Assembly: GCA_964470695.1 (NCBI GenBank)
Contig: CAYYDR010000002.1
Span: forward strand, 72,401-136,400
Direction of reading: 5' to 3'
Source: an uncultured Gammaproteobacteria bacterium
GTDB lineage: Bacteria > Patescibacteriota > Patescibacteriia > Patescibacteriales > UBA12465
Length of the DNA: 64,000 nucleotides
Part shown: one piece after another, positions 1 through 64,000 of the stretch
How the letters are laid out: every line of letters begins with the position of its first letter
Position numbering within the stretch: the first letter of the stretch is position 1
Made by a program: the position numbers and the translations under genes
Notes under the pieces: generated by a model
Database searches by the model: none
What the model saw: the letters and a program-made list of their open reading frames with translations, nothing else
What the model was told of the DNA's origin: nothing

Positions 1-207
1 AAATTTACCATCAATTATGTCGCCACGGCGGAAATGAGCGGCAATTTCAATCGGGTCTTCTTCTTCTGGGACTTGAATTGAGTGGGCGGGGATAAGTTTT
101 AAAAACTTATCTTTTTTCCCGTCGGGGAAAAGAACTAAAACATTATTGTAATTTCCGAGGTGGTTAAAGGTAGCATTTACAACTGTTACTTCATTGGTTG
201 ATGTCAT
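1..207 (-). CDS. hypothetical protein, 5' part only (ORF runs off the left edge)
   Basis: Reverse-strand ATG at 207-205, with GGAGG (+ coords 218-222) 10 nt upstream. Open to position 1 (MTSTNEVTVVNATFNHLGNYNNVLVLFPDGKKDKF...). No motif recognised. Confidence 0.4.
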   Translation of the reverse strand, partial: MTSTNEVTVVNATFNHLGNYNNVLVLFPDGKKDKFLKLIPAHSIQVPEEEDPIEIAAHFRRGDIIDGKF

Positions 208-394
208 CTTAACTAGGCCTCCTGCCTGGTTTAATTTGGGTTTTTGTTTTTTAAGAACGATGTTAGGAATTAATACTATATCATATATATATAATTTTGT
301 CAATAGATAACCTGATTAGCGAGGTAATGGTCTTTCTTATATAGGATGCTAGGGCTTTATCTTTTTTTAATGAACATTATTATATAATGTAATA

Positions 395-1267
395 ATGTTT
401 AAAATATTGCTAAAATTAAATAAAAAAATATTAAAAAGATGGGTATTTGCCGTGATAGCCTTGGGCCTGGTAATTGCTTATCTTATATATGTATATAGTA
501 GGCCGGCAGAATTAGAGGTTGATTTTTTAAATGTCGGGCAAGGTGATGCCGCCCTTATTAAAACGCCTTACGGACAGACAATCTTGATTGACGGCGGCCC
601 GGATAATAGGCTTTTGCGTCGTTTAGGGGAGAAATTACCTTATTATAAGCGCAAAATTGATTTTGTATTAATCAGCCATTACCATGATGATCACGTTATG
701 GGACTAGTGGAAGTAGCTAAAAGGTTTAAAATTGGCCAACTAATTTATGCTTCTAATTTAAAATCATCGCCGGCTATTCAAGAATTAGCTAAATATATTA
801 GTCGGAATATGGATAGGCCGGGCGTAGCGCCGAATTTTTCGGTAGATAAACAGGCGAGCTTATCACTGGGGGCTGATTGTAATTTAGAATTTCTTAATCC
901 CGTGATGCTTAAAATTAAATCCGATGATAATAATTCTTTGGTGGCCAAACTAAATTGTGCCGGGCAGAGTTTTCTGTTTACTGGTGATAATAGCGCTGCC
1001 GTTGAGAAAGCTCTCTTGAAGTCTGACTGGAAGGCGCAAGCCTCTGTTCTTAAGGCTTCTCATCATGGATCAAATAGCGCCAACACAGAAGATTTTTTAC
1101 GAGCTGTTAACCCTGGTTTATTAGTAATTTCCGTTGGATTGGATAATAAATTCGGCCACCCCCACCCTAAAGTAATAGACCGAGCGGGCATTCTTAGTAT
1201 ACCAATTAAGCAGACTAGCCAATCCGGAACTATAACTATTTTTAGCGTTAAAAAACCAATGAATTAA
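395..1267 (+). CDS. membrane-anchored ComEC-family metallo-beta-lactamase-fold domain protein (ComEC C-terminal domain only)
   Basis: N-terminal TM helix, then DFLNVGQGDAALI, HYHDDH (HxHxDH) and ASHHGS motifs typical of the ComEC/Rec2 lactamase_B domain. At 290 aa it has no competence-channel region. Confidence 0.75.
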   Translation: MFKILLKLNKKILKRWVFAVIALGLVIAYLIYVYSRPAELEVDFLNVGQGDAALIKTPYGQTILIDGGPDNRLLRRLGEKLPYYKRKIDFVLISHYHDDHVMGLVEVAKRFKIGQLIYASNLKSSPAIQELAKYISRNMDRPGVAPNFSVDKQASLSLGADCNLEFLNPVMLKIKSDDNNSLVAKLNCAGQSFLFTGDNSAAVEKALLKSDWKAQASVLKASHHGSNSANTEDFLRAVNPGLLVISVGLDNKFGHPHPKVIDRAGILSIPIKQTSQSGTITIFSVKKPMN

Positions 1268-1301
1268 GACTCTAGACGAGCTAATTTTAAATAATTATCG
1301 G

Positions 1302-1330
1302 TTGACCAAAGCAGTTTGATTTGTTATGAT
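1302..1330 (+). promoter_or_regulatory. sigma70-like promoter TTGACC-17-TATGAT
   Basis: TTGACC at 1302-1307, a 17-nt spacer, and TATGAT at 1325-1330. It lies 72 nt upstream of the 1402 ATG. Confidence 0.4.
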
Positions 1331-1401
1331 AATAGTAAGGTTTACTGACCTATTTTTATTGTTTAAGCTAGATAAGCCCGCATTTAACGGGGCGTAAAAA
1401 T

Positions 1402-2046
1402 ATGATTATTACTTGGCAAGGACATTCCTGTTTTAAAATTCAAGACAAGGCTGGTTCAGACGGCGTGACGGTTACAACCGACCCTTTTGATAAAGAAACT
1501 GGCCTAAAAGTTCCTAATTTTGAATCAGACATAGTAACAGTTTCCCATCAACACGGTGATCATAATAATGTCGGCGCTTTGCGCGGTCAGCCTTTTGTGA
1601 TTGATTGCGCCGGAGAATATGATTTTAAGGGAGTGCTTATTGAAGGAATTGACTCTTATCATGATGACAAAGAGGGAGCAGAAAGAGGCGGCAACATAAT
1701 TTATCGCATAGAAATAGATGATATTTCGGTCGTGCACTTGGGAGACTTGGGCCAAGTTTTGGATAATACGCAGTTAGAAAAATTGGCTGGCACCGATGTC
1801 TTATTAATCCCCGTGGGCGGTATACATACCTTAGATGCTAAGAAAGCAGTTGAAGTTATTTCTCAGATTGAGCCGCGCATAGTTATTCCTATGCACTATA
1901 AGCATAAGGATGTTAAGTTTGATTTAGAACCAGTAGATAAATTTATCAAAGAGCTTGGCCTAACTCCGACTTACGAAGAAAAATTAAAGATTTCCAAAAA
2001 AGATTTGCCGAGCGAAGATATGGAATTAGTAATATTAAGTTTTTAA
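1402..2046 (+). CDS. MBL-fold metal-dependent hydrolase (UPF0173-like)
   Basis: N-terminus MIITWQGHSCFKIQ, an SHQHGDH metal motif, and a size of about 214 aa typical of the family. Confidence 0.7.
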   Translation: MIITWQGHSCFKIQDKAGSDGVTVTTDPFDKETGLKVPNFESDIVTVSHQHGDHNNVGALRGQPFVIDCAGEYDFKGVLIEGIDSYHDDKEGAERGGNIIYRIEIDDISVVHLGDLGQVLDNTQLEKLAGTDVLLIPVGGIHTLDAKKAVEVISQIEPRIVIPMHYKHKDVKFDLEPVDKFIKELGLTPTYEEKLKISKKDLPSEDMELVILSF

Positions 2047-2081
2047 TAGATTCTTGCTAGGAGCGAGAACAAATAATTTTT

Positions 2082-2684
2082 ATGAATCACCCTAAACATG
2101 AAAGAACCTTTGTTATTTTAAAACCAGACGCTGTCCAGCGTGGTTTAATTGGCGAAATAATCAAACGCATAGAAAATACCGGACTTAAACTAGTCGCCTT
2201 GAAGATGGTTATGGCGACTGAAGCCCAGCTTTGGGAACATTATAAGAAGGATGAAGAATGGTTTACCAAGAAGGGGCAGCGGACTATTGAAGAACGCCAG
2301 GCCGCCGGCATGCCGGTTGAAAAAGAAGCTATGGAATATGGCAAAGACATCATCCGCGCCTTGGTTAAATTTATGAGCTGCGGCCCTATAGTCCCTATGG
2401 TTTGGGAAGGTAACCAAGCTGTCAGCATTGTTAAAAAAATAGTTGGCGGCACCGAACCCCTAACTTCTGATGGCGGAACTATTCGCGGCGATTATACTCT
2501 AGATTCTTATGAGTTATCTAGCGTTGATAATCGGGCGGTCCGCAATTTACTGCATTGTTCTGATCCAATCGCTGATGCCCAGCGGGAAATTCCTATTTGG
2601 TTCACGCCGGAAGAAATTTTGAAATATCGTTTGTTTGCGGAACAAATTTTATACGATGTTAATTTGGATGGGATCAAAGAGTAA
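2082..2684 (+). CDS. ndk: nucleoside diphosphate kinase (long form with internal insertion)
   Basis: ERTFVILKPDAVQRGLIGEIIKRIE..GLKLVALKM and an NLLHCSD catalytic His motif. At 200 aa it is longer than the usual ~140 aa. Confidence 0.85.
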   Translation: MNHPKHERTFVILKPDAVQRGLIGEIIKRIENTGLKLVALKMVMATEAQLWEHYKKDEEWFTKKGQRTIEERQAAGMPVEKEAMEYGKDIIRALVKFMSCGPIVPMVWEGNQAVSIVKKIVGGTEPLTSDGGTIRGDYTLDSYELSSVDNRAVRNLLHCSDPIADAQREIPIWFTPEEILKYRLFAEQILYDVNLDGIKE

Positions 2685-2713
2685 AACAATCCCATTAACC
2701 CCTGGTTAATATT

Positions 2714-3220
2714 ATGGATAAAGATACGCAAAAAAAAATATTCATAACTAAAGTCGCTATTGTTGTCTTTGTGATTGTTGTTGCGGCGGCTTGGTCGGCT
2801 AATCTAAAAAATGTCTGGCTGACAGAAGGACGGCTATCTTCTAATAAAAATGGCAATCAAGACTGGCTGGCTTTAAAGGGTGATTTAGAAAGAACTTTAG
2901 TTAATGTCCAAGATAGTTTAGCTAGCATAAAAGAAGCAGCTAATAAACAGGATATAGCCGATAAGAATGCTTTTTTGGGGGAGGTTCTAGACGGCGCTAA
3001 GCAGATAGCTTCTAGTACCGACAGCGCTACTTCCAGTCCGATTTTATCAGCTACTAGTTCTCCGGTTGCCTCTTCATCGCCTGTTAATAACGGCGCGGAG
3101 GCTCCAGTTCAGAAAAATAATCAATGTCCAGAATATATAAATTGTATGCCAACTATCGGCGAGGCTAGGCCTTGTCAGATACCAGTTGGTTGCGAAGGAA
3201 TAACGACCATCGCCTATTAA
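2714..3220 (+). CDS. hypothetical membrane-anchored protein with Ser-rich linker and Cys-containing C-terminus
   Basis: One N-terminal TM helix (IVVFVIVVAAAW), a low-complexity SSP region, and a C-terminal CPEYINC...CQIPVGC. Confidence 0.5.
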   Translation: MDKDTQKKIFITKVAIVVFVIVVAAAWSANLKNVWLTEGRLSSNKNGNQDWLALKGDLERTLVNVQDSLASIKEAANKQDIADKNAFLGEVLDGAKQIASSTDSATSSPILSATSSPVASSSPVNNGAEAPVQKNNQCPEYINCMPTIGEARPCQIPVGCEGITTIAY

Positions 3221-3241
3221 TAATTTCCAAGATTAATATTT

Positions 3242-5767
3242 ATGCCTAAGTCAGAGAAAAACAAACCGGAACAGAATTCAGAAGAAATGGCTAACCCGGC
3301 CGGAAATACCCGCCGCCAAACCGAGTACGGAATGGTAGAGGAACAACCTATCGTTGATGAGATGGGTCGCTCATATTTGGAATATGCTATGAGCGTCATT
3401 GTTTCACGCGCTCTGCCTGATGTCCGTGACGGTTTAAAACCAGTCCACCGTCGTATTTTATACGCGATGTGGAGCATTGGTTTAAAGGCTAACGCAAAAT
3501 TCCGTAAATCAGCGACGGTGGTCGGTGAAGTTTTAGGCAAATATCATCCCCATGGCGATAGCGCCGTCTATGAATCAATGGTTCGTATGGCTCAGGATTT
3601 TTCCATGCGTTATCAGTTGGTTCGCGGCCAGGGAAATTTTGGTTCCATGGATGGCGACAACGCGGCGGCCATGCGTTACACGGAAGCGAAGTTATCGGCC
3701 ATTGCCGAAGAAATGCTTTTTGATATTGATAAAGATACGGTTGATTTTATCCCTAATTATGATGGTAGCCATAAAGAGCCTCGTTTGCTGCCTTCAAAAT
3801 TACCAAACTTATTATTGAATGGTACGATGGGCATCGCTGTCGGCATGTCTACTAATATTCCGCCTCATAATCTTAAAGAATTAGCTGATGCTATTGATCA
3901 TTTAATTGTTAATCCCGATGCCAGTGTAGAAGATTTAATGCAGTTTGTGAAAGGGCCAGACTTCCCGACGGGCGGCATTATATATGATAAAAAAGAAATT
4001 TTAGCGGCCTACGCGACTGGTAAGGGTGGCGTCGTTATTCGCGGCCGAGCGGAAATAGAAGAAGAAAAAAATGGCGGTTTCCGTATTATTGTTTCGGAAA
4101 TTCCTTATCAGGTCAATAAAGCTGATTTAGTGGAAAAAATCGCTGATTTGGTTAAAGATAAAAAAATTGAAGGCATTAAAGCTTTGCGCGATGAGTCTGA
4201 TAAAGATGGCGTCCGTATTGTTATAGAGCTTAAGAAAGATTCTTATCCTAAGAAAATATTAAATAGTTTATACAAGCACACCTCTCTTCAGACAACCTTC
4301 CATCTTAATATGTTGGCGCTCGTAGACGGCATCCAACCTAAAGTCCTAACTTTGAAGATGATTTTGGAGGAATATATTAAGCATCGTCAAGAAGTGGTTA
4401 GACGCCGCACACTATTTGATTTAAATAAAGCTAAGGATAGAGCACATATTTTAGAAGGGTTGATGATTGCTTTAAAGCATATTGATGAAGTTATTAAGAC
4501 TATTAAGGCTTCTAAGGACAAGGAAATTGCTAAAGCTAATTTAATTAAGAAATTTAAATTGTCCGAACGCCAGGCCGTCGCTATTTTAGAGATGCGCTTG
4601 CAGAGTTTGGCTAATCTGGAGCAATTAAAGATAGAGGATGAGCTTAAGGAAAAGATGAAGCTTATTAAGGAATTAGAAGCAATTTTGAAATCAGTAGCTA
4701 GAATTAGAGCTATAGTTAAAGATGAATTAAAGGCTCTAGCTGATAAATTTGGCGATGAGCGCCGGACTCAGGTTGTTGTCCATGGTATTAAAGAATTCAG
4801 CATGGAAGATTTGGTCCCGAATGAAGAAACGGTTGTGATGATGACCCGCGACGGCTATATTAAACGTTTAGAGCCGGATACTTTTAAAGTCCAGGCGAGA
4901 GGCGGCAAGGGCGTTATGGGGTTAACGACCAAAGAGGAAGACATGGTTGAATTTATGTTTAGTACCCAGACTCATAATGATGTTTTATTCTTTACGACTA
5001 AAGGCCGCGCTTTCCAGTTAAAGGTTTATGAAATACCAACCGCTTCCCGCATTGCCAAGGGAACGCCAGTAGTTAATTTTTTGCAGCTTATCGGCGGCGA
5101 ACAAGTTTCTTCTATTCTGCCTTTAGATAAGGCGGTCTTCAGCAAATATCTTTTCTTTGCTACGGCTAGAGGGTTAGTTAAGAAAGTTGAGCTTAGCGCT
5201 TTTGCTAATGTCCGACGCAGCGGGTTAATTGCCATTAAACTTAAAGAGGATGATAAATTAATTTGGGTTAAGCCGACTTCTGGTAGTGATCAGATTCAGT
5301 TAGTGACTGCCAAGGGCCAAGCGATTAGATTTAAAGAAACTGATGTTAGAGATATGGGCCGCGGCGCGGCTGGAGTCCATGGTATCCGCCTGCATAAAGA
5401 CGATTTAGTAATTGGCATGGGTATTGCTAAGACCGATAAGGAAAGAAAACGCAATTATCAGATATTAACTATTATGGCCAATGGTTTCGGCAAGAGGACT
5501 GATTTTAGCTCTTATAAGATTCAGGGCCGAGGCGGGAGTGGAATTAAGACCGCTAAAGTAACCGATAAGACCGGCGATATTACTAATGCTTTCTTGGTCA
5601 ATGCTGATAACATGGAAGACAGAGACATTATTATCATTTCGGCTAACGGCCAGGTTATTAGAACTCCTTTTAAATCAATTAGCGTACTTGGCCGCGATAC
5701 TCAGGGCGTTAGAATAATGCGCTTTAAAGAGGATAGCGATGAGGTGGCCGGAGCCACTTGGGTCTAA
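3242..5767 (+). CDS. gyrA: DNA gyrase subunit A
   Basis: [27 protein letters not shown], an [11 protein letters not shown] active-site Tyr region, and C-terminal beta-pinwheel repeats. 841 aa. Confidence 0.95.
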
Positions 5768-5782
5768 ATTTAAATTAAATCT

Positions 5783-6229
5783 ATGCCTACTCCTAAAAAA
5801 TACTTGAAAGAATTTCAGGAATTTGCCGTTAAGGGGAATGTAGTTGATTTGGCGGTCGCGGTTATTATTGGCGGTGCTTTTGGAAAAATTGTTTCTTCGT
5901 TAGTGGCCGATATAATTATGCCACCGATTGGCGTTTTAATGGGCGGCATAAATTTTTCTGATATTAAAATTGTCCTTAAGAAGGCTACTACGGCGGCTGG
6001 CGGTCTAGTAACACCCGCTGTTTCTATTAATATCGGCGCTTTTTTACAAAATGTAATTGATTTCTTAATAGTGGCAGTAGCGATTTTCTTCATGGTTAAA
6101 TTAATCGGCCGGTTAAAGGATAAACTTAAGCCCTTAATTGCCGAAGAAGAGAAAAAAGAAGATGAGGTTAAGCCGCTTACCAAAGATCAGGAATTATTAA
6201 CGGAGATTAGGGATTTGTTGAAGAAATAG
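5783..6229 (+). CDS. mscL: large-conductance mechanosensitive channel
   Basis: [37 protein letters not shown] is the MscL hallmark. Two TM helices, 148 aa. Confidence 0.85.
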
Positions 6230-6278
6230 AAGCGACAATAGTTATTAGACTGGTTTTATTTTATTAAAAACTTCCTCA

Positions 6279-7418
6279 ATGGATAATAGTCTGATCACAT
6301 TTTTATTAGTAATATTAATTGCCGGGATACTCGCGGTAATTATTTTATTGTTACGCAAGAAAGAGGGCGGGAGCGAAAGAATGAGCGAACTGATTGAGAG
6401 GCTGGAGAGGCAAAATAATGAATCAGCTGAGCGCTCTATTCGCCAGTCAGAAAAATTAGCTCAATTGGCGCAACAGAATAGCGAGCTGCGCCAGGAGATG
6501 GATAGAAAATTATCAGAAACTCATCGGACTAACCAAGAACAATTTGGCCAGAATGCGAAAATCGTCCAGAATATTACCTCGCAGTCCGCTAAGTTAATTG
6601 CCGACGTTACCGAGAAGCTGACGAAGTTGGATGAAACTAATAAGCAGGTGGTTAATTTTTCTTCCCAGCTTCAAAATCTTCAGGATATTTTGAAAAATCC
6701 TAAGCAAAGAGGAATTTTGGGGGAATATTTCTTGGAAGAAACTTTAAAGAATGTTTTGCCGCCCAACTCTTATCAAATGCAGTATCCTTTTAAAGATGGT
6801 ACTATTGTAGACGCGGTAGTTTTTGTAAAAGACAAGATTATTCCGGTTGACGCTAAGTTTTCTCTAGAGACTTATGAGAAAATATTAAATACTAATGAGC
6901 CGGAAGCCCGCGCTAAATTAGAACAGCAGTTCAAGCAGGATTTGAAAAATAGAATTGACGAGACAGCTAAGTATGTAAAGCCAAGCGAGAAAACCATGGA
7001 ATTTGCTTTTATGTTTATTCCTTCAGAAGCAATTTATTATGATTTGCTCGTAAATAAAGTCGGGGCGGTTAAGGTTAATACCCGCGATCTCATTGAGTAT
7101 GCTTTCCGCGACAAGAAAGTAATTATTGTTTCGCCTACCTCCTTTTTAGCTTATTTACAGACTGTTTTACAGGGCCTTAAGGCGATGCAGATTGAAGAAA
7201 AGGCCAAAGAGATTAGGGCTAACATTGAAAAATTACAGAGGCATATGGGCAGTTATGACGAATTTATGAAGAAGCTGGGGGTGGCCATGTCTACCACAGT
7301 TAATCACTATAATAATGCTTACGCCGAATTTAAAAAGATAGATAAGGACGTGACAAAAATTACGGATAAAGAAAGCGATATTGAGGTTTTAAAGATAGAA
7401 AAGCCTAAGGCCAACTAA
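6279..7418 (+). CDS. rmuC: DNA recombination protein RmuC
   Basis: N-terminal TM, a long coiled coil, and a C-terminal RmuC-type region (FAFMFIPSEAIYYD, VIIVSPTSFLAYL). Confidence 0.8.
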   Translation: MDNSLITFLLVILIAGILAVIILLLRKKEGGSERMSELIERLERQNNESAERSIRQSEKLAQLAQQNSELRQEMDRKLSETHRTNQEQFGQNAKIVQNITSQSAKLIADVTEKLTKLDETNKQVVNFSSQLQNLQDILKNPKQRGILGEYFLEETLKNVLPPNSYQMQYPFKDGTIVDAVVFVKDKIIPVDAKFSLETYEKILNTNEPEARAKLEQQFKQDLKNRIDETAKYVKPSEKTMEFAFMFIPSEAIYYDLLVNKVGAVKVNTRDLIEYAFRDKKVIIVSPTSFLAYLQTVLQGLKAMQIEEKAKEIRANIEKLQRHMGSYDEFMKKLGVAMSTTVNHYNNAYAEFKKIDKDVTKITDKESDIEVLKIEKPKAN

Positions 7419-7422
7419 TCAG

Positions 7423-8307
7423 ATGCTAGCACCAGACGAAAAATTTGATAGTAATTTAAAAGAAGCAATCATTAGAGTGGTTGCTTTCTTTGATTTATTT
7501 GATTATCCGCTAACGGCTTTAGAAATTAGTGCGCATTTAGAATTTCGTTTTAGAGATGACCACCTTTTTAATAGTGTTCAGGATATTTTAGACGCCGATC
7601 AAAATATTTGGCAGCAGGCTGAGGGATTTTATTTTTTGTCTGGCCGAGAGGAGATAATTATAACTAGGCAAAGCCGCTATAATTACTCGGCGCGTAAACT
7701 AAAAATCGCCAGACGTTTTGCTAGAGTTTTTAGTTGGTTGCCGAGCGTTAGATTAATCGCGCTAGCTAATTCAATCGGTTTTTATAATTTGCGTGATGGG
7801 AGCGATATTGATTTTTTTATTATTACTGAGCCGGGAAAGATTTGGCTCAGCCGTTTATATTGCACGGGGCTAGCTAAATTATTAAATAGCCGGCCAACCG
7901 CTAAAAACAAACGGGATAAGATATGTCTGAGTTTTTATATTTCGTCTGATTATTTAAATTTAAGCAGCCTGCGTTTGCCCGGTAAAGACCCCTATTTTGA
8001 TTATTGGCTCAGCGGCCTGATTTTGTTGTATAATAAAAAGGACACTTATAATTTGTTTTTATCAGCTAATGAGACAGAGAGCGGCCGGATATCTCCCGTA
8101 GTTAATTCCCGCCCGTTGCCCCCTGGCTTATTGGAAAGAATAGCTAAAACTATACAGCTTAAAATAATGCCGCCTGAACTTAAGGCGGCCATGAATAATT
8201 CCGATGGTGTAGTGGTTAGTGATCAGGTCCTAAAATTTTATCAATCTGACCGTCGCCGCGAAATATCAGAAAAATATGAAAAAAAAGTTCGCCTTATCTT
8301 GGCTTAA
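7423..8307 (+). CDS. hypothetical protein (possible nucleotidyltransferase-fold motif GSDIDFFII)
   Basis: Long intact ORF. Only the weak motif LRDGSDIDFFIIT was recognised. Confidence 0.5.
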   Translation: MLAPDEKFDSNLKEAIIRVVAFFDLFDYPLTALEISAHLEFRFRDDHLFNSVQDILDADQNIWQQAEGFYFLSGREEIIITRQSRYNYSARKLKIARRFARVFSWLPSVRLIALANSIGFYNLRDGSDIDFFIITEPGKIWLSRLYCTGLAKLLNSRPTAKNKRDKICLSFYISSDYLNLSSLRLPGKDPYFDYWLSGLILLYNKKDTYNLFLSANETESGRISPVVNSRPLPPGLLERIAKTIQLKIMPPELKAAMNNSDGVVVSDQVLKFYQSDRRREISEKYEKKVRLILA

Positions 8308-9577
8308 AATAATAGAATATCTATTTTATATTTTTGTCTTTTCTTTGCCTTGGCAGACAAAACTAATTTTGCGTCCATCCGCGACTAGTTTTAATGAGAT
8401 AAGTTTATATGTGAGCCAGGTAATTCTTCTTTTTGTTTTGGTCGCTTTTTTTGCCTATAAATTTCGGCAGCGCTCGGTGACGGAAAAAATATCAGCCCTA
8501 TGGATTTCTTTGGCTGGTTTGGAAATTTGTGTTTTAGCTTCATTTTTTTGGGCGCCTGATCAGATTTTAGCCTTTTATCATTATATTTTATGGTTAGCGG
8601 CGATTGGTTTATTCTATTTATTGCGTGAGGGTATTGCCGCCTCAGAATATGACGAAGGAATGCTTAATAAGACCAAAGTAATTTTTGTTTTCTTAAGCAG
8701 CTTATTCTTTCAGGCTGGTTTAGCGGTTTATCAATTTTTAACTCAGAGCACCCCGGTCAATAAATATCTGGGCTTAGCGGCCCACCAGGCTGATGTCGCC
8801 GGCACCTCGGTTATTGAAGCCGCTTCGGGGCGCTGGCTCCGCGCTTATGGCGGCATGGATCACCCTAATGTTTTTGGCGGAGTTTTGGTAATTGCCCTTA
8901 TTATCACCGCCTACCTGTTGGCGCGTAAAAAGATTTTGTCATCACGGCTAGAAATAGCTGAATCTATTTTTCTCTTTGTTTTTTATTTTATTGCCCTGTT
9001 TGCCTTATTTTTTACTTTCTCTAGAGCAGCCTGGTTAGCCTTTAGTCTCAGCTCTTTATTATTGTTTATATATTTTTTAATTCAGAAGGACCGCTGGATA
9101 ATTGGTCGCTTCTTAGCCCTGGTCTTCTTTTCGTTAGTGATGCTTTTCATCGCCGCCGCGCCCTATCGGGATTTATGCCAGGCGAGAATAAGCGGGGAAT
9201 CGCGTTTAGAAAAAAAATCTATTGAAGATAGGCGGCTTTATTTATCGGAATCAACCGATGTAATTAAGAAGAACTGGCTACTGGGAGTAGGGATAGGTAA
9301 TTATCCTAGCGCCTTAGAACAAGGAGGCGCGGAGAAAAAGGCTATTTGGGATTATCAGCCGGTTCATAATGTTTTTTTACTGCTTTGGTCAGAGAGCGGA
9401 ATACTAGCCCTGATATTTTTTGTGAGTTTTCTAATTCTTCTTATAAAAAAAGACCGTCGGACGGCCTTCGCGGGCATATTTTTAACAGCTTTAATAATCT
9501 TAATGCTTTTTGATCACTGGTTGATTAGTCTACCTTTCGGGATTATTTTTCTATTTTTAGTTTTAGGGTTAGTTTGA
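8276..9577 (+). CDS. O-antigen ligase-like (Wzy_C family) polytopic membrane protein
   Basis: At least 10 predicted TM helices and a central loop RAYGGMDHPNVFGG...FSRAAWLAF typical of O-antigen ligase/Wzy_C proteins. Ends in TGA. Confidence 0.65.
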   Translation: MKKKFALSWLKIIEYLFYIFVFSLPWQTKLILRPSATSFNEISLYVSQVILLFVLVAFFAYKFRQRSVTEKISALWISLAGLEICVLASFFWAPDQILAFYHYILWLAAIGLFYLLREGIAASEYDEGMLNKTKVIFVFLSSLFFQAGLAVYQFLTQSTPVNKYLGLAAHQADVAGTSVIEAASGRWLRAYGGMDHPNVFGGVLVIALIITAYLLARKKILSSRLEIAESIFLFVFYFIALFALFFTFSRAAWLAFSLSSLLLFIYFLIQKDRWIIGRFLALVFFSLVMLFIAAAPYRDLCQARISGESRLEKKSIEDRRLYLSESTDVIKKNWLLGVGIGNYPSALEQGGAEKKAIWDYQPVHNVFLLLWSESGILALIFFVSFLILLIKKDRRTAFAGIFLTALIILMLFDHWLISLPFGIIFLFLVLGLV

Positions 9578-9840
9578 GGTTTAGCCTTTTTAGATGGCTG
9601 GGATTTAATAGAAATCTGGTAATTTTTTTGGAGAAACAGCAAATCACTTTCTAGATTTTTCAAAGTTTTTAGCAAACGGGCGCCGTTAGGGCGCTCGTTT
9701 TTTTTGATATCTTGCTCCAGCAAGGAAAGAATGGTTGCCAAGGTGCCAAAATAATCATCACTGGCGACATGAAATTTTACGCTGGCTTCATCTTTTACTA
9801 ATCGCGTGCGACCAGAAATTTTATATTTTTTTAACATCAA
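9514..9840 (-). CDS. hypothetical small basic protein
   Basis: A 108-aa ORF fills an otherwise empty 280-nt gap. Its Lys-rich tail overlaps the convergent 8276-9577 ORF by 64 nt. No motif recognised. Confidence 0.4.
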   Translation of the reverse strand: MMLKKYKISGRTRLVKDEASVKFHVASDDYFGTLATILSLLEQDIKKNERPNGARLLKTLKNLESDLLFLQKNYQISIKSQPSKKAKPQTNPKTKNRKIIPKGRLINQ

Positions 9841-9855
9841 AAGAAAAACTAATAG

Positions 9856-10572
9856 TTAAATTATGCTGGCAAATTTATTTTTGCCGATGATAAGATGATC
9901 CAGGACTTCAATATCTAAGATATTACCCGCTTCAATCAGTTTATTGGTAATTTCTACATCAGCTTTAGTGGCTTTTAATACTCCTGAAGGATGATTATGG
10001 GCGATAATGAGAGCGGCAGCGGAATATTCTAGGGCTGGCCTAAAGACTTCACGCGGCTGAACCAGAGAGGCATCAAGAGTGCCAATAGATATTACTTCAT
10101 CATGGATAAGCTGGTAATGGGTATTGAGATATAGGCCGCGGAACTGCTCCTTATTTAAATTACCCATGTCTTTTAAGTAGTTAAAGGCTTGAGCGGCGGT
10201 ACGGATAGTAATGGAGCCGCCTGGTTTTTTCTGATAGAAGCGGCGGCCTAGTTCAAAGCAGGCGACTATTTGGCAGGCTTTAGCACTAGGAATTTTTAAA
10301 TCCTTTTCAATTATTAGGGGATCTTTTTGGTAAGCAATGCCTTTTTCGCCATATTCGCGTAGCAGCCGGCTAGCCATAGAAAAAACTTCTTCTTTTTTAG
10401 TGCCGACACCAAGTACGACTGACAATAGTTCCGCCGAACTCAGGGCGCCAATGCCATCACGAAGTATTTTTTCGCGGGGCCTTTCTTCGTCGGGCCTATC
10501 TTTAACTTTAAGAATCTGATATTTTTTACCATGATTTAGGACAAAATTGCGGTCGCTGATTTTATAAGGCAT
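9856..10572 (-). CDS. radC: RadC-family JAMM domain protein
   Basis: An N-terminal helix-hairpin-helix-like region (LSSAELLSVVLGVGTK) and a C-terminal HNHPSG JAMM motif. Confidence 0.85.
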   Translation of the reverse strand: MPYKISDRNFVLNHGKKYQILKVKDRPDEERPREKILRDGIGALSSAELLSVVLGVGTKKEEVFSMASRLLREYGEKGIAYQKDPLIIEKDLKIPSAKACQIVACFELGRRFYQKKPGGSITIRTAAQAFNYLKDMGNLNKEQFRGLYLNTHYQLIHDEVISIGTLDASLVQPREVFRPALEYSAAALIIAHNHPSGVLKATKADVEITNKLIEAGNILDIEVLDHLIIGKNKFASII

Positions 10573-10696
10573 AAATTTATTTAATAGAATATTTAAATAT
10601 ATTGGGCTAAATAGCCATTTTGCTTTAAATTATATCATATGTATGATAAATTTAAACGGTACCCTTTATTATTAAGCGATTATTGATGGTAAATAT

Positions 10697-11962
10697 ATGA
10701 ATAAATATAAAATTGATGTATTGTCAAATAAAATTCCTTTGATTAGCGTCCCCATGAAAGGGGCTAAAACAGCCACGGCCTTAGTTATTATTAAGACCGG
10801 GTCTAAATATGAGACTCGTCAAAATAATGGCATTTCTCATTTTCTGGAGCATATGTTCTTTAAAGGGACAGCGCGTCGGCCCAATACCTTAGCTTTATCC
10901 AGTGAGCTTGATTCTCTGGGCGGCGAGTATAATGCTTTCACGGCCAAAGAATTTACTGGTTATTGGGTTAAGGTAGCTGCTCCTAAAATAAAATCAGCTT
11001 TAGATATTATTAGCGATATGCTTTTGCATTCCAAATTTGATGAAGCAGAAATAGAGCGGGAGAAGGGCGTAATTATTGAAGAGTTAAATATGTATGAGGA
11101 CAATCCTCTCATGCATGTGGAGGATATTTTTGAGTCATGTCTCTATGGCGACACACCGGCTGGCTGGGAGACTATCGGCACTAAGACTAATATTCAGAAT
11201 TTTAAACGATCAGATTTTATTAAATATTTAGATTCTCAATATGGCGCTAGAAGTGTTTATATTATTTTAGTCGGTGGGTTTAAAGACGCTGATAAAAAAG
11301 CGGCTGCCAAAATGTTATTGTCTTTCAAAAATAATAAATGGCAGGATAAAATGGTTGTTAAGGATAATCAAAAGACGCCTCAAGTTAAAGTTTCCTATAA
11401 GAAGAATGATCAGATTAATTTGTCGCTTGGCGTTAGAGCCTACCCCGTTGGCCACAAAGAGGAATTTATTGTAAAGTTATTATCAATTATTTTAGGCGGG
11501 TCAATGAGCTCGCGTCTGTTTATTAATTTGCGAGAAAGAAATGGCTTGGCTTATTACGTCAGAACCATGGCTGAAGTCTATTCTGACTCAGGCTATCTAA
11601 CTACTCAGGCCGGCGTGCCGACGGATAAAGCGGCTGCGGCGATTAAAATTATTTTAGCCGAGTATAAAAGATTAACCACAGAGCTAGTTAGCGCTAAGGA
11701 GTTGAAAAGGGCTAAAGATTTATTGCAGGGAAAATCACTATTACAAATGGAAGCGACCGATAACTTGGCCACCTGGTATGCCCGACAGGCGATATTGCGT
11801 AAAAAAATACTAACTCCGGGCGAATTTCTGAAGATAACTAACAAGATTAGTGCGGCAGAATTACGAGCGACAGCTAAAAAAATATTTGTGGATAGGGGCT
11901 TAAATTTAGCGCTTATCGGCCAGGTTAAGGCCGATAAGTTTAAGAAGATTTTGCATTTTTAA
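10697..11962 (+). CDS. M16 family (pitrilysin/insulinase-like) zinc peptidase
   Basis: HFLEHMFFKG contains the inverted zinc motif HxxEH. The 421-aa length fits the family. Confidence 0.85.
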   Translation: MNKYKIDVLSNKIPLISVPMKGAKTATALVIIKTGSKYETRQNNGISHFLEHMFFKGTARRPNTLALSSELDSLGGEYNAFTAKEFTGYWVKVAAPKIKSALDIISDMLLHSKFDEAEIEREKGVIIEELNMYEDNPLMHVEDIFESCLYGDTPAGWETIGTKTNIQNFKRSDFIKYLDSQYGARSVYIILVGGFKDADKKAAAKMLLSFKNNKWQDKMVVKDNQKTPQVKVSYKKNDQINLSLGVRAYPVGHKEEFIVKLLSIILGGSMSSRLFINLRERNGLAYYVRTMAEVYSDSGYLTTQAGVPTDKAAAAIKIILAEYKRLTTELVSAKELKRAKDLLQGKSLLQMEATDNLATWYARQAILRKKILTPGEFLKITNKISAAELRATAKKIFVDRGLNLALIGQVKADKFKKILHF

Positions 11963-11963
11963 T

Positions 11964-13091
11964 ATGCGACTCAGCCATAGTCACTCTCAAATTCTGACTA
12001 TTATAATAATCCTGTCAGCTTTGCTGCCAGGATTATTTTTATTTGGCGACTCGGAGTATGTTACAAATAGCTTCAGTTATAGTTCGTTTATTCCATCGCC
12101 ACTGGCCACAAGCACTAAATCGCCAGGCGCTGGGCTGCCGAAAATAGCTACCACCACTACTTTGAAATTTTTATTTTTTGGCGATTTGATGTTAGACCGT
12201 CACGTGGGAGAGAAATTAGCGGGAAAGAATATTGATTATCTTTTGGGTGATTTAGATAGAGAAGGTAATAGAATATGGTCAGATCTTGATTTAGTCGGCG
12301 CTAATTTAGAAGGGGCAGTGACTGACGGAGGAGCGCACTATAGTCCAGCTATGGCTTATGATTTTGCTTTCACGCCGGAGAGGATTAACGAGTTAAAACA
12401 ATATGGCTTTAATTTTTTTAATTTGGCTAATAATCATATTAGCGATCAGGGCGATAAGGGGTTGCGCGAAACTAGAAATAATTTGCATAAGCTAGAATTT
12501 AATTTCAGTGGCGATGTTGACGCGGCGGTTAGCCAGGAGTCGCTGAAAATTATTAGTATAAAAGAGAAAAAAATTGCTATGTTAGGGCTGTCCATGGTTT
12601 ATCATAATTTTGATTTAGAAGAGGCTAAAAAATTAGTTGATGAGGCGAAAAAGGGATCTGATTTGGTTATCATTAATATCCACTGGGGAACGGAATATCA
12701 ACACCAATTCAGCCGCCAGCAGCAGTCAATCGGGCGTGCTTTGATAGATTCCGGCGCCGATATTATTATTGGCCATCATCCTCATGTAGTTCAGGGGATG
12801 GAAATTTATCAAGGGAAGCCGATATTTTATTCTTTGGGTAATTTCATATTTGACCAATATTTTTCCGCTGATACCCAGCAGGGACTAGCCGTCAGCTTGA
12901 ATATAGGAGATGATAAGACATCGGTTTTTCTTTTTCCTCTCCAAAGCAAAAGCGCAGCAGTCAGTCTCATGGGGGAAGGGGAAAAAACTAAATTTTTAGA
13001 GAAATACGCGGAGTGGTCCGCGGCCGATGACGCTTTAAAAATAGCTATTTTAGAGCAGAAAATAGAAATTAGCGGAGGGCTTGGCAAATAG
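11964..13091 (+). CDS. CapA-family (PGA_cap) metallophosphatase-like protein
   Basis: N-terminal anchor, FFGDLMLDRHV, ANNHISDQG, HWGTEY and GHHPHVVQG motifs characteristic of CapA. Confidence 0.75.
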   Translation: MRLSHSHSQILTIIIILSALLPGLFLFGDSEYVTNSFSYSSFIPSPLATSTKSPGAGLPKIATTTTLKFLFFGDLMLDRHVGEKLAGKNIDYLLGDLDREGNRIWSDLDLVGANLEGAVTDGGAHYSPAMAYDFAFTPERINELKQYGFNFFNLANNHISDQGDKGLRETRNNLHKLEFNFSGDVDAAVSQESLKIISIKEKKIAMLGLSMVYHNFDLEEAKKLVDEAKKGSDLVIINIHWGTEYQHQFSRQQQSIGRALIDSGADIIIGHHPHVVQGMEIYQGKPIFYSLGNFIFDQYFSADTQQGLAVSLNIGDDKTSVFLFPLQSKSAAVSLMGEGEKTKFLEKYAEWSAADDALKIAILEQKIEISGGLGK

Positions 13092-13115
13092 CTTTAAAGC
13101 TTATAAGATTAAGAT

Positions 13116-16100
13116 ATGTCAGAATTGCTCAAAAATTTAAATAATGCCCAGAAGGCCGCCGTTATCCATGATAAGGGCCCGCTTTTAATTGTGGCGGGGG
13201 CTGGTACCGGAAAAACCACGGTTTTAATTAACCGGCTGGCCTATTTAATTTTGGAAAAGAAAATCAAGACTGAGGAAATTTTACTTTTGACTTTTACGGA
13301 AAAAGCCGCCGGCGAAATGGAGGAAAGGGCCGATCGGATTTTGCCTTATGGATACACTGATTTATGGATTAATACTTTTCATGGTTTTGGCGAAAGAGTC
13401 TTGCGGGAATTCGGTTTAGATATAGGCCTAAGCGCCAGTTTCAAACTTTTAACTGAGACTGAGCAATGGGTTTTGATTAAGAAAAACTTCAGTCGTTTTG
13501 ATTTGGATTATTATCGCCCGCTAGGCAATCCAACTAAATTTATTTCCGAGCTCATACGCCACTTTTCCCGTTTAAAGGACGAAAATATTTCGCCAGCGGA
13601 GTATTTGCGCTACGCGGAAGAGATTGAATCGGATCAGGATAGTCGTTTAAGCGGCCGGCCGGTGGCTAAAAAGGTAAAGATAATGCCTGTTAAAAAGACT
13701 AATTCTAAAATTAAGAAAGAAACGGCCAGTCCCAAAGATGCCGAGCCTGACGATGAGGGAGAAGAATTAGAAATCGGTCGCCTTAAGGAGCTGGCTAATG
13801 CTTATCATACTTATAATCAACTTTTATTAGAAAATAATTTTTTAGATTTTGGCGATTTAATAATTTATGCTTTAAAGCTGTTTAAAGAAAGGCCAAATAT
13901 TCTTAAATTTTATCGCCAGAAATTCCAATACATCATGGTTGATGAGTTTCAGGATACTAATTTCGCCCAATATGAACTAGTGAGGCTGTTAGCCGCCCCG
14001 CATAATAATTTAGTGGTAGTGGGCGATGATGATCAGGCTATTTATAAGTTTAGAGGAGCCTCTTTGTCTAATATTATGCAGTTTAAGGATGACTATAAAT
14101 CAGCGGCGGAGATTATTTTAACTGCCAATTATCGGTCTAGACAGGAAATTTTGGATCACGCTTATAAATTCATCCAACATAACAATCCTAATCGTTTAGA
14201 AACTAAGTTGAAAATAAATAAGCAGCTAGAAGCTAAAGGAGAAATCAATCAGCGGGCTGATTCGACTTCCTCGGTTCGTTTTTTAAATCTCACTAATCAG
14301 GATGAGGAAATATCTTTTGTAGCTCAGGAGATAAAATCTTTATATAAAGAAGGCGGTGGTGAAGTCGCTTGGTCGGATTTTGCTATTTTGGTGCGGGCCA
14401 ATGATACAGCTGAGCCTTATGTTAAAGAGCTTAACCGCCAGAATATTCCCAATCAGTTCATGTCTTGGCGCGGTTTGTATTACAAGCCGATTATTTTAGA
14501 TATTCTCGCCTATTTACGTTTGTTAGATAATTACCATGAGTCGTCCGCTTTGTTCAGAGTTCTAAACATGGAGGCTTTTAAAGTCGCTCATTTAGATTTG
14601 GTTAATATTAATAAGATGGCGGCGCGTAAAGTCTGGTCTTTGTATGAAGCGCTCAAGAATATTAGCGCCATCCCAGGGATAAGCGCGGAGAGTATTAAAA
14701 ATATTAATAAGTTAATAGGATTTTTGCATCAGCATTCTCTATTAACAGCCACCGCTAAGCCGACCAAAATATTTTTACATTTTGCTTATGATTCCGGCCT
14801 GCTGGCCGGGCTAGATAGGGATAGAGATTTAGAATTATTTTCTTATTTAAACCAATTTTATCAAAAAATAAAAAAGCTGGAGGAAACCGAGCCGGATTTA
14901 CGTCTAAAGGATTTTTTGGCGGCCATGAACTTGGAATTAGAAGCGGGAGAAACCGGAGCCTTAAAGTTAGATTTTGCTGATAGCGATGTCGTCAGAATTA
15001 TGACGGTCCACGGCGCCAAGGGCCTGGAGTTTAAGTATGTCTTTTTAGTTAATTTAGTTGATAAAAAATTTCCGACTATTACTAGAAACGAAAAAATATC
15101 TATCCCCGACGCTTTAGTCAGAGAAAAGGTTGAGGCTAGTCCGGATATTCATTTAGAAGAAGAGCGTCGTTTATTTTATGTAGCAGCGACTCGCGCTAAG
15201 GATAGGTTGTATCTTACTGGCGCTAAAGATTACGGCGGTGCGCGAGAAAAGAAACCGTCGCGGTTTATCGGCGAGATGGGATTAACCAGCGAGATTGCTC
15301 CTGAACTTACGCTAAGCGAGAAAAATGAGTTTTTACGTGATTTGCATTATTTAAACGCTAGAGAAATTGAAGTAGAGGCGGGCCGGAAAGATAACTCTGA
15401 CTTAGAAACGCAGTACCCCTTGCCAAGTAAATTTTCTTTTTCGCAATTAGCCGCCTTTTCTACCTGCCCCTTGCAGTATAAGTTTGCTTTTATCCTAAAA
15501 ATTCCCGCCTCAACTGATAAGTCTAGTTTGATTTTTGGCCGCATCATGCATAACACTCTTTATAATTTTCTTTTGCCATTTTTAAGCGATCACCAATCAG
15601 TCCAGAAAGGTTTGTTTGATGCTTTAATTAGTGAAATAGATGGTAAGGGCGGAAAAAATAAGAATCATCAGCCCGACCTATTGACTGAGAAGCGTCTAAT
15701 GGAGATTTATGAGGAATTCTGGCAGCCCGATGGCTATCAGGACAAGGCGGAACGGGATAAGTATAAAATTAAAGGAAAGGAATCTTTAAAGAAATTTCTG
15801 GCTGCTTATAGGCAAGAAGCTCCGGCGGAAATTTTGTTTTTGGAAAAGAGATTTTCGTTCAAAATCGGCCAGGACATTATTAAGGGGGCGATTGATAGGG
15901 TTGATAAGCTCAGCGACGGCACCTTAGAAGTAGTTGATTACAAAACGGGCCAGGCTAAAACAAAATTAGAGTTTAAAGATAAGCGGCAATTAATTTTATA
16001 TCAGTTATTCTTGGAGGAATTTTTAGGCTTAAAAGTTAGTCGTCTCAGTTATTATTATTTAGAAAACGGTGAAAAATTTTCTTTCGCGGCGACTGAAAAG

Positions 16101-16232
16101 GATATTACTAAGTTGCAGCTAGAAGTTAGAGAAGAAATTGCTGCTATTAAGAAGCGAAATTTTGCGCCTACTCCTTCCCGCATGTGCGGTTTTTGCGATT
16201 TTAATTCTATTTGTGAATTTAGGGAAGTTTAA
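13116..16232 (+). CDS. UvrD/PcrA-type superfamily 1 helicase fused to a C-terminal PD-(D/E)XK nuclease with a Cys cluster (AddA/AddB-like)
   Basis: Walker [31 protein letters not shown] and [10 protein letters not shown] helicase motifs. The C-terminal nuclease region has [10 protein letters not shown] ... DRVD..VVDYKTG ... [10 protein letters not shown]. Confidence 0.85.
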
Positions 16233-16242
16233 TAATTACTAT

Positions 16243-17274
16243 ATGAAATCCAACAATACTAATTCCGACCGTCTCATTAGTCCGATTGAACGCCAAGGCG
16301 ACTCCGCCCTAGATTTGTCTTTACGCCCTAAGACTTTAAAGGAATATGTCGGTCAAGAAAAAGTAAAGCAAAATTTAGAGATTACTATCGCAGCGGCCAA
16401 GAAGCGGGGCGAACCGATTGAGCACGTTTTACTTTATGGCGCCCCGGGTCTAGGCAAGACAACTTTAGCCCATGTTATCGCTAATGAAATCGGAGCTAAT
16501 ATCCGCGTCACTTCCGGGCCGGCGATTGAGAAGAGCGGTGATTTAGCGGCGATTCTCACTAATTTAGAGCCAGGCGATATTTTATTTATTGATGAAATTC
16601 ATCGTTTGCCAAAGACGGTTGAAGAAATTTTGTATCCGGCCATGGAAGATTATGCTTTAGATATTATTATGGGCAAGGGGCCGAGCGCTCGGACCCTGCG
16701 TTTAGATCTGCCAAAATTTACGATTATCGGGGCCACTACTTTAGCTAGCTTGTTATCAGCTCCTTTGCGTGATCGCTTCGGAGTAAACCATCATCTGAAT
16801 TTTTATGAAGCTAATGATATTGAAAAAATTATTACGCGCAGCGCGGGCATATTAGGGATTAAAATTGATGCAGCGGCCACTAAGGAAATCGCGGCGCGCA
16901 GCCGCCGGACCCCCCGCATTGCTAACCGTCTCCTTAAGCGGGTACGCGACTACTGCGAAGTAAAAGGCGACGGTTTAATTTCTTTGCCTATTAGTTTAGA
17001 AGCTTTTAAAATGCTGGAGGTTGATGAACTCGGCTTGGATTTAATTGATAGGAGAATACTGGAGATTATTATTGAGAAATTTAAGGGCGGGCCGGTCGGA
17101 CTTAATACTTTATCGGCTGCGACAGGCGAAGAAGCGGATACGATTGAAAATATTTATGAGCCGTATTTAATGCAGCTAGGGTTTTTAGATCGTTCGCCGC
17201 GCGGACGGATAGCTACCGCTTTAGGTTATCAGCATCTTGGTTTAAAAGAACGGGGCACGGGAAAGCTCATATAA
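16243..17274 (+). CDS. ruvB: Holliday junction branch migration helicase RuvB
   Basis: [16 protein letters not shown], Walker [10 protein letters not shown], and FIDEIHRL. I moved the start to ATG 16243, because the track's 16138 start lies inside the upstream helicase gene. Confidence 0.92.
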
Positions 17275-17277
17275 TTT

Positions 17278-17874
17278 ATGATTGATTATAAGCTAGTAAT
17301 AGGGATAGTCGCTTCAGCGCTGGGTCTGGCTGGGTATATCCCTTATTTTTTTGGCATTATTAAGGGAAAAACTAAACCCCATGTTTTTTCTTGGTTAGTT
17401 TGGAGTCTTCTAGAAGGAATTGCTTTTTTTGCCCAAATTTCTGGCGGGGCTGGTTCGGGAGCCATGGTAGCTGGCACTTCGGCTCTCTTTTGTTTAGTCA
17501 TTACTATTACCGCCCTATTCAGAGGAGAAAAAAATATTACCCGTTTTGATTGGCTAGCTTTTTTTGGCGCTTTGGCTGGTCTAACGTTATGGATAATTAC
17601 CAAGGACCCCCTAACAGCTGTAGTGCTCATAACTATTACTGATGTACTTGTTTTCGCTCCGACTTTTCGTAAATCTTATTACAAGCCTGATGAAGAGGTG
17701 GCCGCCTCTTATTTTATTGCGGCTATTCGTTTGGCGCTTAGCCTGCTAGCTATGGGTAATTTTAATTTAGTGACCGCTCTTTACCCAGCTTCTTTAGTTG
17801 TTTCTAATAGTATTTTTATAACCATGTTATATTTCCGTCGCCAGGCTTTAAATAAGCGAGGCGCTAACTCATAA
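17278..17874 (+). CDS. polytopic membrane protein of unknown family (paralog of 63052-63627)
   Basis: Six to seven TM helices and a conserved GYIPYF..I.K.KTKPH.FSW motif shared with the ORF at 63052. Confidence 0.6.
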   Translation: MIDYKLVIGIVASALGLAGYIPYFFGIIKGKTKPHVFSWLVWSLLEGIAFFAQISGGAGSGAMVAGTSALFCLVITITALFRGEKNITRFDWLAFFGALAGLTLWIITKDPLTAVVLITITDVLVFAPTFRKSYYKPDEEVAASYFIAAIRLALSLLAMGNFNLVTALYPASLVVSNSIFITMLYFRRQALNKRGANS

Positions 17875-17891
17875 AATTATATAAATATATT

Positions 17892-18929
17892 ATGTATAAG
17901 GTGTCAGATTTTGATTATAATTTGCCGAGTGAGCTTATTGCACAAAAACCGATTAGACCGCGAGACCACTCGCGTCTTTTAACGCTTAATAAAAAAACGG
18001 GGCAGTTAGAGCATAAGCATTTCTATGATATCTTGAATTATTTTAAACCAGGCGATGTCTTAATTTTAAATAATTCCCGGGTTTTTCCGGCACGGCTTAT
18101 CGGACATAAGATGGGAACTGGCGGCGCAGTAGAAATTTTTTTGCATCGGAAATTAGAAGGAACAAGATTAGGCGATGTTTGGGAGTGTTTAGTCGGCGGT
18201 CGGGTTAAGGTTGGAACAATAGTAGTTTTTCCAAATTTGCGGGCGGAAATAATAGAAAATAATGAAGATGGCACCTGGCAAGTCAAGTTTAACTTAAGGG
18301 GATCTAACTTTTTTAAAGTTATCAATAAGATTGGTGAAGTGCCCTTGCCGCCTTATATTAAAAGGAACAAGCGGCTAGTTAGTGATAAAAATAATTATCA
18401 AACTGTTTTTGCCGACAAATATAAAATCGGTTCAGCCGCCGCGCCTACAGCCGGGCTGCACTTTACTAAAAAGCTACTAGCTAAAATAAAAGATCGCGGG
18501 GTGCGTATTGTGTATGTAACTCTTCATGTCGGACTTGGCACTTTTGCTCCTGTTAAAACCGCTAAAATTAAGGATCATAAGATGCATAGCGAGTTTGCGG
18601 AAATAAGTGATCGGTCGGTTCGCCTTATATTAGAGGCTAAAAAATCAGGCGGGCGGATTATTGCAGTCGGCACGACTAGCTGTCGCGCTTTAGAATCGGC
18701 GGATTGGCGTAAATCAGGGCAATCATTTTGGACTAATATTTTTATCTATCCTGGCTATCGCTTTAACATTGTTGATGCCTTAATTACTAACTTTCATTTG
18801 CCAAAATCCACTCTCATAATGCTGGTTAGCGCTTTAGCCGGCAAGAATAAGATTGACAAAGCCTATCAAGAGGCCGTAAAGCATAAGTACCGCTTCTTTA
18901 GTTATGGCGATGCTATGCTTATTTATTAA
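17892..18929 (+). CDS. queA: S-adenosylmethionine:tRNA ribosyltransferase-isomerase
   Basis: FDYNLPSELIAQKPIRPRDHSRLL, PLPPYIKR and a VGTTSCRALES ... FFSYGDAML C-terminus. Confidence 0.92.
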   Translation: MYKVSDFDYNLPSELIAQKPIRPRDHSRLLTLNKKTGQLEHKHFYDILNYFKPGDVLILNNSRVFPARLIGHKMGTGGAVEIFLHRKLEGTRLGDVWECLVGGRVKVGTIVVFPNLRAEIIENNEDGTWQVKFNLRGSNFFKVINKIGEVPLPPYIKRNKRLVSDKNNYQTVFADKYKIGSAAAPTAGLHFTKKLLAKIKDRGVRIVYVTLHVGLGTFAPVKTAKIKDHKMHSEFAEISDRSVRLILEAKKSGGRIIAVGTTSCRALESADWRKSGQSFWTNIFIYPGYRFNIVDALITNFHLPKSTLIMLVSALAGKNKIDKAYQEAVKHKYRFFSYGDAMLIY

Positions 18930-19025
18930 ATATTAGTTAAATTAGGTCATTTGATTTTTTTGCTATTTTCTGATATATTGGAAGCTAATCGGCGTTTGTC
19001 ATAATTTGGAAAATTGTCTTAATAT

Positions 19026-19595
19026 ATGAAGAAATTTTTTCTTTTTGTTTGGGAAATAACTAAGGTGGTCTTTATTTCACTGGCCATTATATTGCCAGTT
19101 AGATACTATTTAATTCAGCCCTTCTATGTTAAAGGGGCATCCATGGAACCGAATTTTCATGACCATGAATACTTGATTATTGATGAAATTAGTTATCGTT
19201 TTACGCCGCCAGTACGCGGGCAGGTCATAGTTTTCCGCTATCCGCGCGACCCTCAAGAATATTTTATTAAAAGGATAATCGGTCTGCCGGGAGAGGAAGT
19301 CCAAATCAAGGATGGCCAAATAATAATTTTTAATTCCGTTCATCCCGAAGGGATTACTCTAGAGGAAAAATATTTACCAGCTGATTTGGCGACCTATGCC
19401 TCTAGCGATCTTAAAATCGCGGTTGGCCCCGATGAATATTTTGTTTTAGGTGATAACCGCAATGCCTCTAAAGATTCGCGTAGCTTTGGCCCGGTTAATA
19501 AAAGTTTTGTAACTGGTAAAGTTTTGTTCCGCGGTTGGCCAGTTAATGAAATGACATTTTTTACTAAAGATTCTTGGCCGCAATATAATTATTAA
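19026..19595 (+). CDS. lepB: signal peptidase I
   Basis: An N-terminal TM, the catalytic Ser box GASMEPN, the Lys box KRIIGLPGE, and GDNRNASKDSR. Confidence 0.88.
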   Translation: MKKFFLFVWEITKVVFISLAIILPVRYYLIQPFYVKGASMEPNFHDHEYLIIDEISYRFTPPVRGQVIVFRYPRDPQEYFIKRIIGLPGEEVQIKDGQIIIFNSVHPEGITLEEKYLPADLATYASSDLKIAVGPDEYFVLGDNRNASKDSRSFGPVNKSFVTGKVLFRGWPVNEMTFFTKDSWPQYNY

Positions 19596-19600
19596 AATCT

Positions 19601-20983
19601 ATGCCTAGACGTAAGAAAAATCAGGCCGAAGCGCCTAAAAAGATAGAAAAAAGGAGTGAAAAAATCCCGCCTCGCCTTTTAGGCATGAAAGATTGGGTAG
19701 CCTCTGAAGGGCGCTATTTTGAATCAATCATAAATACGGCCAATAAGTTCGCGAAGCTGTATAGTTTTTCTCCAATTAAGACGCCGCTTCTAGAGAGCCA
19801 TGATTTATATAAAAAATCCACTCGCCGTAATACTGAGAAGGAATTTTATTTTGTGGATGGAGAAAAAAGTGAAAAGATGATGCTACGGCCAGAGATTACT
19901 CAGGGTATAGTTCGGTCATATTTAGAAAATAATTTAGGCGAAGGTGGACTGCCTTCAAGATTATTCTCAGTCGGCCCAGTGTTCAGGCGCGAAAAATTAC
20001 AGTCGGGCCATTATCGCGAATCCACCCAGTTTGACTTAGAAATTATTGGTGAAAATAAGCCCTTGGCCGAAGCCTTATTAATTACGGTTGCTAATAATTT
20101 TTTTGCCGAGTTGCAGATTAAAGTGCAGGTGCAAATTAACAGTATTGGTTCGGCTGAATGTCGCCGTGAATACTGCACTAAGCTATTAGCTTTCTATAAG
20201 GAGAGAGGGAGACGGTCTAAGCTGTGCCATCAATGTAAAAATAATTTAGGACGCAGTTGCCTTAGTTTATTAGATTGCCAAGAAGATGATTGTGTTAGCA
20301 TAAGAGAAGAGGCGCCGCAAATTGCTGATTATCTATCAGCGGAAAGCCGCGAACATTTTGCTAAAACATTAGAATTTCTTGATGAGTTAAATATTAGTTA
20401 TAATTTTAATCCTCATTTAGTGCGCGGTCTAAACTATTATAATGATACGGTCTTTGAATTTTGGCCGATTAATGAGGAAGGCGCTCTAGTTGGTAAATTG
20501 GCTTTGGGCGGCGGCGGCCGTTACGATTCTCTAGTAGAAGCTATGGGCGGGCAGTCCACGCCGGCCATAGGTCTCGCGATTGGCCTAGAAAGAACCTTGT
20601 CAAAAGTTAAGGATAAACATCTCTTGATAAATTCTCCAGAAGAGGATATAGTGTTCATTGCTCAACTGGGCGATCAGGCCAAGCTTAAGTCTTTACAGCT
20701 TTTTGATGAATTAAGACATGCCGGGTTTAATGTTAGGCAGTCATTTGTCTCAGATAGCCTAAAGGTGCAGCTAGAGGAAGCAGTAGCAATGAGAGCAAAA
20801 ACTAGTCTAATATTAGGAAGAAAAGAGATAATGGATGGAACTATTTTGATGCGCGATATGGATTCCGGAGCTCAAGAAACGGTAGTTTATAAGAAAATTA
20901 AAGAAAGATTAGCTAAAAAAGACAAATTAATAGAAAAAAAAGTTATTAATAGAAAGGAGGGTGGATTATATGGCGGATTTTAA
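19601..20983 (+). CDS. hisS: histidine--tRNA ligase
   Basis: Class II motifs (MLRPEITQGIVRSY, FRREKLQSGHYRESTQFDLEIIG, GGGGRYDSL) and a C-terminal anticodon-binding domain. Confidence 0.9.
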   Translation: MPRRKKNQAEAPKKIEKRSEKIPPRLLGMKDWVASEGRYFESIINTANKFAKLYSFSPIKTPLLESHDLYKKSTRRNTEKEFYFVDGEKSEKMMLRPEITQGIVRSYLENNLGEGGLPSRLFSVGPVFRREKLQSGHYRESTQFDLEIIGENKPLAEALLITVANNFFAELQIKVQVQINSIGSAECRREYCTKLLAFYKERGRRSKLCHQCKNNLGRSCLSLLDCQEDDCVSIREEAPQIADYLSAESREHFAKTLEFLDELNISYNFNPHLVRGLNYYNDTVFEFWPINEEGALVGKLALGGGGRYDSLVEAMGGQSTPAIGLAIGLERTLSKVKDKHLLINSPEEDIVFIAQLGDQAKLKSLQLFDELRHAGFNVRQSFVSDSLKVQLEEAVAMRAKTSLILGRKEIMDGTILMRDMDSGAQETVVYKKIKERLAKKDKLIEKKVINRKEGGLYGGF

Positions 20984-21203
20984 AAGAAAACCAGGGGAAA
21001 GCTTTGAAAGCTTTTTAAGAAAATTTAAAAAGGGCTTGAAGAATAGCAAGCGCCTAGAGAAGGCGCGCTCTATACAGCACTTAGAGCCGAAGCAGACTAA
21101 GCAAAAGCAAAAGAAGCACGCCCTAACCGGCTTGGCTTTACGTAAAAAGAATGAATATTTGCGTAAAATTGGCAAATTACCGGAAAGCAATATGCGCCCC
21201 TAA
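20970..21203 (+). CDS. rpsU: 30S ribosomal protein bS21
   Basis: ESFESFLRKFKKGLKNSKRLEKARSIQHLEPKQTKQKQKK matches the S21 pattern. AGGAGG at 20955-20960 lies 9 nt before ATG 20970. The track's GTG 20961 start was rejected. Confidence 0.7.
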   Translation: MADFKRKPGESFESFLRKFKKGLKNSKRLEKARSIQHLEPKQTKQKQKKHALTGLALRKKNEYLRKIGKLPESNMRP

Positions 21204-21242
21204 TTTATTTAGTTGAGATTATAATTACTCATCTATAAAGAT

Positions 21243-21275
21243 AAGAGCTACCTAATTGGTAGCTCTTATTTTTTG
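21243..21275. terminator. hairpin terminator between convergent rpsU and rel
   Basis: AAGAGCTACC (21243-21252) pairs with GGTAGCTCTT (21258-21267), followed by ATTTTTT. It overlaps the last codons of rel. Confidence 0.55.
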
Positions 21276-22798
21276 ATGCCGGGGATATATTTTTTTATGC
21301 TAGCGAGCGAGGCTTTGCTTCCATACCGCTTGAGACGGCTAGTGGCTGGTATAAAATTTTTAATGCTTTCCAGAGTAGTTTTTTTAGCGTATTGCTTAAT
21401 ATGATCGCGGGCTCTTTTAGTGCGGACGAATTTTAACCAATCACGGTTAGGGTAGGGGCGTTTTTTTTCAGTAATAATTTCCACGAAGTCGCCATTTTTC
21501 AGTTCTTGGTCTAAGCGTCCAAGTTTGTCATTAATAATTACTCCGGCCGCTTTATTGCCGATATTAGTATGGACAGTATAGGCAAAATCAATTGGAGTTG
21601 ATCCTTCGGGCAATTCAAAAACATCGCCGCGCGGCGAAAAAACGAAAATGCGATCCCGAAAAATGTCTAATTTTATTTTTTTAACGAATTCGCTGGTACT
21701 GCTAATTTCTTTTTGAACATCAATTATTTCTTGGACCCAGGCAGGATTTTTGTCGGTTGATTGTCCGCGTTGATTTTTATAATACCAGTGGGCCGCTAAC
21801 CCATAGATGCTTTCTTCGTGCATTTCCCAGGTTCTAATTTGGAATTCAGCGGCTTTGCCGTCTGGCCCGAAGATGGTCGTATGTAGAGAGCGGTAACCGT
21901 TAGGTTTTGGCACCGCGATATAATCTTTAAATCGGTTAGGCTTAGGCTTCCAGAGCGTATGAATAACGCCTAAAGTTTTGTAGCAATCATCAATGGTTGG
22001 AACAATAATTCTCAAAGCAAAAACATCATAAATTTCGTCAAATTTCCTGTCCTTTCTTTGCATTTTGGAATAAATGCTATAGAGATGTTTAAAGCGAACT
22101 TCTATTTCGTATTTGATGTTGGCTTCTTTAAGCCGGGGAGTTAGAATGCTAGTGACATTATGGAAAAAGCGGTTGCGTTCTACTTTTTTTTCCACCTCAT
22201 ATTTATATTCCAACTCGTGGAACTTATCAGGATAGAGATGTTTAAAACAAATGTCTTCCATTTGCCATTTTAAGCGCGCGATACCCAGTAAGCCGGCGAT
22301 TGGCACATATATTTCTAAAGTTTCTTGGGCAATTCTTTTTTGTTTTTCCGGCGGTAAATTTTCCAAAGTGCGCAGATTATTTAAGCGATCGCAAAATTTA
22401 ATGAAAATAACGCGTAAGTCGCTGGCCATAGCTAGGAACATTTTTTTTAGATTTTCTCTATAACGTTCTATACCTCGGTATTTAATTGTTCCTAATTTAG
22501 TTACTCCTTTAACTAGAGACGCTATTTCTGGGCCGAAAAGGGTATCTATTTCTTCTAAAGTGCGGGGAGTGTCTTCTGGTACGTCATGTAGCAAGCCGGC
22601 GGCGACCGTCGCTAAATCAGCCTTAATTTCGGCTAACATGTAGGCGGTATGGAGGGGGTGCTGGATATATGGTTCGCCATTTTTGCGGAGTTGGCCGGCA
22701 TGAGCGGAATCAGCAAATTCAAAAGCTAGTGACAAGACAGTTGTGTCAGTTTCGGGATGGCTTTCTTGGAATTTTTTGATTATCCGTTCTATGGTCAT
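21266..22798 (-). CDS. rel: RelA/SpoT-homolog (p)ppGpp synthetase/hydrolase (short form: HD, synthetase, TGS)
   Basis: An HD domain (HPLHTAYMLA...LLHDVPEDT), a synthetase region (YRSLHTTI), and a TGS region (IFVFSPRGDVFELPEGSTPIDFAYTVH). 510 aa, with no ACT region. Confidence 0.88.
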   Translation of the reverse strand: MTIERIIKKFQESHPETDTTVLSLAFEFADSAHAGQLRKNGEPYIQHPLHTAYMLAEIKADLATVAAGLLHDVPEDTPRTLEEIDTLFGPEIASLVKGVTKLGTIKYRGIERYRENLKKMFLAMASDLRVIFIKFCDRLNNLRTLENLPPEKQKRIAQETLEIYVPIAGLLGIARLKWQMEDICFKHLYPDKFHELEYKYEVEKKVERNRFFHNVTSILTPRLKEANIKYEIEVRFKHLYSIYSKMQRKDRKFDEIYDVFALRIIVPTIDDCYKTLGVIHTLWKPKPNRFKDYIAVPKPNGYRSLHTTIFGPDGKAAEFQIRTWEMHEESIYGLAAHWYYKNQRGQSTDKNPAWVQEIIDVQKEISSTSEFVKKIKLDIFRDRIFVFSPRGDVFELPEGSTPIDFAYTVHTNIGNKAAGVIINDKLGRLDQELKNGDFVEIITEKKRPYPNRDWLKFVRTKRARDHIKQYAKKTTLESIKNFIPATSRLKRYGSKASLASIKKYIPGIKK

Positions 22799-22824
22799 GA
22801 GTCTTTTTTATTTTTTATCTTTTA

Positions 22825-22833
22825 TGCTATAAT
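22825..22833 (+). promoter_or_regulatory. extended -10 element TGCTATAAT
   Basis: TGnTATAAT at 22825-22833 in the divergent rel/surface-locus intergenic region, 62 nt before ATG 22895. Confidence 0.35.
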
Positions 22834-22894
22834 AAAAACATCATAATTATATCATAGGCAGGAACAATTTAGAAATTTTGACCGCTTATTTTCC

Positions 22895-25579
22895 ATGTCT
22901 AAAAAAGTTAAATTAATTATTCTGACTCTTAGCCTTTTAGGGTTTACAGCTGTAGCCAATTTAGCGCTTGCGGCTGATTTTGGCGTTAACGCGGTTAACA
23001 ATGGTTTGGCTGGTTCACTAGCCTCCACTGATCCGCGCGTTTTAGCGGGGCGCATCATTCAAGTGGCCCTGAGTTTTTTGGGAGCGATAGCGGTTGTGAT
23101 AGTTATGTATGCCGGTTTTCTCTGGATGACTTCAAATGGCGATGAGGAAAAAATAACTCGCGCCAAGAGCATTCTCCGCAATGCTTTGATTGGCTTAATT
23201 ATAATTTTATCAGCCTGGGGCATTACTACTTTTGTTTTATCTAAACTCCTAGGCTCCATTGGCGGCAGTAATAGCGGCGGCTATCCGGAGGGCGGCCACG
23301 GCGGATTTTCTATTCCCGGTGTTGGCGCGATTGGCGCTTGTACTATTGATAGTGCTTATCCGGCTAGCGGCCAGGACGAAGTTCCGCGCAATACTTCAAT
23401 CATGGTTACCTTTAAGGAGCAGGTTAAAACCGATACTTTATGCGTTAATGATGCGGGCTCTATCTGTCCTTGCGATAAAGCCAGTTGTAATAAAATAAAC
23501 CCTGAGGCGATTAGAATTTATAAGAGTGATTTAGGTGATGCTTGCGCTAGTTCCTGCCCTAAACCTAATGGTAATACTACCGATGTCCTGGTTAATGTTT
23601 CTAGTGATGGAAAAACTTTAATTATGACTCCGACTAGCTTCTTTGGCTCGGCTGATGGCAATACCTCATATTCAGTTAGACTGACTAATAAAGTTAAGAA
23701 GCTAGATGATTCTTCAATGTTTAAAAATTGTGCTTCTGATTTTGCGGCTTGGCAGTTTACGGTTAGCAGTAAGCTTGATTTGGTGCCGCCTATTGTTTCT
23801 TTAAACGGAATTTTCCCTCTGCCTGACAATGAAAAGGATATTTATAAAGAAATAACCGTTGCTAAGGCCGCTAGCGGAGCAATTAGTGTTGAAAATTGCC
23901 CGCAAGTTTATGCCTCTAGCCAAGTTACTAGTGTTATTCCTAAGGGCCCGGACGTTTCCTTGGATTATCATGGCGCTATTTCTAAATTTAAAATTTCGGT
24001 TCCCGCTGGCGCGCCTGATAAGGCACAGCTATTTGATGGCCAAGATAATTTATTAGGAATTACTGATTTTAAAGCAGGCGGGGTAGCTACTTTTAAAGAT
24101 TATTTAACTTTTACATCAGAGCTTCATCCCGAGGGGAGCCTTTGGGTAGTTGATATAGAAACGGAAAAATTAGCTGATACTCTAACTGTTAATGATACGG
24201 TTTATACTTTTGCGGCCGGATCAGAAAATAATAATATTAAAGTGCCGGCTGTTTGCGATAAAAATATTCAAGCCGCTAATATCCAAGCTAAGTTAAGTGG
24301 TCACCCTGATATTGAAGTGGCTAGAACCGGCAACAAAATAGATATTAATGCTAAGGTGGCTGGCCAGGGCGGCAATAATATTGCTTTGGCTACCACTGAT
24401 GCCAGTAAATTAGTTATTACTCCGCTGACTGGCGGTAGTGATAGGCAAGAATCAAATTTACCGCGAGATAAAAAGGATAGGCCGATGAATTCGGCTATCC
24501 AGATAAACTTTAATGAAGCCATTAACCCCTTAACAGTCTCTGGATCCGCAGCGGAAGTTGATAAATATATTAGAGTGGTTAACGCTAGCGCCTCTAGCAG
24601 TCCGGCTGGCGCTACTTGTAGTAATGATAAAGACTGCCGGTCTTATAAATGTGATAATAGTGTTTGCGTTGGTAATTATATAGGCGGAAAGTTCATGGTC
24701 AGTAATGGCTATAAAACTTTAGAATTTGTTTCTGATAGAGAATGCGGGATGAATGGTTGCGGCGAAAAAATTTATTGCCTGCCCGCTAATAGTCATTTGA
24801 GTTTAGAACTGATGGCCGCTAATTTAAAAGTTTGCAGTAGCGATATTGATTGTGCTGCGCTTAATCCTTTTAAGACCTGTTCTTCAACCGCTTTCGGTTA
24901 TAAGACTTGTCAGGATACGGCTGGCCGTAATTTCCCGGCCGCTAACCTCGGCGCTTTAGATGGTATTGTTGATGCCGCTATAAATTCTTTTGACGGAGCG
25001 CGCAATGGTTTTGCCGATGGCCCGCTTAACTTCTATAACGATAACTACAGCGCGACCTCCACGGAAAATACTAACAAGCAGGATAAGTATAAATGGTCTT
25101 TTTATATTAATGATCAGATTATGCTGAATCCTCCTCAAATAACTTCGGTCATGCCAACCCAGGGGCAGGGAAATATTAATTTAGCTGATCCGATTGAAAT
25201 TACTTTTAACGCTCTGATGATGAATAGCACTCTTAGAACTGGCAGCACAGTTATCAGTAGTGGAACTTCTAGTATTGAACATAAGTTGGTTAATCTGCGC
25301 AGCTCATCTCCTAGCCCGCTTGGTTATTGGGTCGTTAATGATAATAAGGATATGCCGCCTTTAGACGGTGAGCCAGATATTACTATTGCCAGAATAGCTC
25401 ATTCTCCTCTTGCAGAATCATCTACTTTCAAGGCACAGATAGGTTCTGGCGTTAAAGATATTTATCAAAATTGTTATAAGCCAAGTGCTGGCCCTAATTG
25501 CGCCGCAACCGCCGAAAAGCCTTCTTGCTGCTTTGGTTCCCCTACTAGCCAGTTAGGATCTAATGGCAATTGTCAGTAG
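22895..25579 (+). CDS. large surface protein: signal peptide plus VirB2/TrbC-like two-TM pilin-type anchor, Ig-like (SbsA/Big_5-type) domains and Cys-rich knots
   Basis: 894-aa intact ORF. The N-terminal ~125 aa are 64% identical to the N-terminus of the next ORF. Motifs of the form P.....P..G...V..N..I.I.F recur three times. One Cys-rich stretch is CSNDKDCRSYKCDNSVCVG. Confidence 0.8.
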   Translation: MSKKVKLIILTLSLLGFTAVANLALAADFGVNAVNNGLAGSLASTDPRVLAGRIIQVALSFLGAIAVVIVMYAGFLWMTSNGDEEKITRAKSILRNALIGLIIILSAWGITTFVLSKLLGSIGGSNSGGYPEGGHGGFSIPGVGAIGACTIDSAYPASGQDEVPRNTSIMVTFKEQVKTDTLCVNDAGSICPCDKASCNKINPEAIRIYKSDLGDACASSCPKPNGNTTDVLVNVSSDGKTLIMTPTSFFGSADGNTSYSVRLTNKVKKLDDSSMFKNCASDFAAWQFTVSSKLDLVPPIVSLNGIFPLPDNEKDIYKEITVAKAASGAISVENCPQVYASSQVTSVIPKGPDVSLDYHGAISKFKISVPAGAPDKAQLFDGQDNLLGITDFKAGGVATFKDYLTFTSELHPEGSLWVVDIETEKLADTLTVNDTVYTFAAGSENNNIKVPAVCDKNIQAANIQAKLSGHPDIEVARTGNKIDINAKVAGQGGNNIALATTDASKLVITPLTGGSDRQESNLPRDKKDRPMNSAIQINFNEAINPLTVSGSAAEVDKYIRVVNASASSSPAGATCSNDKDCRSYKCDNSVCVGNYIGGKFMVSNGYKTLEFVSDRECGMNGCGEKIYCLPANSHLSLELMAANLKVCSSDIDCAALNPFKTCSSTAFGYKTCQDTAGRNFPAANLGALDGIVDAAINSFDGARNGFADGPLNFYNDNYSATSTENTNKQDKYKWSFYINDQIMLNPPQITSVMPTQGQGNINLADPIEITFNALMMNSTLRTGSTVISSGTSSIEHKLVNLRSSSPSPLGYWVVNDNKDMPPLDGEPDITIARIAHSPLAESSTFKAQIGSGVKDIYQNCYKPSAGPNCAATAEKPSCCFGSPTSQLGSNGNCQ

Positions 25580-25617
25580 AAAAATAGTTTTAGTTAGCCG
25601 ATTTTTAAGATAAATTT

Positions 25618-28600
25618 GTGTTTAGAAAAATTAGTAAAAATTTATTAGTTTTTAGTTTACTATTCACCTTGGTCGGATTTTTTATTATTTCCGGACAGGC
25701 TTTAGCTCAGACTTTTGGTACAGAGGCGGTTAGTAATGGCCTAAATAATTCTTTAACTACAGTTGACCCAAGAACCATTGCTGGGCGAATTATTAATTTA
25801 TCGTTAGGATTTCTTGGTCTTATTGCGATGGGCTTAATGCTTTATGCGGGTTTTACTTGGATGACAGCGGGCGGCAATGAAGAAAAAATAGAAACGGCTA
25901 AAAAGATTCTAAGGAACGCCGCGATTGGTTTAATAATAATTTTAGCTTCTTGGGGAATAGCGACCTTTGTCTTAAGTCGTCTAGGCGGGACCTTAGGAGG
26001 TAATGGTGGTCCGGGCGGATGCTATGAAGGAGAAATATCAGCTTGTGGCTGCGGCGGTTCAATGGTTTGCAGCGGTGGTTCTTATGGCGGTTGTATCGGT
26101 TCAGATTGCAGCGGTGGCGGGATTACTCCGTCAGGCTGTGATGCTAGCCCTAATCCCGGCTGCCAGGCGGCGGCCCAAATTTGTTCCCCCAGTGATTACT
26201 GCGACGCGTCTGACTGCGGCTGTAAACCTAAAGGCAATCTAGGTGATCCTTGTAGCAGCGACCCTGATCAAGCTAAGTGTGTCGCTGATGATACTCGTTG
26301 TGCAGAATATTTATCATGCAATCCCAGCACTTGTACTTGTTATGGCCCCCCGGTTATTACGGAAATTAGTCCGGTCGGCGGATTTTGTAATGAAAATTCT
26401 AATAAGTCATGTACTAAAAATAGCGATTGCTCCTCAGGTTGTAATCTAGAGGCGCCGAATGGAACGGCTAATAATTTTGTTACTATTTTGGGCAAGAATT
26501 TTGGTTCGTACTCGGCTACTTCTAGCCAAGTAATTTTTGCTGCTAGCAGCACCCGGTTAACCGCTAAGCAGCCATCAGAGCTTAACTCCGCTTGTATTAA
26601 TACTTGGCGCGATGATCAGATTGTAGTCGCTGTCCCAGCCGGTCCGGCTAGTGGTCCGATTAAAGTAGTTAATAGTGACAGTTTAAGTGATACGACTGGT
26701 GATAGTTATGGCCCGACTATTCCTGATTTTGAAGCTAATAATATTTCTCGCCCTGGTTTATGCTACCTTAATCCCAATCGCGGCCTATTAAGTTCAGAAG
26801 TTGGCTATCAGGGGATTAACCTTTATTCTGGTAAAGCCTATTTTGGCAGTTACGAGAATAATGTTCGCGCTCTTGATTCCCAGTTTAATAATTCCGCCGG
26901 TTTAAATGGCACCTCAACTACGCCGAATATTAGACCGGGCGATTCTGGCAGTTTCGTCGCTACTACTATCTCTGGCCAGCCGGAGAAAAGTAATTATTTA
27001 CGTTTTACAAAAGATTCTGAACCAGGGGACGGACCATTTATATCTTCTTTCTATCCTACTATTGGTAATACTGGCCAGTATGTAACCATTCGCGGTAATG
27101 GTTTTGGCGGGGCCAAGGGGACTTCTCGGGTTTATTTCGGCGAGACTGAAGCGGCCTATGATTTTCCTGACATGTGTGTTAATTCGGTTTGGAAAAATAA
27201 CCAAATTATCGTTAAAGTTCCTGTTGGACTAGTTGATGGCTACCAGACTATTTCTATTAAGATATCCTCCACGACTATTGATACTAAAAAGCTCAATCCT
27301 AACGCCTTCTTGTCGGATAAGAATGCTGTTTTGAAATCTAGTTTATGCAAGATAGAGCCTGATCGCGGTCCGGCCGCGACCCCGGTGGTTATTTGGGGGG
27401 AATACTTTGGTAAAGTAGATTCTCTGGGTTTGGCAAAATTCAATTATGATAAGTCGGCTACCGGCACTATTAAAAAAGATGGCCGAGCCGATATGCTAAA
27501 GACTGCTGTGCCTGAAGCGGCTATTACCGGACCAGTTAGAGTTATTAATAATAGCGTTTGGGGCAATGAATTAAATTTTTATATCGGCGAATGTACTAAG
27601 GATGCTGATTGCGGCACTCAAGTTTGTTGTCCTAAGAATACCTATAGAGAAGGGCGCTGTGTCTCTTCTTTGTCCAGTTGTTTTATTGATATTCCTAACT
27701 CGGTATTTGAATGGAGCTTTAGCACTGGTTTTAGTACTACTACCCCCGACTTTACTGGCAGCTGCGCGGGGCTGGCACAATATTTTGGTTCTTGCCAGAT
27801 TGGAGCGACCTGCCCTAATGTTCCTGGTTCCTGCTCTCCTTACGCGGGCGGCGGCAAGAAGGTGGTGGCTAATTGTGATTATAATTGTGCCAGCATTTCC
27901 AGCTGCGGTCTGTTAGGGAGCGATTGTACTTATAATTCCACGATTGATAAGTGCGTAAAAAACAGCGGCAGTAATGGCGCTTGTGATTTAACCCAAGAAT
28001 TCTCTTATATATTAGATGCCAGTGCTAAAGAATATAAAACCACTAAAACTTGTAACGCTGATAGGCACTGGGAGATTAGCAGTCCTACCTCTTGTCCTAT
28101 TGGCTGGTCAAAAGCCAGTAATAATAAATGTGTTGATTTAAGGCCAGGTTCTGAATGTTCTTCTTGTGATGTTGGTTCGCAGTGTGAAAAAGTTAATTCA
28201 TCTGATAGCCTTGGTTATTGTGTATCTCCTAAATTATGCCCGAGCGGGGCTACTTGTGAAAATAATCCAGTCGCCAGTGAACCAGATAGATGTGTCATTC
28301 CGGATCAGCCTACTTGCGATTGTTGTTGCCAGATTGGCCAAGACGCGCGTGATTGTTGTGCCCCTTTGAAATGTGTCGGTACTTGCGGCGCAGATACAGG
28401 AAAAACTAGCGGCGCGACGTTAGGTAAATGCGGCGGTTGTAAATCAGTCGGATCAACTCCGGAAGAGCGCGACGCAGCTTGTAATTGTAGCGGTCACAGC
28501 GGTCAGTTCTGCGATATTAGTAATGCGGCTTTCCCGGACGGCGTCTGCACGGACTGCTCTAATTTAAGCGGGACAGATTGCACTGATCATAGTAGCGCTT

Positions 28601-31494
28601 GCTGTTTGGATGCTAAAAAAACAGCGACCACGACTGACGATATTTGTCGGGGTGGGTCGGCTATTTCTAGCGATCCGTCTGCTTATGGTTATGGTTACTG
28701 CGCCTACTTTAAATGCGAAACTTTGACTTCTACTCCTCCTGGCGACCCGACTAAGTGCGCTTCTTCTACTAAACTTATCATTGGTGATTATAGTAGCCTA
28801 GAAGCTTGCGCGAATGATTGCCAAGAGGCTGATCCTTGCGCTGGCATTACGGCAATTGATGAATGCTTAAAGCATAGTCGTTGCTGCTTTGATTCTAAGA
28901 TTGCCAGCTCTACCAAGTGCCGGTTAGGCGACGCTATTACCGGCACTACCCCAGCGGATAATGGTTATTGCGCTTATTATGATTGTCAGACGGCCAGCTC
29001 TACTCCTCCTGGCGACCCGACTAAGTGCGCTTCAAGTACTCCGAGTAAATCTGGTAGCTATAAGACTATAGATTTCTGCGCCTTATCTTGCTCTAATAAT
29101 TTAGCTGGTCCAGGCCTGTCTTGCGATGGCCAAGCTACTTCAACTTGTGCTAGTGATAAATGTAATTTTCCCGGTTTTGGTTGTTTCTTAGATGGCGGTA
29201 ATCTTGGCACAGCTTCACCAAATTGCGGAACTTGCTGCTGTCAGCCAGGCTTAGCGCCGAGCCAGGATGTCTGTACGGTTGCTAATCCAAAATTGTCTTG
29301 CGTAGCCGATAAAGGTAGTTGTAAAGGAGAGGGCGCAAATAGCGGTAAGCGCGGTTTATGCTGCGGCTGCCAGGCTGATACAGATTGTGGTTCATCAGAA
29401 AATATTGGTTGCGGATTAGATACTTGTTGCCAGGCTCGTCCGCAGATTACTACTTCTACCCCAGCCCATTTAGCTGATAAGGTTTGCCGCAATGCTTTGA
29501 TTAAAGTGAATTTTGATTTCTTAATGGATCAGGGAAGCTTTAGTGATAACGTTTTACTTTTAGAAGAGAGAGATTATGGTAACGGTGTCTGTCCGGCAGG
29601 AACTTTTGTCGCCCAGGGAGACTCGGTTGATGATTTGTTACGCCAGAGAGATAAGAATTGGCTAGCTCGTTTGTCGGAAAATATTGCCGCTGCTTGGTCC
29701 AAGTTAGCGAAGAAATTCTCGGGGACAGCACTCGCCGATCTGCCTAGCAGTACTAAATTATATTGTTCTGTTCCGGGGACGACTTATGGCGAAGATATTG
29801 GTAATCCAGGGACTTTGGTCTTTGCGCCACAAAGGTTACTAGCTCCAGCCGCTAATTATTATTTGGTTATTAAGGGAGATGAAGATTTAAATAGTAAGAC
29901 TGGCGTTTTGAGCGCCTCGGGAATTGGCTTTAATGGTCAAGGTTATATTGAGGGCGGCGTGGCGACTGAAGGTGCTTTAATTAGTTTTAATAACCGTAGT
30001 TATAAGAACTCCCAAATTATTAAGTTTTCTACCCTTTCCGATCAGGGTCCAGCGGCCGGAATTTGCGCGGTTGATAAAGTAACGGTTAGCCCAGCCTCCT
30101 ATCTCTTTAAGACTACTAATAATAGTTTGGATGAGGACGATGTTAATGTTAACAGTAAGACTTTTGACACGGTCGCTGATAGAGACAAGGTTTTTACTGC
30201 TCAAGCTTATAGCGCCAGTAATCAAGTAATTCAACCGGTCAGCGGTTATTTCTGGGATTGGCAGTTTAAACTTGATAACACAGATATTGCCGCGACTAGC
30301 TCAGTGGCTAATTTAGCGGCGAGCAAGATACTGGTTTCTGCTAAGACGGGTGTGACCGATGCTGATACTAAAGTAACGGCCACGATTAACATGAATCGCT
30401 TTGCGACGCCTAGCTGTTCGGCGGGCAGCTGTTCTTGTTTGGCTGATACCAACTGTAGCAATAATTGCTGCAATGTTTATAGCGGTGGGGATAAATTCAA
30501 TAAGGCCGCGGATCTTTATATATTTGTTTGTAATAATCCTTGGCCGCCAGTTGGCAGCGGTGGGACTTGGTCACCTTGGGTTGATAATTGTACTGGTTCT
30601 ATTGCTGGCCCATGCAATAATTATAATTATAAATTCTATTATTGCCGCGATGCGGGAGTAGCAGGGACTTTAGATGACTTGCCAGCTATTTTAAATCAAC
30701 CAGTTATTCGTGGCGAGAGCAGTAATTTAATATGTACGGCTGATAAGAGTCCTTGCGCCGTTCAGGATACCCCCTGTGGACCAGATAAAAATAGTGATGG
30801 TAAGTTAGATGGTCTATGTATTTGGAATGTTCTAAAAGAATCTTATTTCTTCCGCGAGGCGATTTTATCAGGCGGCGAATTAATTAGTGTTACTGATAAT
30901 GGGACTGACGGGGCCGTTAAGGTAACCTGGCGTTCAGACGCCAGCCAAGTCGCTTCTTACAAGGTTTATTATTTAAAGTCTGGCAAAGGCGCGATGTTAT
31001 CTAAAGAAGTCCCTGCTAGCAGTTGTTCTAAAGTTGGGACAATTAATAATTGCAATACCATTATTAGCGGGTTAACTAATAATATCCCTTATATTTTTAA
31101 GATCAGCGTTATTTCTGTTAATAAAACGGAAAGCTCTCTATCAAGTGAAAAGTCGGCTACGCCGACTGATAAAACAGCGCCGGCTGTTCCGGCTGGCCTG
31201 ACCGTTCAAGTGCCGTCTACCGCTACCTCTACTTTGAGGTTCAGCTGGACAGCTAATAGTGATGACACGGCCTTCTACCGTCTATACCATGGTGTTATCC
31301 CGGGAAGTTATGGAGAATCATTTGATTCAGCTAAAAAATTAACCAGTTTAAGTTTTCCTCTGAGCCAGTTTACTACTTCTAGCGACCATTATTTTGTTTT
31401 ATCAGCAGTTGATTCTAGCGGCAATGAAAGCGCTAAATCATTTCCGGAAGTTGTTCGCCCTAAAGTCAATTCCTATTATTCTAGTGGGTATTAA
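25618..31494 (+). CDS. giant cysteine-rich surface protein: pilin-type two-TM anchor, IPT/TIG-like repeats, long Cys-rich region, Ig-like domain, two C-terminal FN3-like domains
   Basis: 1958-aa uninterrupted ORF with a GTG start and a clear signal peptide. TIG-like segments include GQYVTIRGNGFGG. FN3-like segments include VKVTWRSDASQVASYKVYY and LRFSWTANSDDTAFYRLYHG. Confidence 0.85.
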   Translation: MFRKISKNLLVFSLLFTLVGFFIISGQALAQTFGTEAVSNGLNNSLTTVDPRTIAGRIINLSLGFLGLIAMGLMLYAGFTWMTAGGNEEKIETAKKILRNAAIGLIIILASWGIATFVLSRLGGTLGGNGGPGGCYEGEISACGCGGSMVCSGGSYGGCIGSDCSGGGITPSGCDASPNPGCQAAAQICSPSDYCDASDCGCKPKGNLGDPCSSDPDQAKCVADDTRCAEYLSCNPSTCTCYGPPVITEISPVGGFCNENSNKSCTKNSDCSSGCNLEAPNGTANNFVTILGKNFGSYSATSSQVIFAASSTRLTAKQPSELNSACINTWRDDQIVVAVPAGPASGPIKVVNSDSLSDTTGDSYGPTIPDFEANNISRPGLCYLNPNRGLLSSEVGYQGINLYSGKAYFGSYENNVRALDSQFNNSAGLNGTSTTPNIRPGDSGSFVATTISGQPEKSNYLRFTKDSEPGDGPFISSFYPTIGNTGQYVTIRGNGFGGAKGTSRVYFGETEAAYDFPDMCVNSVWKNNQIIVKVPVGLVDGYQTISIKISSTTIDTKKLNPNAFLSDKNAVLKSSLCKIEPDRGPAATPVVIWGEYFGKVDSLGLAKFNYDKSATGTIKKDGRADMLKTAVPEAAITGPVRVINNSVWGNELNFYIGECTKDADCGTQVCCPKNTYREGRCVSSLSSCFIDIPNSVFEWSFSTGFSTTTPDFTGSCAGLAQYFGSCQIGATCPNVPGSCSPYAGGGKKVVANCDYNCASISSCGLLGSDCTYNSTIDKCVKNSGSNGACDLTQEFSYILDASAKEYKTTKTCNADRHWEISSPTSCPIGWSKASNNKCVDLRPGSECSSCDVGSQCEKVNSSDSLGYCVSPKLCPSGATCENNPVASEPDRCVIPDQPTCDCCCQIGQDARDCCAPLKCVGTCGADTGKTSGATLGKCGGCKSVGSTPEERDAACNCSGHSGQFCDISNAAFPDGVCTDCSNLSGTDCTDHSSACCLDAKKTATTTDDICRGGSAISSDPSAYGYGYCAYFKCETLTSTPPGDPTKCASSTKLIIGDYSSLEACANDCQEADPCAGITAIDECLKHSRCCFDSKIASSTKCRLGDAITGTTPADNGYCAYYDCQTASSTPPGDPTKCASSTPSKSGSYKTIDFCALSCSNNLAGPGLSCDGQATSTCASDKCNFPGFGCFLDGGNLGTASPNCGTCCCQPGLAPSQDVCTVANPKLSCVADKGSCKGEGANSGKRGLCCGCQADTDCGSSENIGCGLDTCCQARPQITTSTPAHLADKVCRNALIKVNFDFLMDQGSFSDNVLLLEERDYGNGVCPAGTFVAQGDSVDDLLRQRDKNWLARLSENIAAAWSKLAKKFSGTALADLPSSTKLYCSVPGTTYGEDIGNPGTLVFAPQRLLAPAANYYLVIKGDEDLNSKTGVLSASGIGFNGQGYIEGGVATEGALISFNNRSYKNSQIIKFSTLSDQGPAAGICAVDKVTVSPASYLFKTTNNSLDEDDVNVNSKTFDTVADRDKVFTAQAYSASNQVIQPVSGYFWDWQFKLDNTDIAATSSVANLAASKILVSAKTGVTDADTKVTATINMNRFATPSCSAGSCSCLADTNCSNNCCNVYSGGDKFNKAADLYIFVCNNPWPPVGSGGTWSPWVDNCTGSIAGPCNNYNYKFYYCRDAGVAGTLDDLPAILNQPVIRGESSNLICTADKSPCAVQDTPCGPDKNSDGKLDGLCIWNVLKESYFFREAILSGGELISVTDNGTDGAVKVTWRSDASQVASYKVYYLKSGKGAMLSKEVPASSCSKVGTINNCNTIISGLTNNIPYIFKISVISVNKTESSLSSEKSATPTDKTAPAVPAGLTVQVPSTATSTLRFSWTANSDDTAFYRLYHGVIPGSYGESFDSAKKLTSLSFPLSQFTTSSDHYFVLSAVDSSGNESAKSFPEVVRPKVNSYYSSGY
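28579..29094 (+). repeat. intragenic tandem duplication of a ~90-aa Cys-rich module
   Basis: 35-nt perfect repeat TCTACTCCTCCTGGCGACCCGACTAAGTGCGCTTC at 28729-28763 and 28999-29033. The flanking protein modules are similar (GYCAYFKCETLTSTPPGDPTKCASST versus GYCAYYDCQTASSTPPGDPTKCASST). Confidence 0.85.
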
Positions 31495-31510
31495 CCACTA
31501 ATATTTATAT

Positions 31511-34500
31511 ATGACTCTGAAAAATAAATTAGGATTAATAATTACCGCGAGCCTAGTCGCCGGCTTTTTCTTGACTTTAAATTCCCAGGCCCAATATTCT
31601 TCCAGCGGTACAGCGGGGACGGTTGAGAGCCCGGACGCTATTGGTGTCCGGGTGGTTCCTAATCCTAATCATTATAGTATTACTCGCTGGTATGAAAGCC
31701 AAGGTTTCCAGGGCTCGCCCCAGGCTTTGCTAGTTGACGGCTATGAGGCGATTAGAGACGGCCGGACAGTTTATGTTAGCGCGGCTAATATTGATCAGAA
31801 TAGCAAAAAAATATATACCAATATCTACTTGATTTCTTATAATCAGGATTCAGCGGCTAAGACAGTGGATATTCTCGGGCAGATTATCAGCCATTGGAAA
31901 TTTAATAGCAATTTAGTGGAAAATGGCGTCCCGACTTGTTCAATTTCCTCGGTGAGCTGTCTGACTGACAGCGAGTGCGGAACTGATCAATTTTGCGCCC
32001 CCGCTAGTACGGCTTACGCTAGCAGCGGCATTGCTTCCAGTTCTTGCGCCTTAAAGACGGCGAAAAATTGTTTAGTTGATTCAGATTGTCCAGCTAGTTT
32101 TTTCTGTAATAGTTTAAAAGCTAAAATTACTAGAGACATGAAGCGTATCGGCCGGCTTGAAGAATTGAAAGAAGCGCTATTTAATTATAAAAAAGCTAAT
32201 GGCCGCTACCCGACTTTATCAGCCGGCACCTACTTGCCGGGACATACTGTTTCCCTCTGGCCTAGTTGGTCGCAGACATTTTTGCCTAATTTAGCGGTTT
32301 CGCAAAATTTTTTAGATCCGGTTAACCGCTTAGGCGCTTGTCCTGGCTATGACGCTAAGACCTGTTGGAATAAAGAGACTCAAAAATTTGCTTATAACCC
32401 CACTGGTAATTCTTTAGTTTTACCGGCTGATAGCCAGGCTTTAGTCTACTCGGTTGATAGCCAGGGATCAAATTATAATTTATGCGGAACCATGGAGAGC
32501 CGCGAATCATCTTTGGGCGGCTATCAGTTTGATTTGAATAATCCTACTTTATCGCCCTGCGTTTTAGCGACCGGCATTGCCTCCGGCGGCCAGGCAACTA
32601 ATACTCCGCCGCAGCTGGTAGAAAAATCTTTAATCGGCGAAGCTAATCAGGAATTTAATGGCTTTATTAAAGTTATTGATAAAGAAAATAATCCTTTAGC
32701 TTGGACTCTGAACACTTATTCGTCCAGCGGTTGGGCGGGTTGGTCGGGCGCGCCGATTTTAAAAGATACTAGTAATCCTAATCAGAAGAAAGTTTATGCT
32801 AGTAAGGCGGGTAGCGCCGGTACTTATAACATGACCTTAACTGTGACCGACGGCCAAGGCGGGACGCTCACTACTTCAACGCCGATTAAAATTTTATCAT
32901 CCATGATTAGCATAGAGGCGGATGATGAAGACTATGTTTTGGATCCAATCAACAAGCTGACTTATGACTTTTCGTTTACCAGTAATAATCTTAACTCGGC
33001 TTCTCCGTCTTTATATTCAGTCACTAGATATCCTGAAGCTTGTTTGCCGGGCAGCACTAACTGCACTAACGGGACTTTTGACATACTATCTGTTTTAACT
33101 AAAGCGCCTTTGGCGCAAGTCGCTAGCAATACTTATAAAGTATCTTATAGTGGCTTAATTCCGACTACTCAGATATTTACGAAGGACACCGACTTCAAAT
33201 ATAAAATTACCGTGACTGATAAATCAGGTAATTCGGCTGATAAAGATTTTACTATCAGGGTAAAATTAGATAAGCCGCTTATGGAGGCGGATTGCCCGAC
33301 GGCTATTCGTAAAGACATGTCTTACGGCTGTTACCTGGGGCCAGCTAGGCAGGGGAATTTTAATATTAATTATTCCGCTACCGGTTTGCCAGCTGGTTTA
33401 AGCGTTGTTAATCAGAGCCAGAGTTTAATCGGAACGACGACAGCCATTACCACAGGGACGCTGATAACGCTTAAGGCTACTAATGATTACGGCGTGTATT
33501 CAACTAAGAACTTTAATTTGAGAGTTAATAATTATTGCGGCGACGGAATAAAGCAAGCGCCTAACATGGAGGAGCGCGGCGGCTTATATAATGATGGTTA
33601 TGAAGATTGCGACGGGACAGACGGGGTTATTGCTTCGGGAATTTCTAAAGATAAAGCGACACAGTATGGCTGTATGACAACCGCCGGAACTAGTCGCCCC
33701 TATCCTATTTTAACTAGAGATCAGTGTGTTTTTAGATCGCCACTAGACGGCGGCGGTTATTGCGGCGATGGCTACTGCCAGACCCAGACTAACGGCGTCC
33801 CCCGAGAAAATACCACTAATTGTCCAGAGGACTGCGGCGTCGGCGCTTCAACTATACCGCCTATTACTTTGAGTGGCAAAGTGACTGACTACATGACCAG
33901 TGATCCTTTAAGCGGAGTAAGTATTGCCGTTGTGGATGCGAGCGGGGCGCCTGTAGGCAGTAAAACTACGGATGCTAATGGTGTTTATAGTCTTAGCTTA
34001 GCCGCTTCAACTGAATTATATAGAATTACCGCCAAATTATCCGGGTATACTGATGGAACAGCTGATTTTACTCCCGATGCTAATCAGGTAATTGATTTTA
34101 GCTTGGCTTCGCCCAATCAATCAGGAGTAGCCAGAATACAGTTAAGCTGGGATAATGTTGCTGGCGCCCATCCGGATTTGGATTCTCATCTAACTTATCA
34201 TACTAACCAAGCTTTAGTGGTTCCTCTTAATAATCCTTCCCATATATATTATGCTAATAAGTGCGATGTTCATAACGGCGGGTTATGCGACTTAATAAAT
34301 AGCACCGCTCTTTTAGATAGAGACGACGTTAATGCGGGCGGCCTGTGCAGCCATACGGGGGATACCTGTAATTTTAATCAGATTAATGGTTATTATTTCC
34401 GGTGTACTAATTATCCCAACGAAAATTGCGCTGATGATAATTATGCTAAAGGATTGGAGAATGTCGGCATTAAGATTTATAAGCTCGGCAATACCTATAA

Positions 34501-34720
34501 ATATTTCGTGTACGACTGGACTCATAAAGGAAATCCTAACACCTGCAGTTTTGCCGGAGCGACAGTTAAAATTTTTAATGGCGGCGGCGCGAAAATTAAA
34601 GAATATGTCGCGACTACTACGCCAGGACGCTGTTATTGGAATGTTTTTAGTTTATCTCCAACGGGAACATCTACGGCCGCGATCACCAAGGTTGATACCT
34701 ACTCTAATAGCCAGCCATAA
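31511..34720 (+). CDS. large secreted multidomain protein (pilin-like globular segment, Ig-like/cadherin-like repeats, CGDG Cys-rich repeats, carboxypeptidase-regulatory-like beta-sandwich)
   Basis: Signal peptide. RLEELKEALFNYKKANGRYP resembles the pilin/pseudopilin core. Also GTYNMTLTVTDGQGG, YCGDGIKQ...EDCDGTDG, and SGKVTDYMTSDPLSGVSIAVVDASGAPVGSKTTDANGVYSL. Confidence 0.8.
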   Translation: MTLKNKLGLIITASLVAGFFLTLNSQAQYSSSGTAGTVESPDAIGVRVVPNPNHYSITRWYESQGFQGSPQALLVDGYEAIRDGRTVYVSAANIDQNSKKIYTNIYLISYNQDSAAKTVDILGQIISHWKFNSNLVENGVPTCSISSVSCLTDSECGTDQFCAPASTAYASSGIASSSCALKTAKNCLVDSDCPASFFCNSLKAKITRDMKRIGRLEELKEALFNYKKANGRYPTLSAGTYLPGHTVSLWPSWSQTFLPNLAVSQNFLDPVNRLGACPGYDAKTCWNKETQKFAYNPTGNSLVLPADSQALVYSVDSQGSNYNLCGTMESRESSLGGYQFDLNNPTLSPCVLATGIASGGQATNTPPQLVEKSLIGEANQEFNGFIKVIDKENNPLAWTLNTYSSSGWAGWSGAPILKDTSNPNQKKVYASKAGSAGTYNMTLTVTDGQGGTLTTSTPIKILSSMISIEADDEDYVLDPINKLTYDFSFTSNNLNSASPSLYSVTRYPEACLPGSTNCTNGTFDILSVLTKAPLAQVASNTYKVSYSGLIPTTQIFTKDTDFKYKITVTDKSGNSADKDFTIRVKLDKPLMEADCPTAIRKDMSYGCYLGPARQGNFNINYSATGLPAGLSVVNQSQSLIGTTTAITTGTLITLKATNDYGVYSTKNFNLRVNNYCGDGIKQAPNMEERGGLYNDGYEDCDGTDGVIASGISKDKATQYGCMTTAGTSRPYPILTRDQCVFRSPLDGGGYCGDGYCQTQTNGVPRENTTNCPEDCGVGASTIPPITLSGKVTDYMTSDPLSGVSIAVVDASGAPVGSKTTDANGVYSLSLAASTELYRITAKLSGYTDGTADFTPDANQVIDFSLASPNQSGVARIQLSWDNVAGAHPDLDSHLTYHTNQALVVPLNNPSHIYYANKCDVHNGGLCDLINSTALLDRDDVNAGGLCSHTGDTCNFNQINGYYFRCTNYPNENCADDNYAKGLENVGIKIYKLGNTYKYFVYDWTHKGNPNTCSFAGATVKIFNGGGAKIKEYVATTTPGRCYWNVFSLSPTGTSTAAITKVDTYSNSQP

Positions 34721-34748
34721 TTAGTAGTTGTTTAGTTTAAGCACATAT

Positions 34749-35099
34749 ATGAAAATTGATATCAAGAATATTATTAAGAATAAAAAATTTTTATTTTCCG
34801 CTTTAGGGATTTTATTAATTATTCTTATTGTTGCTCTGGCCATTATTTTTTGGTCTAAAAAATCGCCTGAGGGGGGCGAGCCTGGCAGTCTAACCGATGC
34901 TGCCGGCAAGAATTTACCTGCTCCGGAATTTTTAACTGATGAGGAAAAGGATAGCTTTGGCCTGCCGGCCGAGGTTAAGGCTCAGGCCCTGACTAGAGAT
35001 GTGAGCGGTAAAATTTTAGTTTATAAAATTATTAAATCAGATAATGATGTTGTTTTGGATCCCGCTGCCATTGGTCCGATTAGTCCTCGCCAGAAATAA
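34749..35099 (+). CDS. small N-terminally anchored protein
   Basis: ATG 34749 is preferred over the track's TTG 34728. It has one TM helix (FLFSALGILLIILIVALAIIFW) and an acidic ectodomain. Confidence 0.5.
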   Translation: MKIDIKNIIKNKKFLFSALGILLIILIVALAIIFWSKKSPEGGEPGSLTDAAGKNLPAPEFLTDEEKDSFGLPAEVKAQALTRDVSGKILVYKIIKSDNDVVLDPAAIGPISPRQK

Positions 35100-35165
35100 A
35101 ATCAGGTTTAAGCTAGCCAATCTTATTTTTATTGGTTATAATAGAAATATAATAATAGAGAAAAT

Positions 35166-35903
35166 ATGTTTAACGATTTGAACAATGCTAACAATCAGGG
35201 TCATGCGGCGGTAGACGACATTTTTGCGGAGACCGATAAGCCCCAAGATCCTAATAGTTTAGGCAACGCTAATTTATCATCCGGCATTGAGACTAAGAGA
35301 GTCGGCCTTACTTCGGACGAAGAAATAAATGAAGGAGCTTCGGCGGGGGGAGGAAAATGGTTTAAGATTATTTTAATAGTCATTGTGGCTACTATTTTAG
35401 TACTGGGCGGATATTTAGTGTATAGTAAATTTTTTAAAGCTAGTGAAGAGCCGATTGATAATTCTCCGGTCGTTAAGACTGAGCCGGCACCGGTCGCTAA
35501 AACCGAGCCTGCCCCAGTTAAAACTAGCGGTTCATTCGTTGAGCCGACTAGCGGTACTGTCGCCGCGACTAGCGCGCCAGAAATTATTCCTGATATTCCA
35601 GGGGTAAATGTTCCCGCGACTAATACTCCTGAGGTAGTTGTCCCGCCCGTTCCGGCTGCTCCCGTTGATTCTGATAATGATGGCTTAACAGATACCGAAG
35701 AGCAAGCTGCCGGCACTAATATTAATATTATTGATACGGATAATGACGGCTTAAGCGATTACGAAGAAGTTAAAATGTATAAGACTAACGCGCTCAGCGC
35801 TGATACTGATGGTGATGGTTATTTAGACGGCGCGGAAGTAAAGGGCGGCTATGATCCTAATGGCCCAGGAAAACTAAGTAAACCGGTTAGCAGTCCTAAG
35901 TAG
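35166..35903 (+). CDS. membrane-anchored protein with thrombospondin type 3-like calcium-binding repeats
   Basis: Central TM helix, Pro/Thr-rich repeats (KTEPAPVAKTEPAPVK), and then DSDNDGLTDTEE, DTDNDGLSDYEE and DTDGDGYLDGAE. Confidence 0.7.
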   Translation: MFNDLNNANNQGHAAVDDIFAETDKPQDPNSLGNANLSSGIETKRVGLTSDEEINEGASAGGGKWFKIILIVIVATILVLGGYLVYSKFFKASEEPIDNSPVVKTEPAPVAKTEPAPVKTSGSFVEPTSGTVAATSAPEIIPDIPGVNVPATNTPEVVVPPVPAAPVDSDNDGLTDTEEQAAGTNINIIDTDNDGLSDYEEVKMYKTNALSADTDGDGYLDGAEVKGGYDPNGPGKLSKPVSSPK

Positions 35904-35924
35904 ACCATAATTTTTTGTTCCTTT

Positions 35925-36119
35925 ATGTTAAGCAGCAATCTTAACAATAAGCCCCGGATGAGGCCGAAAGTTTCTAGTTCTAAGATGATGCCGAACTTGT
36001 CTCTGAATATTCATATTATGCCTCAAACCGTAAGTAGCCATTTCCGTAAATGGCTATTTTTGGGATTGTTAATTTTTGGCTTAATGGTTTTAATCGCGGT
36101 GTCTATCTTCTGGCGCTAG
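35925..36119 (+). CDS. possible small membrane protein (64 aa)
   Basis: A C-terminal TM helix preceded by the IHIMPQ motif, which resembles VHNMPS in the next ORF. It is short and unsupported otherwise. Confidence 0.3.
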   Translation: MLSSNLNNKPRMRPKVSSSKMMPNLSLNIHIMPQTVSSHFRKWLFLGLLIFGLMVLIAVSIFWR

Positions 36120-36137
36120 TTTTCCCTAACGGATATT

Positions 36138-37127
36138 ATGTTTAGCAAGAAGAAAAAAAAAGATAAAGATTTGGAACAATCTTCAGCCCAGCAGTTGAAT
36201 CAGGATTTGATTGTCCATAACATGCCCAGCTTAAAAGAATTGAGCGGCGCCTTTCTTAGCCCTGGCGCGCCTGTTTCTCCTAGCTCGGGGCCAGTGGCCA
36301 AGCCCAAGCATAAGACGGCTGGCCTTTTTATAATTATTTCTGGTTTAATTTTAATAGGGGGGTTAGCCTATGGCACTTATTATTTTATGATTGCCCCCAT
36401 GCTTACTCAGGATAAAGGGCCAGAAGCCTCGGTCGTTATTGCTCCGACCCCACCCTCTCCAGTTGAGCCGCCAGTAGAAGTTGCTGTTCCAGTAGATGTG
36501 CCGATTGTCACTCCGGCAGCGATTGATATCGCTAGCACGACTCCAGCCACAACAACTAGCGATATACTTAACGCTTCCGGCTTTAAAGATAGTGATAATG
36601 ATGGCCTTAATGATGAAGAAGAGACTATTTTAGGGACATCCTTGTCCTCGGCTGATTCAGACAATGACACTTATTCCGATATGTCGGAGCTTTTAAGTGG
36701 GTATAATCCGACTGGAGCCGGTAAAATTAGCAATAACCCTAATCTGCTTAAGTATTCTAACGCGGACTTTAAATACGAAACTATCCAGCCTAAAATCTGG
36801 ACGGTTAAATCTCTCAGCGATGGAGCGACTGTGGTATTTACGGCGCCAGACGGGTCATTAATTCAAGCTTCTGTTCAGGATAATCCTGAGAAAGCCAGTA
36901 TTCTTAGCTGGTATGAAGAGTCTTTCCCTAATGTGACGGTAACTTATGATAAAGTGCGCAGCACATATAGCTGGGAAGGCATTATGGGCGATACGGGTTT
37001 AAATTTTTATTTAGTTGGTAAAGATAGAGATAATATCTTTGTTATTTCTTATATTCCGGCGGCCGAGGGTAAAATCGCTTATCCTAATATTTTTCAAATG
37101 ATGATAAATTCTTTTTTCTTGAATTAA
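36138..37127 (+). CDS. membrane-anchored protein with TSP3-like calcium-binding repeats and a globular C-terminal domain
   Basis: VHNMPS motif, a TM helix, a Pro-rich linker, and then DSDNDGLNDEEE and DSDNDTYSDMSE. The architecture parallels 35166-35903. Confidence 0.7.
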   Translation: MFSKKKKKDKDLEQSSAQQLNQDLIVHNMPSLKELSGAFLSPGAPVSPSSGPVAKPKHKTAGLFIIISGLILIGGLAYGTYYFMIAPMLTQDKGPEASVVIAPTPPSPVEPPVEVAVPVDVPIVTPAAIDIASTTPATTTSDILNASGFKDSDNDGLNDEEETILGTSLSSADSDNDTYSDMSELLSGYNPTGAGKISNNPNLLKYSNADFKYETIQPKIWTVKSLSDGATVVFTAPDGSLIQASVQDNPEKASILSWYEESFPNVTVTYDKVRSTYSWEGIMGDTGLNFYLVGKDRDNIFVISYIPAAEGKIAYPNIFQMMINSFFLN

Positions 37128-37165
37128 AAATTTAATAGGGACTCAAAATTGCTTATTGTAATTAC

Positions 37166-37200
37166 AAAACCCCTCCGTGACGCGGAGGGGTTTATTGTTT
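37166..37200. terminator. bidirectional rho-independent terminator
   Basis: AAAA-CCCCTCCG (37170-37177), loop TGACG, CGGAGGGG (37183-37190), then TTTATTGTTT. It sits between convergent genes. Confidence 0.75.
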
Positions 37201-37249
37201 AAATAGTTATTTATTATTTTAGATGAGCTGATAGAAAGACTGAGTGAGT

Positions 37250-37834
37250 TTAAGATTTTTTACCAATTACTTTATCAATCAAGCCATATTTAAGAGCTTC
37301 ATCAGCGCTCATAAAATTATCGCGGTCGCTGTCTTTTTCTACGGTAGCAACTTTTTGCCCGGTATGAAGGGCTAGTATTTTATTCATTTTATCTTTTATC
37401 TTTAAGATATGCTCGGCGCGAATTTTAATGTCCGAAGCCTGTCCCTCAGCGCCGCCCATTACCTGATGAATCATAATTTCACTATTAGGCAGAGCGAAGC
37501 GTTTGCCGGGTTTGCCAGCCGCTAGAAGAACCGAAGCCATGGAGGCGGCTAGGCCAACGCAAATAGTTGAGACATCGGATTTTATATATTGCATCGTATC
37601 ATAAATAGCTAGGCCAGCTGAGACTGAGCCGCCCGGGGAATTAATATAAAATTTAATATCAGCGTCTTTATTTTCGGCGTCCAGAAAAAGGAATTGGGCA
37701 ATTATGATATTAGCGACATGATCATCAATCGGCTCACCTAAAAAAATTATGCGGTCCTTTAAGAGGCGGGAATAAATGTCATAGGCTCTTTCCACTGAAC
37801 CTTCTTTTTCAATTACAGTTGGAATCATTGGCAT
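37250..37834 (-). CDS. clpP: ATP-dependent Clp protease proteolytic subunit
   Basis: [24 protein letters not shown], the active-site Ser in GLAASMAS, and MIHQVMGG. Confidence 0.93.
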
Positions 37835-37913
37835 ATTATTGTGGCTCCCGATAAAGCGGGAATATTGATAGTCTAGAGTTTAATTATAGTTAAAATTTAG
37901 GCTTTTTAAAATA

Positions 37914-37942
37914 TTGACAAATTTAGTAATATTAGGTATAAT
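37914..37942 (+). promoter_or_regulatory. perfect consensus sigma70 promoter TTGACA-17-TATAAT
   Basis: TTGACA at 37914-37919, an exact 17-nt spacer, and TATAAT at 37937-37942. It lies 145 nt upstream of ATG 38087. Confidence 0.6.
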
Positions 37943-38017
37943 TTTCGGTTATTGGTTATTTAAAAAACATGCTAGCCATTTAGGGAATTATTTGGCTAAT
38001 ATCATATAAATTAATAC

Positions 38018-38031
38018 TTTATTTCCGATTA
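38018..38031 (+). repeat. left copy of the 14-nt direct repeat TTTATTTCCGATTA
   Basis: Identical 14-mer at 40009-40022. The two copies bracket the 38087-39850 gene together with its SD and terminator. Confidence 0.8.
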
Positions 38032-38086
38032 ACTAACTATCATCTTTCTCTTGTAAGAAGCAAGGGGAAGGACAAAAGGAGTCAAA

Positions 38087-39850
38087 ATGAAAAAGATGTT
38101 GTCACTTTTTTTGGTTGTTGTTTTTGTTGTAATCTCGTTGCCTGACACCATGAGGGCGCAGGTTGTTATGCCAATGTTTAAAGCCACATTGAGTGCGGAC
38201 TCGCCAGCCCCTAGCGAAGCTTTTATTGCTGGTAATATCCCCCCGGATATTAAGGTAATGAATATTGTTTTAAGTAGCATTAATATTGATGTAAATTTTA
38301 GCTCCTTAAAATTCCTGGTTTCTAGCCGAGGCTTTAATGCTCCATATATTGATGAGGTAATACTGGCGGATGGCGCCACGATTCTCGGTTCAGTAATGGG
38401 ATTTAAAGATTCTTGTTCCGTCTCTTTTTCTTTGCATCTACCTGCTAATACCTCTAAAGTCTTGTCTATTTATCTTATGCATGTTGCGGGAGACGGACTT
38501 ATTGAGCCGCAGGTAAAAGAAGTTGCCGGATATAATATCCAAGCGAGATATGTCTCGGCCGACATAGTTACTGGTAGCGTATTTAGATTTGTTGATATTA
38601 ATAAGATGTATTTATCATTATATTCTTATCCTACCGTTAAGGAAAATATTGTGCCGATTCTGCCGGGCCAAGAATTTTATGTTTTTGGTCACTTTGAAAC
38701 GGCTCAAGATAATTTTTTGGGTAATGCTATACAGAGCCTTAGAGCTAGCGTCGGTCTATGGGGCGGCGTTCGTAATTTGGAAAGCTTCTCTTTTACAACA
38801 CCAATCGCTATTGATGTAATGACCGGCGACTATACTTTACGCAATCAAGGTCATTTCAGTGAAAACCTAACCAATGACGAATACGCTATTTCCTGGTTCT
38901 CTAATAGCCCAAAAGACGGTATTAATGGATATCGTTTTGGTGGATTCAACGCTGTTAATAATATGAATCCGGGAGAAGAAGCTTTTATCCCGTTCAGTTT
39001 ACAGGCAGTATTATATACGCCGCAGTTTAAGGAACCAGTAACTCATTATTGTATGTTAAATGTTACTGTTAAGAGTATTGACGGCATAAGAGGCGATATT
39101 GACGGCAACGGAATTGTTAATTTAGCTGACGTCAAATATTTGCAAGATTCTTACAACGAGCATGGCGGCTTAAGCGAAAATTACACATTTAGTTTTGATA
39201 AGGTTAATGTGGGCAGAGGGCTTTTACTATTTAAGGCTACTACTCCATCACTATTGGAAGTTTGGCTATTAGGGTTGTGGGTTAATAATCACCTTGACCC
39301 CTTAGTTAAGGATTTAAATATCGGTAAGTCAATGGCTCAATATCCTATTAGCACTGTTACCGTTCCCTCAACAGGTACGACTAGCGGGAAAATACTTACT
39401 ATCAAAACTACCGGATTTGCAGTTAATGTAACTGGCCTGTTTAATGGAAAACCGTGGTCAAAGGTGGCACAGGTTACTAACGGTCAGGTAGTTGTAGAGT
39501 TGCCATCAGCAGATATGCGGTACAAGATTGAAGCCGTTAGTCTGCCAAATAGTATAACTAATGTTGAAACGGATAATAATCTCCCAGTTGAATATTCCGT
39601 TAGTCAAAATTACCCAAATCCTTTTAATCCAACAACATCAGTTAGCTACGCTCTGCCAAAACCTGGATTGGTAAAAATTCAGATTTATGATATTCTGGGC
39701 AGATTGGTAGATGTATTATTAGAAAAGGAAATGCCCGCCGGAAAGCATCAAATAAAATTTGATGCTAGCCACTTATCTAGCGGTACCTATATCTGTAGGA
39801 TTTCTGCCGGCGAATTTAACAAATCCGTAAAAATGATTTTAATGAAGTAA
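38087..39850 (+). CDS. secreted protein with dockerin-like Ca-binding repeat and C-terminal T9SS-type (Por_Secre_tail-like) sorting domain
   Basis: Signal peptide, and an AAGGAG SD at 38074-38079. GDIDGNGIVNLADV is dockerin-like. The C-terminus NYPNPFNPTTSVSYALPKPGLVKIQIYDILGRLVDVLLEKEMPAGKHQIKFDASHLSSGTYICRISAGEFNKSVKMILMK matches the T9SS type A CTD pattern. Confidence 0.8.
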   Translation: MKKMLSLFLVVVFVVISLPDTMRAQVVMPMFKATLSADSPAPSEAFIAGNIPPDIKVMNIVLSSINIDVNFSSLKFLVSSRGFNAPYIDEVILADGATILGSVMGFKDSCSVSFSLHLPANTSKVLSIYLMHVAGDGLIEPQVKEVAGYNIQARYVSADIVTGSVFRFVDINKMYLSLYSYPTVKENIVPILPGQEFYVFGHFETAQDNFLGNAIQSLRASVGLWGGVRNLESFSFTTPIAIDVMTGDYTLRNQGHFSENLTNDEYAISWFSNSPKDGINGYRFGGFNAVNNMNPGEEAFIPFSLQAVLYTPQFKEPVTHYCMLNVTVKSIDGIRGDIDGNGIVNLADVKYLQDSYNEHGGLSENYTFSFDKVNVGRGLLLFKATTPSLLEVWLLGLWVNNHLDPLVKDLNIGKSMAQYPISTVTVPSTGTTSGKILTIKTTGFAVNVTGLFNGKPWSKVAQVTNGQVVVELPSADMRYKIEAVSLPNSITNVETDNNLPVEYSVSQNYPNPFNPTTSVSYALPKPGLVKIQIYDILGRLVDVLLEKEMPAGKHQIKFDASHLSSGTYICRISAGEFNKSVKMILMK

Positions 39851-39909
39851 AATGAAGTAAAAAAGTACCTTTATTCTTGGTAAAGATCATAGATTACTTT
39901 ACTGAGGAG

Positions 39910-39943
39910 CCCTTGTTGGTCAACATGACAACAAGGGTTTTTT
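39910..39943 (+). terminator. rho-independent terminator
   Basis: CCCTTGTTG (39910-39918) pairs with CAACAAGGG (39929-39937), followed by TTTTTT. Confidence 0.75.
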
Positions 39944-40008
39944 ATTAGCTTAATAGCCTATAATCGCCCCCTTGACCTAATAAGCCTTATATATTTATCC
40001 CCTTGATT

Positions 40009-40022
40009 TTTATTTCCGATTA
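40009..40022 (+). repeat. right copy of the 14-nt direct repeat TTTATTTCCGATTA
   Basis: Identical to 38018-38031. Confidence 0.8.
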
Positions 40023-40113
40023 TTCTAAGATAAAGCCAGTTTAAGCTAATATAAAACAAGCCGGTTGAGCTAAGGCCCAGCTGGCTATATTTTACTCAAT
40101 TTAATTAAAGCGT

Positions 40114-41736
40114 ATGTCACTTATCCAAAAGTTTTCCAAATTGTCGTCTCGGGCCAAGTCTTGGTATGTTTTGGCTTTGATTTTTGTTTTTACTGTTATG
40201 GTCGCCATTGCGACGGGCGGTAATTACTACAATTCTTTAGCTAAGAATTTAGCTGCTAAGACTAATAACGTTGTTGTCTTGCCATTAGTGGAAGAAATTC
40301 CTTTCAGTCTTGGCCTAGATCTTCAGGGCGGCGCCCATTTAGTTTATTCCGCTGATGTAAAGAATATTCCGGAGGCTGATAGAGCTGGTGCTATGGAAGC
40401 GGCCCGTGATGTTATTGAACGCCGCGTTAATGCTTTCGGTGTTAGCGAACCTATTGTCCAGGTTAATAAGGGCGTTACTGGCGAATATAGAATAGTAGCG
40501 GAATTAGCCGGCATTAAAGATGTTAGTGAAGCTATAAAAATGATTGGGGAAACGCCAATTTTGGAATTTAAAGAACAGGGAGCGGCCGAACAGACTATTG
40601 TTTTAGGAACCTCAACTCCGGCCACAACCAAACCTACTTCTACCTCAACTCCAGCCGCTGCCACTGTTGAGGTATCCGGAGATTCAGCTGATTTAAATTT
40701 AGATTTAAGCGCGGGCTGGAAAAATACTGAGCTCAGCGGTAAATATTTAAAGCGTGCTTCGGTCCAATTTAACCCTAACGATGGCTCGCCGGAAGTTTCT
40801 TTAGAATTCAATGCTGATGGTGCTAAATTATTTGAAGAGATTACTGGCCGCAATGTTGGTAAGCCGGTAGCTATTTTCTTAGATGGTTATCCCATTAGCG
40901 TCCCGACTGTTAATGATAAAATTACCGGCGGCAAGGCGTCTATTTCCGGAAAATTTAATGTTGAAGAAGCTAAACTTTTGGTCACTAGATTAAATTCTGG
41001 CGCTTTGCCAGTTCCAGTTACTCTGATTTCTCAAAAAACCGTAGAAGCTAGCTTAGGATCTAAATCAATTGATAATAGTTTGAAGGCAGGTTTACTCGGT
41101 CTTCTCTTAGTTTCTTTGTTCATGATTTTATATTACCGTTTGCCCGGGTTATTGTCGGTTCTGTCGTTAATGGTCTACGGCTTAACGGTTTTAGCAATAT
41201 TTAAGGCCCTGCCAATTTGGTTTGCCCTGATTCTCGTTATTGCCATTGTTGCCTTGGTATTCTATACCTTTAATGAACTGAAAATATTTAATGGCACTTT
41301 AGCGCTTCTCTTTATCATCATTGGTTTCTTGCTCTTCTTTTATGCTATTAAACCGATTACTTTATCTTTATCTGGTATTGCTGGCTTTATCTTGTCTATC
41401 GGCATCGCGGTTGACGCTAATATCTTAATTTTCTCTCGGACTAGGGAGGAAATTAAGGCTGGTAAATCAGTCAGTCAGGCGGTTGACGATGGGTTTAAAC
41501 GCGCCTGGCCCTCTATTAGAGACGGCAATGTTTCTACTATTATCACCTGCTTTATTTTAATGTTCTTCGGCACTTCCACTATCCAGGGCTTTGGCACTAC
41601 CCTCTTTATTGGTATCGCGGTTTCTCTATTCAGCGCCATTGTTATTACCCATACTTTATTCGCGGTGATTTTGGGCAGCTGGATTGATAAGAGAACCTGG
41701 TTGCTTGGCGCCCGCCGTCCTAACAAGCAAGAATAA
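40114..41736 (+). CDS. secD: protein translocase subunit SecD
   Basis: LGLDLQGG motif, a periplasmic-type domain with a Thr/Ser-rich insert, and six TM helices including the conserved C-terminal SecD_SecF bundle (GIAVDANILIFSR). Confidence 0.9.
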   Translation: MSLIQKFSKLSSRAKSWYVLALIFVFTVMVAIATGGNYYNSLAKNLAAKTNNVVVLPLVEEIPFSLGLDLQGGAHLVYSADVKNIPEADRAGAMEAARDVIERRVNAFGVSEPIVQVNKGVTGEYRIVAELAGIKDVSEAIKMIGETPILEFKEQGAAEQTIVLGTSTPATTKPTSTSTPAAATVEVSGDSADLNLDLSAGWKNTELSGKYLKRASVQFNPNDGSPEVSLEFNADGAKLFEEITGRNVGKPVAIFLDGYPISVPTVNDKITGGKASISGKFNVEEAKLLVTRLNSGALPVPVTLISQKTVEASLGSKSIDNSLKAGLLGLLLVSLFMILYYRLPGLLSVLSLMVYGLTVLAIFKALPIWFALILVIAIVALVFYTFNELKIFNGTLALLFIIIGFLLFFYAIKPITLSLSGIAGFILSIGIAVDANILIFSRTREEIKAGKSVSQAVDDGFKRAWPSIRDGNVSTIITCFILMFFGTSTIQGFGTTLFIGIAVSLFSAIVITHTLFAVILGSWIDKRTWLLGARRPNKQE

Positions 41737-41751
41737 ATAATAATTAATTAT

Positions 41752-42657
41752 ATGATTTATCGGATAATCCAAAAAAGAAAATTTTTCCTTTCCTTTTCCA
41801 CCTTGGCGGTAGTAGCTTCTATTGTTGCTCTATCTGTCTGGGGTTTGAATTTTGGGATTGATTTTACGGGTGGAAGTTTGCTTGAAGTCCAGTATCAGAA
41901 CTATAAGCCAAGTATTACCGAAATCCAGACCAGCCTGAAAGACGCTAATCTGCATAATTTAGTCGTTCAACCGACTAATGATTCAGTTATAATCCGTTTT
42001 AAGGAAAATAACGAAGAGTCACACCAGGCAGCGGTTAAACAGCTCAAGACTTTGATAAAAGACAAAAAAGATGCCTCTTTTAAAGAAATACAGTTTGATT
42101 CCGTCGGTCCTTCCATAGGTCAAGAGTTAAAGAGCAAGTCATTCAATGCTACTGCGATTGTTTTTGTCATGATTATTATTTATATCGCCGTCGCTTTCCG
42201 CCGGGTATCAAAACCGATTGCCTCTTGGAAATATGGTGTAGCCGCTATCATTGCCCTAATTCACGATATCATGTTTACCCTTGGCGTATTCTCGGTGCTC
42301 GGTCATTTTTACGGGATTGAAATTAATACTCCCTTTATTGCGGCAATTCTAACCGTTTTAGGCTATAGCGTCAGTGATACGATTATCGTCTTTGACCGTA
42401 TTCGGGAAAATTTGCCTAAGAGCCATGAAGATTTTGAGAATACGGTTAATAACAGCGTTAATCAGACCCTAGTTCGCTCCATTAATACTTCGGTTTCTTC
42501 TACTCTGGCTTTAATCGCTATTTTATTCTTTGGCGGCGATACCATTAAAGATTTTGCCCTGGCCTTAGTTGTCGGTATTTTTGTCGGCACTTATAGTTCT
42601 ATCTTTATCGCCAGCCCGGTTCTGGTCGCCTGGGATAAGATGACTCGCAAATCATAA
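41752..42657 (+). CDS. secF: protein translocase subunit SecF
   Basis: GIDFTGG motif and GYSVSDTIIVFDRIREN. 301 aa. Confidence 0.9.
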   Translation: MIYRIIQKRKFFLSFSTLAVVASIVALSVWGLNFGIDFTGGSLLEVQYQNYKPSITEIQTSLKDANLHNLVVQPTNDSVIIRFKENNEESHQAAVKQLKTLIKDKKDASFKEIQFDSVGPSIGQELKSKSFNATAIVFVMIIIYIAVAFRRVSKPIASWKYGVAAIIALIHDIMFTLGVFSVLGHFYGIEINTPFIAAILTVLGYSVSDTIIVFDRIRENLPKSHEDFENTVNNSVNQTLVRSINTSVSSTLALIAILFFGGDTIKDFALALVVGIFVGTYSSIFIASPVLVAWDKMTRKS

Positions 42658-42681
42658 TTATTTGTAGTTTAAGAGATTTAT

Positions 42682-42709
42682 AAAAAGGGCTGTTTCCAGC
42701 CCTTTTTTT
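42682..42709 (+). terminator. rho-independent terminator after secF
   Basis: AAAAA-GGGCTG (42687-42692), loop TTTC, CAGCCC (42697-42702), then TTTTTTT. Confidence 0.8.
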
Positions 42710-42712
42710 ATT

Positions 42713-42721
42713 TGGTATAAT
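42713..42721 (+). promoter_or_regulatory. extended -10 element TGGTATAAT, 6 nt before the ATG (leaderless geometry)
   Basis: TGnTATAAT at 42713-42721, with ATG at 42728. Confidence 0.4.
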
Positions 42722-42727
42722 TTGATT

Positions 42728-45088
42728 ATGAAATTCAATTTTTGGCCAGCCAAACAACCATCTTTTTTTGCTTTCCGCCGGGTTTTAGACAGGCTAATTG
42801 AGCTTTTTTATTTAACGATTATTTTTTTAACTCCGCTCTGGTTCGCTTATCTCTGGCCGACTTATAATATTTTTGAGTTTAATAAGATGGCCTTGTTCCG
42901 CATTCTGGTTTTTGTCTTATTATTTTTTACGGCTCTTAAAATAATATTTTATCCGCCTCAGTTTAACTTAGCTCCTAAAGTATTTTTTAAGAAATATTGG
43001 CTGGGGCCGGTAATTTTTTTAGCTGGATTAGGATTATCCTTATTATTTTCTGATAATCCGACCCAGAGTTTTTATGGCACTATTGAGCGACAGCTCGGCT
43101 ACTCTAGCTATCTGATTTTTTTTCTGTGGTTTATTCTGCTCAGCTTTAATATTTTAACAGTCAGAAATAATTGGCTTAGTAGGCGCGAAGAAACTAATCA
43201 GCCCCTTAGTATCCAGGGCAACATCCATCGCCTTTTGCTGGCCATATTTTGGTCCGGCCTGTTAGTGTCAATTTATGGTATTTTGCAGATATTAAATATT
43301 GATTTTTTAGTTTGGCCTGAGCCGCCCTATTTAACGCATAGAGTTTTTTCTACTTTTGGTCAGCCTAATTTTTTGGCTTCCTGGCTTCTACTAGTTATTC
43401 CTATCAGCTTTTATCTTTTTTGGACTAGCCGAGCTTTTTTGCTCAGATCTTTTTTCTTAGCCGCTAGCTTTATCCAGTTAGCTACTTTATTTTTAAGTGG
43501 TAGTCGGGGAGGATTACTAGCTATGATTGCCACCTCGGCCGGAGGCTTAGTTTATTGGTTGGTGACAGCCGCTTGGCCGCGCCGAAAAAAAATATTGGTG
43601 GCAGTTGTTTTTGCGGCGGCTGTTTTATTAATTGTGGTCGGTTTGGATTTTATTTCGCGGGGCCGAGTCAGAGAGCTAGCCGACCCTAATCGCGGTTCAC
43701 TAGCGGCGCGCAGCTTACTATACTCATCAGCGCTGGACGCTATTAGCCAAAAACCATTTTTTGGCTATGGTCTAGATCATGGCGAGGAAGTTTTTATCGG
43801 CTATTATAGCCGTGATTGGGGCATTTATGGCAATGTTAATCAGTCAGCTGACCATGCTCATAATTTTATTTTAGACATTCTGCTAACGGCTGGGTTTTTC
43901 GGCTTAGCCCTATATATCTTTTTCGGCTGGTTCATAATCCGTTTAATCAGGAGTAATTTAAGGGGGAATTTTAATAGCGGTTTAGTTTTAGCTCTCGCCT
44001 TCGGTCTGGTCGCTTATTATTTTTCTTTATTATTTAGTTTTACCATCGTTGTCGGGGAAATTTATATTTGGTTATTTTTTGCTCTTCTCGTGGTGAGTCA
44101 AATAGCTAAAGACTCATTCTTAAGTAGCGACAATGGTCAGGCTGATAACATCAGTCAGTCTAAACTTCAGGTTAGCTTTAAATGGCTAGCGGTTATTCTG
44201 GCGCTATTTTTATCACTCACTCAGATTAGCCGAGCCGGCCGGGATATCATCGCTGATTATTATTTTAATCAAATTTATTTTGTACTCTCTAGTCGTGATT
44301 ATTTTACGGCCTTAGTTTTAGATGATTATTTAAGCGAGCAAGCCGTTAATAAAATTAATCAGAACGGTTATGATCGTTTTTGGGGTGATAATTTGAGTGA
44401 GGTTTATAATGGCCTTAATGAATTAACCACGGCAGCGGTTGTAAAAGAAAAGCTGCAACAGGTTGAAGCGAATTTGCCCGCGCGGGGTTATAAAAATTTA
44501 TTAGTTAAGGCCAGAATAAATACCACCTTAGGAAATTATCAAGTAGCCGGCGATTATTTAGAGGCGCTATTTAAGGTCGCGCCCAGTTGGCCGGCTGCTT
44601 ATATAGAGGCTGCTCGCCTAGCTTTAGCTAGGGATGATAAGGAGGGAGCTTTGACTCATTACTATCAGGCCTCTCTTAATTTGCCGTCTCCTTTTGATGA
44701 GCGTCTTAATACCGAACATAAGCGAGACGTTAGTAATTTTCAGCGTTTTGTTAATCAGCAAATGGCTAGCGTATATATGAAGCAGGGTAACTACGGCGCC
44801 GCTGAGAAATATTATCAGCTGGCATATCGTTATCAGCCGTCTGATTTTACTCTTTTAAAAAATATTGCCGATACTTATTATTTGCGGGGTGATTTAAATA
44901 CGGCTATCAGGTATAATGAAAGAGGTTTCCGCCGCAGCCCCCATGATTATAATTGGCCCCTAGCTTTAGCTGCTCTTTATCGCGCTCAAGGCAATGAGCC
45001 GCAAGCGGCCGTTTATTTTAAGCAGGCCCGAGAGTTGTCGCCAAATAGCCCGGAGGTTATGGCCTGGCCAGAAACTTTAAGTAATTAA
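42728..45088 (+). CDS. O-antigen ligase-like (Wzy_C) membrane protein with C-terminal TPR repeats
   Basis: Polytopic N-terminal part with an FSTFGQPNFLASW...SGSRGGLLAM loop. The C-terminal ~300 aa have TPR-like repeats (GNYGAAEKYYQLAYRYQP, GDLNTAIRYNERGFRRSP). ATG 42728 is preferred over TTG 42722. Confidence 0.7.
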   Translation: MKFNFWPAKQPSFFAFRRVLDRLIELFYLTIIFLTPLWFAYLWPTYNIFEFNKMALFRILVFVLLFFTALKIIFYPPQFNLAPKVFFKKYWLGPVIFLAGLGLSLLFSDNPTQSFYGTIERQLGYSSYLIFFLWFILLSFNILTVRNNWLSRREETNQPLSIQGNIHRLLLAIFWSGLLVSIYGILQILNIDFLVWPEPPYLTHRVFSTFGQPNFLASWLLLVIPISFYLFWTSRAFLLRSFFLAASFIQLATLFLSGSRGGLLAMIATSAGGLVYWLVTAAWPRRKKILVAVVFAAAVLLIVVGLDFISRGRVRELADPNRGSLAARSLLYSSALDAISQKPFFGYGLDHGEEVFIGYYSRDWGIYGNVNQSADHAHNFILDILLTAGFFGLALYIFFGWFIIRLIRSNLRGNFNSGLVLALAFGLVAYYFSLLFSFTIVVGEIYIWLFFALLVVSQIAKDSFLSSDNGQADNISQSKLQVSFKWLAVILALFLSLTQISRAGRDIIADYYFNQIYFVLSSRDYFTALVLDDYLSEQAVNKINQNGYDRFWGDNLSEVYNGLNELTTAAVVKEKLQQVEANLPARGYKNLLVKARINTTLGNYQVAGDYLEALFKVAPSWPAAYIEAARLALARDDKEGALTHYYQASLNLPSPFDERLNTEHKRDVSNFQRFVNQQMASVYMKQGNYGAAEKYYQLAYRYQPSDFTLLKNIADTYYLRGDLNTAIRYNERGFRRSPHDYNWPLALAALYRAQGNEPQAAVYFKQARELSPNSPEVMAWPETLSN

Positions 45089-45094
45089 AATAAT

Positions 45095-45862
45095 ATGGAT
45101 TTGCTGTCATTAATTTTTGTTTTTATTTTAGGTCTTATCTTGGGCTCTTTTTTAAATTGTTTAATTTGGCGTTTATATAAGGAGGAGAGTATGGGAGGGC
45201 GCTCTTATTGTCCAAATTGTCATCACACTATTGCCTGGTATGATAATATTCCGCTTCTTAGTTTTATATTTTTGGGCGGACGCTGCCGGTCTTGCCGCCA
45301 GGCTATTTCCTGGCAGTATCCGTTAGTGGAGCTTGCTACAGCCATTTTATTTGTTTTAGTCTGGCAAAAGGACATTCTTGTTCCAAATTTTTCCCTGCTT
45401 ATTTTACGGGATTGGCTTTTAGTAATTACGCTTATTATTGTCTTTGTCTATGATAGCCGCTGGCAGCTTATCCCTATGCTGGTCATTTGGCCCATGAGTG
45501 CAGTCATGCTAATTTTGAATATTGCTTTAGGTTTAAGTTGGACCAGCCTATTGTTATTTGCCGCCTTAGGAGCCGGGTTCTTTCTTTTGCAATTTTTGTT
45601 AACTAAAGGGCGGGGTTTAGGTGAAGGAGACATCTGGCTGGGTCTGCTATTAGGGCTATCTTTTCCGTCGGCTAGCCAACTTATTTTAATTCTTTTGTTA
45701 TCTTATAGTTCAGGTGCTATTATTAGCTTGTTTCTGTTAGCTTCCCGCCAAAAAAAATGGAAATCAGCTATTGCTTTAGGGCCGTTTTTAGCAGTTGGCG
45801 CTATTATTACCTTAATCTGGGGAGAAGGGCTTATTAGTTGGTATTTAGCCCTGTTAATTTAA
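45095..45862 (+). CDS. pilD: type IV prepilin peptidase (A24 family)
   Basis: N-terminal CPNCHH...GGRCRSCRQAISWQYPLVEL zinc-finger region, a catalytic Asp context (VYDSRWQLIP), and GEGDIWLG. Confidence 0.85.
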   Translation: MDLLSLIFVFILGLILGSFLNCLIWRLYKEESMGGRSYCPNCHHTIAWYDNIPLLSFIFLGGRCRSCRQAISWQYPLVELATAILFVLVWQKDILVPNFSLLILRDWLLVITLIIVFVYDSRWQLIPMLVIWPMSAVMLILNIALGLSWTSLLLFAALGAGFFLLQFLLTKGRGLGEGDIWLGLLLGLSFPSASQLILILLLSYSSGAIISLFLLASRQKKWKSAIALGPFLAVGAIITLIWGEGLISWYLALLI

Positions 45863-45873
45863 GCCTCTGGCAA

Positions 45874-45902
45874 TTGTGGAATTTCTAGAAATTTTGTATA
45901 AT
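45874..45902 (+). promoter_or_regulatory. promoter TTGTGG-17-TATAAT with a perfect 14-bp palindrome in the spacer
   Basis: TTGTGG at 45874-45879 and TATAAT at 45897-45902. The spacer contains AATTTCTAGAAATT (45880-45893), which is self-complementary. It lies upstream of ftsA. Confidence 0.5.
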
Positions 45903-45961
45903 ACTAATAGCGATTATTTATAGTAATTTGACTATATTTTTATTTAGTCTGTCATACTTTT

Positions 45962-47221
45962 ATGAAGGATAATGTTATTGCTGGATTAGATATCGGCTCA
46001 ACTTCAATTCGCCTAGTTATTGGGCAAAAGATTGTCGGGCCAGCCGGCGATGAACTGCAAATTATCGGGGCTGTTTCTGGCCCAACGGCTGGAGTCGGGC
46101 GAGGCATTGTTAATAGCATTGAAGAAGCGACTTCTTCAATTTCCGCTGTCTTAGAAAAAGCGGAGCGTCTTGTGGGCGTGCCTATTAGCCGAGTCTGGGT
46201 TAGTATTAATGACCCTTATATTAAATGTGAGCGTTCTAAGGGCGTGGTAGCTGTCGGCCGCAGTGACGGAGAAATTAATGAAAATGATGTTAATCGGGCG
46301 ATTGAGGCAGCGCGGGCTTTGGCGGTACCAGTTAATTACGAAATATTGCATGTTATTCCGATTAAATTCGGCGTTGATAACCAGGGAGATGTTAAAGATC
46401 CGATTGGCATGAACGGCATCCGCTTAGAAGTAGAAACTTTAATTGTTCAGGGATTAAGCACCCAGATTAAAAATTTAACCAAAGCGATTTATAGAACAGG
46501 TTTGGAAATAGAGGATTTAGTTATTGCTCCTTTAGCTGCTGCGGAAGCGGTGCTAAGTACTAAGCAGAAAGAACTCGGCGTTGCTTTAATAAATTTAGGT
46601 TCGTCTACCACCTCTTTAGCTGTATATGAAGAAAGAAATTTAATTCACACTGCTATTTTACCAATTGGCGCTGAACATATTACCGCTGATATTGCGATTG
46701 GATTACGCTGTCCGATTAATTTAGCAGAAAGAATAAAGAGAGAACATGGGACAGCTAGTGCGGAAGATGTTGATAAGAAAGATGAGGTTGATGTCAGCCA
46801 GTTAGTTAAGGAAGAAGAGGTTAATGATGACATTAATATTATTTCCCGTAAGTATTTAGCCGAGATTATAAATGCCCGCGTGGAAGAAATTTTTGATAAA
46901 GTTGATAATGAATTCAAGCGCATTGATAGATCAGGTATGTTGCCAGCTGGCGTAATATTTGTTGGTGGCGGCGCAGAGCTAGAGGGCTTAGTAGAAGCGG
47001 CGAAGAAGAAATTACGTTTACCGGCGGCGCTTGGTGCGGCGAAAAATATTAATGTTATTATTGATAAAGTTAGAAACCCGGAATTTTTAACCGCTTTAGG
47101 CTTAGTTATCTGGGGCAGCCATACTGACTCTGATAATGCCGGCGGCCACAACTTTAAAAAGAGCCTAGGGGGAATTCTAGAAAAGACTAAAGGCTTGTGG
47201 AATAAAATAATGCCCAAATAA
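45962..47221 (+). CDS. ftsA: cell division protein FtsA
   Basis: Actin-fold motifs (IAGLDIGSTSIRLVIG, LINLGSSTTSLAVY, GVIFVGGGAELEGL), with ftsZ immediately downstream. Confidence 0.9.
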   Translation: MKDNVIAGLDIGSTSIRLVIGQKIVGPAGDELQIIGAVSGPTAGVGRGIVNSIEEATSSISAVLEKAERLVGVPISRVWVSINDPYIKCERSKGVVAVGRSDGEINENDVNRAIEAARALAVPVNYEILHVIPIKFGVDNQGDVKDPIGMNGIRLEVETLIVQGLSTQIKNLTKAIYRTGLEIEDLVIAPLAAAEAVLSTKQKELGVALINLGSSTTSLAVYEERNLIHTAILPIGAEHITADIAIGLRCPINLAERIKREHGTASAEDVDKKDEVDVSQLVKEEEVNDDINIISRKYLAEIINARVEEIFDKVDNEFKRIDRSGMLPAGVIFVGGGAELEGLVEAAKKKLRLPAALGAAKNINVIIDKVRNPEFLTALGLVIWGSHTDSDNAGGHNFKKSLGGILEKTKGLWNKIMPK

Positions 47222-47246
47222 ATAAGTAGCTAGTTAAAATAATTTT

Positions 47247-48434
47247 ATGGCAGAAGTAAAACCAGAGATTGAAACATTTGCAAAAATAAAAGTGGTCGGC
47301 GTTGGCGGCGGCGGCGGTAGCGCTATTAACCGCATGGTCGCTAACGGTATTAAGGGCGTTGGTTTTGTGGCGATTAATACCGATGTTCAGGCCCTCCATT
47401 ATAATAAGGCGACTGAAAAGATTCATATTGGTAAAACTGTAACCAGAGGGTTAGGGGCTGGCATGAATCCTGATTTAGGGAAGAATGCGGCCGAAGAATC
47501 ACAGAATGAAATTAGAGAAGTATTGAAAGACTGCGATATGGTTTTTGTTACTTGCGGTTTAGGCGGCGGGACCGGTTCTGGCGCTTCGCCTATCGTGGCT
47601 CAGATTGCCAAGGATCTAGGCGCTTTAACGGTAGCGGTTGTAACTAAGCCCTTTATGTTTGAGGGCGGACAGCGCAAAAATATTGCGGATCGTGCTTTTT
47701 CCGAATTAGCCGACAAAGTAGATACAATTATTACTATTTCTAATGATAAGCTGTTGCAGGTTATTGATAAGCGTACTTCTTTACTAGACGCCTTTAAGGT
47801 CGCCGATGATGTTTTGCGCCAAGGCGTTCAGGGGATCGCGGAGATAATTACTGTTCCTGGTATTATTAACGCCGACTTCGCTGATGTTAAGGCGGTTATG
47901 TCTAATGCCGGGTCAGCCCTGATGGGCATTGGTGTCGCTACGGGTGAAAATAAGGCCGTAGAAGCGGCTAAAGACGCCATTAACTCTAATCTGCTGGATA
48001 TGTCTATTGATGGCGCTCGGGGCATTGTATTCACTATTACTGGTGGTCCAGATTTAAGCATGACTGAGGTAAGCGAGGCTGCTAAGGTTATTACTTCTGC
48101 CGCTGATGAGGACGCTAAGATTATCTTTGGCGCGGTAGTAGATGAGAAGATGAAGGATCAGATTAAGATAACTGTTGTCGCGACTGGTTTTGATGGTCAT
48201 GGTAAGAGTCAAAAGAGTGAGATTGCTAAGGCCTATACGCCTAACGCCTTCATTGTTGAAAAAGAAGCGGAAAAAGAGACTCCAGCCACGACTAGTGTTG
48301 ACAAGAACAAAGGTAAATTTTCGGTTTTTAAGAATATTCCTGTTAAACCAGCCCTAGAAAAGAAGGCTGAGAAGCTTCAAGACGATGATGATGACTTGAG
48401 CGTGCCAGCGTTTATTCGGAAGAAGATGGGATAA
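47247..48434 (+). CDS. ftsZ: cell division protein FtsZ
   Basis: IKVVGVGGGGGSAINRM, the tubulin signature GLGGGTGSGASP, and a C-terminal DDLSVPAFIRKK peptide. Confidence 0.95.
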   Translation: MAEVKPEIETFAKIKVVGVGGGGGSAINRMVANGIKGVGFVAINTDVQALHYNKATEKIHIGKTVTRGLGAGMNPDLGKNAAEESQNEIREVLKDCDMVFVTCGLGGGTGSGASPIVAQIAKDLGALTVAVVTKPFMFEGGQRKNIADRAFSELADKVDTIITISNDKLLQVIDKRTSLLDAFKVADDVLRQGVQGIAEIITVPGIINADFADVKAVMSNAGSALMGIGVATGENKAVEAAKDAINSNLLDMSIDGARGIVFTITGGPDLSMTEVSEAAKVITSAADEDAKIIFGAVVDEKMKDQIKITVVATGFDGHGKSQKSEIAKAYTPNAFIVEKEAEKETPATTSVDKNKGKFSVFKNIPVKPALEKKAEKLQDDDDDLSVPAFIRKKMG

Positions 48435-48475
48435 CCGCAAATACTAGGATTTTTTAGAGTATAAATGAAATTTTT

Positions 48476-48506
48476 AATTCCGCCCGTCAAGGGCGGAATT
48501 TTTTAT
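48476..48506 (+). terminator. rho-independent terminator after ftsZ
   Basis: AATTCCGCCC (48476-48485) pairs with GGGCGGAATT (48491-48500), followed by a T-run. Confidence 0.75.
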
Positions 48507-48617
48507 GGTTTTATCCTCTGGACTTTTTTAATATTTTGTAAATCTCCTTATATTGATTTTATAAAATTCTGTGGATAAGTAGAGAATTTTTTAATATTTT
48601 TTTGAAAATTAGCTAAA

Positions 48618-48646
48618 TTGACCGGGGGGATTCTTTTTGCTAAAAT
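48618..48646 (+). promoter_or_regulatory. promoter TTGACC-17-TAAAAT (with TGC upstream of the -10)
   Basis: TTGACC at 48618-48623, a 17-nt spacer, and TAAAAT at 48641-48646. It lies upstream of nrdR. Confidence 0.5.
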
Positions 48647-48654
48647 ACTATTAG

Positions 48655-48670
48655 ATACAACATTTAGTGG
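48655..48670 (+). promoter_or_regulatory. candidate NrdR box 1
   Basis: ATACAACATTTAGTGG matches the 16-nt NrdR-box consensus acaCwAtATaTwGtgt at 12/16 positions. It sits just downstream of the -10. Confidence 0.45.
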
Positions 48671-48687
48671 TCTATTTTTTTAAAAGG

Positions 48688-48703
48688 CCACAAAATATAG
48701 GGT
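48688..48703 (+). promoter_or_regulatory. candidate NrdR box 2
   Basis: CCACAAAATATAGGGT matches the consensus at 13/16 positions. It starts 33 nt after box 1, a tandem arrangement typical of NrdR sites. Confidence 0.5.
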
Positions 48704-48714
48704 TTATCAAATAT

Positions 48715-49173
48715 ATGAAATGCCCAATCTGCTATTTCCCCGATACTAAGGTCATTGATTCCCGGGTCGCTCCGGACGGCTTATCTATACGCCGCCGCCG
48801 CGAATGCCTGAAATGTGCTTTTCGCTTTTCTACTTATGAGGAAATAGAACTATTAGACCTTGCCATTGTAAAAAGAGACGGTCGGCGAGAATCTTACAGC
48901 CGCGAGAAGATGGTGAGCGGCTTAAAGAAATCTTGTGAGAAGCGGCCGATTACCGAAGACCGTTTTAAAAAATTAATTCATTCCATTGAACGAGATTTAC
49001 AGCGCCTTAAGAAGACAGAAATAACTTCTAAGCAAATTGGGCAAATGGTGATGAAGAATTTGAAGCGCGTTGACCCGGTCGCCTATATCCGCTACGCCTC
49101 AGTCTATGAATCTTTTAAGGACGCTCATGAATTTAGAAAAGAACTGAACAAGCTGATCAACGAGAAGAAGTAG
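48715..49173 (+). CDS. nrdR: transcriptional repressor NrdR
   Basis: MKCPICYFPDTKVIDSR zinc ribbon followed by an ATP-cone. ATG 48715 is used because the track's GTG 48667 start would cover the NrdR boxes. Confidence 0.9.
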   Translation: MKCPICYFPDTKVIDSRVAPDGLSIRRRRECLKCAFRFSTYEEIELLDLAIVKRDGRRESYSREKMVSGLKKSCEKRPITEDRFKKLIHSIERDLQRLKKTEITSKQIGQMVMKNLKRVDPVAYIRYASVYESFKDAHEFRKELNKLINEKK

Positions 49174-49236
49174 CTAGGCAATATTTATAATTTTAGAACA
49201 TAGGGGCATAATTAATTTTAAATTATTTAGGATAGG

Positions 49237-49350
49237 TTGGCGGTAATGAATTTTTGAGCGCATATGATTTTGTAGAGGAAAATCTAGCTGCTGCTAGCAG
49301 ATAGATTTTCCCCCAAAAATCATCTAAGCGAAAAAATATGTTACCGCCAA
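49237..49350 (+). promoter_or_regulatory. structured 5' leader of nrdD (114-nt nested inverted repeats)
   Basis: Three nested pairings: TTGGCGGTAA (49237-46) with TTACCGCCAA (49341-50); ATGATTTT (49264-71) with AAAATCAT (49316-23); GGAAAATCTA (49277-86) with TAGATTTTCC (49302-11). The central palindrome is CTGCTAGCAG. Confidence 0.4.
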
Positions 49351-49366
49351 GCAAACACTCTAGGAT

Positions 49367-51436
49367 ATGTCTGAAACCATCAGTAAATTAATTAAAAGAT
49401 CAGGGGAGATTGTTAACTTTGATCAAGACAAAATTAGCAAGGCTATTTATAAGGCCGCTTTAGCAGTTGGGGTTGACGACAGGCATTTGGCCAAGAAATT
49501 AACCGATCAGGTTGTCATGCAGATGAATAAAAAGTTCCATAAGAGCAGCATCCCGGCCGTAGAAGAAGTTCAGGATATTGTTGAGGAAGTATTAATTGAA
49601 AACAAATTAATTAAGATTGCTAAGGCTTATATTTTGTATCGCGATCAGCATAGACAGTTGCGTGATATTAATACCGCTACTTCTGATGATAAGTTAATGG
49701 AAGATTATCTGGGCCGATCCGATTGGCGTCTTAAGGAAAACAGTAACATGAGTTTTTCGGTTCAGGGCCTGAATAATTATATTGCCTCTTCCATTTCCGC
49801 TCGCTACTGGCTTAATAAGATGTACCCGGAAAATATTCGCGCCGCCCATGTTAACGGCGATATCCATATCCATGATTTAGGGTTACTTGCTCCTTATTGT
49901 TGTGGCTGGGATCTTAAAGATCTTTTAATTCGTGGTTTTCGGGGCGTTAACGAGAAAGTTCAGAGTAATGCCCCTAAACATTTCCGCAGCGCTCTTGGCC
50001 AAATTATAAATTTCTTTTATACCATGCAAGGGGAGGCGGCTGGCGCCCAGGCCTTCGCCAATTTTGATACTTACTTAGCGCCTTTTATCCGTTATGATAA
50101 GTTAACTTATAAAGAAGTAAAGCAGGGGCTTCAGGAATTCATGTTTAATATTAATGTCCCGACTCGCGTTGGTTTTCAGACTCCTTTTACTAATGTTACT
50201 TTAGATGTTACTCCGTCGCCGATGATAGGCGAGGAAAGCGTGATTATCGGTGGTGAAGTAATGCCGGAAAAATATAAAGATTTTCAGGCGGAAATGGACA
50301 TGTTTAACCAGGCCTTTGCCGAAGTTATGTTGGCTGGCGATTCAACGGGACGCGTTTTCGGCTTCCCAATCCCGACTTATAATGTTGATAAGGATTTTGA
50401 TTGGGATAGAGAATGTTTAAAACCGGCTTGGGAGATGACCGCTAAATATGGCATCCCTTACTTTTCTAACTTCGTAAATTCGGACATGAACCGCGATGAC
50501 GCTCGTTCTATGTGTTGCCGGCTTCGTTTGGATAATAGAGAATTACGTAAGCGTGGCGGCGGCTTATTCGGCGCTAATCCTCTAACAGGATCGCTGGGCG
50601 TAGTAACTATTAACTTAGCTCGCATCGGTTACTTATCAAAGAGCCGGGAAGAGTTCAAGAAACGCCTAACTGATTTAATGGAAATTTCTAAAGAGAGCTT
50701 AGAAATAAAGCGCAAAATTATTGAGAAGTTTACTGATGATAGATTATACCCGTACTCCATGTTTTATCTAGACAATATTAAGGAGCGCTTTGGATCTTAT
50801 TGGAAGAATCATTTTTCTACTATCGGTATCAACGGCATGAATGAAGCGGTTGAAAATTTAATGGGCAAGGGAATTGCTACTCCGGAAGGGCACGCTTTTG
50901 CGGCTGAAATATTGGATTTTATGCGCGAGAGATTAATGGATTTTCAGAATGAAACCAATAATCTTTATAACTTAGAAGCGACTCCGGGCGAAGGTTGTAC
51001 CTATCGTTTCGCCAAGAAAGATCAGCAGCTTTATCCAGGCATTATCTGCGCTAATACCGATGCGGTTAAAAAACAGGGAGCTGACCCTTACTATACCAAC
51101 TCCTCTCATTTGCACGTTAGTTTCTCCGATGATATATTTTCCGCCCTTGATTTGCAGGATGACTTACAGATTAAATATACCGGCGGCACAGTTTTACACG
51201 GTTATTTAGGTGAGCGTCTGCCTAACGGCGAGGCCGCCAAGAAATTAGCCAAGAAAATTGTTGAGTCTTATCGTTTGCCTTATTTCACTATCACCCCGAC
51301 TTTCTCCATTTGCCCTAAGCATGGTTATTTATCAGGCGAACATAAATATTGTCCGAAATGCGATGACGAAATTGGCTATCAGGAAAATATTGCCGACGTC
51401 CGTTCCGCTAATAATCTTGAGCAAAAAGCCCTTTAA
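49367..51436 (+). CDS. nrdD: anaerobic ribonucleoside-triphosphate reductase (class III), large fragment lacking the glycyl-radical motif
   Basis: N-terminal ATP-cone, SMCCRLRLD active-site loop, and a C-terminal zinc site CPKH...CPKC. The ORF stops 25 codons after CPKC with no RVxGY motif. Confidence 0.9.
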   Translation: MSETISKLIKRSGEIVNFDQDKISKAIYKAALAVGVDDRHLAKKLTDQVVMQMNKKFHKSSIPAVEEVQDIVEEVLIENKLIKIAKAYILYRDQHRQLRDINTATSDDKLMEDYLGRSDWRLKENSNMSFSVQGLNNYIASSISARYWLNKMYPENIRAAHVNGDIHIHDLGLLAPYCCGWDLKDLLIRGFRGVNEKVQSNAPKHFRSALGQIINFFYTMQGEAAGAQAFANFDTYLAPFIRYDKLTYKEVKQGLQEFMFNINVPTRVGFQTPFTNVTLDVTPSPMIGEESVIIGGEVMPEKYKDFQAEMDMFNQAFAEVMLAGDSTGRVFGFPIPTYNVDKDFDWDRECLKPAWEMTAKYGIPYFSNFVNSDMNRDDARSMCCRLRLDNRELRKRGGGLFGANPLTGSLGVVTINLARIGYLSKSREEFKKRLTDLMEISKESLEIKRKIIEKFTDDRLYPYSMFYLDNIKERFGSYWKNHFSTIGINGMNEAVENLMGKGIATPEGHAFAAEILDFMRERLMDFQNETNNLYNLEATPGEGCTYRFAKKDQQLYPGIICANTDAVKKQGADPYYTNSSHLHVSFSDDIFSALDLQDDLQIKYTGGTVLHGYLGERLPNGEAAKKLAKKIVESYRLPYFTITPTFSICPKHGYLSGEHKYCPKCDDEIGYQENIADVRSANNLEQKAL

Positions 51437-51489
51437 TCCAGGCATTTGTAATTTATCTAATTATTATCTATAATTTAAGTAATAATCAT

Positions 51490-51624
51490 ATGAGCCCAAT
51501 CCAAACCCAAAGACAGGAATGCATTGTTTACAGCCGTGTCGTCGGCTGGTTGACTCCAGTGAAGAATTATAATCCGGGGAAAGCTTCGGAGTATAAGGAC
51601 CGAAAGACTTTCAAGGTTTGCTAA
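51490..51624 (+). CDS. 44-aa ORF encoding the NrdD glycyl-radical C-terminal motif (detached)
   Basis: MSPIQTQRQECIVYSRVVGWLTPVKNYNPGKASEYKDRKTFKVC matches the NrdD C-terminal pattern (E)VYSRVVGY..PV..WN.GK..E(F/Y).(E/D)RK.(F/Y). It is in a different frame from nrdD and is absent from the ORF track because it is under 60 aa. Confidence 0.65.
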   Translation: MSPIQTQRQECIVYSRVVGWLTPVKNYNPGKASEYKDRKTFKVC

Positions 51625-51668
51625 TAGTTTTATCGTTCCGTTGTTTTATTAATAGCGGACTCTAGTTT

Positions 51669-52400
51669 ATGATTATCGGCGGTTTAGAGAAATTAACCCT
51701 TTTAGACTACCCCGATCATCTAGCGGCTATCATCTTTACCCAAGGCTGTAATTTCCGATGCCACTTTTGCTACAACCCAATGCTTGTCTGGCCCAGTATC
51801 GGGACGGACGGAAAAAATAAAGAAGAAAAAGGTTTTTCACCTCTGTCTCCCGAAAACCTTTTTCTTTTTTTGCGGGAAAGATTTGGCCGTTTAGAAGGGG
51901 TAGTTATTACCGGCGGGGAGCCTACTTTGCATCCTGACTTGCCGGATTTTATTCGTCAAATAAAAGAGATCGGCTATCTAGTTAAACTAGACACTAACGG
52001 CACAAATCCTAAAATGCTGGAAGGGCTCATTAAGTCCCAGCTTATTGATTATATTGCTATGGATATTAAAGCCCCGTTAGAGCGATATAAAGAAGTCGTG
52101 GGGGCCGATATCAACTGTAATAATATTCAAAAAAGTGTTAAGATTATAATGTCTAGCGGCCTGCCTTATGAGTTTAGAACTACGGTTGTGCCCGGTCTTT
52201 TGGCGAGTAATGATTTTGAGGCGATGGGAAAAATTATAGAAGGGGCTAGCAAATGGTATTTACAGAATTTTAAGTCCGATACGGAATTAGTTGATGCTAA
52301 ATTCCAGACCCAAGCCTCTTATAGTTCTAAAGAGATGAAAGAATTCGCCGCTATCGGCCGCCAGCATGTCTCCTTGTGCGAAGTGCGCGGTGATATTTAA
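51669..52400 (+). CDS. nrdG: anaerobic ribonucleotide reductase activating protein (radical SAM)
   Basis: CNFRCHFCYN (CxxxCxxC), VITGGEPTL, and a position next to nrdD. Confidence 0.88.
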   Translation: MIIGGLEKLTLLDYPDHLAAIIFTQGCNFRCHFCYNPMLVWPSIGTDGKNKEEKGFSPLSPENLFLFLRERFGRLEGVVITGGEPTLHPDLPDFIRQIKEIGYLVKLDTNGTNPKMLEGLIKSQLIDYIAMDIKAPLERYKEVVGADINCNNIQKSVKIIMSSGLPYEFRTTVVPGLLASNDFEAMGKIIEGASKWYLQNFKSDTELVDAKFQTQASYSSKEMKEFAAIGRQHVSLCEVRGDI

Positions 52401-52419
52401 ATAAGGTTAATATTTAAAT

Positions 52420-52653
52420 ATGGAAAGTAAAAATGAGTTGCAAGAGCTAGCTAAATTAACTAAAGATAATTTACAGCGCAGCGAAGAAATTTTAGCCATT
52501 GCTAAAGATATTAAAAAATATATTAGATTAACACAGCTCTGGACTACGTTTCGTTTATTGCTAATTGTTATTCCGATTGTTCTTGGTCTTATTTATTTGC
52601 CTCCTTTAGTTAAGGATATACTGTCTTCCTATAAATCACTCCTAATCCCATAA
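52420..52653 (+). CDS. small membrane protein (77 aa)
   Basis: A coiled N-terminus and one TM helix. Its stop lies 1 nt before the next ATG, suggesting translational coupling. Confidence 0.5.
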   Translation: MESKNELQELAKLTKDNLQRSEEILAIAKDIKKYIRLTQLWTTFRLLLIVIPIVLGLIYLPPLVKDILSSYKSLLIP

Positions 52654-52654
52654 T

Positions 52655-54664
52655 ATGAAGGACATAGCGGTTTTTGCCCAGACAACTTATCGCAACGAAT
52701 TTAAAAAATTCGGAATTAAAACTGACGACCGCCGCCGCCATATGTATTTGATTGGGAAAACCGGCATGGGCAAATCAACTATTTTAGAAAACATGATAGT
52801 GGATGATATCAGGGCGGGGCATGGCGTAGCTGTAGTTGACCCGCATGGCGATTTAGCGGAAAAGATTATTGAGTTTATTCCGGCCGATAGGATTCAGGAT
52901 GTTGTTTATTTTAATCCTTCGGACATAAATTTCCCGATTGCTTTTAATGTTGTAGAACAGGTGGAACCGCATTTACGACATTTAGTCGCTTCAGGCTTAA
53001 TCGGCGTTTTTCAAAAACTTTGGGCCGATTCCTGGGGACCACGCTTAGAATATATTTTACGTAATGCCGTTTTAGCGATTTTGGATTTTCCGGGATCCAC
53101 TCTGTTAGGCGTTGTTCGTATGCTATCCGATAAGAATTATCGCAAGCGGGTAGTCGCTAACATTAAAGATCCGGTTGTTAAAGCTTTTTGGGAGAGGGAA
53201 TTTTCCGGCTATGCCGATAAGTTTGCAGCTGAGGCGGTCTCCCCTATTCAGAATAAAGTCGGCCAGTTTTTATCCAGTTCTTTAATGAGAAATGTTATCG
53301 GCCAGGTTAAATCTTCTATTGATATCCGCGACATCATGGATAATGGCAAGATTTTAATCATGAATTTATCCAAAGGCCGCATTGGCGAAGATAATTCGGC
53401 ACTCCTAGGCGCGATGATGATCACTAAAATTCAATTAGCGGCCATGAGCCGGGTTGACGTGCCGGAAAAACAGCGCCGCGATTTTTATCTTTATATTGAT
53501 GAGTTTCAAAATTTTTCTACGGACTCCTTTGCTAATATTTTGTCAGAAGCCCGTAAATATCGCTTAAATTTAATTTTAGCCCATCAGTACATTGAACAGT
53601 TAAGCGAAAAGGTTAAGCCAGCTGTCTTTGGTAACGTTGGTACGATGGTCGTTTTTCGGGTTGGTGCAGCTGACGCGGAAGAACTAGTTAAGGAATTTAC
53701 GCCGACATTCACGGAAGAGGATATTGTTAACCTGCCTAAATATGAAATGTATTTAAAACTGATGATAGATGGCATCGCCTCCTCGCCTTTTTCGGCCAAA
53801 GGTCTGCCTCCCTTAACTGAAGAAGAGAAAACTGGCAACACTCAGAAAGTTATTGATTATTCTCGGGAAAAGTATGCTTCAGGGCGAGAAGAGGTTGAAG
53901 AAAAGATTATGAGCTGGCATGAAAATTATGATGAGTCAACGGTCAATAAAGAGGTTAAGAATATTCCGACTGTCTTCGCATCAGTTCAATCAGAAGCGCG
54001 CCCTCAGGCCGCTCCAGCGAGCTTAGTGGTCAGAGAAACTACGACCACTTCTACTTCTACTTCCACCTCAGCCTCTGTTTCTGCTCCGGCCGCCGCGCCT
54101 GTTCCTAATAAAATTACCCCTCGTCCTGCCAACCAGTCTTCTGCCGAGCGCCCCGTGGCGGCGACGGCTACCACCCGTCCCGTTTTAGGTCAGAATTCCA
54201 CAACTACTAAATCTAGTACCCAGTCTTTCCGCCAGTCGGTTAAAAGCGGCTATGAGGCTACCTGCGCTAGCTGTGGTCAGGCGACCATGACGGTGTTTAA
54301 ACCAGATGGTGTTAGGCCGGTTTATTGTAAAGACTGTTTAAGTAAAAAAAAAGAGGAAAAACGGCAGGAGCTAGAGAAGCGACAAGCCGCTAAGGCTGAA
54401 GAGCGCCGTCGTCTAGAAGATACTGAAACAGCAGTTTCTAAAGTAGCTGCCCCGTCTTTATCGCTTAATGATTTAAAGACCATGGCGCCGCGTGATTTTC
54501 GCGGTCGGGCCATGCCTATTCATCCCGCCGCCGCTAAAAATGACGAATCAGCTAGTAGCGGAATAAAGAGCGCTCCTGTTAATTTAGGGGGAGCTGGTCA
54601 TCATAATGAGGAAAAAGAATTAAAAGAAGGGGAAGATATTCTCATTACCAATAATAGTTATTAA
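52655..54664 (+). CDS. VirD4/TraD-like (type IV coupling protein-like) P-loop ATPase with low-complexity linker and C-terminal CxxC-x17-CxxC zinc ribbon
   Basis: Walker A GKTGMGKST, Walker B LYIDEFQNF, and LILAHQY. The tail CASCGQATMTVFKPDGVRPVYCKDC has exactly 17 residues between its CxxC pairs. Confidence 0.75.
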   Translation: MKDIAVFAQTTYRNEFKKFGIKTDDRRRHMYLIGKTGMGKSTILENMIVDDIRAGHGVAVVDPHGDLAEKIIEFIPADRIQDVVYFNPSDINFPIAFNVVEQVEPHLRHLVASGLIGVFQKLWADSWGPRLEYILRNAVLAILDFPGSTLLGVVRMLSDKNYRKRVVANIKDPVVKAFWEREFSGYADKFAAEAVSPIQNKVGQFLSSSLMRNVIGQVKSSIDIRDIMDNGKILIMNLSKGRIGEDNSALLGAMMITKIQLAAMSRVDVPEKQRRDFYLYIDEFQNFSTDSFANILSEARKYRLNLILAHQYIEQLSEKVKPAVFGNVGTMVVFRVGAADAEELVKEFTPTFTEEDIVNLPKYEMYLKLMIDGIASSPFSAKGLPPLTEEEKTGNTQKVIDYSREKYASGREEVEEKIMSWHENYDESTVNKEVKNIPTVFASVQSEARPQAAPASLVVRETTTTSTSTSTSASVSAPAAAPVPNKITPRPANQSSAERPVAATATTRPVLGQNSTTTKSSTQSFRQSVKSGYEATCASCGQATMTVFKPDGVRPVYCKDCLSKKKEEKRQELEKRQAAKAEERRRLEDTETAVSKVAAPSLSLNDLKTMAPRDFRGRAMPIHPAAAKNDESASSGIKSAPVNLGGAGHHNEEKELKEGEDILITNNSY

Positions 54665-54669
54665 GATTT

Positions 54670-55242
54670 ATGTATTTATTTTTTGATACGGAAACGACCG
54701 GGTTGCCGAAGAATTATCAAGCGCCGCTTGATGATTTTTTGAATTGGCCGCGCATTGTCCAGATTGCCTGGAGCCTTTATGATAATGAAGGTAACCACTG
54801 GGAGAGCCATAATTATATTATTCGTCCGGACGGTTTTGTTATTCCGCCTGAGTCAACTAAAATTCATCGTATTTCTCAAGAGAAGGCCTTGCAAGAAGGC
54901 AAACCTATTATTGAGGCTCTCAATCATTTTCTGCGGGATGCGGCCGGCTCTGATTACTTAGTCGCCCATAATATTGATTTTGATGAGCATATTGTCGGTT
55001 CGGAATTATTGAGAGGAAAGCTGCCCAATCCTTTTGCCACGGCTAAAAAAATCTGCACCATGAAATCAAGCGCCCAATTTTGCCGGATTGATAATGGGCG
55101 AGGTGGTTATAAATGGCCCAATTTAACCGAGCTCTATCAGGTTTTATTCGCTAAAAATTTCCCTGACGCTCATGACGCTGTTTTTGATGTTAGGGCTTGC
55201 GCCGAATGCTTTTTTGAGCTAAAAAGAAAGGGCGTCCTGTAG
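54670..55242 (+). CDS. DEDDh 3'-5' exonuclease (DnaQ/epsilon-like)
   Basis: Exo I FFDTETTG, Exo II AHNIDFD, and Exo III HDAVFDV. Confidence 0.8.
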   Translation: MYLFFDTETTGLPKNYQAPLDDFLNWPRIVQIAWSLYDNEGNHWESHNYIIRPDGFVIPPESTKIHRISQEKALQEGKPIIEALNHFLRDAAGSDYLVAHNIDFDEHIVGSELLRGKLPNPFATAKKICTMKSSAQFCRIDNGRGGYKWPNLTELYQVLFAKNFPDAHDAVFDVRACAECFFELKRKGVL

Positions 55243-55255
55243 GGCGCCTTAATAT

Positions 55256-56854
55256 ATGAGCGAAACTATTAATTATTTAAAGATTGGCAAAGCCTCTGAT
55301 TTATCAGGCCGGGACTATAAAATTTATCGTCTTTTGGAGATTTTGCCCGGTTTTTTATCTATTGCTACCTTAGTAGTCTTAACCGCCCTGTCCTATTTAA
55401 AGCCGGTCTGGGTGGCTTATTTTATTATTGCCTTTGATGTTTATTGGCTTCTGCTTGTTATCTACATGGCGATATTTTTAATTACTTCTTATCGCCAATT
55501 GCAAATTGGGCTCAAGACTGATTGGCGGGCGGCCTGTGAAAGGTTAAAGGTAGGTGATTTTAGTAAAGAAAAAGTTGCCGCTGATTCCCTAGCTAAGAGG
55601 GGTATTACTTGGGATAGTTTGTGGCAATTAATAATATTACCGAACGTAAATGAGGATTTAAGTATTATCAGGACCGCTTTAGCCTCCCTGCTGGATGACG
55701 GTTTTCCCGCTGACAGAATGATTATTGCTTTAGCGATGGAAGAAAGGGCAGGCCAGGAGGCTAGAGACAGGGCAGAAATTATGCGTCAGGAGTTTGCTTC
55801 TAAGTTCGGCCGGTTTATTATTACTTATCATCCCGACGGAATAGGGGGCGAGCTAAAAGGCAAGGGCGCTAATCAGGCTTGGTCGGCTAAAGTAGTACAA
55901 GAAAAGATTATTGATCAAGAAAAATTAGACCATGATTTAATTTTAATTAGCGTTTTTGATATTGATACGATTGTTCGGCCGGGTTATTTTTTTGCTTTAA
56001 CTTATAAATTTTTGACGGTTAGCGATCCATATCATACTAGTTTCCAGCCTGTGCCGGTTTATCATAATAATATTTGGAGCGCGCCTTTCTTCTCGCGCGT
56101 GGCAGCCTCATCTAATACCTTTTGGCAGATGATCATGCAAATTAGGCAGGAGAGCCTAGTCACCTATTCTTCACATTCCATGACTTGGCGGGCTTTAGTA
56201 GAAATTGGTTTTTGGTCAACTAAGAATGTTTCTGAGGACTCGCGTATTTTTTGGCACTGTCTGATGTATTACAACGGTCATTACCGAGTGGAGCCGATTC
56301 ATTATGAAGTATCAATGGACGCGACTCATGATGAAAGCTATCTGAAAACCGCTCGCAGCTTATATAAGCAGCAGCGTCGCTGGGCCTGGGGCGGGGAAAA
56401 TATTCCTTATTTATTATTTAATACCGGCAAGCGCTGGAAGAATAAAGATTTAGACAAAGGCAGAATCATTGGACATATTCTTATCCAAATTTATGGTTTT
56501 CACGCTTGGGCTACTAACGCGCTTATAATTGCGGTAATTGGCTGGCTGCCTATGCTTCTGGGAGGAGATAGGTTTAACTCCACGGTCTTATCCGGCAACT
56601 TGCCAGCTGTTACGCAGAATTTAATGAGCGTTGCCATGGTTGGTTTAGTTTTATCCGCTGTTATTTCCGCCCTGCTACTACCAAAAAAGCCGGCCAAATA
56701 TGGGGCCGGCAAGAGAGTACTTATGACTTTAGAGTGGGTTGCTGTTCCGATAACAATAATTATTTTTGGCGCCGTGCCCTGTTTAGAGGCCCAGCTCAGG
56801 CTCATGACCGGGAGATATATGGGATTTTGGTTAACTCCGAAATCACGATCTTAA
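55256..56854 (+). CDS. membrane-embedded family 2 glycosyltransferase (processive type)
   Basis: Flanking TM helices, a FDIDT (DxD) motif, and QQRRWAWG (QxxRW). Confidence 0.75.
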   Translation: MSETINYLKIGKASDLSGRDYKIYRLLEILPGFLSIATLVVLTALSYLKPVWVAYFIIAFDVYWLLLVIYMAIFLITSYRQLQIGLKTDWRAACERLKVGDFSKEKVAADSLAKRGITWDSLWQLIILPNVNEDLSIIRTALASLLDDGFPADRMIIALAMEERAGQEARDRAEIMRQEFASKFGRFIITYHPDGIGGELKGKGANQAWSAKVVQEKIIDQEKLDHDLILISVFDIDTIVRPGYFFALTYKFLTVSDPYHTSFQPVPVYHNNIWSAPFFSRVAASSNTFWQMIMQIRQESLVTYSSHSMTWRALVEIGFWSTKNVSEDSRIFWHCLMYYNGHYRVEPIHYEVSMDATHDESYLKTARSLYKQQRRWAWGGENIPYLLFNTGKRWKNKDLDKGRIIGHILIQIYGFHAWATNALIIAVIGWLPMLLGGDRFNSTVLSGNLPAVTQNLMSVAMVGLVLSAVISALLLPKKPAKYGAGKRVLMTLEWVAVPITIIIFGAVPCLEAQLRLMTGRYMGFWLTPKSRS

Positions 56855-58527
56855 GCTCGTTTAATAATCCGAACCGTACCGTGATTGGCCCGCACTTCAA
56901 TCAAGTCGTTATCATGGATGAGTTGAGTGGCTATTTTGGTGCCGATTATGCAAGGTTTATTTAACTCCCGGCTGACAATGGCCGCGTGGCAAGTAATGCC
57001 ACCTTCATTAGTGACAATTCCGGCCGCCTTCTTCATTAATGGTAAGAATTCAGGACGAGTCATGCCGCTGACTAGTATTTCTCCTTCCGTAAATTTTTTA
57101 AAATCATCTTCACCTAAAATAATTTTTGCCCGACCCCTGACATAACCCTGGGAAGCGACCTGACCGTAGATTATATCGGTCTGGTTTTTTTTATGGCTTA
57201 ATTTTTGCTCCCATTCATTGCGCAGAGATTGCGCTTGCGCGCCAATAAATATTTTGTAGCCATCTGGGCGCACGGCCGCGATTATTCCTTCTTCGCGTCG
57301 TTCAGCTAGCTGGTTAAGTCCAATGGAGCCGGCTAGTACCGCCGCTATTTCTTCGGTATTGAGATATTTTAGATATTTTTTGGCGATTCCGGTTCTGGTC
57401 TCTAAAGCGCTAAGAACATGATCAGCTAAAACAAAGTACATTAGGTTCATCATTTTGCGATATTCTCTCATGTAAGTTAATTTTTGAAAGAAGAATAGCG
57501 GGTTGGCTGTCCAATGATATTTTTTTAGGATTTTAGTAATCGCTTTTTCTTGATCAGCCCCGTAATTCTCCAGATGATGGTATTCTTGCCGAAAAGATTG
57601 GCTGGCGGGGCGGTAAGACATTATTTCCGCGATAACTTCATCCCGAGTTAGGGGATTATATCGGGCATAGTTGGATTTGTAGTAAGAAAATTTTTTAATA
57701 TGTTCCGTTACTAGAGGACTGCTTTGCAATGCGGCTTTAATCTGACGTTTAGTCTGGTGTTGCAAATTATTGGCGATTTTCATGAGATCTAATTTTTTCT
57801 CATTATTAAAAGTTAATTCTGTCGGGGTAATGAGAGTATAAATTTCTTCAGTGCTTAATTTATAGCGGTCGGATATTTTTTTTATTTCTAGTTGATCAAA
57901 GCCGGCGTCAAAAGCATCAATAGAAACGCTAAAGGACCAATCAGAGAAATGGGCATCGGAAATTTCTTGGGCCAAATTTTTAAGAGCCTGGTTATTTAAA
58001 GCGGTAATTTGTTCGGCCGTCGTGGTTTGGAAGAGATTAATTATTTTCAGGGAAGCCGCTAAATAAGATTGGTAGAGGGCCTGGATTTTTTCGGGCCGCT
58101 TGTAATCACGGTAAATTTCTTCGGCGAGCGTAAACAGCTGATCTTTATAAAAATAGGCCCAGAAATAATCTTTCTGGAAGTAGAAGTCAATTAGCTGGTA
58201 GCTATTTTTAAAATATTGGGAGTTAAAGCTATTGCAGGATAGGATGCCGGGCCACATAAAATAAAGAGTTCCTTCTCCTTCCTGGCGGTAGACCTCGCCG
58301 CCACCAGTTGGTTTGTTTTTAGATTGGTCCGGGACGAACTCCAGGATATCTTCTATTTTCCAGCCGTAGGTAGCACAGAGCTTATTAAGGGTAGGGAATT
58401 TCAAACCAGCAATTTGTCCCTTAGTTAAAGACATTATGGTGTTGCGGTTTATCTTAGTTTCTCTAGCAATCTCGGCCGCGTTTTTTTCTAATTTAGCTAT
58501 TAAAGCGGCAATTTTTATTTTTATCAT
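56851..58527 (-). CDS. fusion protein: N-terminal XRE-type HTH, unknown central region, and C-terminal PEP-utilising-enzyme mobile (swivel phosphohistidine) domain
   Basis: The N-terminus IARETKINRNTIMSLTKGQIAGLKFPTLNKLCATYGWKIEDILEF is HTH-like. The C-terminus GIVTNEGGITCHAAIVSRELNKPCIIG matches the GGxTxHAAIVxRE motif. Confidence 0.75.
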   Translation of the reverse strand: MIKIKIAALIAKLEKNAAEIARETKINRNTIMSLTKGQIAGLKFPTLNKLCATYGWKIEDILEFVPDQSKNKPTGGGEVYRQEGEGTLYFMWPGILSCNSFNSQYFKNSYQLIDFYFQKDYFWAYFYKDQLFTLAEEIYRDYKRPEKIQALYQSYLAASLKIINLFQTTTAEQITALNNQALKNLAQEISDAHFSDWSFSVSIDAFDAGFDQLEIKKISDRYKLSTEEIYTLITPTELTFNNEKKLDLMKIANNLQHQTKRQIKAALQSSPLVTEHIKKFSYYKSNYARYNPLTRDEVIAEIMSYRPASQSFRQEYHHLENYGADQEKAITKILKKYHWTANPLFFFQKLTYMREYRKMMNLMYFVLADHVLSALETRTGIAKKYLKYLNTEEIAAVLAGSIGLNQLAERREEGIIAAVRPDGYKIFIGAQAQSLRNEWEQKLSHKKNQTDIIYGQVASQGYVRGRAKIILGEDDFKKFTEGEILVSGMTRPEFLPLMKKAAGIVTNEGGITCHAAIVSRELNKPCIIGTKIATQLIHDNDLIEVRANHGTVRIIKRA

Positions 58528-58679
58528 ATATAAAAGCTTATTGTATTGGTATTATATTAGGATTTTATTAGGGCTTTGTCAATATATCTCTTAAAATATG
58601 CTTAGTATACTAAGCATATGTTATAAAAATAGCTAATATCAGCCTAGGGAAATAAAATTTTCCGGTCCAGATTTTTTTA

Positions 58680-58688
58680 TGCTATAAT
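58680..58688 (+). promoter_or_regulatory. extended -10 element TGCTATAAT, 8 nt before the ATG
   Basis: TGnTATAAT at 58680-58688, with ATG at 58697. Confidence 0.35.
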
Positions 58689-58696
58689 ACAAATTA

Positions 58697-59128
58697 ATGA
58701 TGAGACATAAAATCCATCCTCGGATAATTAGCGCGAGGCTGGAAACAAAATCGGACAATTTCTTTTTGCGCCTGGTAAGCAGCCAGCGTTTTTTAGCTAT
58801 CATCGGCTTGGTTTTTTTAGTAGCAATTATTTTTCCTTTGGCCAGAACTTATAGCCAGCGCCGTTTAATAGAAAGGGAAATTGCTGATGTTAGAAACCAA
58901 ATCAGCGAGTTTGAAAGCCAGAATCAACAGTTGAAGGACCTTGTTTCCTATCTGCAATCCGAGCAGTCTTTAGAAGAGGCCGCCCGATTAAACCTTAATT
59001 TGAAAAAGCCGGGCGAGGCAGTGGTAGTTATAGAAGGCAAATCAGGACGCCTTACTCCGCCCGCGCCAGCGGCCAGCAGCACCGAATCGAGCAACTTAGT
59101 TAAGTGGCGTCAGTATTTTTTTAATTGA
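58697..59128 (+). CDS. septum formation initiator (FtsB/DivIC-like) protein
   Basis: One TM helix, a coiled coil (REIADVRNQISEFESQNQQLKDLVSYLQS), and then EEAARLNLNLKKPGEAVVVI typical of DivIC/FtsB. Confidence 0.6.
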   Translation: MMRHKIHPRIISARLETKSDNFFLRLVSSQRFLAIIGLVFLVAIIFPLARTYSQRRLIEREIADVRNQISEFESQNQQLKDLVSYLQSEQSLEEAARLNLNLKKPGEAVVVIEGKSGRLTPPAPAASSTESSNLVKWRQYFFN

Positions 59129-59165
59129 ACCGGGTTGGCGCTCTAAAATAATTAGCAAAACTAAA

Positions 59166-59188
59166 AATAGTCCGTTAGGACTATTTAT
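59166..59188 (-). terminator. hairpin downstream of the minus-strand tRNA pair
   Basis: AAATAGTCC (59166-74), loop GTTA, then GGACTATTT. On the minus strand it is followed by TTTAGTTTT. Confidence 0.4.
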
Positions 59189-59212
59189 AGCGTAGAGTTG
59201 ATTAGATTAGAG

Positions 59213-59285
59213 AGCCGAGAAGGGGAGTTGAACCCCTGACCTACGCGTTACGAGTGCGTTGCTCTACCAGCTGAGCTATCTCGGC
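59213..59285 (-). tRNA. tRNA-Thr (anticodon CGT)
   Basis: Hand-folded 73-nt cloverleaf: acceptor GCCGAGA/TCTCGGC, D arm GCTC/GAGC, anticodon loop CTCGTAA, and T arm AGGGG-TTCAACT-CCCCT. No CCA is encoded. Confidence 0.9.
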
Positions 59286-59315
59286 ATTATAAATGATGAC
59301 GGGATTAGTTTAAGG

Positions 59316-59387
59316 AGCGGGTGAGCGGAATCGGACCGCCTTCTTCAGCTTGGGAAGCTGACGTAATAACCATTATACGACACCCGC
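59316..59387 (-). tRNA. tRNA-Gly (anticodon CCC)
   Basis: 72-nt cloverleaf: acceptor GCGGGTG/CACCCGC, anticodon stem TCAGC/GCTGA with loop TTCCCAA, and T arm GGCGG-TCCGATT-CCGCT. Confidence 0.85.
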
Positions 59388-59438
59388 AGTTATGTTTTTA
59401 CTAGGTAAACAAGCTTAAATAAGTATCACACTTTAATC

Positions 59439-59468
59439 ATTATAAGCTTAATAAAACAGTTTAGTCAA
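59439..59468 (-). promoter_or_regulatory. promoter TTGACT-18-TATAAT for the tRNA-Gly/tRNA-Thr pair
   Basis: On the minus strand, TTGACT is at + coords 59468-59463 and TATAAT at 59444-59439. It lies about 50 nt upstream of tRNA-Gly. Confidence 0.5.
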
Positions 59469-59478
59469 TTAGCTGATT

Positions 59479-61035
59479 ATGACACAAAATTTTAAAAAAT
59501 ATTTTTGGCTAGCGGCCCTTTTTTTATTTTTTTTGCCTTTTGCCTCGCAAGCTAAGTCTGAGTCAAATTTAAAAATAGAATATGAGGAAGCGGCTTTTAC
59601 TGCCCCAGTTACCTGGCAGGTGGCTTCTAGCACTCCTCAAGTCAATTTAGCCTGGGACTGGCAAGCTATTTCACCGGCTTTTGATTATTCTTTTCAGACC
59701 ACCGGGCTTTATGATCCAAGCCGGCCCTTAAAGATTAGACTGGATTATGGCGAGAGCAATGATTACCTTAAACAAATATTTTCTTATGATGAGTCCAGCC
59801 AGACTTGGCGGCCCCTATTAACCCAAGATCATCCTAACGATCATTATGTTACAGCTTTTACTGATTCCACCACTGGCCGTTTAGCGGTTTTTGCCAGCCA
59901 TGATATCTTAACCGTCGGCACGGCTAGTTGGTATAAATTTAAGAATGGTTTATTCGCGGCTTCGCCGGATTTTGCTAAGGGAACAGTACTACGCGTTCAT
60001 AATAAAAATAATGGCAAAACAGTGGACGTTGTTATTAATGATTTCGGACCAGAGAGAGCCTTGCATCCGGACAGAGTAATTGATTTAGATAAGGTCGCTT
60101 TTGAAAAAATCGCTTCCCCGGGAGCGGGGTTGGTGCCGGTTTTTGTAGAGACTTTAAAAGTGGTGCCGGTAGCCGCCAAGAAAATTACAGCGCCAGCTGA
60201 GACTAATGAGCCGGATATGAGCACGGAAACAGAGAAAGCAGCGGCTGATAAAGTTAATCAAAGCGTGCCGAGCATTACCGCCTCTTCGGCGGTCGTCATG
60301 TTAGAAAAAACCGGTAAAATTCTTTGGGGCAAGAATGAAAAAGAAGTAGCGCCTTTAGCGAGCCTTACGAAATTAGTCGCTCTTAAAGTTTTTTTAGATA
60401 CTAAGCCTAATTTAAAAAAAGTTGTGGCCTATAAAGCGGCTGATGAAAAATATAACAATAAATATGTGTCGCCGGGCGTCTCAGCTAGGCTAAAAGTTAA
60501 GGATGGGGAGACCATGACTATAGAAAATTTAGTTTACAGCGCTTTAGTCGGCTCAGCTAACAATGCGGTGGAATCTTTAGTGCGGGTGAGCGGTTTAAAG
60601 CGGGATAAATTTATTGCGGCCATGAATGCGGCAGTTAAAAAATGGGGAGCCAAGAGCACTAAGTTCGTGGAACCGACCGGACTCTCGCCGTCTAACGTGA
60701 GTTCTCCTCTTGATTATGCTATAATAAGTAAAGAAGTTTTTAAATCAGCCCTGCTAAAGGATGTCAGCACGACTAGAAGCTACACTTTTAAAACAGTTAA
60801 TACTAAAAAAAGCCATACCATTAAGAATACTAATCAGTTGGTGCGCAGTAACGCCTATCCCTTTACCGGTTCTAAGACGGGGTATTTAGAAGAAGCGGGC
60901 TATTGCTTAATGACTAGAGTCAGTACGCCGCAGGGCAATATTATTGCCGTAAATTTCGGCTCTAAGAATCAGGCTTCTAATTTTTCGGATAATGAACAGC
61001 TGATTCGCTACGGGCGCGTGCAGCTTAAGAAATAA
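59479..61035 (+). CDS. fusion of an RlpA-like double-psi beta-barrel domain and an S11 D-alanyl-D-alanine carboxypeptidase
   Basis: Signal peptide. GTASWYKF...GTVLRVHNKNNGKTVDVVINDFGP is DPBB/RlpA-like. The penicillin-binding motifs are SLTK (SxxK), SAN (SxN) and KTG. Confidence 0.8.
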   Translation: MTQNFKKYFWLAALFLFFLPFASQAKSESNLKIEYEEAAFTAPVTWQVASSTPQVNLAWDWQAISPAFDYSFQTTGLYDPSRPLKIRLDYGESNDYLKQIFSYDESSQTWRPLLTQDHPNDHYVTAFTDSTTGRLAVFASHDILTVGTASWYKFKNGLFAASPDFAKGTVLRVHNKNNGKTVDVVINDFGPERALHPDRVIDLDKVAFEKIASPGAGLVPVFVETLKVVPVAAKKITAPAETNEPDMSTETEKAAADKVNQSVPSITASSAVVMLEKTGKILWGKNEKEVAPLASLTKLVALKVFLDTKPNLKKVVAYKAADEKYNNKYVSPGVSARLKVKDGETMTIENLVYSALVGSANNAVESLVRVSGLKRDKFIAAMNAAVKKWGAKSTKFVEPTGLSPSNVSSPLDYAIISKEVFKSALLKDVSTTRSYTFKTVNTKKSHTIKNTNQLVRSNAYPFTGSKTGYLEEAGYCLMTRVSTPQGNIIAVNFGSKNQASNFSDNEQLIRYGRVQLKK

Positions 61036-61038
61036 TAT

Positions 61039-61719
61039 ATGATTACCCTTGAGAATGTTTCTAAATTTTATACTCGTAAGAATAAGGTAATAAAAAATGT
61101 CAGCCTATCTATTAAAGCGGGCGAGTTTGTTTCCATCGTCGGCCAGTCCGGCGCTGGCAAAACGACTTTAGTCCGTCTACTCATAGGCGAGGAGCATGCC
61201 GACGAAGGGAAAGTTATTGTCGGTGATTGGGACATTACTAAAATTAGTAAGCGTGAAGTGCCTTATTTGCGCCGCCAGATAGGCGTTATTTTTCAAGATT
61301 TTAAATTATTGCCGAAAAAAACTTTAGAAGAGAATGTAGCTTTTGCTCTGCAGGTTTCCGGCGGCCGACCTGACAAAATAAAAAAAATTGTGCCGAGCGT
61401 TATGAAGATAGTTGGTCTAGAGGACAAAAAAAATCGTTATCCGGATGAAGTTTCCGGCGGCGAGGGGCAGAGAGCGGCAATCGCTCGCGCTTTGGTCCAT
61501 CAGCCTAAAATTCTTTTGGCTGATGAGCCGACCGGCAACCTAGACGCCATTAACGCTAATGAAATTATTGATTTGCTCTTGCGAATTAATCGTTTCGGCA
61601 CGACAGTTATCTTAGTGACTCATAATAAAGAAGTCGTTAATCGTTTAAATCGCCGCGTTATTACTATGGAGCACGGCCAGATAATTAGCGATCAGGCTCA
61701 CGGTAAATATTTACTCTAA
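61039..61719 (+). CDS. ftsE: cell division ATP-binding protein FtsE
   Basis: Walker A GQSGAGKTT, ABC signature VSGGEGQR, Walker B LLADEPTG, and ftsX downstream. Confidence 0.9.
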   Translation: MITLENVSKFYTRKNKVIKNVSLSIKAGEFVSIVGQSGAGKTTLVRLLIGEEHADEGKVIVGDWDITKISKREVPYLRRQIGVIFQDFKLLPKKTLEENVAFALQVSGGRPDKIKKIVPSVMKIVGLEDKKNRYPDEVSGGEGQRAAIARALVHQPKILLADEPTGNLDAINANEIIDLLLRINRFGTTVILVTHNKEVVNRLNRRVITMEHGQIISDQAHGKYLL

Positions 61720-61732
61720 GCAAGATAAAATT

Positions 61733-62641
61733 ATGTTATTTTTATATCGGATCATCAAATTTAGCTTTCAGGATATAGTCCGGAATATCTGGCTCACCAT
61801 TGTTACTATTACCATTCTTTTAGTCGCGCTCTTTTCTATTAATACACTTATCACTGTTCGCTTAATTAGTGATAATGCCGTTGCGGCAGTTAAGGAAAAA
61901 ATTGATATTAGCCTTTATATTAAAGCTGATACCATGGAGAGCGAGATTATCGCTCTTAAAGCCAAGATTGGCGCCTCCCCTCGGGTTAGAGATGTTGTCT
62001 ATATCTCTAAGGATATGGCTATTAGCGCTTTCCGTAAAAAATATGAAAATGATCCAGCGATATTAGCGGCCTTAAAAGAGCTAGGACGTAATCCGCTTTC
62101 GCCGAGTCTGACTATTATTCCTAAAAATTTTAATGAGTCGGCCTTACTTATTAATGAGCTGAAGGTAATTGATAGTCCGATTATTGAGTCGCGGGATTTT
62201 TCCGATAATACGGTCATTCTTTCTAAAATTAACGCCATTACTAAACGAGTGAGCGAAGTAGGCTTATTCATTATTTCTATTTTTGTTTTGACTAGCTTGC
62301 TCGTTGTTTATAATGCTATTCGGGTGGCCATTTATACCCATCGCCAGGAGATAGAAATTATGCGCCTAGTAGGGGCTTCTAATGCCTTTATTTACATGCC
62401 CTATATGTTTTCCGCCCTGGTCTATGCCTTGCTTAGCGTTTTAACCATGATTTCTGTTTTTTATCCTTTTCTGACTCTGCTCCAGCCGTATTTAGAAACT
62501 TTCTTCGTCGGCTATGACGTTAATATCCTAAGCTACTTTGTTAATAATTTTTGGTTTATTTTTGGCGGCCAGTTTTTAGCGGTTTTGTTTATTAATATGA
62601 TAGCTAGCTTATTCGCAGTGCGTAAATATGCGCGGGTTTAA
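61733..62641 (+). CDS. ftsX: cell division permease FtsX
   Basis: TM1, an extracellular domain, and three C-terminal TM helices with EIEIMRLVGASNAFI typical of FtsX. Confidence 0.85.
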   Translation: MLFLYRIIKFSFQDIVRNIWLTIVTITILLVALFSINTLITVRLISDNAVAAVKEKIDISLYIKADTMESEIIALKAKIGASPRVRDVVYISKDMAISAFRKKYENDPAILAALKELGRNPLSPSLTIIPKNFNESALLINELKVIDSPIIESRDFSDNTVILSKINAITKRVSEVGLFIISIFVLTSLLVVYNAIRVAIYTHRQEIEIMRLVGASNAFIYMPYMFSALVYALLSVLTMISVFYPFLTLLQPYLETFFVGYDVNILSYFVNNFWFIFGGQFLAVLFINMIASLFAVRKYARV

Positions 62642-62649
62642 TTGTTTGT

Positions 62650-62678
62650 TTGACATTTGTTATATTATTTAATAATAT
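62650..62678 (+). promoter_or_regulatory. promoter TTGACA-17-TAATAT upstream of tRNA-Gln
   Basis: TTGACA at 62650-62655, a 17-nt spacer, and TAATAT at 62673-62678. It overlaps the ftsX terminator hairpin. Confidence 0.4.
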
Positions 62679-62702
62679 CCATTGAGTAATGGATATTTTT
62701 AT
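62675..62702 (+). terminator. hairpin plus T-run after ftsX
   Basis: ATATCCATT (62675-83) pairs with AATGGATAT (62688-96), followed by TTTTTATT. Confidence 0.5.
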
Positions 62703-62773
62703 TGCGGGATCGTCTAATGGTAGGACAGCGGCCTTTGAAGCCGTTTATCTTGGTTCGAATCCAAGTCCCGCAG
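62703..62773 (+). tRNA. tRNA-Gln (anticodon TTG)
   Basis: 71-nt cloverleaf: acceptor TGCGGGA/TCCCGCA (U1-A72), D arm GTCT/GGAC, anticodon loop CTTTGAA, and T arm CTTGG-TTCGAAT-CCAAG. Confidence 0.9.
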
Positions 62774-62776
62774 CTA
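62758..62776 (+). repeat. 19-nt direct repeat, copy 1 (3' end of tRNA-Gln)
   Basis: AATCCAAGTCCCGCAGCTA is identical to 62965-62983. Confidence 0.9.
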
Positions 62777-62780
62777 AAAT

Positions 62781-62815
62781 AAAACACCCCAACAAAGTTG
62801 GGGTGTTTTATTTTC
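62781..62815 (+). terminator. rho-independent terminator after tRNA-Gln
   Basis: AAAACACCCCA (62781-91) pairs with TGGGGTGTTTT (62799-809), followed by ATTTT. Confidence 0.7.
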
Positions 62816-62820
62816 ATCTT

Positions 62821-62964
62821 AGGCCTGGATTCGAACAGGGTTGAAGCGAACTAGCCAGCGGTCAGCAGGCCGCTGGCGCAGTGAGCGATCGCTAAGTGTC
62901 CGGGGGACACTTAGCGCAACCCGCGACAACGAAGGAGCGAGTGACGACGAGCGACTGAGGCGGA
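62821..62964. other. GC-rich (about 63%) strongly hairpinned segment of unknown nature between the two tRNA-Gln 3'-end copies
   Basis: Hairpins GCCAGCGG/CCGCTGGC (62854-62877) and CGCTAAGTGTCC/GGACACTTAGCG (62890-62916, 12 bp). There is a T-arm-like CCTGGATTCGAACAGG at 62824-62839. No credible ORF. Confidence 0.4.
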
Positions 62965-62983
62965 AATCCAAGTCCCGCAGCTA
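62965..62983 (+). repeat. 19-nt direct repeat, copy 2
   Basis: AATCCAAGTCCCGCAGCTA. It lacks the 5' half of the T stem, so it is not a functional tRNA. Confidence 0.9.
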
Positions 62984-63014
62984 GTTTTATAAAATCGCCG
63001 TTTAGGCGGTTTTT

Positions 63015-63023
63015 TGTTATAAT
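63015..63023 (+). promoter_or_regulatory. extended -10 element TGTTATAAT
   Basis: TGnTATAAT at 63015-63023, 29 nt before ATG 63052. Confidence 0.35.
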
Positions 63024-63051
63024 TATTATATTGAAATAGTTGGTTAAATTA

Positions 63052-63627
63052 ATGTCTGACCTAAAAACAATTATTGGAGCCATAGCCGTAATTCTGACAT
63101 TTGTCGGTTACGTGCCCTACTTTAGGGATATTCTGAAAAATAAGACTAAGCCTCATGCTTTTTCTTGGTTTATTTGGGGCGTCATCGCCGCCATTATTTA
63201 TGCTTTGCAAGTAAGCGCCGGCGCGGGGCCTGGCTCTTGGGTTACCTTAGGCTTAGTCGTTATAACTTTTTCCATATTCTTTTTAAGTTTAAAGTCAGGA
63301 GTAAATTATATTAAAAGAGTAGATATAATTACTCTAGTATTAGCTTTAAGTACCCTGCCAATATGGTTGATTGTAAAACAGCCGCTTATTTCGGTAATTA
63401 TTCTGTCGGCCATAGATATATTAGGATTTATACCGACTGTCAGAAAATCTTGGCAAAATCCATATTCTGAAACATTATCTTTTTACGTAATTACTACCTT
63501 GCGACATGCCTTGAGCCTTTTCGCTATATCGGAATATAATTTAATTACCTCCTTGTTTCCAGCTACCTGGGTTATAATGAACGCCTTATTTTCTTTTATG
63601 CTTATGATAAGGCGTGGAAAGCATTAA
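63052..63627 (+). CDS. polytopic membrane protein of unknown family (paralog of 17278-17874)
   Basis: GYVPYFRDILKNKTKPHAFSW and overall colinearity with the 17278 ORF. ATG 63052 is preferred over the track's TTG 63040. Confidence 0.6.
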   Translation: MSDLKTIIGAIAVILTFVGYVPYFRDILKNKTKPHAFSWFIWGVIAAIIYALQVSAGAGPGSWVTLGLVVITFSIFFLSLKSGVNYIKRVDIITLVLALSTLPIWLIVKQPLISVIILSAIDILGFIPTVRKSWQNPYSETLSFYVITTLRHALSLFAISEYNLITSLFPATWVIMNALFSFMLMIRRGKH

Positions 63628-63637
63628 AATAGCGAGT

Positions 63638-64000
63638 ATGAAACCATATCGGTTTAGTCCAATAGAAAATAAAGCCCAATTATTAGAAGTTATAAAATAT
63701 ACGCATCTAAAATGTTTTGAGTTGTGTAAAAAAGTTTATGGCAAGTATCTTCCTGTCGCTGGTAATATAGGAATATTTTGCCATTATGATGATGAATATA
63801 ATTTTCTTACAAAATTACGAAAAGAACTTACCGAAGAATCAGGCAGTTGGAATAATAAATATTACCGTCTTTATGAGCCTTTGGTAGTTTCTAGATTGGG
63901 AGATATTCCTGGCGCCGTTTATGCCTATCTTTACATTAGAAGACCGGATCAACATAAAGAAGTAGGTGATATTGACTTTGTTTTAGATGAAAAAGAATAT
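63638..64000 (+). CDS. hypothetical protein, 5' part only (runs off the right edge)
   Basis: ATG 63638 opens a frame of 121 codons to the window end (MKPYRFSPIENKAQLLEVIKYTHLKCFELCKK...). No motif recognised. Confidence 0.45.
   Translation, partial: MKPYRFSPIENKAQLLEVIKYTHLKCFELCKKVYGKYLPVAGNIGIFCHYDDEYNFLTKLRKELTEESGSWNNKYYRLYEPLVVSRLGDIPGAVYAYLYIRRPDQHKEVGDIDFVLDEKEY

Follow-up and report, generated by a model that had tools for sequence, protein, structure and literature searches.

A split class III ribonucleotide reductase in Patescibacteria with a probable 44-residue glycyl-radical subunit

The locus and its two nrdD reading frames

In the 64-kb window (the whole stretch of DNA that we analysed, 64,000 nucleotides), the nrd genes and their associated features lie on the forward strand in the following order.

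48715..49173, + strand: nrdR, 152 aa from an MKCPICY start; repressor of nrd genes, directly 5' of the operon
49367..51436, + strand: nrdD-L, 689 aa; class III ribonucleotide reductase (RNR) catalytic subunit with ATP-cone, NRDD barrel, finger loop and zinc ribbon
50510..50521, + strand: finger-loop motif MCCR (M382-R385); catalytic thiyl-radical cysteine(s), by motif type
51311..51361, + strand: zinc ribbon CPKH-x10-CPKC (C649, H652, C662, C665), kept on nrdD-L
51362..51433, + strand: C-terminal tail of nrdD-L, 24 aa after CPKC, DDEIGYQENIADVRSANNLEQKAL, then TAA; clade-specific
51437..51489, + strand: spacer between nrdD-L and nrdD-S, 53 nt; sigma-70-like promoter by scan
51490..51624, + strand: nrdD-S, 44 aa, ATG start, MSPIQTQRQECIVYSRVVGWLTPVKNYNPGKASEYKDRKTFKVC; glycyl-radical peptide by sequence
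51637..51659, + strand: 9-bp hairpin between nrdD-S and nrdG; terminator-like by scan, MFE -9.9 kcal/mol
51669..52400, + strand: nrdG, 243 aa; radical-SAM activase, starting 44 nt past nrdD-S

The initial annotation had placed the end of nrdD at 51436, its CPKC at 51350-51361 and a small ORF at 51490-51624, and we confirmed each of these coordinates together with the frames (position mod 3), which are 2 for nrdD-L and 1 for the small ORF. The large ORF matches Pfam NRDD (PF13597) over model positions 1-532 of 562 (E = 1.5e-183; 611.9 bits, cut-off 26.2) as well as the ATP-cone, NCBIfam NF006126 over positions 3-664 of 684 (1027 bits, cut-off 548) and TIGR02487 (515.6 bits, cut-off 326). Its finger-loop cysteine motif is of a described type, MGCR or MCCR (PMC9669993), and C383, C384 and R385 are invariant in our alignments A3, A4 and A6. 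The zinc ribbon has four putative ligands, with His replacing the second Cys as in many relatives; C649, C662 and C665 are invariant or nearly so in alignments A3-A6. The first six residues of the tail that follows, D(D/E)EIGY, are conserved and the remainder is variable, with 3-35 aa beyond CPKCDEEIGY in relatives. Nowhere in its 689 residues does nrdD-L contain the glycyl-radical motif RVxG[YFW], and the 120 closest protein homologues (85-100% identical), which were drawn from NCBI, JGI, ENA and Logan assemblies, likewise all end without it.

The small ORF carries this motif as YSRVVGW, in which the predicted radical glycine is G19 (codon 51544-51546). It matches Pfam NRDD at model positions 530-562 of 562 (E = 5.8e-7) and NF006126 at positions 649-683 of 684, and together nrdD-L and nrdD-S tile both NrdD family models. 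This tiling bears out the original proposal that the small ORF is the canonical NrdD C-terminus. A phmmer search of the PDB with nrdD-S gave no match; a profile search matched residues 616-645 of T. maritima NrdD. The family matches of nrdD-S are to NrdD models only, with no homology to pyruvate formate-lyase (PFL), and the 64-kb window holds no other ORF with a glycyl-radical domain. In 63 one-piece relatives, the [YF]SR of the radical motif begins 22 or 24 residues past the first zinc cysteine, which places the radical glycine about 10 residues past the CxxC; the spacing of about 8-12 residues between CxxC and motif given in the initial annotation was roughly right.

The nrdR ORF matches Pfam Zn_ribbon_NrdR (6e-20) and ATP-cone (1e-19), and a gene of identical length, 152 aa, is called in locus L001. 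Matches of the nrdG ORF to Pfam Radical_SAM (2.7e-23) and NCBIfam TIGR02495 NrdG2 (208.9 bits, cut-off 131) agree with the earlier statement that nrdG is intact downstream. The hairpin that separates nrdD-S from nrdG might attenuate transcription weakly or affect RNA stability. It is found at the same place, with a different sequence, in four loci (L001-L004), and it is not a general feature because most relatives have a gap of just 4-18 nt at this point.

The split among related genomes

Looking for the same split in related genomes, a check suggested along with the initial annotation, we found it in each of the 77 related loci that were usable, some 72 of them from Falkowbacteria/Patescibacteria species genomes in GTDB. 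Four further contigs (JGI, ENA, Logan) carry an identical 44-aa ORF in the same gene order. A sequencing or assembly artefact in the source contig, for which there is no argument beyond the a priori possibility that attaches to a metagenome-assembled genome, is vanishingly improbable given these four contigs and the presence of the split in dozens of independent assemblies.

Beyond the closest relatives, we examined the 150 best representatives of clusters formed at 50% identity: the radical domain is missing in at least 67 of them and present in 63. The peptide gene is followed by nrdG in essentially all related loci, and more varied arrangements are found in distant split lineages: in L087 and L090 the peptide gene is adjacent or overlapping, in L086 the order is nrdD-nrdG-peptide, in L085 the peptide gene precedes nrdD by 2.4 kb and seven genes, and in L088 and L089 no such gene turned up within 4 kb. 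In a rough neighbour-joining tree of 58 representatives, the split and one-piece states appear to switch at least 11 times, and this is too weak to claim multiple origins because of the coverage filter and possible partial genes.

The nrdD-S family comprises at least 136 clusters of stand-alone peptides of 41-65 aa. R16, V17, V18, G19 and W20 of nrdD-S are invariant. The peptide N-terminus, MSPIxTxRQEC, is conserved among relatives, and ATG is the start codon of the peptide gene in 76 of 76 loci. For nrdD-S we obtained a pN/pS of 0.096 with synonymous sites saturated (pS ~0.8), and for the last 120 residues of NrdD-L a pN/pS of 0.177. Judged from these ratios, both parts of the split enzyme are under strong purifying selection.

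These results bear directly on whether the locus is a decaying pseudogene, in which an insertion or mutation broke nrdD and left the 44-aa ORF as a remnant. The stop codon and the frame change between the parts are what such decay could produce, yet the same architecture recurs in 77 of 77 usable loci and in the 120 closest protein clusters, the peptide has a pN/pS of ~0.1 at saturated pS, its ATG is invariant, and both the catalytic motifs and nrdG are intact. We consider a pseudogene extremely unlikely, and with it we reject the inactivating insertion that was among the three explanations first offered, given the occurrence of the split in every usable locus and the strong purifying selection on both parts. 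The two genes are separate and conserved, and each is selected clade-wide in Patescibacteria (Falkowbacteria and relatives).

The spacer and the fate of the two parts

The 53-nt spacer contains a promoter match composed of a -35 box, TTGTAA (51446-51451), a 17-nt gap and a -10 box, TATAAT (51469-51474). The -10 box lies 15 nt 5' of the nrdD-S ATG, which would make for a very short leader. Of 72 non-redundant spacers, 48 contain the pattern TTGnnn-N16-18-TATAAT, at a density of ~7.7 per kb; the remainder of these loci has 0.053 per kb (a ~145-fold difference). We regard the pattern as a strongly enriched consensus match and hence a predicted promoter. In a comparison of five close loci, the coding sequence on either side of the spacer is less conserved than the spacer itself. 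A search for NrdR boxes (ACACWATATATWGTGT, up to 3 mismatches) found none in the spacer and a single site at 48688-48703, upstream of nrdR, which is at chance level. The peptide gene is equipped with a separate start codon and, in most cases, a predicted promoter of its own; it forms an operon with nrdG.

Apart from the promoter motif, the spacer varies widely: its length ranges from 13 to 193 nt among relatives, and the relative frame of the two ORFs is 0, 1 or 2 in 34, 23 and 20 loci, respectively. This free variation leaves the discrete 146-nt insert proposed in the initial annotation unsupported, and makes the GAA codons at its two boundaries a coincidence of a single genome. An Rfam scan of 50800-52000 (E up to 10) returned chance-level matches only, none of them inside the spacer, and the predicted fold of the putative 164-nt insert is no more stable than that of shuffled sequence (z = +0.56), which argues that it has no RNA structure.

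Could the two parts nevertheless be rejoined at the RNA or translation level? A small intron, a frameshift or a programmed ribosomal bypass of the T4 gene 60 kind would yield a one-piece NrdD, and in the source genome the removal of 146 nt between the two GAA codons does restore the frame. Against this, relatives have spacers of 13-193 nt in all three relative frames, there is neither an Rfam match nor a stable fold, and the promoter motif sits inside the would-be insert. The would-be take-off codon is not followed by a stop, and the tail beyond it stays conserved as protein, with a pN/pS of 0.073 for the DEEIGY codons. In some relatives the parts are separated by nrdG or by 2.4 kb of other genes. 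Bypass of the insert, another of the initial explanations, is rejected on the variable spacer and frame, the invariant ATG, the promoter motif in the spacer, the relocated peptide gene and the lack of RNA structure; we find rejoining of this kind extremely improbable.

Joining could also be post-translational, through trans-splicing by a split intein or the action of another ligase, to give a mature single chain. The NrdD genes of this group are indeed rich in inteins (homologues of 1004-1879 aa have intein or LAGLIDADG matches), and a nearly invariant cysteine, Cys11, lies ahead of the radical motif. However, the tail (24 aa here and down to 9 after CPKC in relatives) and the 9-residue N-terminus of the peptide are far below the size of any known intein, and a Pfam scan (E up to 0.1) gave no intein family for either ORF in the window. 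Cys11 is preceded by R-Q-E rather than by His-Asn, and the equivalent cysteine is present in one-piece homologues as well (CEVYSRVVGY), so it is not an extein +1 residue made by the split. The orphan copies in viruses described below would have no partner fragment to be ligated to. Ligation seems to us very unlikely.

A last alternative is that NrdD-L is active without the peptide, using another radical site (e.g., Gly670 in the EIGY tail) or another partner, while the peptide acts as a regulator, a decoy or an optional spare. It finds some encouragement in the strong conservation of the DEEIGY tail motif, which MAFFT placed against the one-piece RVVGY in one alignment. However, the Arg-Val context that marks the radical fingerprint is missing from EIGY, which also lies 5 rather than ~11 residues past the CxxC, and other split lineages have NrdD-L tails that lack any Gly-Tyr (e.g., CPKCDAELLAKKANK). 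In addition, the peptide retains all the invariant radical-domain residues and shares an operon with nrdG. We judge a peptide-free enzyme very unlikely.

Instead, we favour a naturally split class III (anaerobic, glycyl-radical) RNR that consists of two separately translated polypeptides, NrdD-L and NrdD-S, a reading to which we assign a probability of about 0.85 on the basis of comparative sequence evidence. Of the three explanations in the initial annotation, a two-polypeptide RNR with a detachable radical peptide is the one that this evidence strongly supports.

A proposed two-chain reductase, its viral counterparts and known systems

An AF2 model of the fused L+S sequence had a mean pLDDT of 90.5, and its best PDB matches are class III RNRs (9d3x, 8p23, 4coi, 1h79). 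In this model the core of the peptide is predicted to form a beta-hairpin with the glycine at its tip (pLDDT 89-95), and the NrdD-L tail (pLDDT ~50) and the NrdD-S N-terminus are predicted to be disordered. We treat the docking in the model as a consistency check only, since the input alignment, A5, contains one-piece homologues, which drove it. Another input alignment, A4, was discarded in favour of A5 because it mis-aligned the one-piece RVVGY onto the EIGY of the tail.

If the two chains work together as we propose, NrdG, a radical-SAM enzyme, would abstract a hydrogen from Gly19 of the peptide, either free or docked. The peptide would insert non-covalently, as a beta-hairpin, into the NrdD-L barrel beside Cys383/384, and the radical would be relayed to the cysteine and then to the substrate, as in one-piece NrdD. 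Because glycyl-radical proteins are cut by oxygen at the radical glycine, the split enzyme might lose only a cheap 44-aa peptide. The lost peptide could then be replaced by expression from its own predicted promoter. It is possible that viruses exploit the same modularity through orphan radical modules.

Such modules were unexpected. Among 80 loci in viral contigs that encode an NrdD-type radical ORF, 71 carry neither an NrdD core nor NrdG within 10 kb, and the gene context is clearly phage. A single-sequence scan of viral contigs with NrdD-L gave one locus only, and an alignment query was used in its place. The archaeal virus ANMV-1 has a lone 144-aa ORF with a zinc ribbon and a radical domain (AJP62049.1; 38.5-kb record). 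The GenBank phage collection yielded just two weak matches, which makes the viral orphans mainly a metagenomic observation. We can imagine that the radical peptide is more generally an exchangeable radical cofactor that exists on its own: NrdG would activate it, a radical-less subunit would take it up non-covalently and it would be replaced after oxygen damage, with the orphans of phages and archaeal viruses (40-60 aa, or 110-145 aa when the zinc ribbon and the radical domain are combined) re-arming or taking over the host reductase. We hold this extended proposal tentatively, at slightly less than an even chance.

To our knowledge, the known glycyl-radical enzymes have the radical glycine on the active-site chain, with one exception, the GrcA spare part for PFL. 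We did not find split NrdD, stand-alone RNR radical peptides or viral orphan copies described in the open-access literature. A selected, clade-wide split would mean that the radical loop can serve as a separate 44-residue subunit, and nrdD-S is predicted to be a minimal natural substrate of NrdG. The split enzyme would also offer a clean system for following the exit of the radical domain from the barrel and its return, a step that is hard to study in one-piece enzymes. For ultra-small Patescibacteria, the arrangement suggests a cheap repair strategy for an essential, oxygen-sensitive enzyme. Should the viral orphans prove functional, they would represent a new type of auxiliary metabolic gene, through which a virus provides just the consumable radical portion of a host enzyme. 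There is a warning for annotation as well: hundreds of 'NrdD' entries are probably radical-less large subunits, or peptides of 40-60 aa mislabelled as full enzymes or hypothetical proteins.

Compared to the one-piece NrdD and NrdG systems of phage T4, E. coli, Thermotoga maritima, Prevotella copri and Streptococcus thermophilus, the domain order (ATP-cone, finger-loop-Cys barrel, zinc ribbon, radical loop) is the same, as is the adjoining radical-SAM activase. What differs is that the radical loop is the product of a separate 44-aa gene with its own start codon and predicted promoter, and that NrdD-L has an extra tail and NrdD-S an extra 9-residue N-terminus.

Phage nrdD coding sequences are also known in pieces, through the T4 group I intron I-TevII, inteins and the phiAS4 fragments (PMC3653736). 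Those cases are introns, inteins, homing endonucleases or unexplained recent breaks in single genomes, whereas no mobile element is involved in the split described here, which is ancient, spans the clade and is under selection. A parallel in layout is the split class II RNR NrdJa/NrdJb of Pseudomonas aeruginosa and Thermus phage phiYS40 (PMC9669993, PMC3653736). There too, the catalytic chain is spread over two consecutive ORFs and the break parts the barrel from a C-terminal functional module, although NrdJa/NrdJb belongs to another, B12-dependent RNR class. Its C-terminal piece is a few hundred residues long and contains redox cysteines and a zinc finger, unlike a 44-aa radical carrier.

A further known system is GrcA/YfiD, which the initial annotation had already invoked. 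Like nrdD-S, GrcA is a small stand-alone protein with a glycyl-radical loop that docks in a large barrel and is activated by the activase of the enzyme it serves, as we propose for the peptide. However, GrcA is homologous to PFL and nrdD-S matches NrdD models only. GrcA coexists with a full-length PFL, which has a radical domain itself, and comes into play only once oxygen has done damage, whereas nrdD-S is the sole radical loop available to NrdD-L within the 64-kb window. Because NrdD-L has no glycine loop of its own, the cellular peptide would be an obligate subunit and not a spare, and for the cell the analogy has to be qualified. It fits the orphan copies in viral contigs better: these are closer to GrcA in logic and, by that analogy, closer to spare parts than the cellular peptide is. 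According to a 2026 review (PMC13450708), formate-lyases are the only glycyl-radical enzyme (GRE) class with spare-part proteins; an exchangeable radical peptide, if true, would be the RNR counterpart of GrcA/YfiD and would contradict that statement.

The divided nrdD locus and its conservation

The class III ribonucleotide reductase (RNR) of the window is encoded in two pieces. Coordinates, motifs and frames given for the split in the initial annotation were base-exact when we rechecked the sequence.

Features of the split locus
49367-51436: nrdD ORF, class III RNR catalytic protein (NrdD-L), 689 aa, with ATP-cone and NRDD domain
NrdD-L residues 382-385: finger-loop motif MCCR
CPKC at 51350-51361: zinc ribbon of NrdD-L, CPKH-x10-CPKC
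Past the zinc ribbon: NrdD-L tail of 24 residues, DDEIGYQENIADVRSANNLEQKAL, then stop
51490-51624: small ORF (NrdD-S), ATG start, frame other than that of nrdD, 53 nt past nrdD, encoding MSPIQTQRQECIVYSRVVGWLTPVKNYNPGKASEYKDRKTFKVC
Start 44 nt past the small ORF: nrdG, radical SAM, 243 aa

Upstream lies ftsZ, then nrdR directly before nrdD. The two ORFs jointly tile known NrdD family models: Pfam PF13597 (562 positions) matches the large ORF over model positions 1-532 and the small one over 530-562, and NCBIfam NF006126 (684 positions) does so over 3-664 and 649-683, which locates the split exactly where it had been placed. Judged by its sequence, the small ORF is exactly the absent glycyl-radical loop. 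Two genes past nrdG, at 52655-54664, is a 669-aa protein; its counterpart on related contig L001 matches T4SS-DNA_transf and TrwB_AAD_bind (TrwB/TraG-type coupling protein) and, C-terminally, a zinc finger, after which comes an S/T/A-rich low-complexity region.

Among the 120 closest protein clusters (85-100% identical; NCBI, JGI, ENA and Logan assemblies; named Falkowbacteria, Patescibacteria or Saccharimonadales), NrdD-L measures 671-703 aa, or ~1000 aa with inteins. All 120 lack the glycyl-radical motif at their end, which typically reads ...CPKCDEEIGYxExVxEIRxANQ. Four further contigs encode the identical 44-aa peptide in the same gene order. Searching with the peptide gave 136 clusters, and the 120 listed all consist of stand-alone proteins 41-65 aa long. 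The window peptide falls in a 90% cluster of 116 members, some called 'anaerobic ribonucleoside-triphosphate reductase' and others 'hypothetical protein'.

We also scanned one genome per GTDB species with the NrdD-L C-terminus. Close relatives were present in 315 genomes, of which the best 80 were fetched, giving 77 usable loci (the window, four near-identical contigs and ~72 species genomes). The same split, which the initial annotation had suggested seeking in relatives, occurs in 77/77. The spacer from the NrdD-L stop to the NrdD-S ATG ranges from 13 to 193 nt (median 69), the relative frame of the small ORF is 0, 1 or 2 in 34, 23 and 20 loci, and the small ORF starts with ATG in 76/76 loci. 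Synonymous sites are saturated (pS ~0.8; all pairs, 76 loci).

pN/pS in the two chains (all pairs, 76 loci)
Peptide, full length: 0.096
Peptide, nine residues at the N-terminus: 0.12
Peptide, core of the radical domain: 0.088
NrdD-L tail, first six residues, DEEIGY (D666-Y671, 51362-51379): 0.073
NrdD-L, the 120 residues preceding the tail: 0.177

A split in every usable locus, an invariant ATG and low pN/pS exclude sequencing error. The same recurrence, with purifying-level pN/pS at saturated pS, excludes pseudogene decay, and this tells against the inactivating insertion that had been offered as an explanation.

Two side observations concern these comparisons. In protein alignment A4, MAFFT put DEEIGY on the RVVGY radical motif of one-piece enzymes (those with the radical loop on the catalytic chain), making G670 and Y671 'invariant'; this match is probably an artefact. 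ENA titles of many loci (L005, L009-L012, L016-L018 and others) read 'uncultured Gammaproteobacteria bacterium' for genomes clearly of this Patescibacteria clade, evidently a placeholder or mislabel.

Rejoining, gene order and expression signals

Could the two parts be rejoined? RNA-level or translational bypass had been proposed, and GAA codons had been seen at both boundaries of a presumed insert. These boundaries are peculiar to the window genome, spacer length and frame varying in its relatives. Because the spacer is variable in length and all three relative frames occur, a fixed frameshift or T4-gene-60-type bypass is ruled out; moreover, no Rfam model matched the split region, and its folding is no stronger than that of shuffled sequence (z = +0.56). 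For a split intein, the tail and peptide N-terminus are far too short (24 + 9 residues, with relatives' tails down to nine after CPKC), and a Pfam scan listed no intein family in either window ORF. Inteins abound in NrdD genes of this group (homologues P0034, P0056, P0082 and many of P0241-P0390; loci L017, L076), giving proteins of 1004-1879 aa in which up to four stretches match separately and which score against Intein_splicing or LAGLIDADG.

We consider the gene orders of distant lineages, found by searching 50%-identity cluster representatives, the most telling sequence evidence against rejoining. At L086 (NrdD 57% identical) nrdD is followed by nrdG and nrdG by a gene for a 46-aa peptide (VSKKQKCEVYSRVVGY...); at L085 (51% identical) seven genes and 2.4 kb separate nrdD from a 50-aa peptide gene upstream of it; and at L087 and L090 the peptide gene comes after nrdD or overlaps the end of nrdD. 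Able to lie before nrdG, after it or kilobases off, the peptide gene is an independent gene. Both the NrdD tail and the long peptide N-terminus of L090 resemble amphipathic helices and may form a zipper. Two other split lineages yielded no peptide gene within 4 kb.

One-piece proteins make up 63 of the best 150 representatives (43-75% identity to the query), and at least 67, with several tail types, lack the radical domain; the remaining 20, mostly fragments, have no sorting anchor motif. The [YF]SR of the radical motif in one-piece proteins always falls 22 or 24 residues past the first zinc cysteine, which implies that the tail and peptide N-terminus are additions specific to split forms. Some one-piece relatives (P0283, P0289, P0304, P0310, P0333, P0336, P0340, P0346) carry an extra C-terminal thioredoxin/glutaredoxin-like domain (TCPNCK, 130-180 aa) past the radical loop, and P0290 is apparently fused to an NrdG-like domain.

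In the window and its four closest relatives, conservation is higher in the spacer than in the coding sequence that flanks it. A candidate promoter, TTGTAA-17 nt-TATAAT, spans spacer positions 51446-51474, leaving 15 nt to the ATG. The pattern TTGnnn-N16-18-TATAAT occurs in 48 of 72 non-redundant spacers, at ~7.7 per kb versus 0.053 per kb elsewhere (both strands, same loci). Its -10 element lies 8-21 nt ahead of the ATG, which makes the leader very short, as in the window, or 44-79 nt ahead of it, with a leader that often has a hairpin. Given this motif and a gap of usually just 4-18 nt between the peptide gene and nrdG, the predicted internal promoter likely drives nrdD-S and nrdG as a unit, besides any read-through from nrdD. 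In the window genome the peptide gene has no evident Shine-Dalgarno sequence ahead of it, and neither do nrdD, nrdG and nrdR.

Other features of these leaders and gaps vary by lineage. Inverted repeats are common in leaders with the promoter 44-79 nt upstream (e.g. L011, L012, L027, L016, L025, L026, L044), and in some long-spacer loci an AGGAGG-like sequence forms part of the 3' arm, a hint of regulated translation initiation. The peptide-nrdG gap of sublineage L059-L082 (e.g. L063, L065, L068, L070) is 60-97 nt, GC-rich, with strong folding (MFE -17 to -27 kcal/mol), and has a recurrent core, GCGGGGA..GGCCGTTG..ATCCCGGCGGCTCC. Rfam matched nothing there at gathering thresholds, and the element may be a cis-regulatory RNA, so far undescribed, ahead of nrdG. 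Between a promoter-like site at 48618-48646 and the nrdR start is one NrdR-box-like sequence, CCACAAAATATAGGGT (48688-48703; 3 mismatches to consensus); such matches occur in the window at chance level.

Radical modules in viruses

Scanning IMG/VR viral contigs with the peptide alignment gave 158 relatives. At 71 of the best 80 of these loci (L091-L170 and L252-L328; e.g. L252:10001-10129, L260, L285, L289, L292), the 10 kb to each side of a short stand-alone NrdD-type radical ORF contain neither an NrdD core nor NrdG (tblastn, seven diverse NrdD cores, 1,039 kb), most contigs being partly covered and possibly incomplete. Of 259 viral loci encoding an NrdD core, the best 80 include none of the orphan contigs. 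One form comprises 40-60-aa peptides with up to 84-86% identity to the window peptide; the other, of 109-120 aa, joins a zinc ribbon (CHDC...KCEAC) to the radical loop. The surroundings are those of phages: on contig L100 the gene sits between tail-fibre genes and an amidase/endolysin.

The archaeal virus ANMV-1 (KP703175.1, 38.5 kb) has a lone 144-aa ORF, AJP62049.1 (L329:3186-3620), annotated 'anaerobic ribonucleoside triphosphate reductase' and taken by its authors as an oxygen-sensitive RNR (PMC4372165). It contains just a zinc ribbon and radical loop, and tblastn of the whole 38.5-kb record found no NrdD core or NrdG. If this pattern holds, viruses carry the radical module alone, which would be sensible only if it acts in trans with host proteins.

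A probable two-piece enzyme and its known counterparts

On sequence grounds, two polypeptides are separately encoded, initiated and constrained, and with the activase NrdG they cover every NrdD part. The two-polypeptide RNR first among the proposed explanations is thus supported by the invariant ATG, variable frame and spacer, pN/pS and gene-order changes, and the split of NrdD is real, ancient and widespread in Patescibacteria.

We modeled the window ORFs as one fused AF2 chain from an alignment (A5) of one-piece homologues and stand-alone peptides. Mean pLDDT was 90.5 and pTM 0.83. Peptide residues 11-44 (pLDDT 89-95) form a predicted beta-hairpin (701-706, 709-712), then a helix, with radical glycine 708 (peptide Gly19) at the hairpin tip; the NrdD-L tail and first ten peptide residues (pLDDT ~50-69) are flexible or undetermined in the model. 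The best PDB matches are class III RNRs of S. thermophilus, P. copri, T. maritima and T4. Since the alignment took in one-piece enzymes, the model is a consistency check and no independent proof.

By analogy with one-piece NrdD and other glycyl-radical enzymes, NrdG would make the radical on Gly19 and the peptide would sit in the NrdD-L barrel beside Cys383/384, catalysis then proceeding as in one-piece NrdD. The conserved DEEIGY tail and MSPIxTxRQE N-terminus may hold the chains together or serve NrdG recognition. Oxygen cleaves glycyl-radical proteins at the radical glycine. It is therefore tempting to speculate that the split renders the oxygen-labile part disposable, a 44-aa peptide with its own promoter being cheaper to replace than a 689-aa enzyme.

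Such a two-piece NrdD is apparently undescribed and directly testable. Full-text searches of open-access papers and bioRxiv found no description of a split NrdD or stand-alone RNR radical peptide; large RNR phylogeny papers do not mention a split NrdD, one having discarded sequences outside 400-1100 residues; and the peptide is not represented by any NCBIfam model. Where phage nrdD genes are known to be interrupted, introns, inteins or isolated breaks are the cause (PMC3653736), and a June 2026 review places small spare-part proteins in formate-lyases alone among glycyl-radical enzymes (PMC13450708). The window enzyme is like other class III RNRs save for one defining feature, a radical motif off the catalytic chain. 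NrdJa/NrdJb of class II RNRs are split alike, but in another class and another module. GrcA/YfiD of pyruvate formate-lyase follows a similar logic, yet it is not homologous to NrdD-S, which would be obligate rather than spare.

Follow-up and report, generated by a model that had tools for sequence, protein, structure and literature searches.

Genes for tRNAs are classic integration sites. CIMEs, for example, are non-autonomous elements that are bounded by att sites, can be mobilised in cis, and are moved by the integrase of a related integrative element. In Prochlorococcus, Tycheposons represent accretion of islands anchored at tRNA genes, which are kilobases long and carry tyrosine recombinases (bioRxiv 10.1101/2020.12.28.424599). 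Our literature search found no description of the element reported here, for which Tycheposons are the nearest concept. Within the 64,000-nucleotide stretch that we analysed (the window), positions 62777-62983 hold a 207-bp insert composed of a terminator and a GC-rich stretch. This insert is probably one copy of a miniature, non-autonomous integrative cassette that lies in the 3′ end of a tRNA-Gln gene and carries a new structured RNA.

The insert resembles CIMEs in that direct repeats of the target 3′ end flank a short segment without recombination genes, and in that units accrete in tandem at one site. It differs from them in measuring only about 207 bp, in having a conserved fold supported by covariation, and in the occurrence of the same core at several tRNA types; furthermore, no cognate autonomous element or integrase was found. 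Similarly, Tycheposons share with the system described here the variable material beside specific tRNA genes, the modules separated by partial tRNA copies, and a streamlined host genome. Here, however, a module is either one small gene or a structured unit without an ORF, the modules have no linked recombinase, and the partial tRNA copies have characteristic left halves that are not derived from tRNA.

Site and insert

The tRNA-Gln(UUG) gene (62703-62773/4, + strand) was identified by ARAGORN and by the Rfam tRNA model at 65.8 bits; it is intact, and its CCA end is not encoded. Exactly as the original prediction had it, the 19-mer AATCCAAGTCCCGCAGCTA is present in two copies only, at 62758-62776 and 62965-62983. 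No further match was found in the 64 kb when up to three mismatches were allowed, and none in 100 dinucleotide shuffles, the chance expectation being 0. The first, attL-like copy (+ strand) extends from A58 of the T-loop through the T-stem 3′ strand, the acceptor 3′ strand and the discriminator to CTA. In the second, attR-like copy (+ strand), placed by the 19-mer match and by the fold, the first seven nucleotides (AATCCAA) form the 3′ strand of a closing helix, P0, while the other 12 (acceptor 3′ strand, discriminator and CTA) remain unpaired as a tail. The 3′ part of tRNA-Gln flanks the insert as a direct repeat while the tRNA gene itself stays intact, as in integrative elements. The terminator and the 63% G+C stretch expected between the copies were likewise found, the former as a perfect 18-bp inverted repeat and the latter at 62821-62964, where G+C is 63.2% vs 40.8% across the whole window. 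Because an independent assembly (L002, ENA ERZ27284374) has the same arrangement, with 99.3% identity overall and an identical core, an assembly artefact is ruled out.

Relatives with an empty site define the limits of the insert. In L022, whose tRNA-Gln is 100% identical to that of the window, the tRNA gene is followed directly by the terminator module that the window carries beyond its second repeat, and L003 is similar; because of the empty site in L022, the insert in the window can be treated as a discrete 207-bp unit. The absence from L022 could also reflect loss by slippage between the 19-bp repeats in place of a gain in the lineage of the window.

An inverted-repeat search placed a bidirectional terminator hairpin (unstranded), with A and T tracts on its perfect stem, at 62776-62814. 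It is borne by the insert: it is missing at the empty sites of L022 and L003, and equivalent hairpins stand ahead of every family member. A compensatory C>T / G>A change in L002 preserves its stem. Judged from its sequence, this hairpin is what now terminates the tRNA-Gln transcript, and the insert would thereby supply its own terminator for the gene that it occupies. A short purine-rich spacer follows (62815-62821, + strand), and in a position profile of 90 family members the distance from T-tract to core is about 16 nt. Neither this profile nor a scan of the window revealed conserved promoter hexamers between terminator and core, and a promoter at this position was discarded as a candidate.

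The terminator-like hairpin anticipated 3′ of the second repeat was also found, at 62991-63013. A terminator scan together with direct reading of an extended -10-like TGTTATAAT (63015-63023) defined a terminator/promoter module at 62985-63030 (+ strand). This module is resident, standing directly 3′ of tRNA-Gln in the empty-site relatives L022 and L003, and modules of the same type occur at the starts of gene cassettes in other genomes (L170). The ORF list places a membrane-protein gene downstream (63052-63627, + strand); it has no Pfam match and is a variable neighbour outside the element, and L002 differs from the window from about 63031 onward.

Machinery for insertion was sought in several places. 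The 207-bp insert is too small to encode an integrase, and no integrase, transposase or reverse transcriptase was found by Pfam in the 20 ORFs searched among 30 window candidates (29 with 250 aa or more, and the downstream ORF). No recurrent recombinase was present among the top families listed for 148 flanking ORF clusters, and a linked recombinase was dropped from consideration for the ORFs searched. Neither phage records nor three viral-contig scans yielded a match to the core, which eliminated a phage attP origin, and viral contigs, phage records and fetched flanks contained no autonomous element sharing the att site. The original prediction had described the duplicated tRNA 3′ end as an integrase footprint; the data fit integration, but the integrase itself was not found. 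Because no recombinase is linked to the insert, mobilisation would have to occur in trans.

Fold of the core

The structured core (about 145 nt, 63% G+C) was delimited at 62822-62971 on the + strand by covariance model R1, whose sole match in the window scored 122.9 bits (E = 2e-32). Its consensus fold comprises five + strand helices and two three-way junctions. P0 pairs 62825-31 with 62965-71 and P1 pairs 62838-43 with 62917-22. P2 spans 62850-62882 (hairpin 62854-63/62868-77), P3 spans 62886-62916 with 12 bp (62890-901/62905-916) and a GGG loop, and P4 (62933-62958) alternates Watson-Crick pairs with tandem G.A. The 8-bp (62854-61/62870-77) and 12-bp (62890-901/62905-916) hairpins noted earlier are both real. 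Conserved junction sequences are GGATTCGAACAG, AAGCGA, GAGCG, GCGACAACGAAG and CTGAGGCGGAAATCC, and the minimum-free-energy fold of the window copy matches the family consensus.

Covariation strongly supports this fold. Paired cells amount to 87.2%, vs 67.8% in shuffles, and both sides have changed in 32 of the 39 pairs. The covariation score is 0.49 vs 0.17 in shuffles (0 of 500 reach 0.49) and 0.07-0.13 in slid controls, and in a model-fitted alignment the paired fraction is 89.4%. In 95 of the 97 copies the + strand, which is the tRNA strand, folds better, the mean advantage being 8.4 kcal/mol (p = 1.6e-17), and G-U pairs outnumber A-C pairs 186:99 (p = 3e-7); the alignment also contains 158 G.A cells and GNRA-type loops. 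Indeed, multi-helix covariation beyond controls and strand asymmetry, which generically mark structured noncoding RNAs, are both present. These comparisons suggest that the core is under selection for its fold and would therefore act in some way as a single strand. In the cmscan/Rfam check proposed with the original prediction, Rfam 15 returned only noise over the core (E <= 10 for the window, E <= 1 for 14 other loci), and no known RNA family was recovered.

The fold is tied to the tRNA sequence itself. P0 takes in the first four bases of the duplicated T-stem strand, and its outer pairs covary with the T-stem of the tRNA copy (3/2000 and 0/2000 shuffles). A degenerate T-arm-like motif had been predicted, and CCTGGATTCGAACAGG is present at 62824-62839, but it is better taken as pairing with the second repeat, as the 5′ half of a T-arm-like framework. 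The module may thus be described as such a framework (NNGG-ATTCGAA ... GAAAT-CCNN) whose ‘T-loop’ would hold the two-junction, five-helix domain. As in T-arm mimics and tRNA-like structures (the tmRNA domain, viral examples, sRNAs from tRNA 3′ trailers), GGAUUCGAA closes onto AAUCC and bases of the T-stem, after which comes the acceptor 3′ strand, and a location in the tRNA 3′ trailer would, as for the trailer sRNAs, permit co-transcription and processing. Unlike these structures, the core has no acceptor 5′ strand, D arm, anticodon arm or tag frame, and its insertion lies inside the ‘T-loop’; tmRNA and tRNA models matched nothing in the window beyond the true tRNA.

Several other identities were considered for the core and set aside. 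A tmRNA was suggested by + strand GGAUUCGAACAGGG, which resembles a 5′ D-loop region, but ARAGORN and Rfam reported no tmRNA, and there is neither an acceptor 5′ strand nor a conserved tag frame. A minus-strand pseudo-tRNA or primer-binding site, suggested by the T-arm-like CCTGTTCGAATCCAGG, is possible in that register only with a loop of 8 nt, and 95 of the 97 copies fold less well on the minus strand. Coding ORFs of 47-50 aa over the core were dismissed on the grounds that copy lengths differ by non-multiples of three and that the stems covary. A hammerhead-like reading of CUGAGG...GAAA leaves no room for helix II and has no Rfam ribozyme match.

Family distribution and exchange

Family members were gathered by BLAST, pattern search and covariance model, giving more than 120 core homologues in Falkowbacteria-like MAGs and metagenomes. 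R1 matched 123 times over all loci and 15 times in 80 ftsX-linked loci, in the latter always on the + strand just 3′ of tRNA-Gln. Homologues start 45-61 nt 3′ of tRNA-Gln, Ser, Val or Lys genes in constant orientation and usually terminate in the 3′ end of their own neighbouring tRNA. In fact, in nearly all copies adjoining a tRNA the repeat matches the 3′ end of that adjacent tRNA, which is Gln(UUG/CUG), Ser(GCU/UGA/GGA), Val(UAC) or Lys(CUU). Insertion at a fixed distance from a guided target, as in CAST, was rejected as an account of the 45-61 nt spacing, as the first terminator is insert-borne rather than resident and transposon ends are lacking.

The original prediction had offered two readings of the locus. 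One, a large island or prophage integrated at tRNA-Gln and then almost entirely deleted, agrees with the direct repeats of the tRNA 3′ end around the segment and with the general use of tRNA genes as integration sites. However, units of 207-220 bp, constant in fold and internal architecture, are present in more than 100 contigs at several tRNA types, and because a random remnant would not recur in this way the deletion reading is unsupported. Selection has also maintained the structure, and nothing similar was seen in phage records or viral contigs, so that the island scar is effectively refuted. The other reading, in which the tRNA end is used by a miniature element or a small structured RNA, is borne out by the empty sites of L022 and L003, the covariation-backed fold, and the closing helix on tRNA T-stem bases.

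Comparison of loci points to exchange between sites. Units stand in tandem in L015, L032 and L163, an arrangement that is compatible with a circular excised form and is no proof of one. Inner copies in L029, L094, L151 and L155 have a T-stem variant that belongs to another tRNA-Gln lineage, L099 also has a foreign variant, and such inner copies conflict with a simple target-site duplication, a reading that was rejected. Cores that are 97.7% identical lie behind tRNA-Ser in L088 and behind tRNA-Gln in L134, with identity extending from GGATTCGAAC to GGAAATCC and unrelated flanks. In distal copies the tails have decayed by substitution, and in about nine loci a GC palindrome separates tail and core; the core is intact in both situations.

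These patterns bear on an alternative that we regard as unlikely, namely a vertically inherited, tRNA-linked noncoding RNA gene whose T-arm framework and tRNA-identical tail are functional, as a mimic of a tRNA 3′ half or as a processing handle, and whose patchiness reflects repeat-slippage loss and gene conversion. Such a gene would account for the constant position and orientation 45-61 nt past the tRNA, for a closing helix that includes and covaries with the tRNA copy, for identity blocks confined to the core (which fit gene conversion), and for the failure to find a recombinase. It is harder to reconcile with the foreign T-stem variants of the inner copies, with tandem arrays and distal units after cargo genes, with a single core subtype that follows tRNA-Ser and tRNA-Gln in different genomes, and with distal tails that decay or are split by the GC palindrome while the core is kept. 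The integrative cassette that we favour meets difficulties of its own: at about 207 bp a double-stranded circle would be awkwardly small, and simple att x att integration does not account for nearly identical cores between unrelated flanks, which need gene conversion or a second way of moving.

Cassette arrays and possible roles

Units often adjoin arrays of small gene cassettes, either at the head of the array or inside it, and distal units are found after cargo genes. The tRNA genes that anchor the arrays have ftsX or glmS as neighbours. Every gene cassette is closed by a degenerate tRNA 3′-end copy, which is a short, tRNA-like, unstructured sequence and not a palindrome, and the cassettes appear to carry their own terminator/promoter module. 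Arrays lacking the core occur at the same tRNA in L048, L054 and L074. As in integron arrays, one-gene cassettes end in a short recombination-site-like sequence and extend from one fixed anchor, some cassettes are ORF-less, and there are elements conserved in structure and variable in sequence. Unlike in integrons, no intI was found beside the anchors, which are tRNA genes with housekeeping genes on both sides; degenerate tRNA 3′ ends stand in place of attC hairpins at the cassette ends, and the cassettes apparently have a terminator/promoter module of their own.

No promoter is conserved between terminator and core, which leaves both RNA and folded single-stranded DNA as candidate forms of the core. 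That the core is folded single-stranded DNA, serving as a structure-recognised recombination or replication site like integron attC or the ends of IS200/IS605, seems to us quite improbable. This possibility draws on the structure kept while stem sequences vary, the strand asymmetry, the association with cassette arrays, the lack of an evident promoter, and the physical ease with which a 207-nt single-stranded circle would form. However, the short sites at which the gene cassettes of these arrays end have no structure, so that the core does not serve as the general recombination site, and arrays at the same tRNA can lack it altogether. The tetraloops of GNRA type and the conserved, purine-rich junctions are features typical of RNA; among the ORFs searched, neither IntI nor HUH genes were found near units, and no Rfam family was matched, the attC model presumably being included.

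A scaffold-plus-guide RNA, in which the core is the scaffold and the tRNA-identical 3′ tail guides a TnpB/Cas12-like or bridge-RNA-like effector to the tRNA 3′ end for cassette insertion, is a very improbable alternative. It shares with TnpB reRNAs and Cas12 single guides a structured scaffold of about 140 nt followed directly by some 12-19 nt matching a nearby genomic target, here 12-16 nt identical to the neighbouring tRNA gene and then a terminator. One scaffold is paired with different tRNA tails, the cassette arrays have no linked integrase, and the 5′ context of the copy, read from the sequence as GGCGGAAA vs GGTTCGAA in the tRNA, could allow a PAM-like rule to spare the guide locus. Against this, no tnpB, cas12 or other effector ORF overlaps or lies near any copy among window ORFs and flanking clusters, there are no IS200/IS605 ends, and the target sequence is duplicated. 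The tail is weakly conserved in older copies: distal tails are substituted and about nine loci have the GC palindrome between tail and core, with no degradation of the core. Furthermore, arrays occur at tRNAs without a core, and once the P0 bases are subtracted the tail falls below the usual guide length.

For the integrative cassette, the two 19-mers would be att-type repeats produced by recombination in the tRNA 3′ strand, a step that we infer in its entirety. Mobilisation would be provided in trans, and the insert would bring in a module of about 145 nt, folded on the tRNA strand and most likely produced as RNA. Our best guess is that this module is cargo or a cis-acting RNA that may be freed from tRNA read-through transcripts, for which the T-arm mimic would serve as handle and which are assumed to start at the tRNA promoter. 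A bolder and speculative possibility, to which we give only a slim chance, is that CPR bacteria have an unrecognised gene-capture system anchored at tRNA genes and that the core is its RNA part, acting as a scaffold, guide or ribozyme that helps to insert or maintain cassettes at tRNA 3′ ends. If true, this would explain integron-like arrays without a linked integrase.

That many contigs of Patescibacteria MAGs end directly behind tRNA genes is explained by this family: in 17 of about 66 MAG contigs the break lies at most 450 nt from the tRNA T-loop. The covariance model derived from the family can be used to annotate such tRNA-adjacent sites. On comparative evidence, these elements are a large, uncatalogued family of folded, RNA-like sequences of about 145 nt behind tRNA genes in Patescibacteria (CPR). 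If the core is RNA, it represents a new structured family of considerable size (more than 120 copies, with five helices and two junctions) that is restricted to ultra-small CPR bacteria, organisms that are hard to culture and of whose noncoding RNAs hardly anything is known. The fixed coupling of the core to tRNA 3′ ends, and to arrays whose one-gene cassettes are delimited by copies of the tRNA end, suggests how streamlined genomes gain and shuffle accessory genes.

A segment inserted behind tRNA-Gln

An intact tRNA-Gln(UUG) lies at 62703-62773 (+ strand; ARAGORN; Rfam 65.8 bits), and the 19-mer AATCCAAGTCCCGCAGCTA occurs exactly twice in the window, at 62758-62776 inside this tRNA (copy 1) and at 62965-62983 (copy 2), with no third match at up to three mismatches and none in 100 shuffles. 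Between the copies are an inverted repeat of 18 perfect base pairs bordered by A and T tracts (62776-62814) and a stretch of 63.2% G+C (62821-62964), as against 40.8% for the window. The duplication and the GC-rich stretch are where the original prediction placed them; both hairpins that it described (8 bp and 12 bp) and its CCTGGATTCGAACAGG motif were found in the insert, and a terminator scan recovered its terminator-like hairpin 3′ of copy 2. An independent assembly of a close strain (L002, ENA ERZ27284374) has the same arrangement and an identical core, so the arrangement is no artefact. Moreover, these 99% identical strains differ in the insert-borne terminator (62776-62814; L002:1212-1250) by a paired C>T / G>A substitution that keeps the stem, and this compensatory change indicates that the hairpin is under selection.

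Upstream lie tRNA-Thr and tRNA-Gly, and the neighbouring protein genes encode a DPBB/peptidase S11 protein, FtsE and FtsX; this ftsE/ftsX/tRNA neighbourhood is kept in 80 Falkowbacteria-like Patescibacteria MAGs whose loci were fetched via FtsX. Comparing the ftsX-side interval among relatives, as had been proposed, revealed empty sites. For example, in locus L022 the tRNA-Gln matches that of the window base for base, and TTTATAAAATCGCC...GGCGATTTTTGCTATAAT, the module that stands behind copy 2 in the window, comes straight after it; L003 is similar. Relative to the empty site the window has 207 added bases (62777-62983): first a new terminator and a short spacer, then the GC-rich core, and last the repeat. 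Judged by this sequence comparison, the segment is a discrete insertion, and that it is instead a deletion scar, a reading entertained in the original prediction, seems very improbable.

Further downstream, L002 matches the window at 99% identity through the terminator module (62985-63030) until about 63030 and is then wholly different (63031-64000; L002:1430-1566), while L022 is without the window's first downstream ORF and runs straight into a homologue of the second. Close relatives thus differ in what lies behind the tRNA. In the upstream region, the protein encoded at 56851-58527 (- strand) combines an HTH domain with a PEP-utilising-enzyme mobile domain; in two metagenome loci (L135, L147) ORFs with the latter domain turn up again as the final gene ahead of a degenerate tRNA-end site.

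A family of folded cores

A BLAST search with the core, also proposed earlier, found homologues at ~74% identity just behind tRNA-Gln in the FtsX loci of several species, and in JGI metagenome contigs 97 stretches fitted a degenerate two-gap pattern. A covariance model of the family (R1), built from 94 distinct copies, has a single match in the window (62822-62978, + strand, 122.9 bits, E = 2e-32), 15 matches in 11 of the 80 unbiased FtsX loci, all on the + strand directly behind tRNA-Gln, and 123 matches across all fetched loci. The Rfam check suggested in the original prediction found no known RNA family for the core (Rfam 15; E <= 10 in the window, E <= 1 in 14 other loci). Phage records and 2.9 million viral contigs (three scans) gave no match, and literature searches returned no description of the core or the element.

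In the predicted fold of the core (62822-62971, + strand), a closing helix P0 (62825-31 with 62965-71, NNGGAUU with AAUCCNN) is joined by J0/1 (CGAACAG) to P1 (62838-43 with 62917-22), which varies among copies as GGUUG/CAACC, GGUCAG/CUGACC, GGAUUG/CAAUCC, AACUUG/CAAGUU and GGACAG/CUGUCC. J1/2 (AAGCGAG) leads to the P2 hairpin, with frequent tandem G.A internal loops and GGAA or AGCA loops, and J2/3 (GAGCG) to P3, a long hairpin whose stem sequence varies freely. J1/4 (GCGACAACGAAG or GGACAAGUGAG) precedes the P4 hairpin, in which Watson-Crick pairs and tandem G.A alternate like a zipper in the window copy, and J4/0 (UGAGGCGGA or GCGAGCGCGAU) returns to P0. In a plain MAFFT alignment, 87.2% of the paired cells hold standard pairs (67.8% in shuffles), 32 of 39 pairs have both sides changed (shuffle mean 26.6), and the covariation score is 0.49, compared with 0.17 in shuffles (0/500 reach it) and 0.07-0.13 for slid partners. 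The model-fitted alignment, which is biased toward structure, gives 89.4% paired cells and 34 of 38 pairs changed on both sides.

The two outer P0 pairs join the core's 5′ flank to T-stem bases of the tRNA copy. They form in 74% and 85% of copies, levels reached by 3/2000 and 0/2000 shuffles, and the next position outward does not pair. Through this pairing the core's 5′ side can be read as the 5′ strand of a T-stem with A-UUCGAA added, its 3′ side as AAU joined to the T-stem's 3′ strand. As modelled, then, the "second copy" is a T-arm-like framework whose loop has taken in ~130 nt; behind it the acceptor strand forms an unpaired tail.

In 95 of 97 copies the fold is more stable on the tRNA strand than on the opposite one, by 8.4 kcal/mol on average (Wilcoxon p = 1.6e-17). 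There are 186 G-U pairs against 99 A-C pairs (p = 3e-7), and 158 cells are G.A. GNRA-type loops and purine-rich junctions point to an RNA, which is most likely what the structured module is. Because the stretch separating the core from the upstream terminator holds no conserved promoter, some probability, albeit a low one, is left for a folded single-stranded DNA site. As an RNA, the core would most simply arise by read-through from the tRNA promoter and be released by processing.

In both alignments cores are mosaics (e.g. L088, L134, L030, L015, L090), an identical P3 hairpin or P4 module being joined to differing P1 and P2 modules, which suggests frequent recombination among family members.

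tRNA ends, cassette arrays and signs of movement

Where a tRNA adjoins upstream, both have the same orientation and the core starts 45-61 nt behind it. Cores take this position at Gln(UUG), Gln(CUG), Ser(GCU), Ser(UGA), Ser(GGA), Val(UAC) and Lys(CUU), and a single 809-kb genome has copies at three different tRNAs (L112, L143, L149). Cores end in ...GGCGGAAA followed by TCC... and then a tRNA 3′-end copy, mostly of the adjacent tRNA, with a terminator hairpin within a few bases 3′ of every such copy. Units stand in tandem in L032, L163 and L015, the last with two tandem units, a cargo ORF and a third unit.

A second, "mini" family of ~55 nt, with a single hairpin (GCCCC-GGAGCGnAGCGTA-GGGGT), has the ends of full-size cores, GGATTCGAAG ... 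GGGGTAAA followed by TCC and a tRNA 3′ end; it lies behind tRNA-Gln and tRNA-Val, sometimes with a full-size core next (L037:7100-7170, L092 oriented 250-345, L178:3268-3375, L065:7125-7170). In the Magasanikbacteria loci L080 (7285-7340) and L082 (7230-7290) a conserved sequence common to both, ..TTGGTGAAAGTGRCCCGACTCTATCCGAAAAC.., is directly 3′ of the tRNA-Gln end, and L082 also has a different element starting GGGATTCGAAC, whose tRNA-end copy begins CCCTG, not AATCC. A GC-rich palindrome, CTGCCTGCCGGCAGGCAGG and variants, sits between the core end, just after AATCC(C), and the acceptor-strand tail (L116, L118, L145, L106, L084, L150, L156, L177, L111), and from its sequence looks like a separate small repeat aimed at the same spot.

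Cores without an adjoining tRNA are preceded by a cargo gene, a degenerate tRNA-end site and a terminator, in that order. These sites have 4-5 nt inserted in the T-loop, for example GTTCCAACTATA followed by TCCC...GAGC, or CGTTCCAACATCG by TCCCACCCTCTCCGC. In L170, tRNA-Ser(UGA) adjoins glmS; behind it come a single core unit and no fewer than five cassettes of one or two genes, each closed by a degenerate site. There, 4 of 5 sites have a terminator behind them, mostly with a promoter-like element (TTGTTATAAT or TATAAT type), a module of the same kind as window 62985-63030. Integron-like arrays behind tRNA genes, built of such one- or two-gene cassettes in series, were seen at L170:8187-11700 and in L088, L024, L074, L048, L085 and L147, with site consensus ACCGTTCCAACATCG followed by TCCCACCCTCTCCGC for Ser and AAGTTCCAACTATA followed by TCCC..GAGC for Gln, and usually a terminator plus promoter-like module behind each site. 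Arrays also occur at tRNAs without a core (L048, L054, L074). Cargo includes radical SAM enzymes, methyltransferases, and NUDIX, HD, Fic and Bro-N proteins. At some cargo-segment ends a conserved motif, TTATTATTAGCCAC, stands ~10 nt before the degenerate site (L083, L094, L096, L114, L136, L157). No integrase adjoins the tRNA genes anchoring the arrays, Pfam identified no recombinase among 20 window ORFs, and no recurrent recombinase appeared in flanking ORFs among the top 25 entries listed.

Evidence of movement includes, besides the empty sites (L022, L003) and the tandem units, some inner copies whose T-stem variant belongs to a different tRNA-Gln lineage, whereas the tRNA itself retains its own (L029, L094, L099, L151, L155, and several Ser cases); any crossover thus fell within the acceptor-strand part, and the inner copies are of foreign origin. 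Cores behind tRNA-Ser (L088) and tRNA-Gln (L134) are 97.7% identical from exactly GGATTCGAAC to GGAAATCC, with unrelated flanks. Such a pattern, as aligned, is beyond plain att x att integration and needs core-core gene conversion, or core insertion into a pre-existing T-arm framework. The constant position and orientation behind a tRNA would suit a vertically inherited tRNA-linked RNA gene whose end is a functional tRNA mimic; set beside this evidence of movement, we consider that reading rather unlikely.

Contig ends cluster here as well: 17 of ~66 MAG contigs (L003-L082) end within 450 nt of the tRNA-Gln T-loop, six within ~8 nt of the tRNA end, as expected for a repeated or polymorphic site, which points to a systematic assembly breakpoint at tRNA-end repeats. 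The Logan contig L001 also stops inside the tRNA (window 62745).

A probable miniature tRNA-end element

We favour, with reasonable though far from full confidence, a miniature non-autonomous integrative cassette carrying a tRNA terminator and a new structured module. The 19-mers would be its att-type repeats, and it would putatively be mobilised in trans. The acceptor-strand tail is probably a recombination by-product and not a functional guide, because distal copies gather substitutions in it, the GC palindrome parts it from an otherwise intact core in ~9 loci, and cassette arrays occur without cores; that the core and tail are a scaffold-plus-guide RNA of an unseen effector is quite unlikely. 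At the DNA level the favoured cassette behaves similarly to CIMEs and to tycheposons, whose accretion is bounded by partial tRNAs, and the tRNA-anchored arrays resemble integron cassettes. Since neither an integrase nor intI with attC sites, the defining features of those systems, turned up when looked for here, we do not class the element with any of them. What is new is the core itself, a structured element, previously uncatalogued and outside every Rfam family, that appears to be carried by a tRNA-end integrative element.
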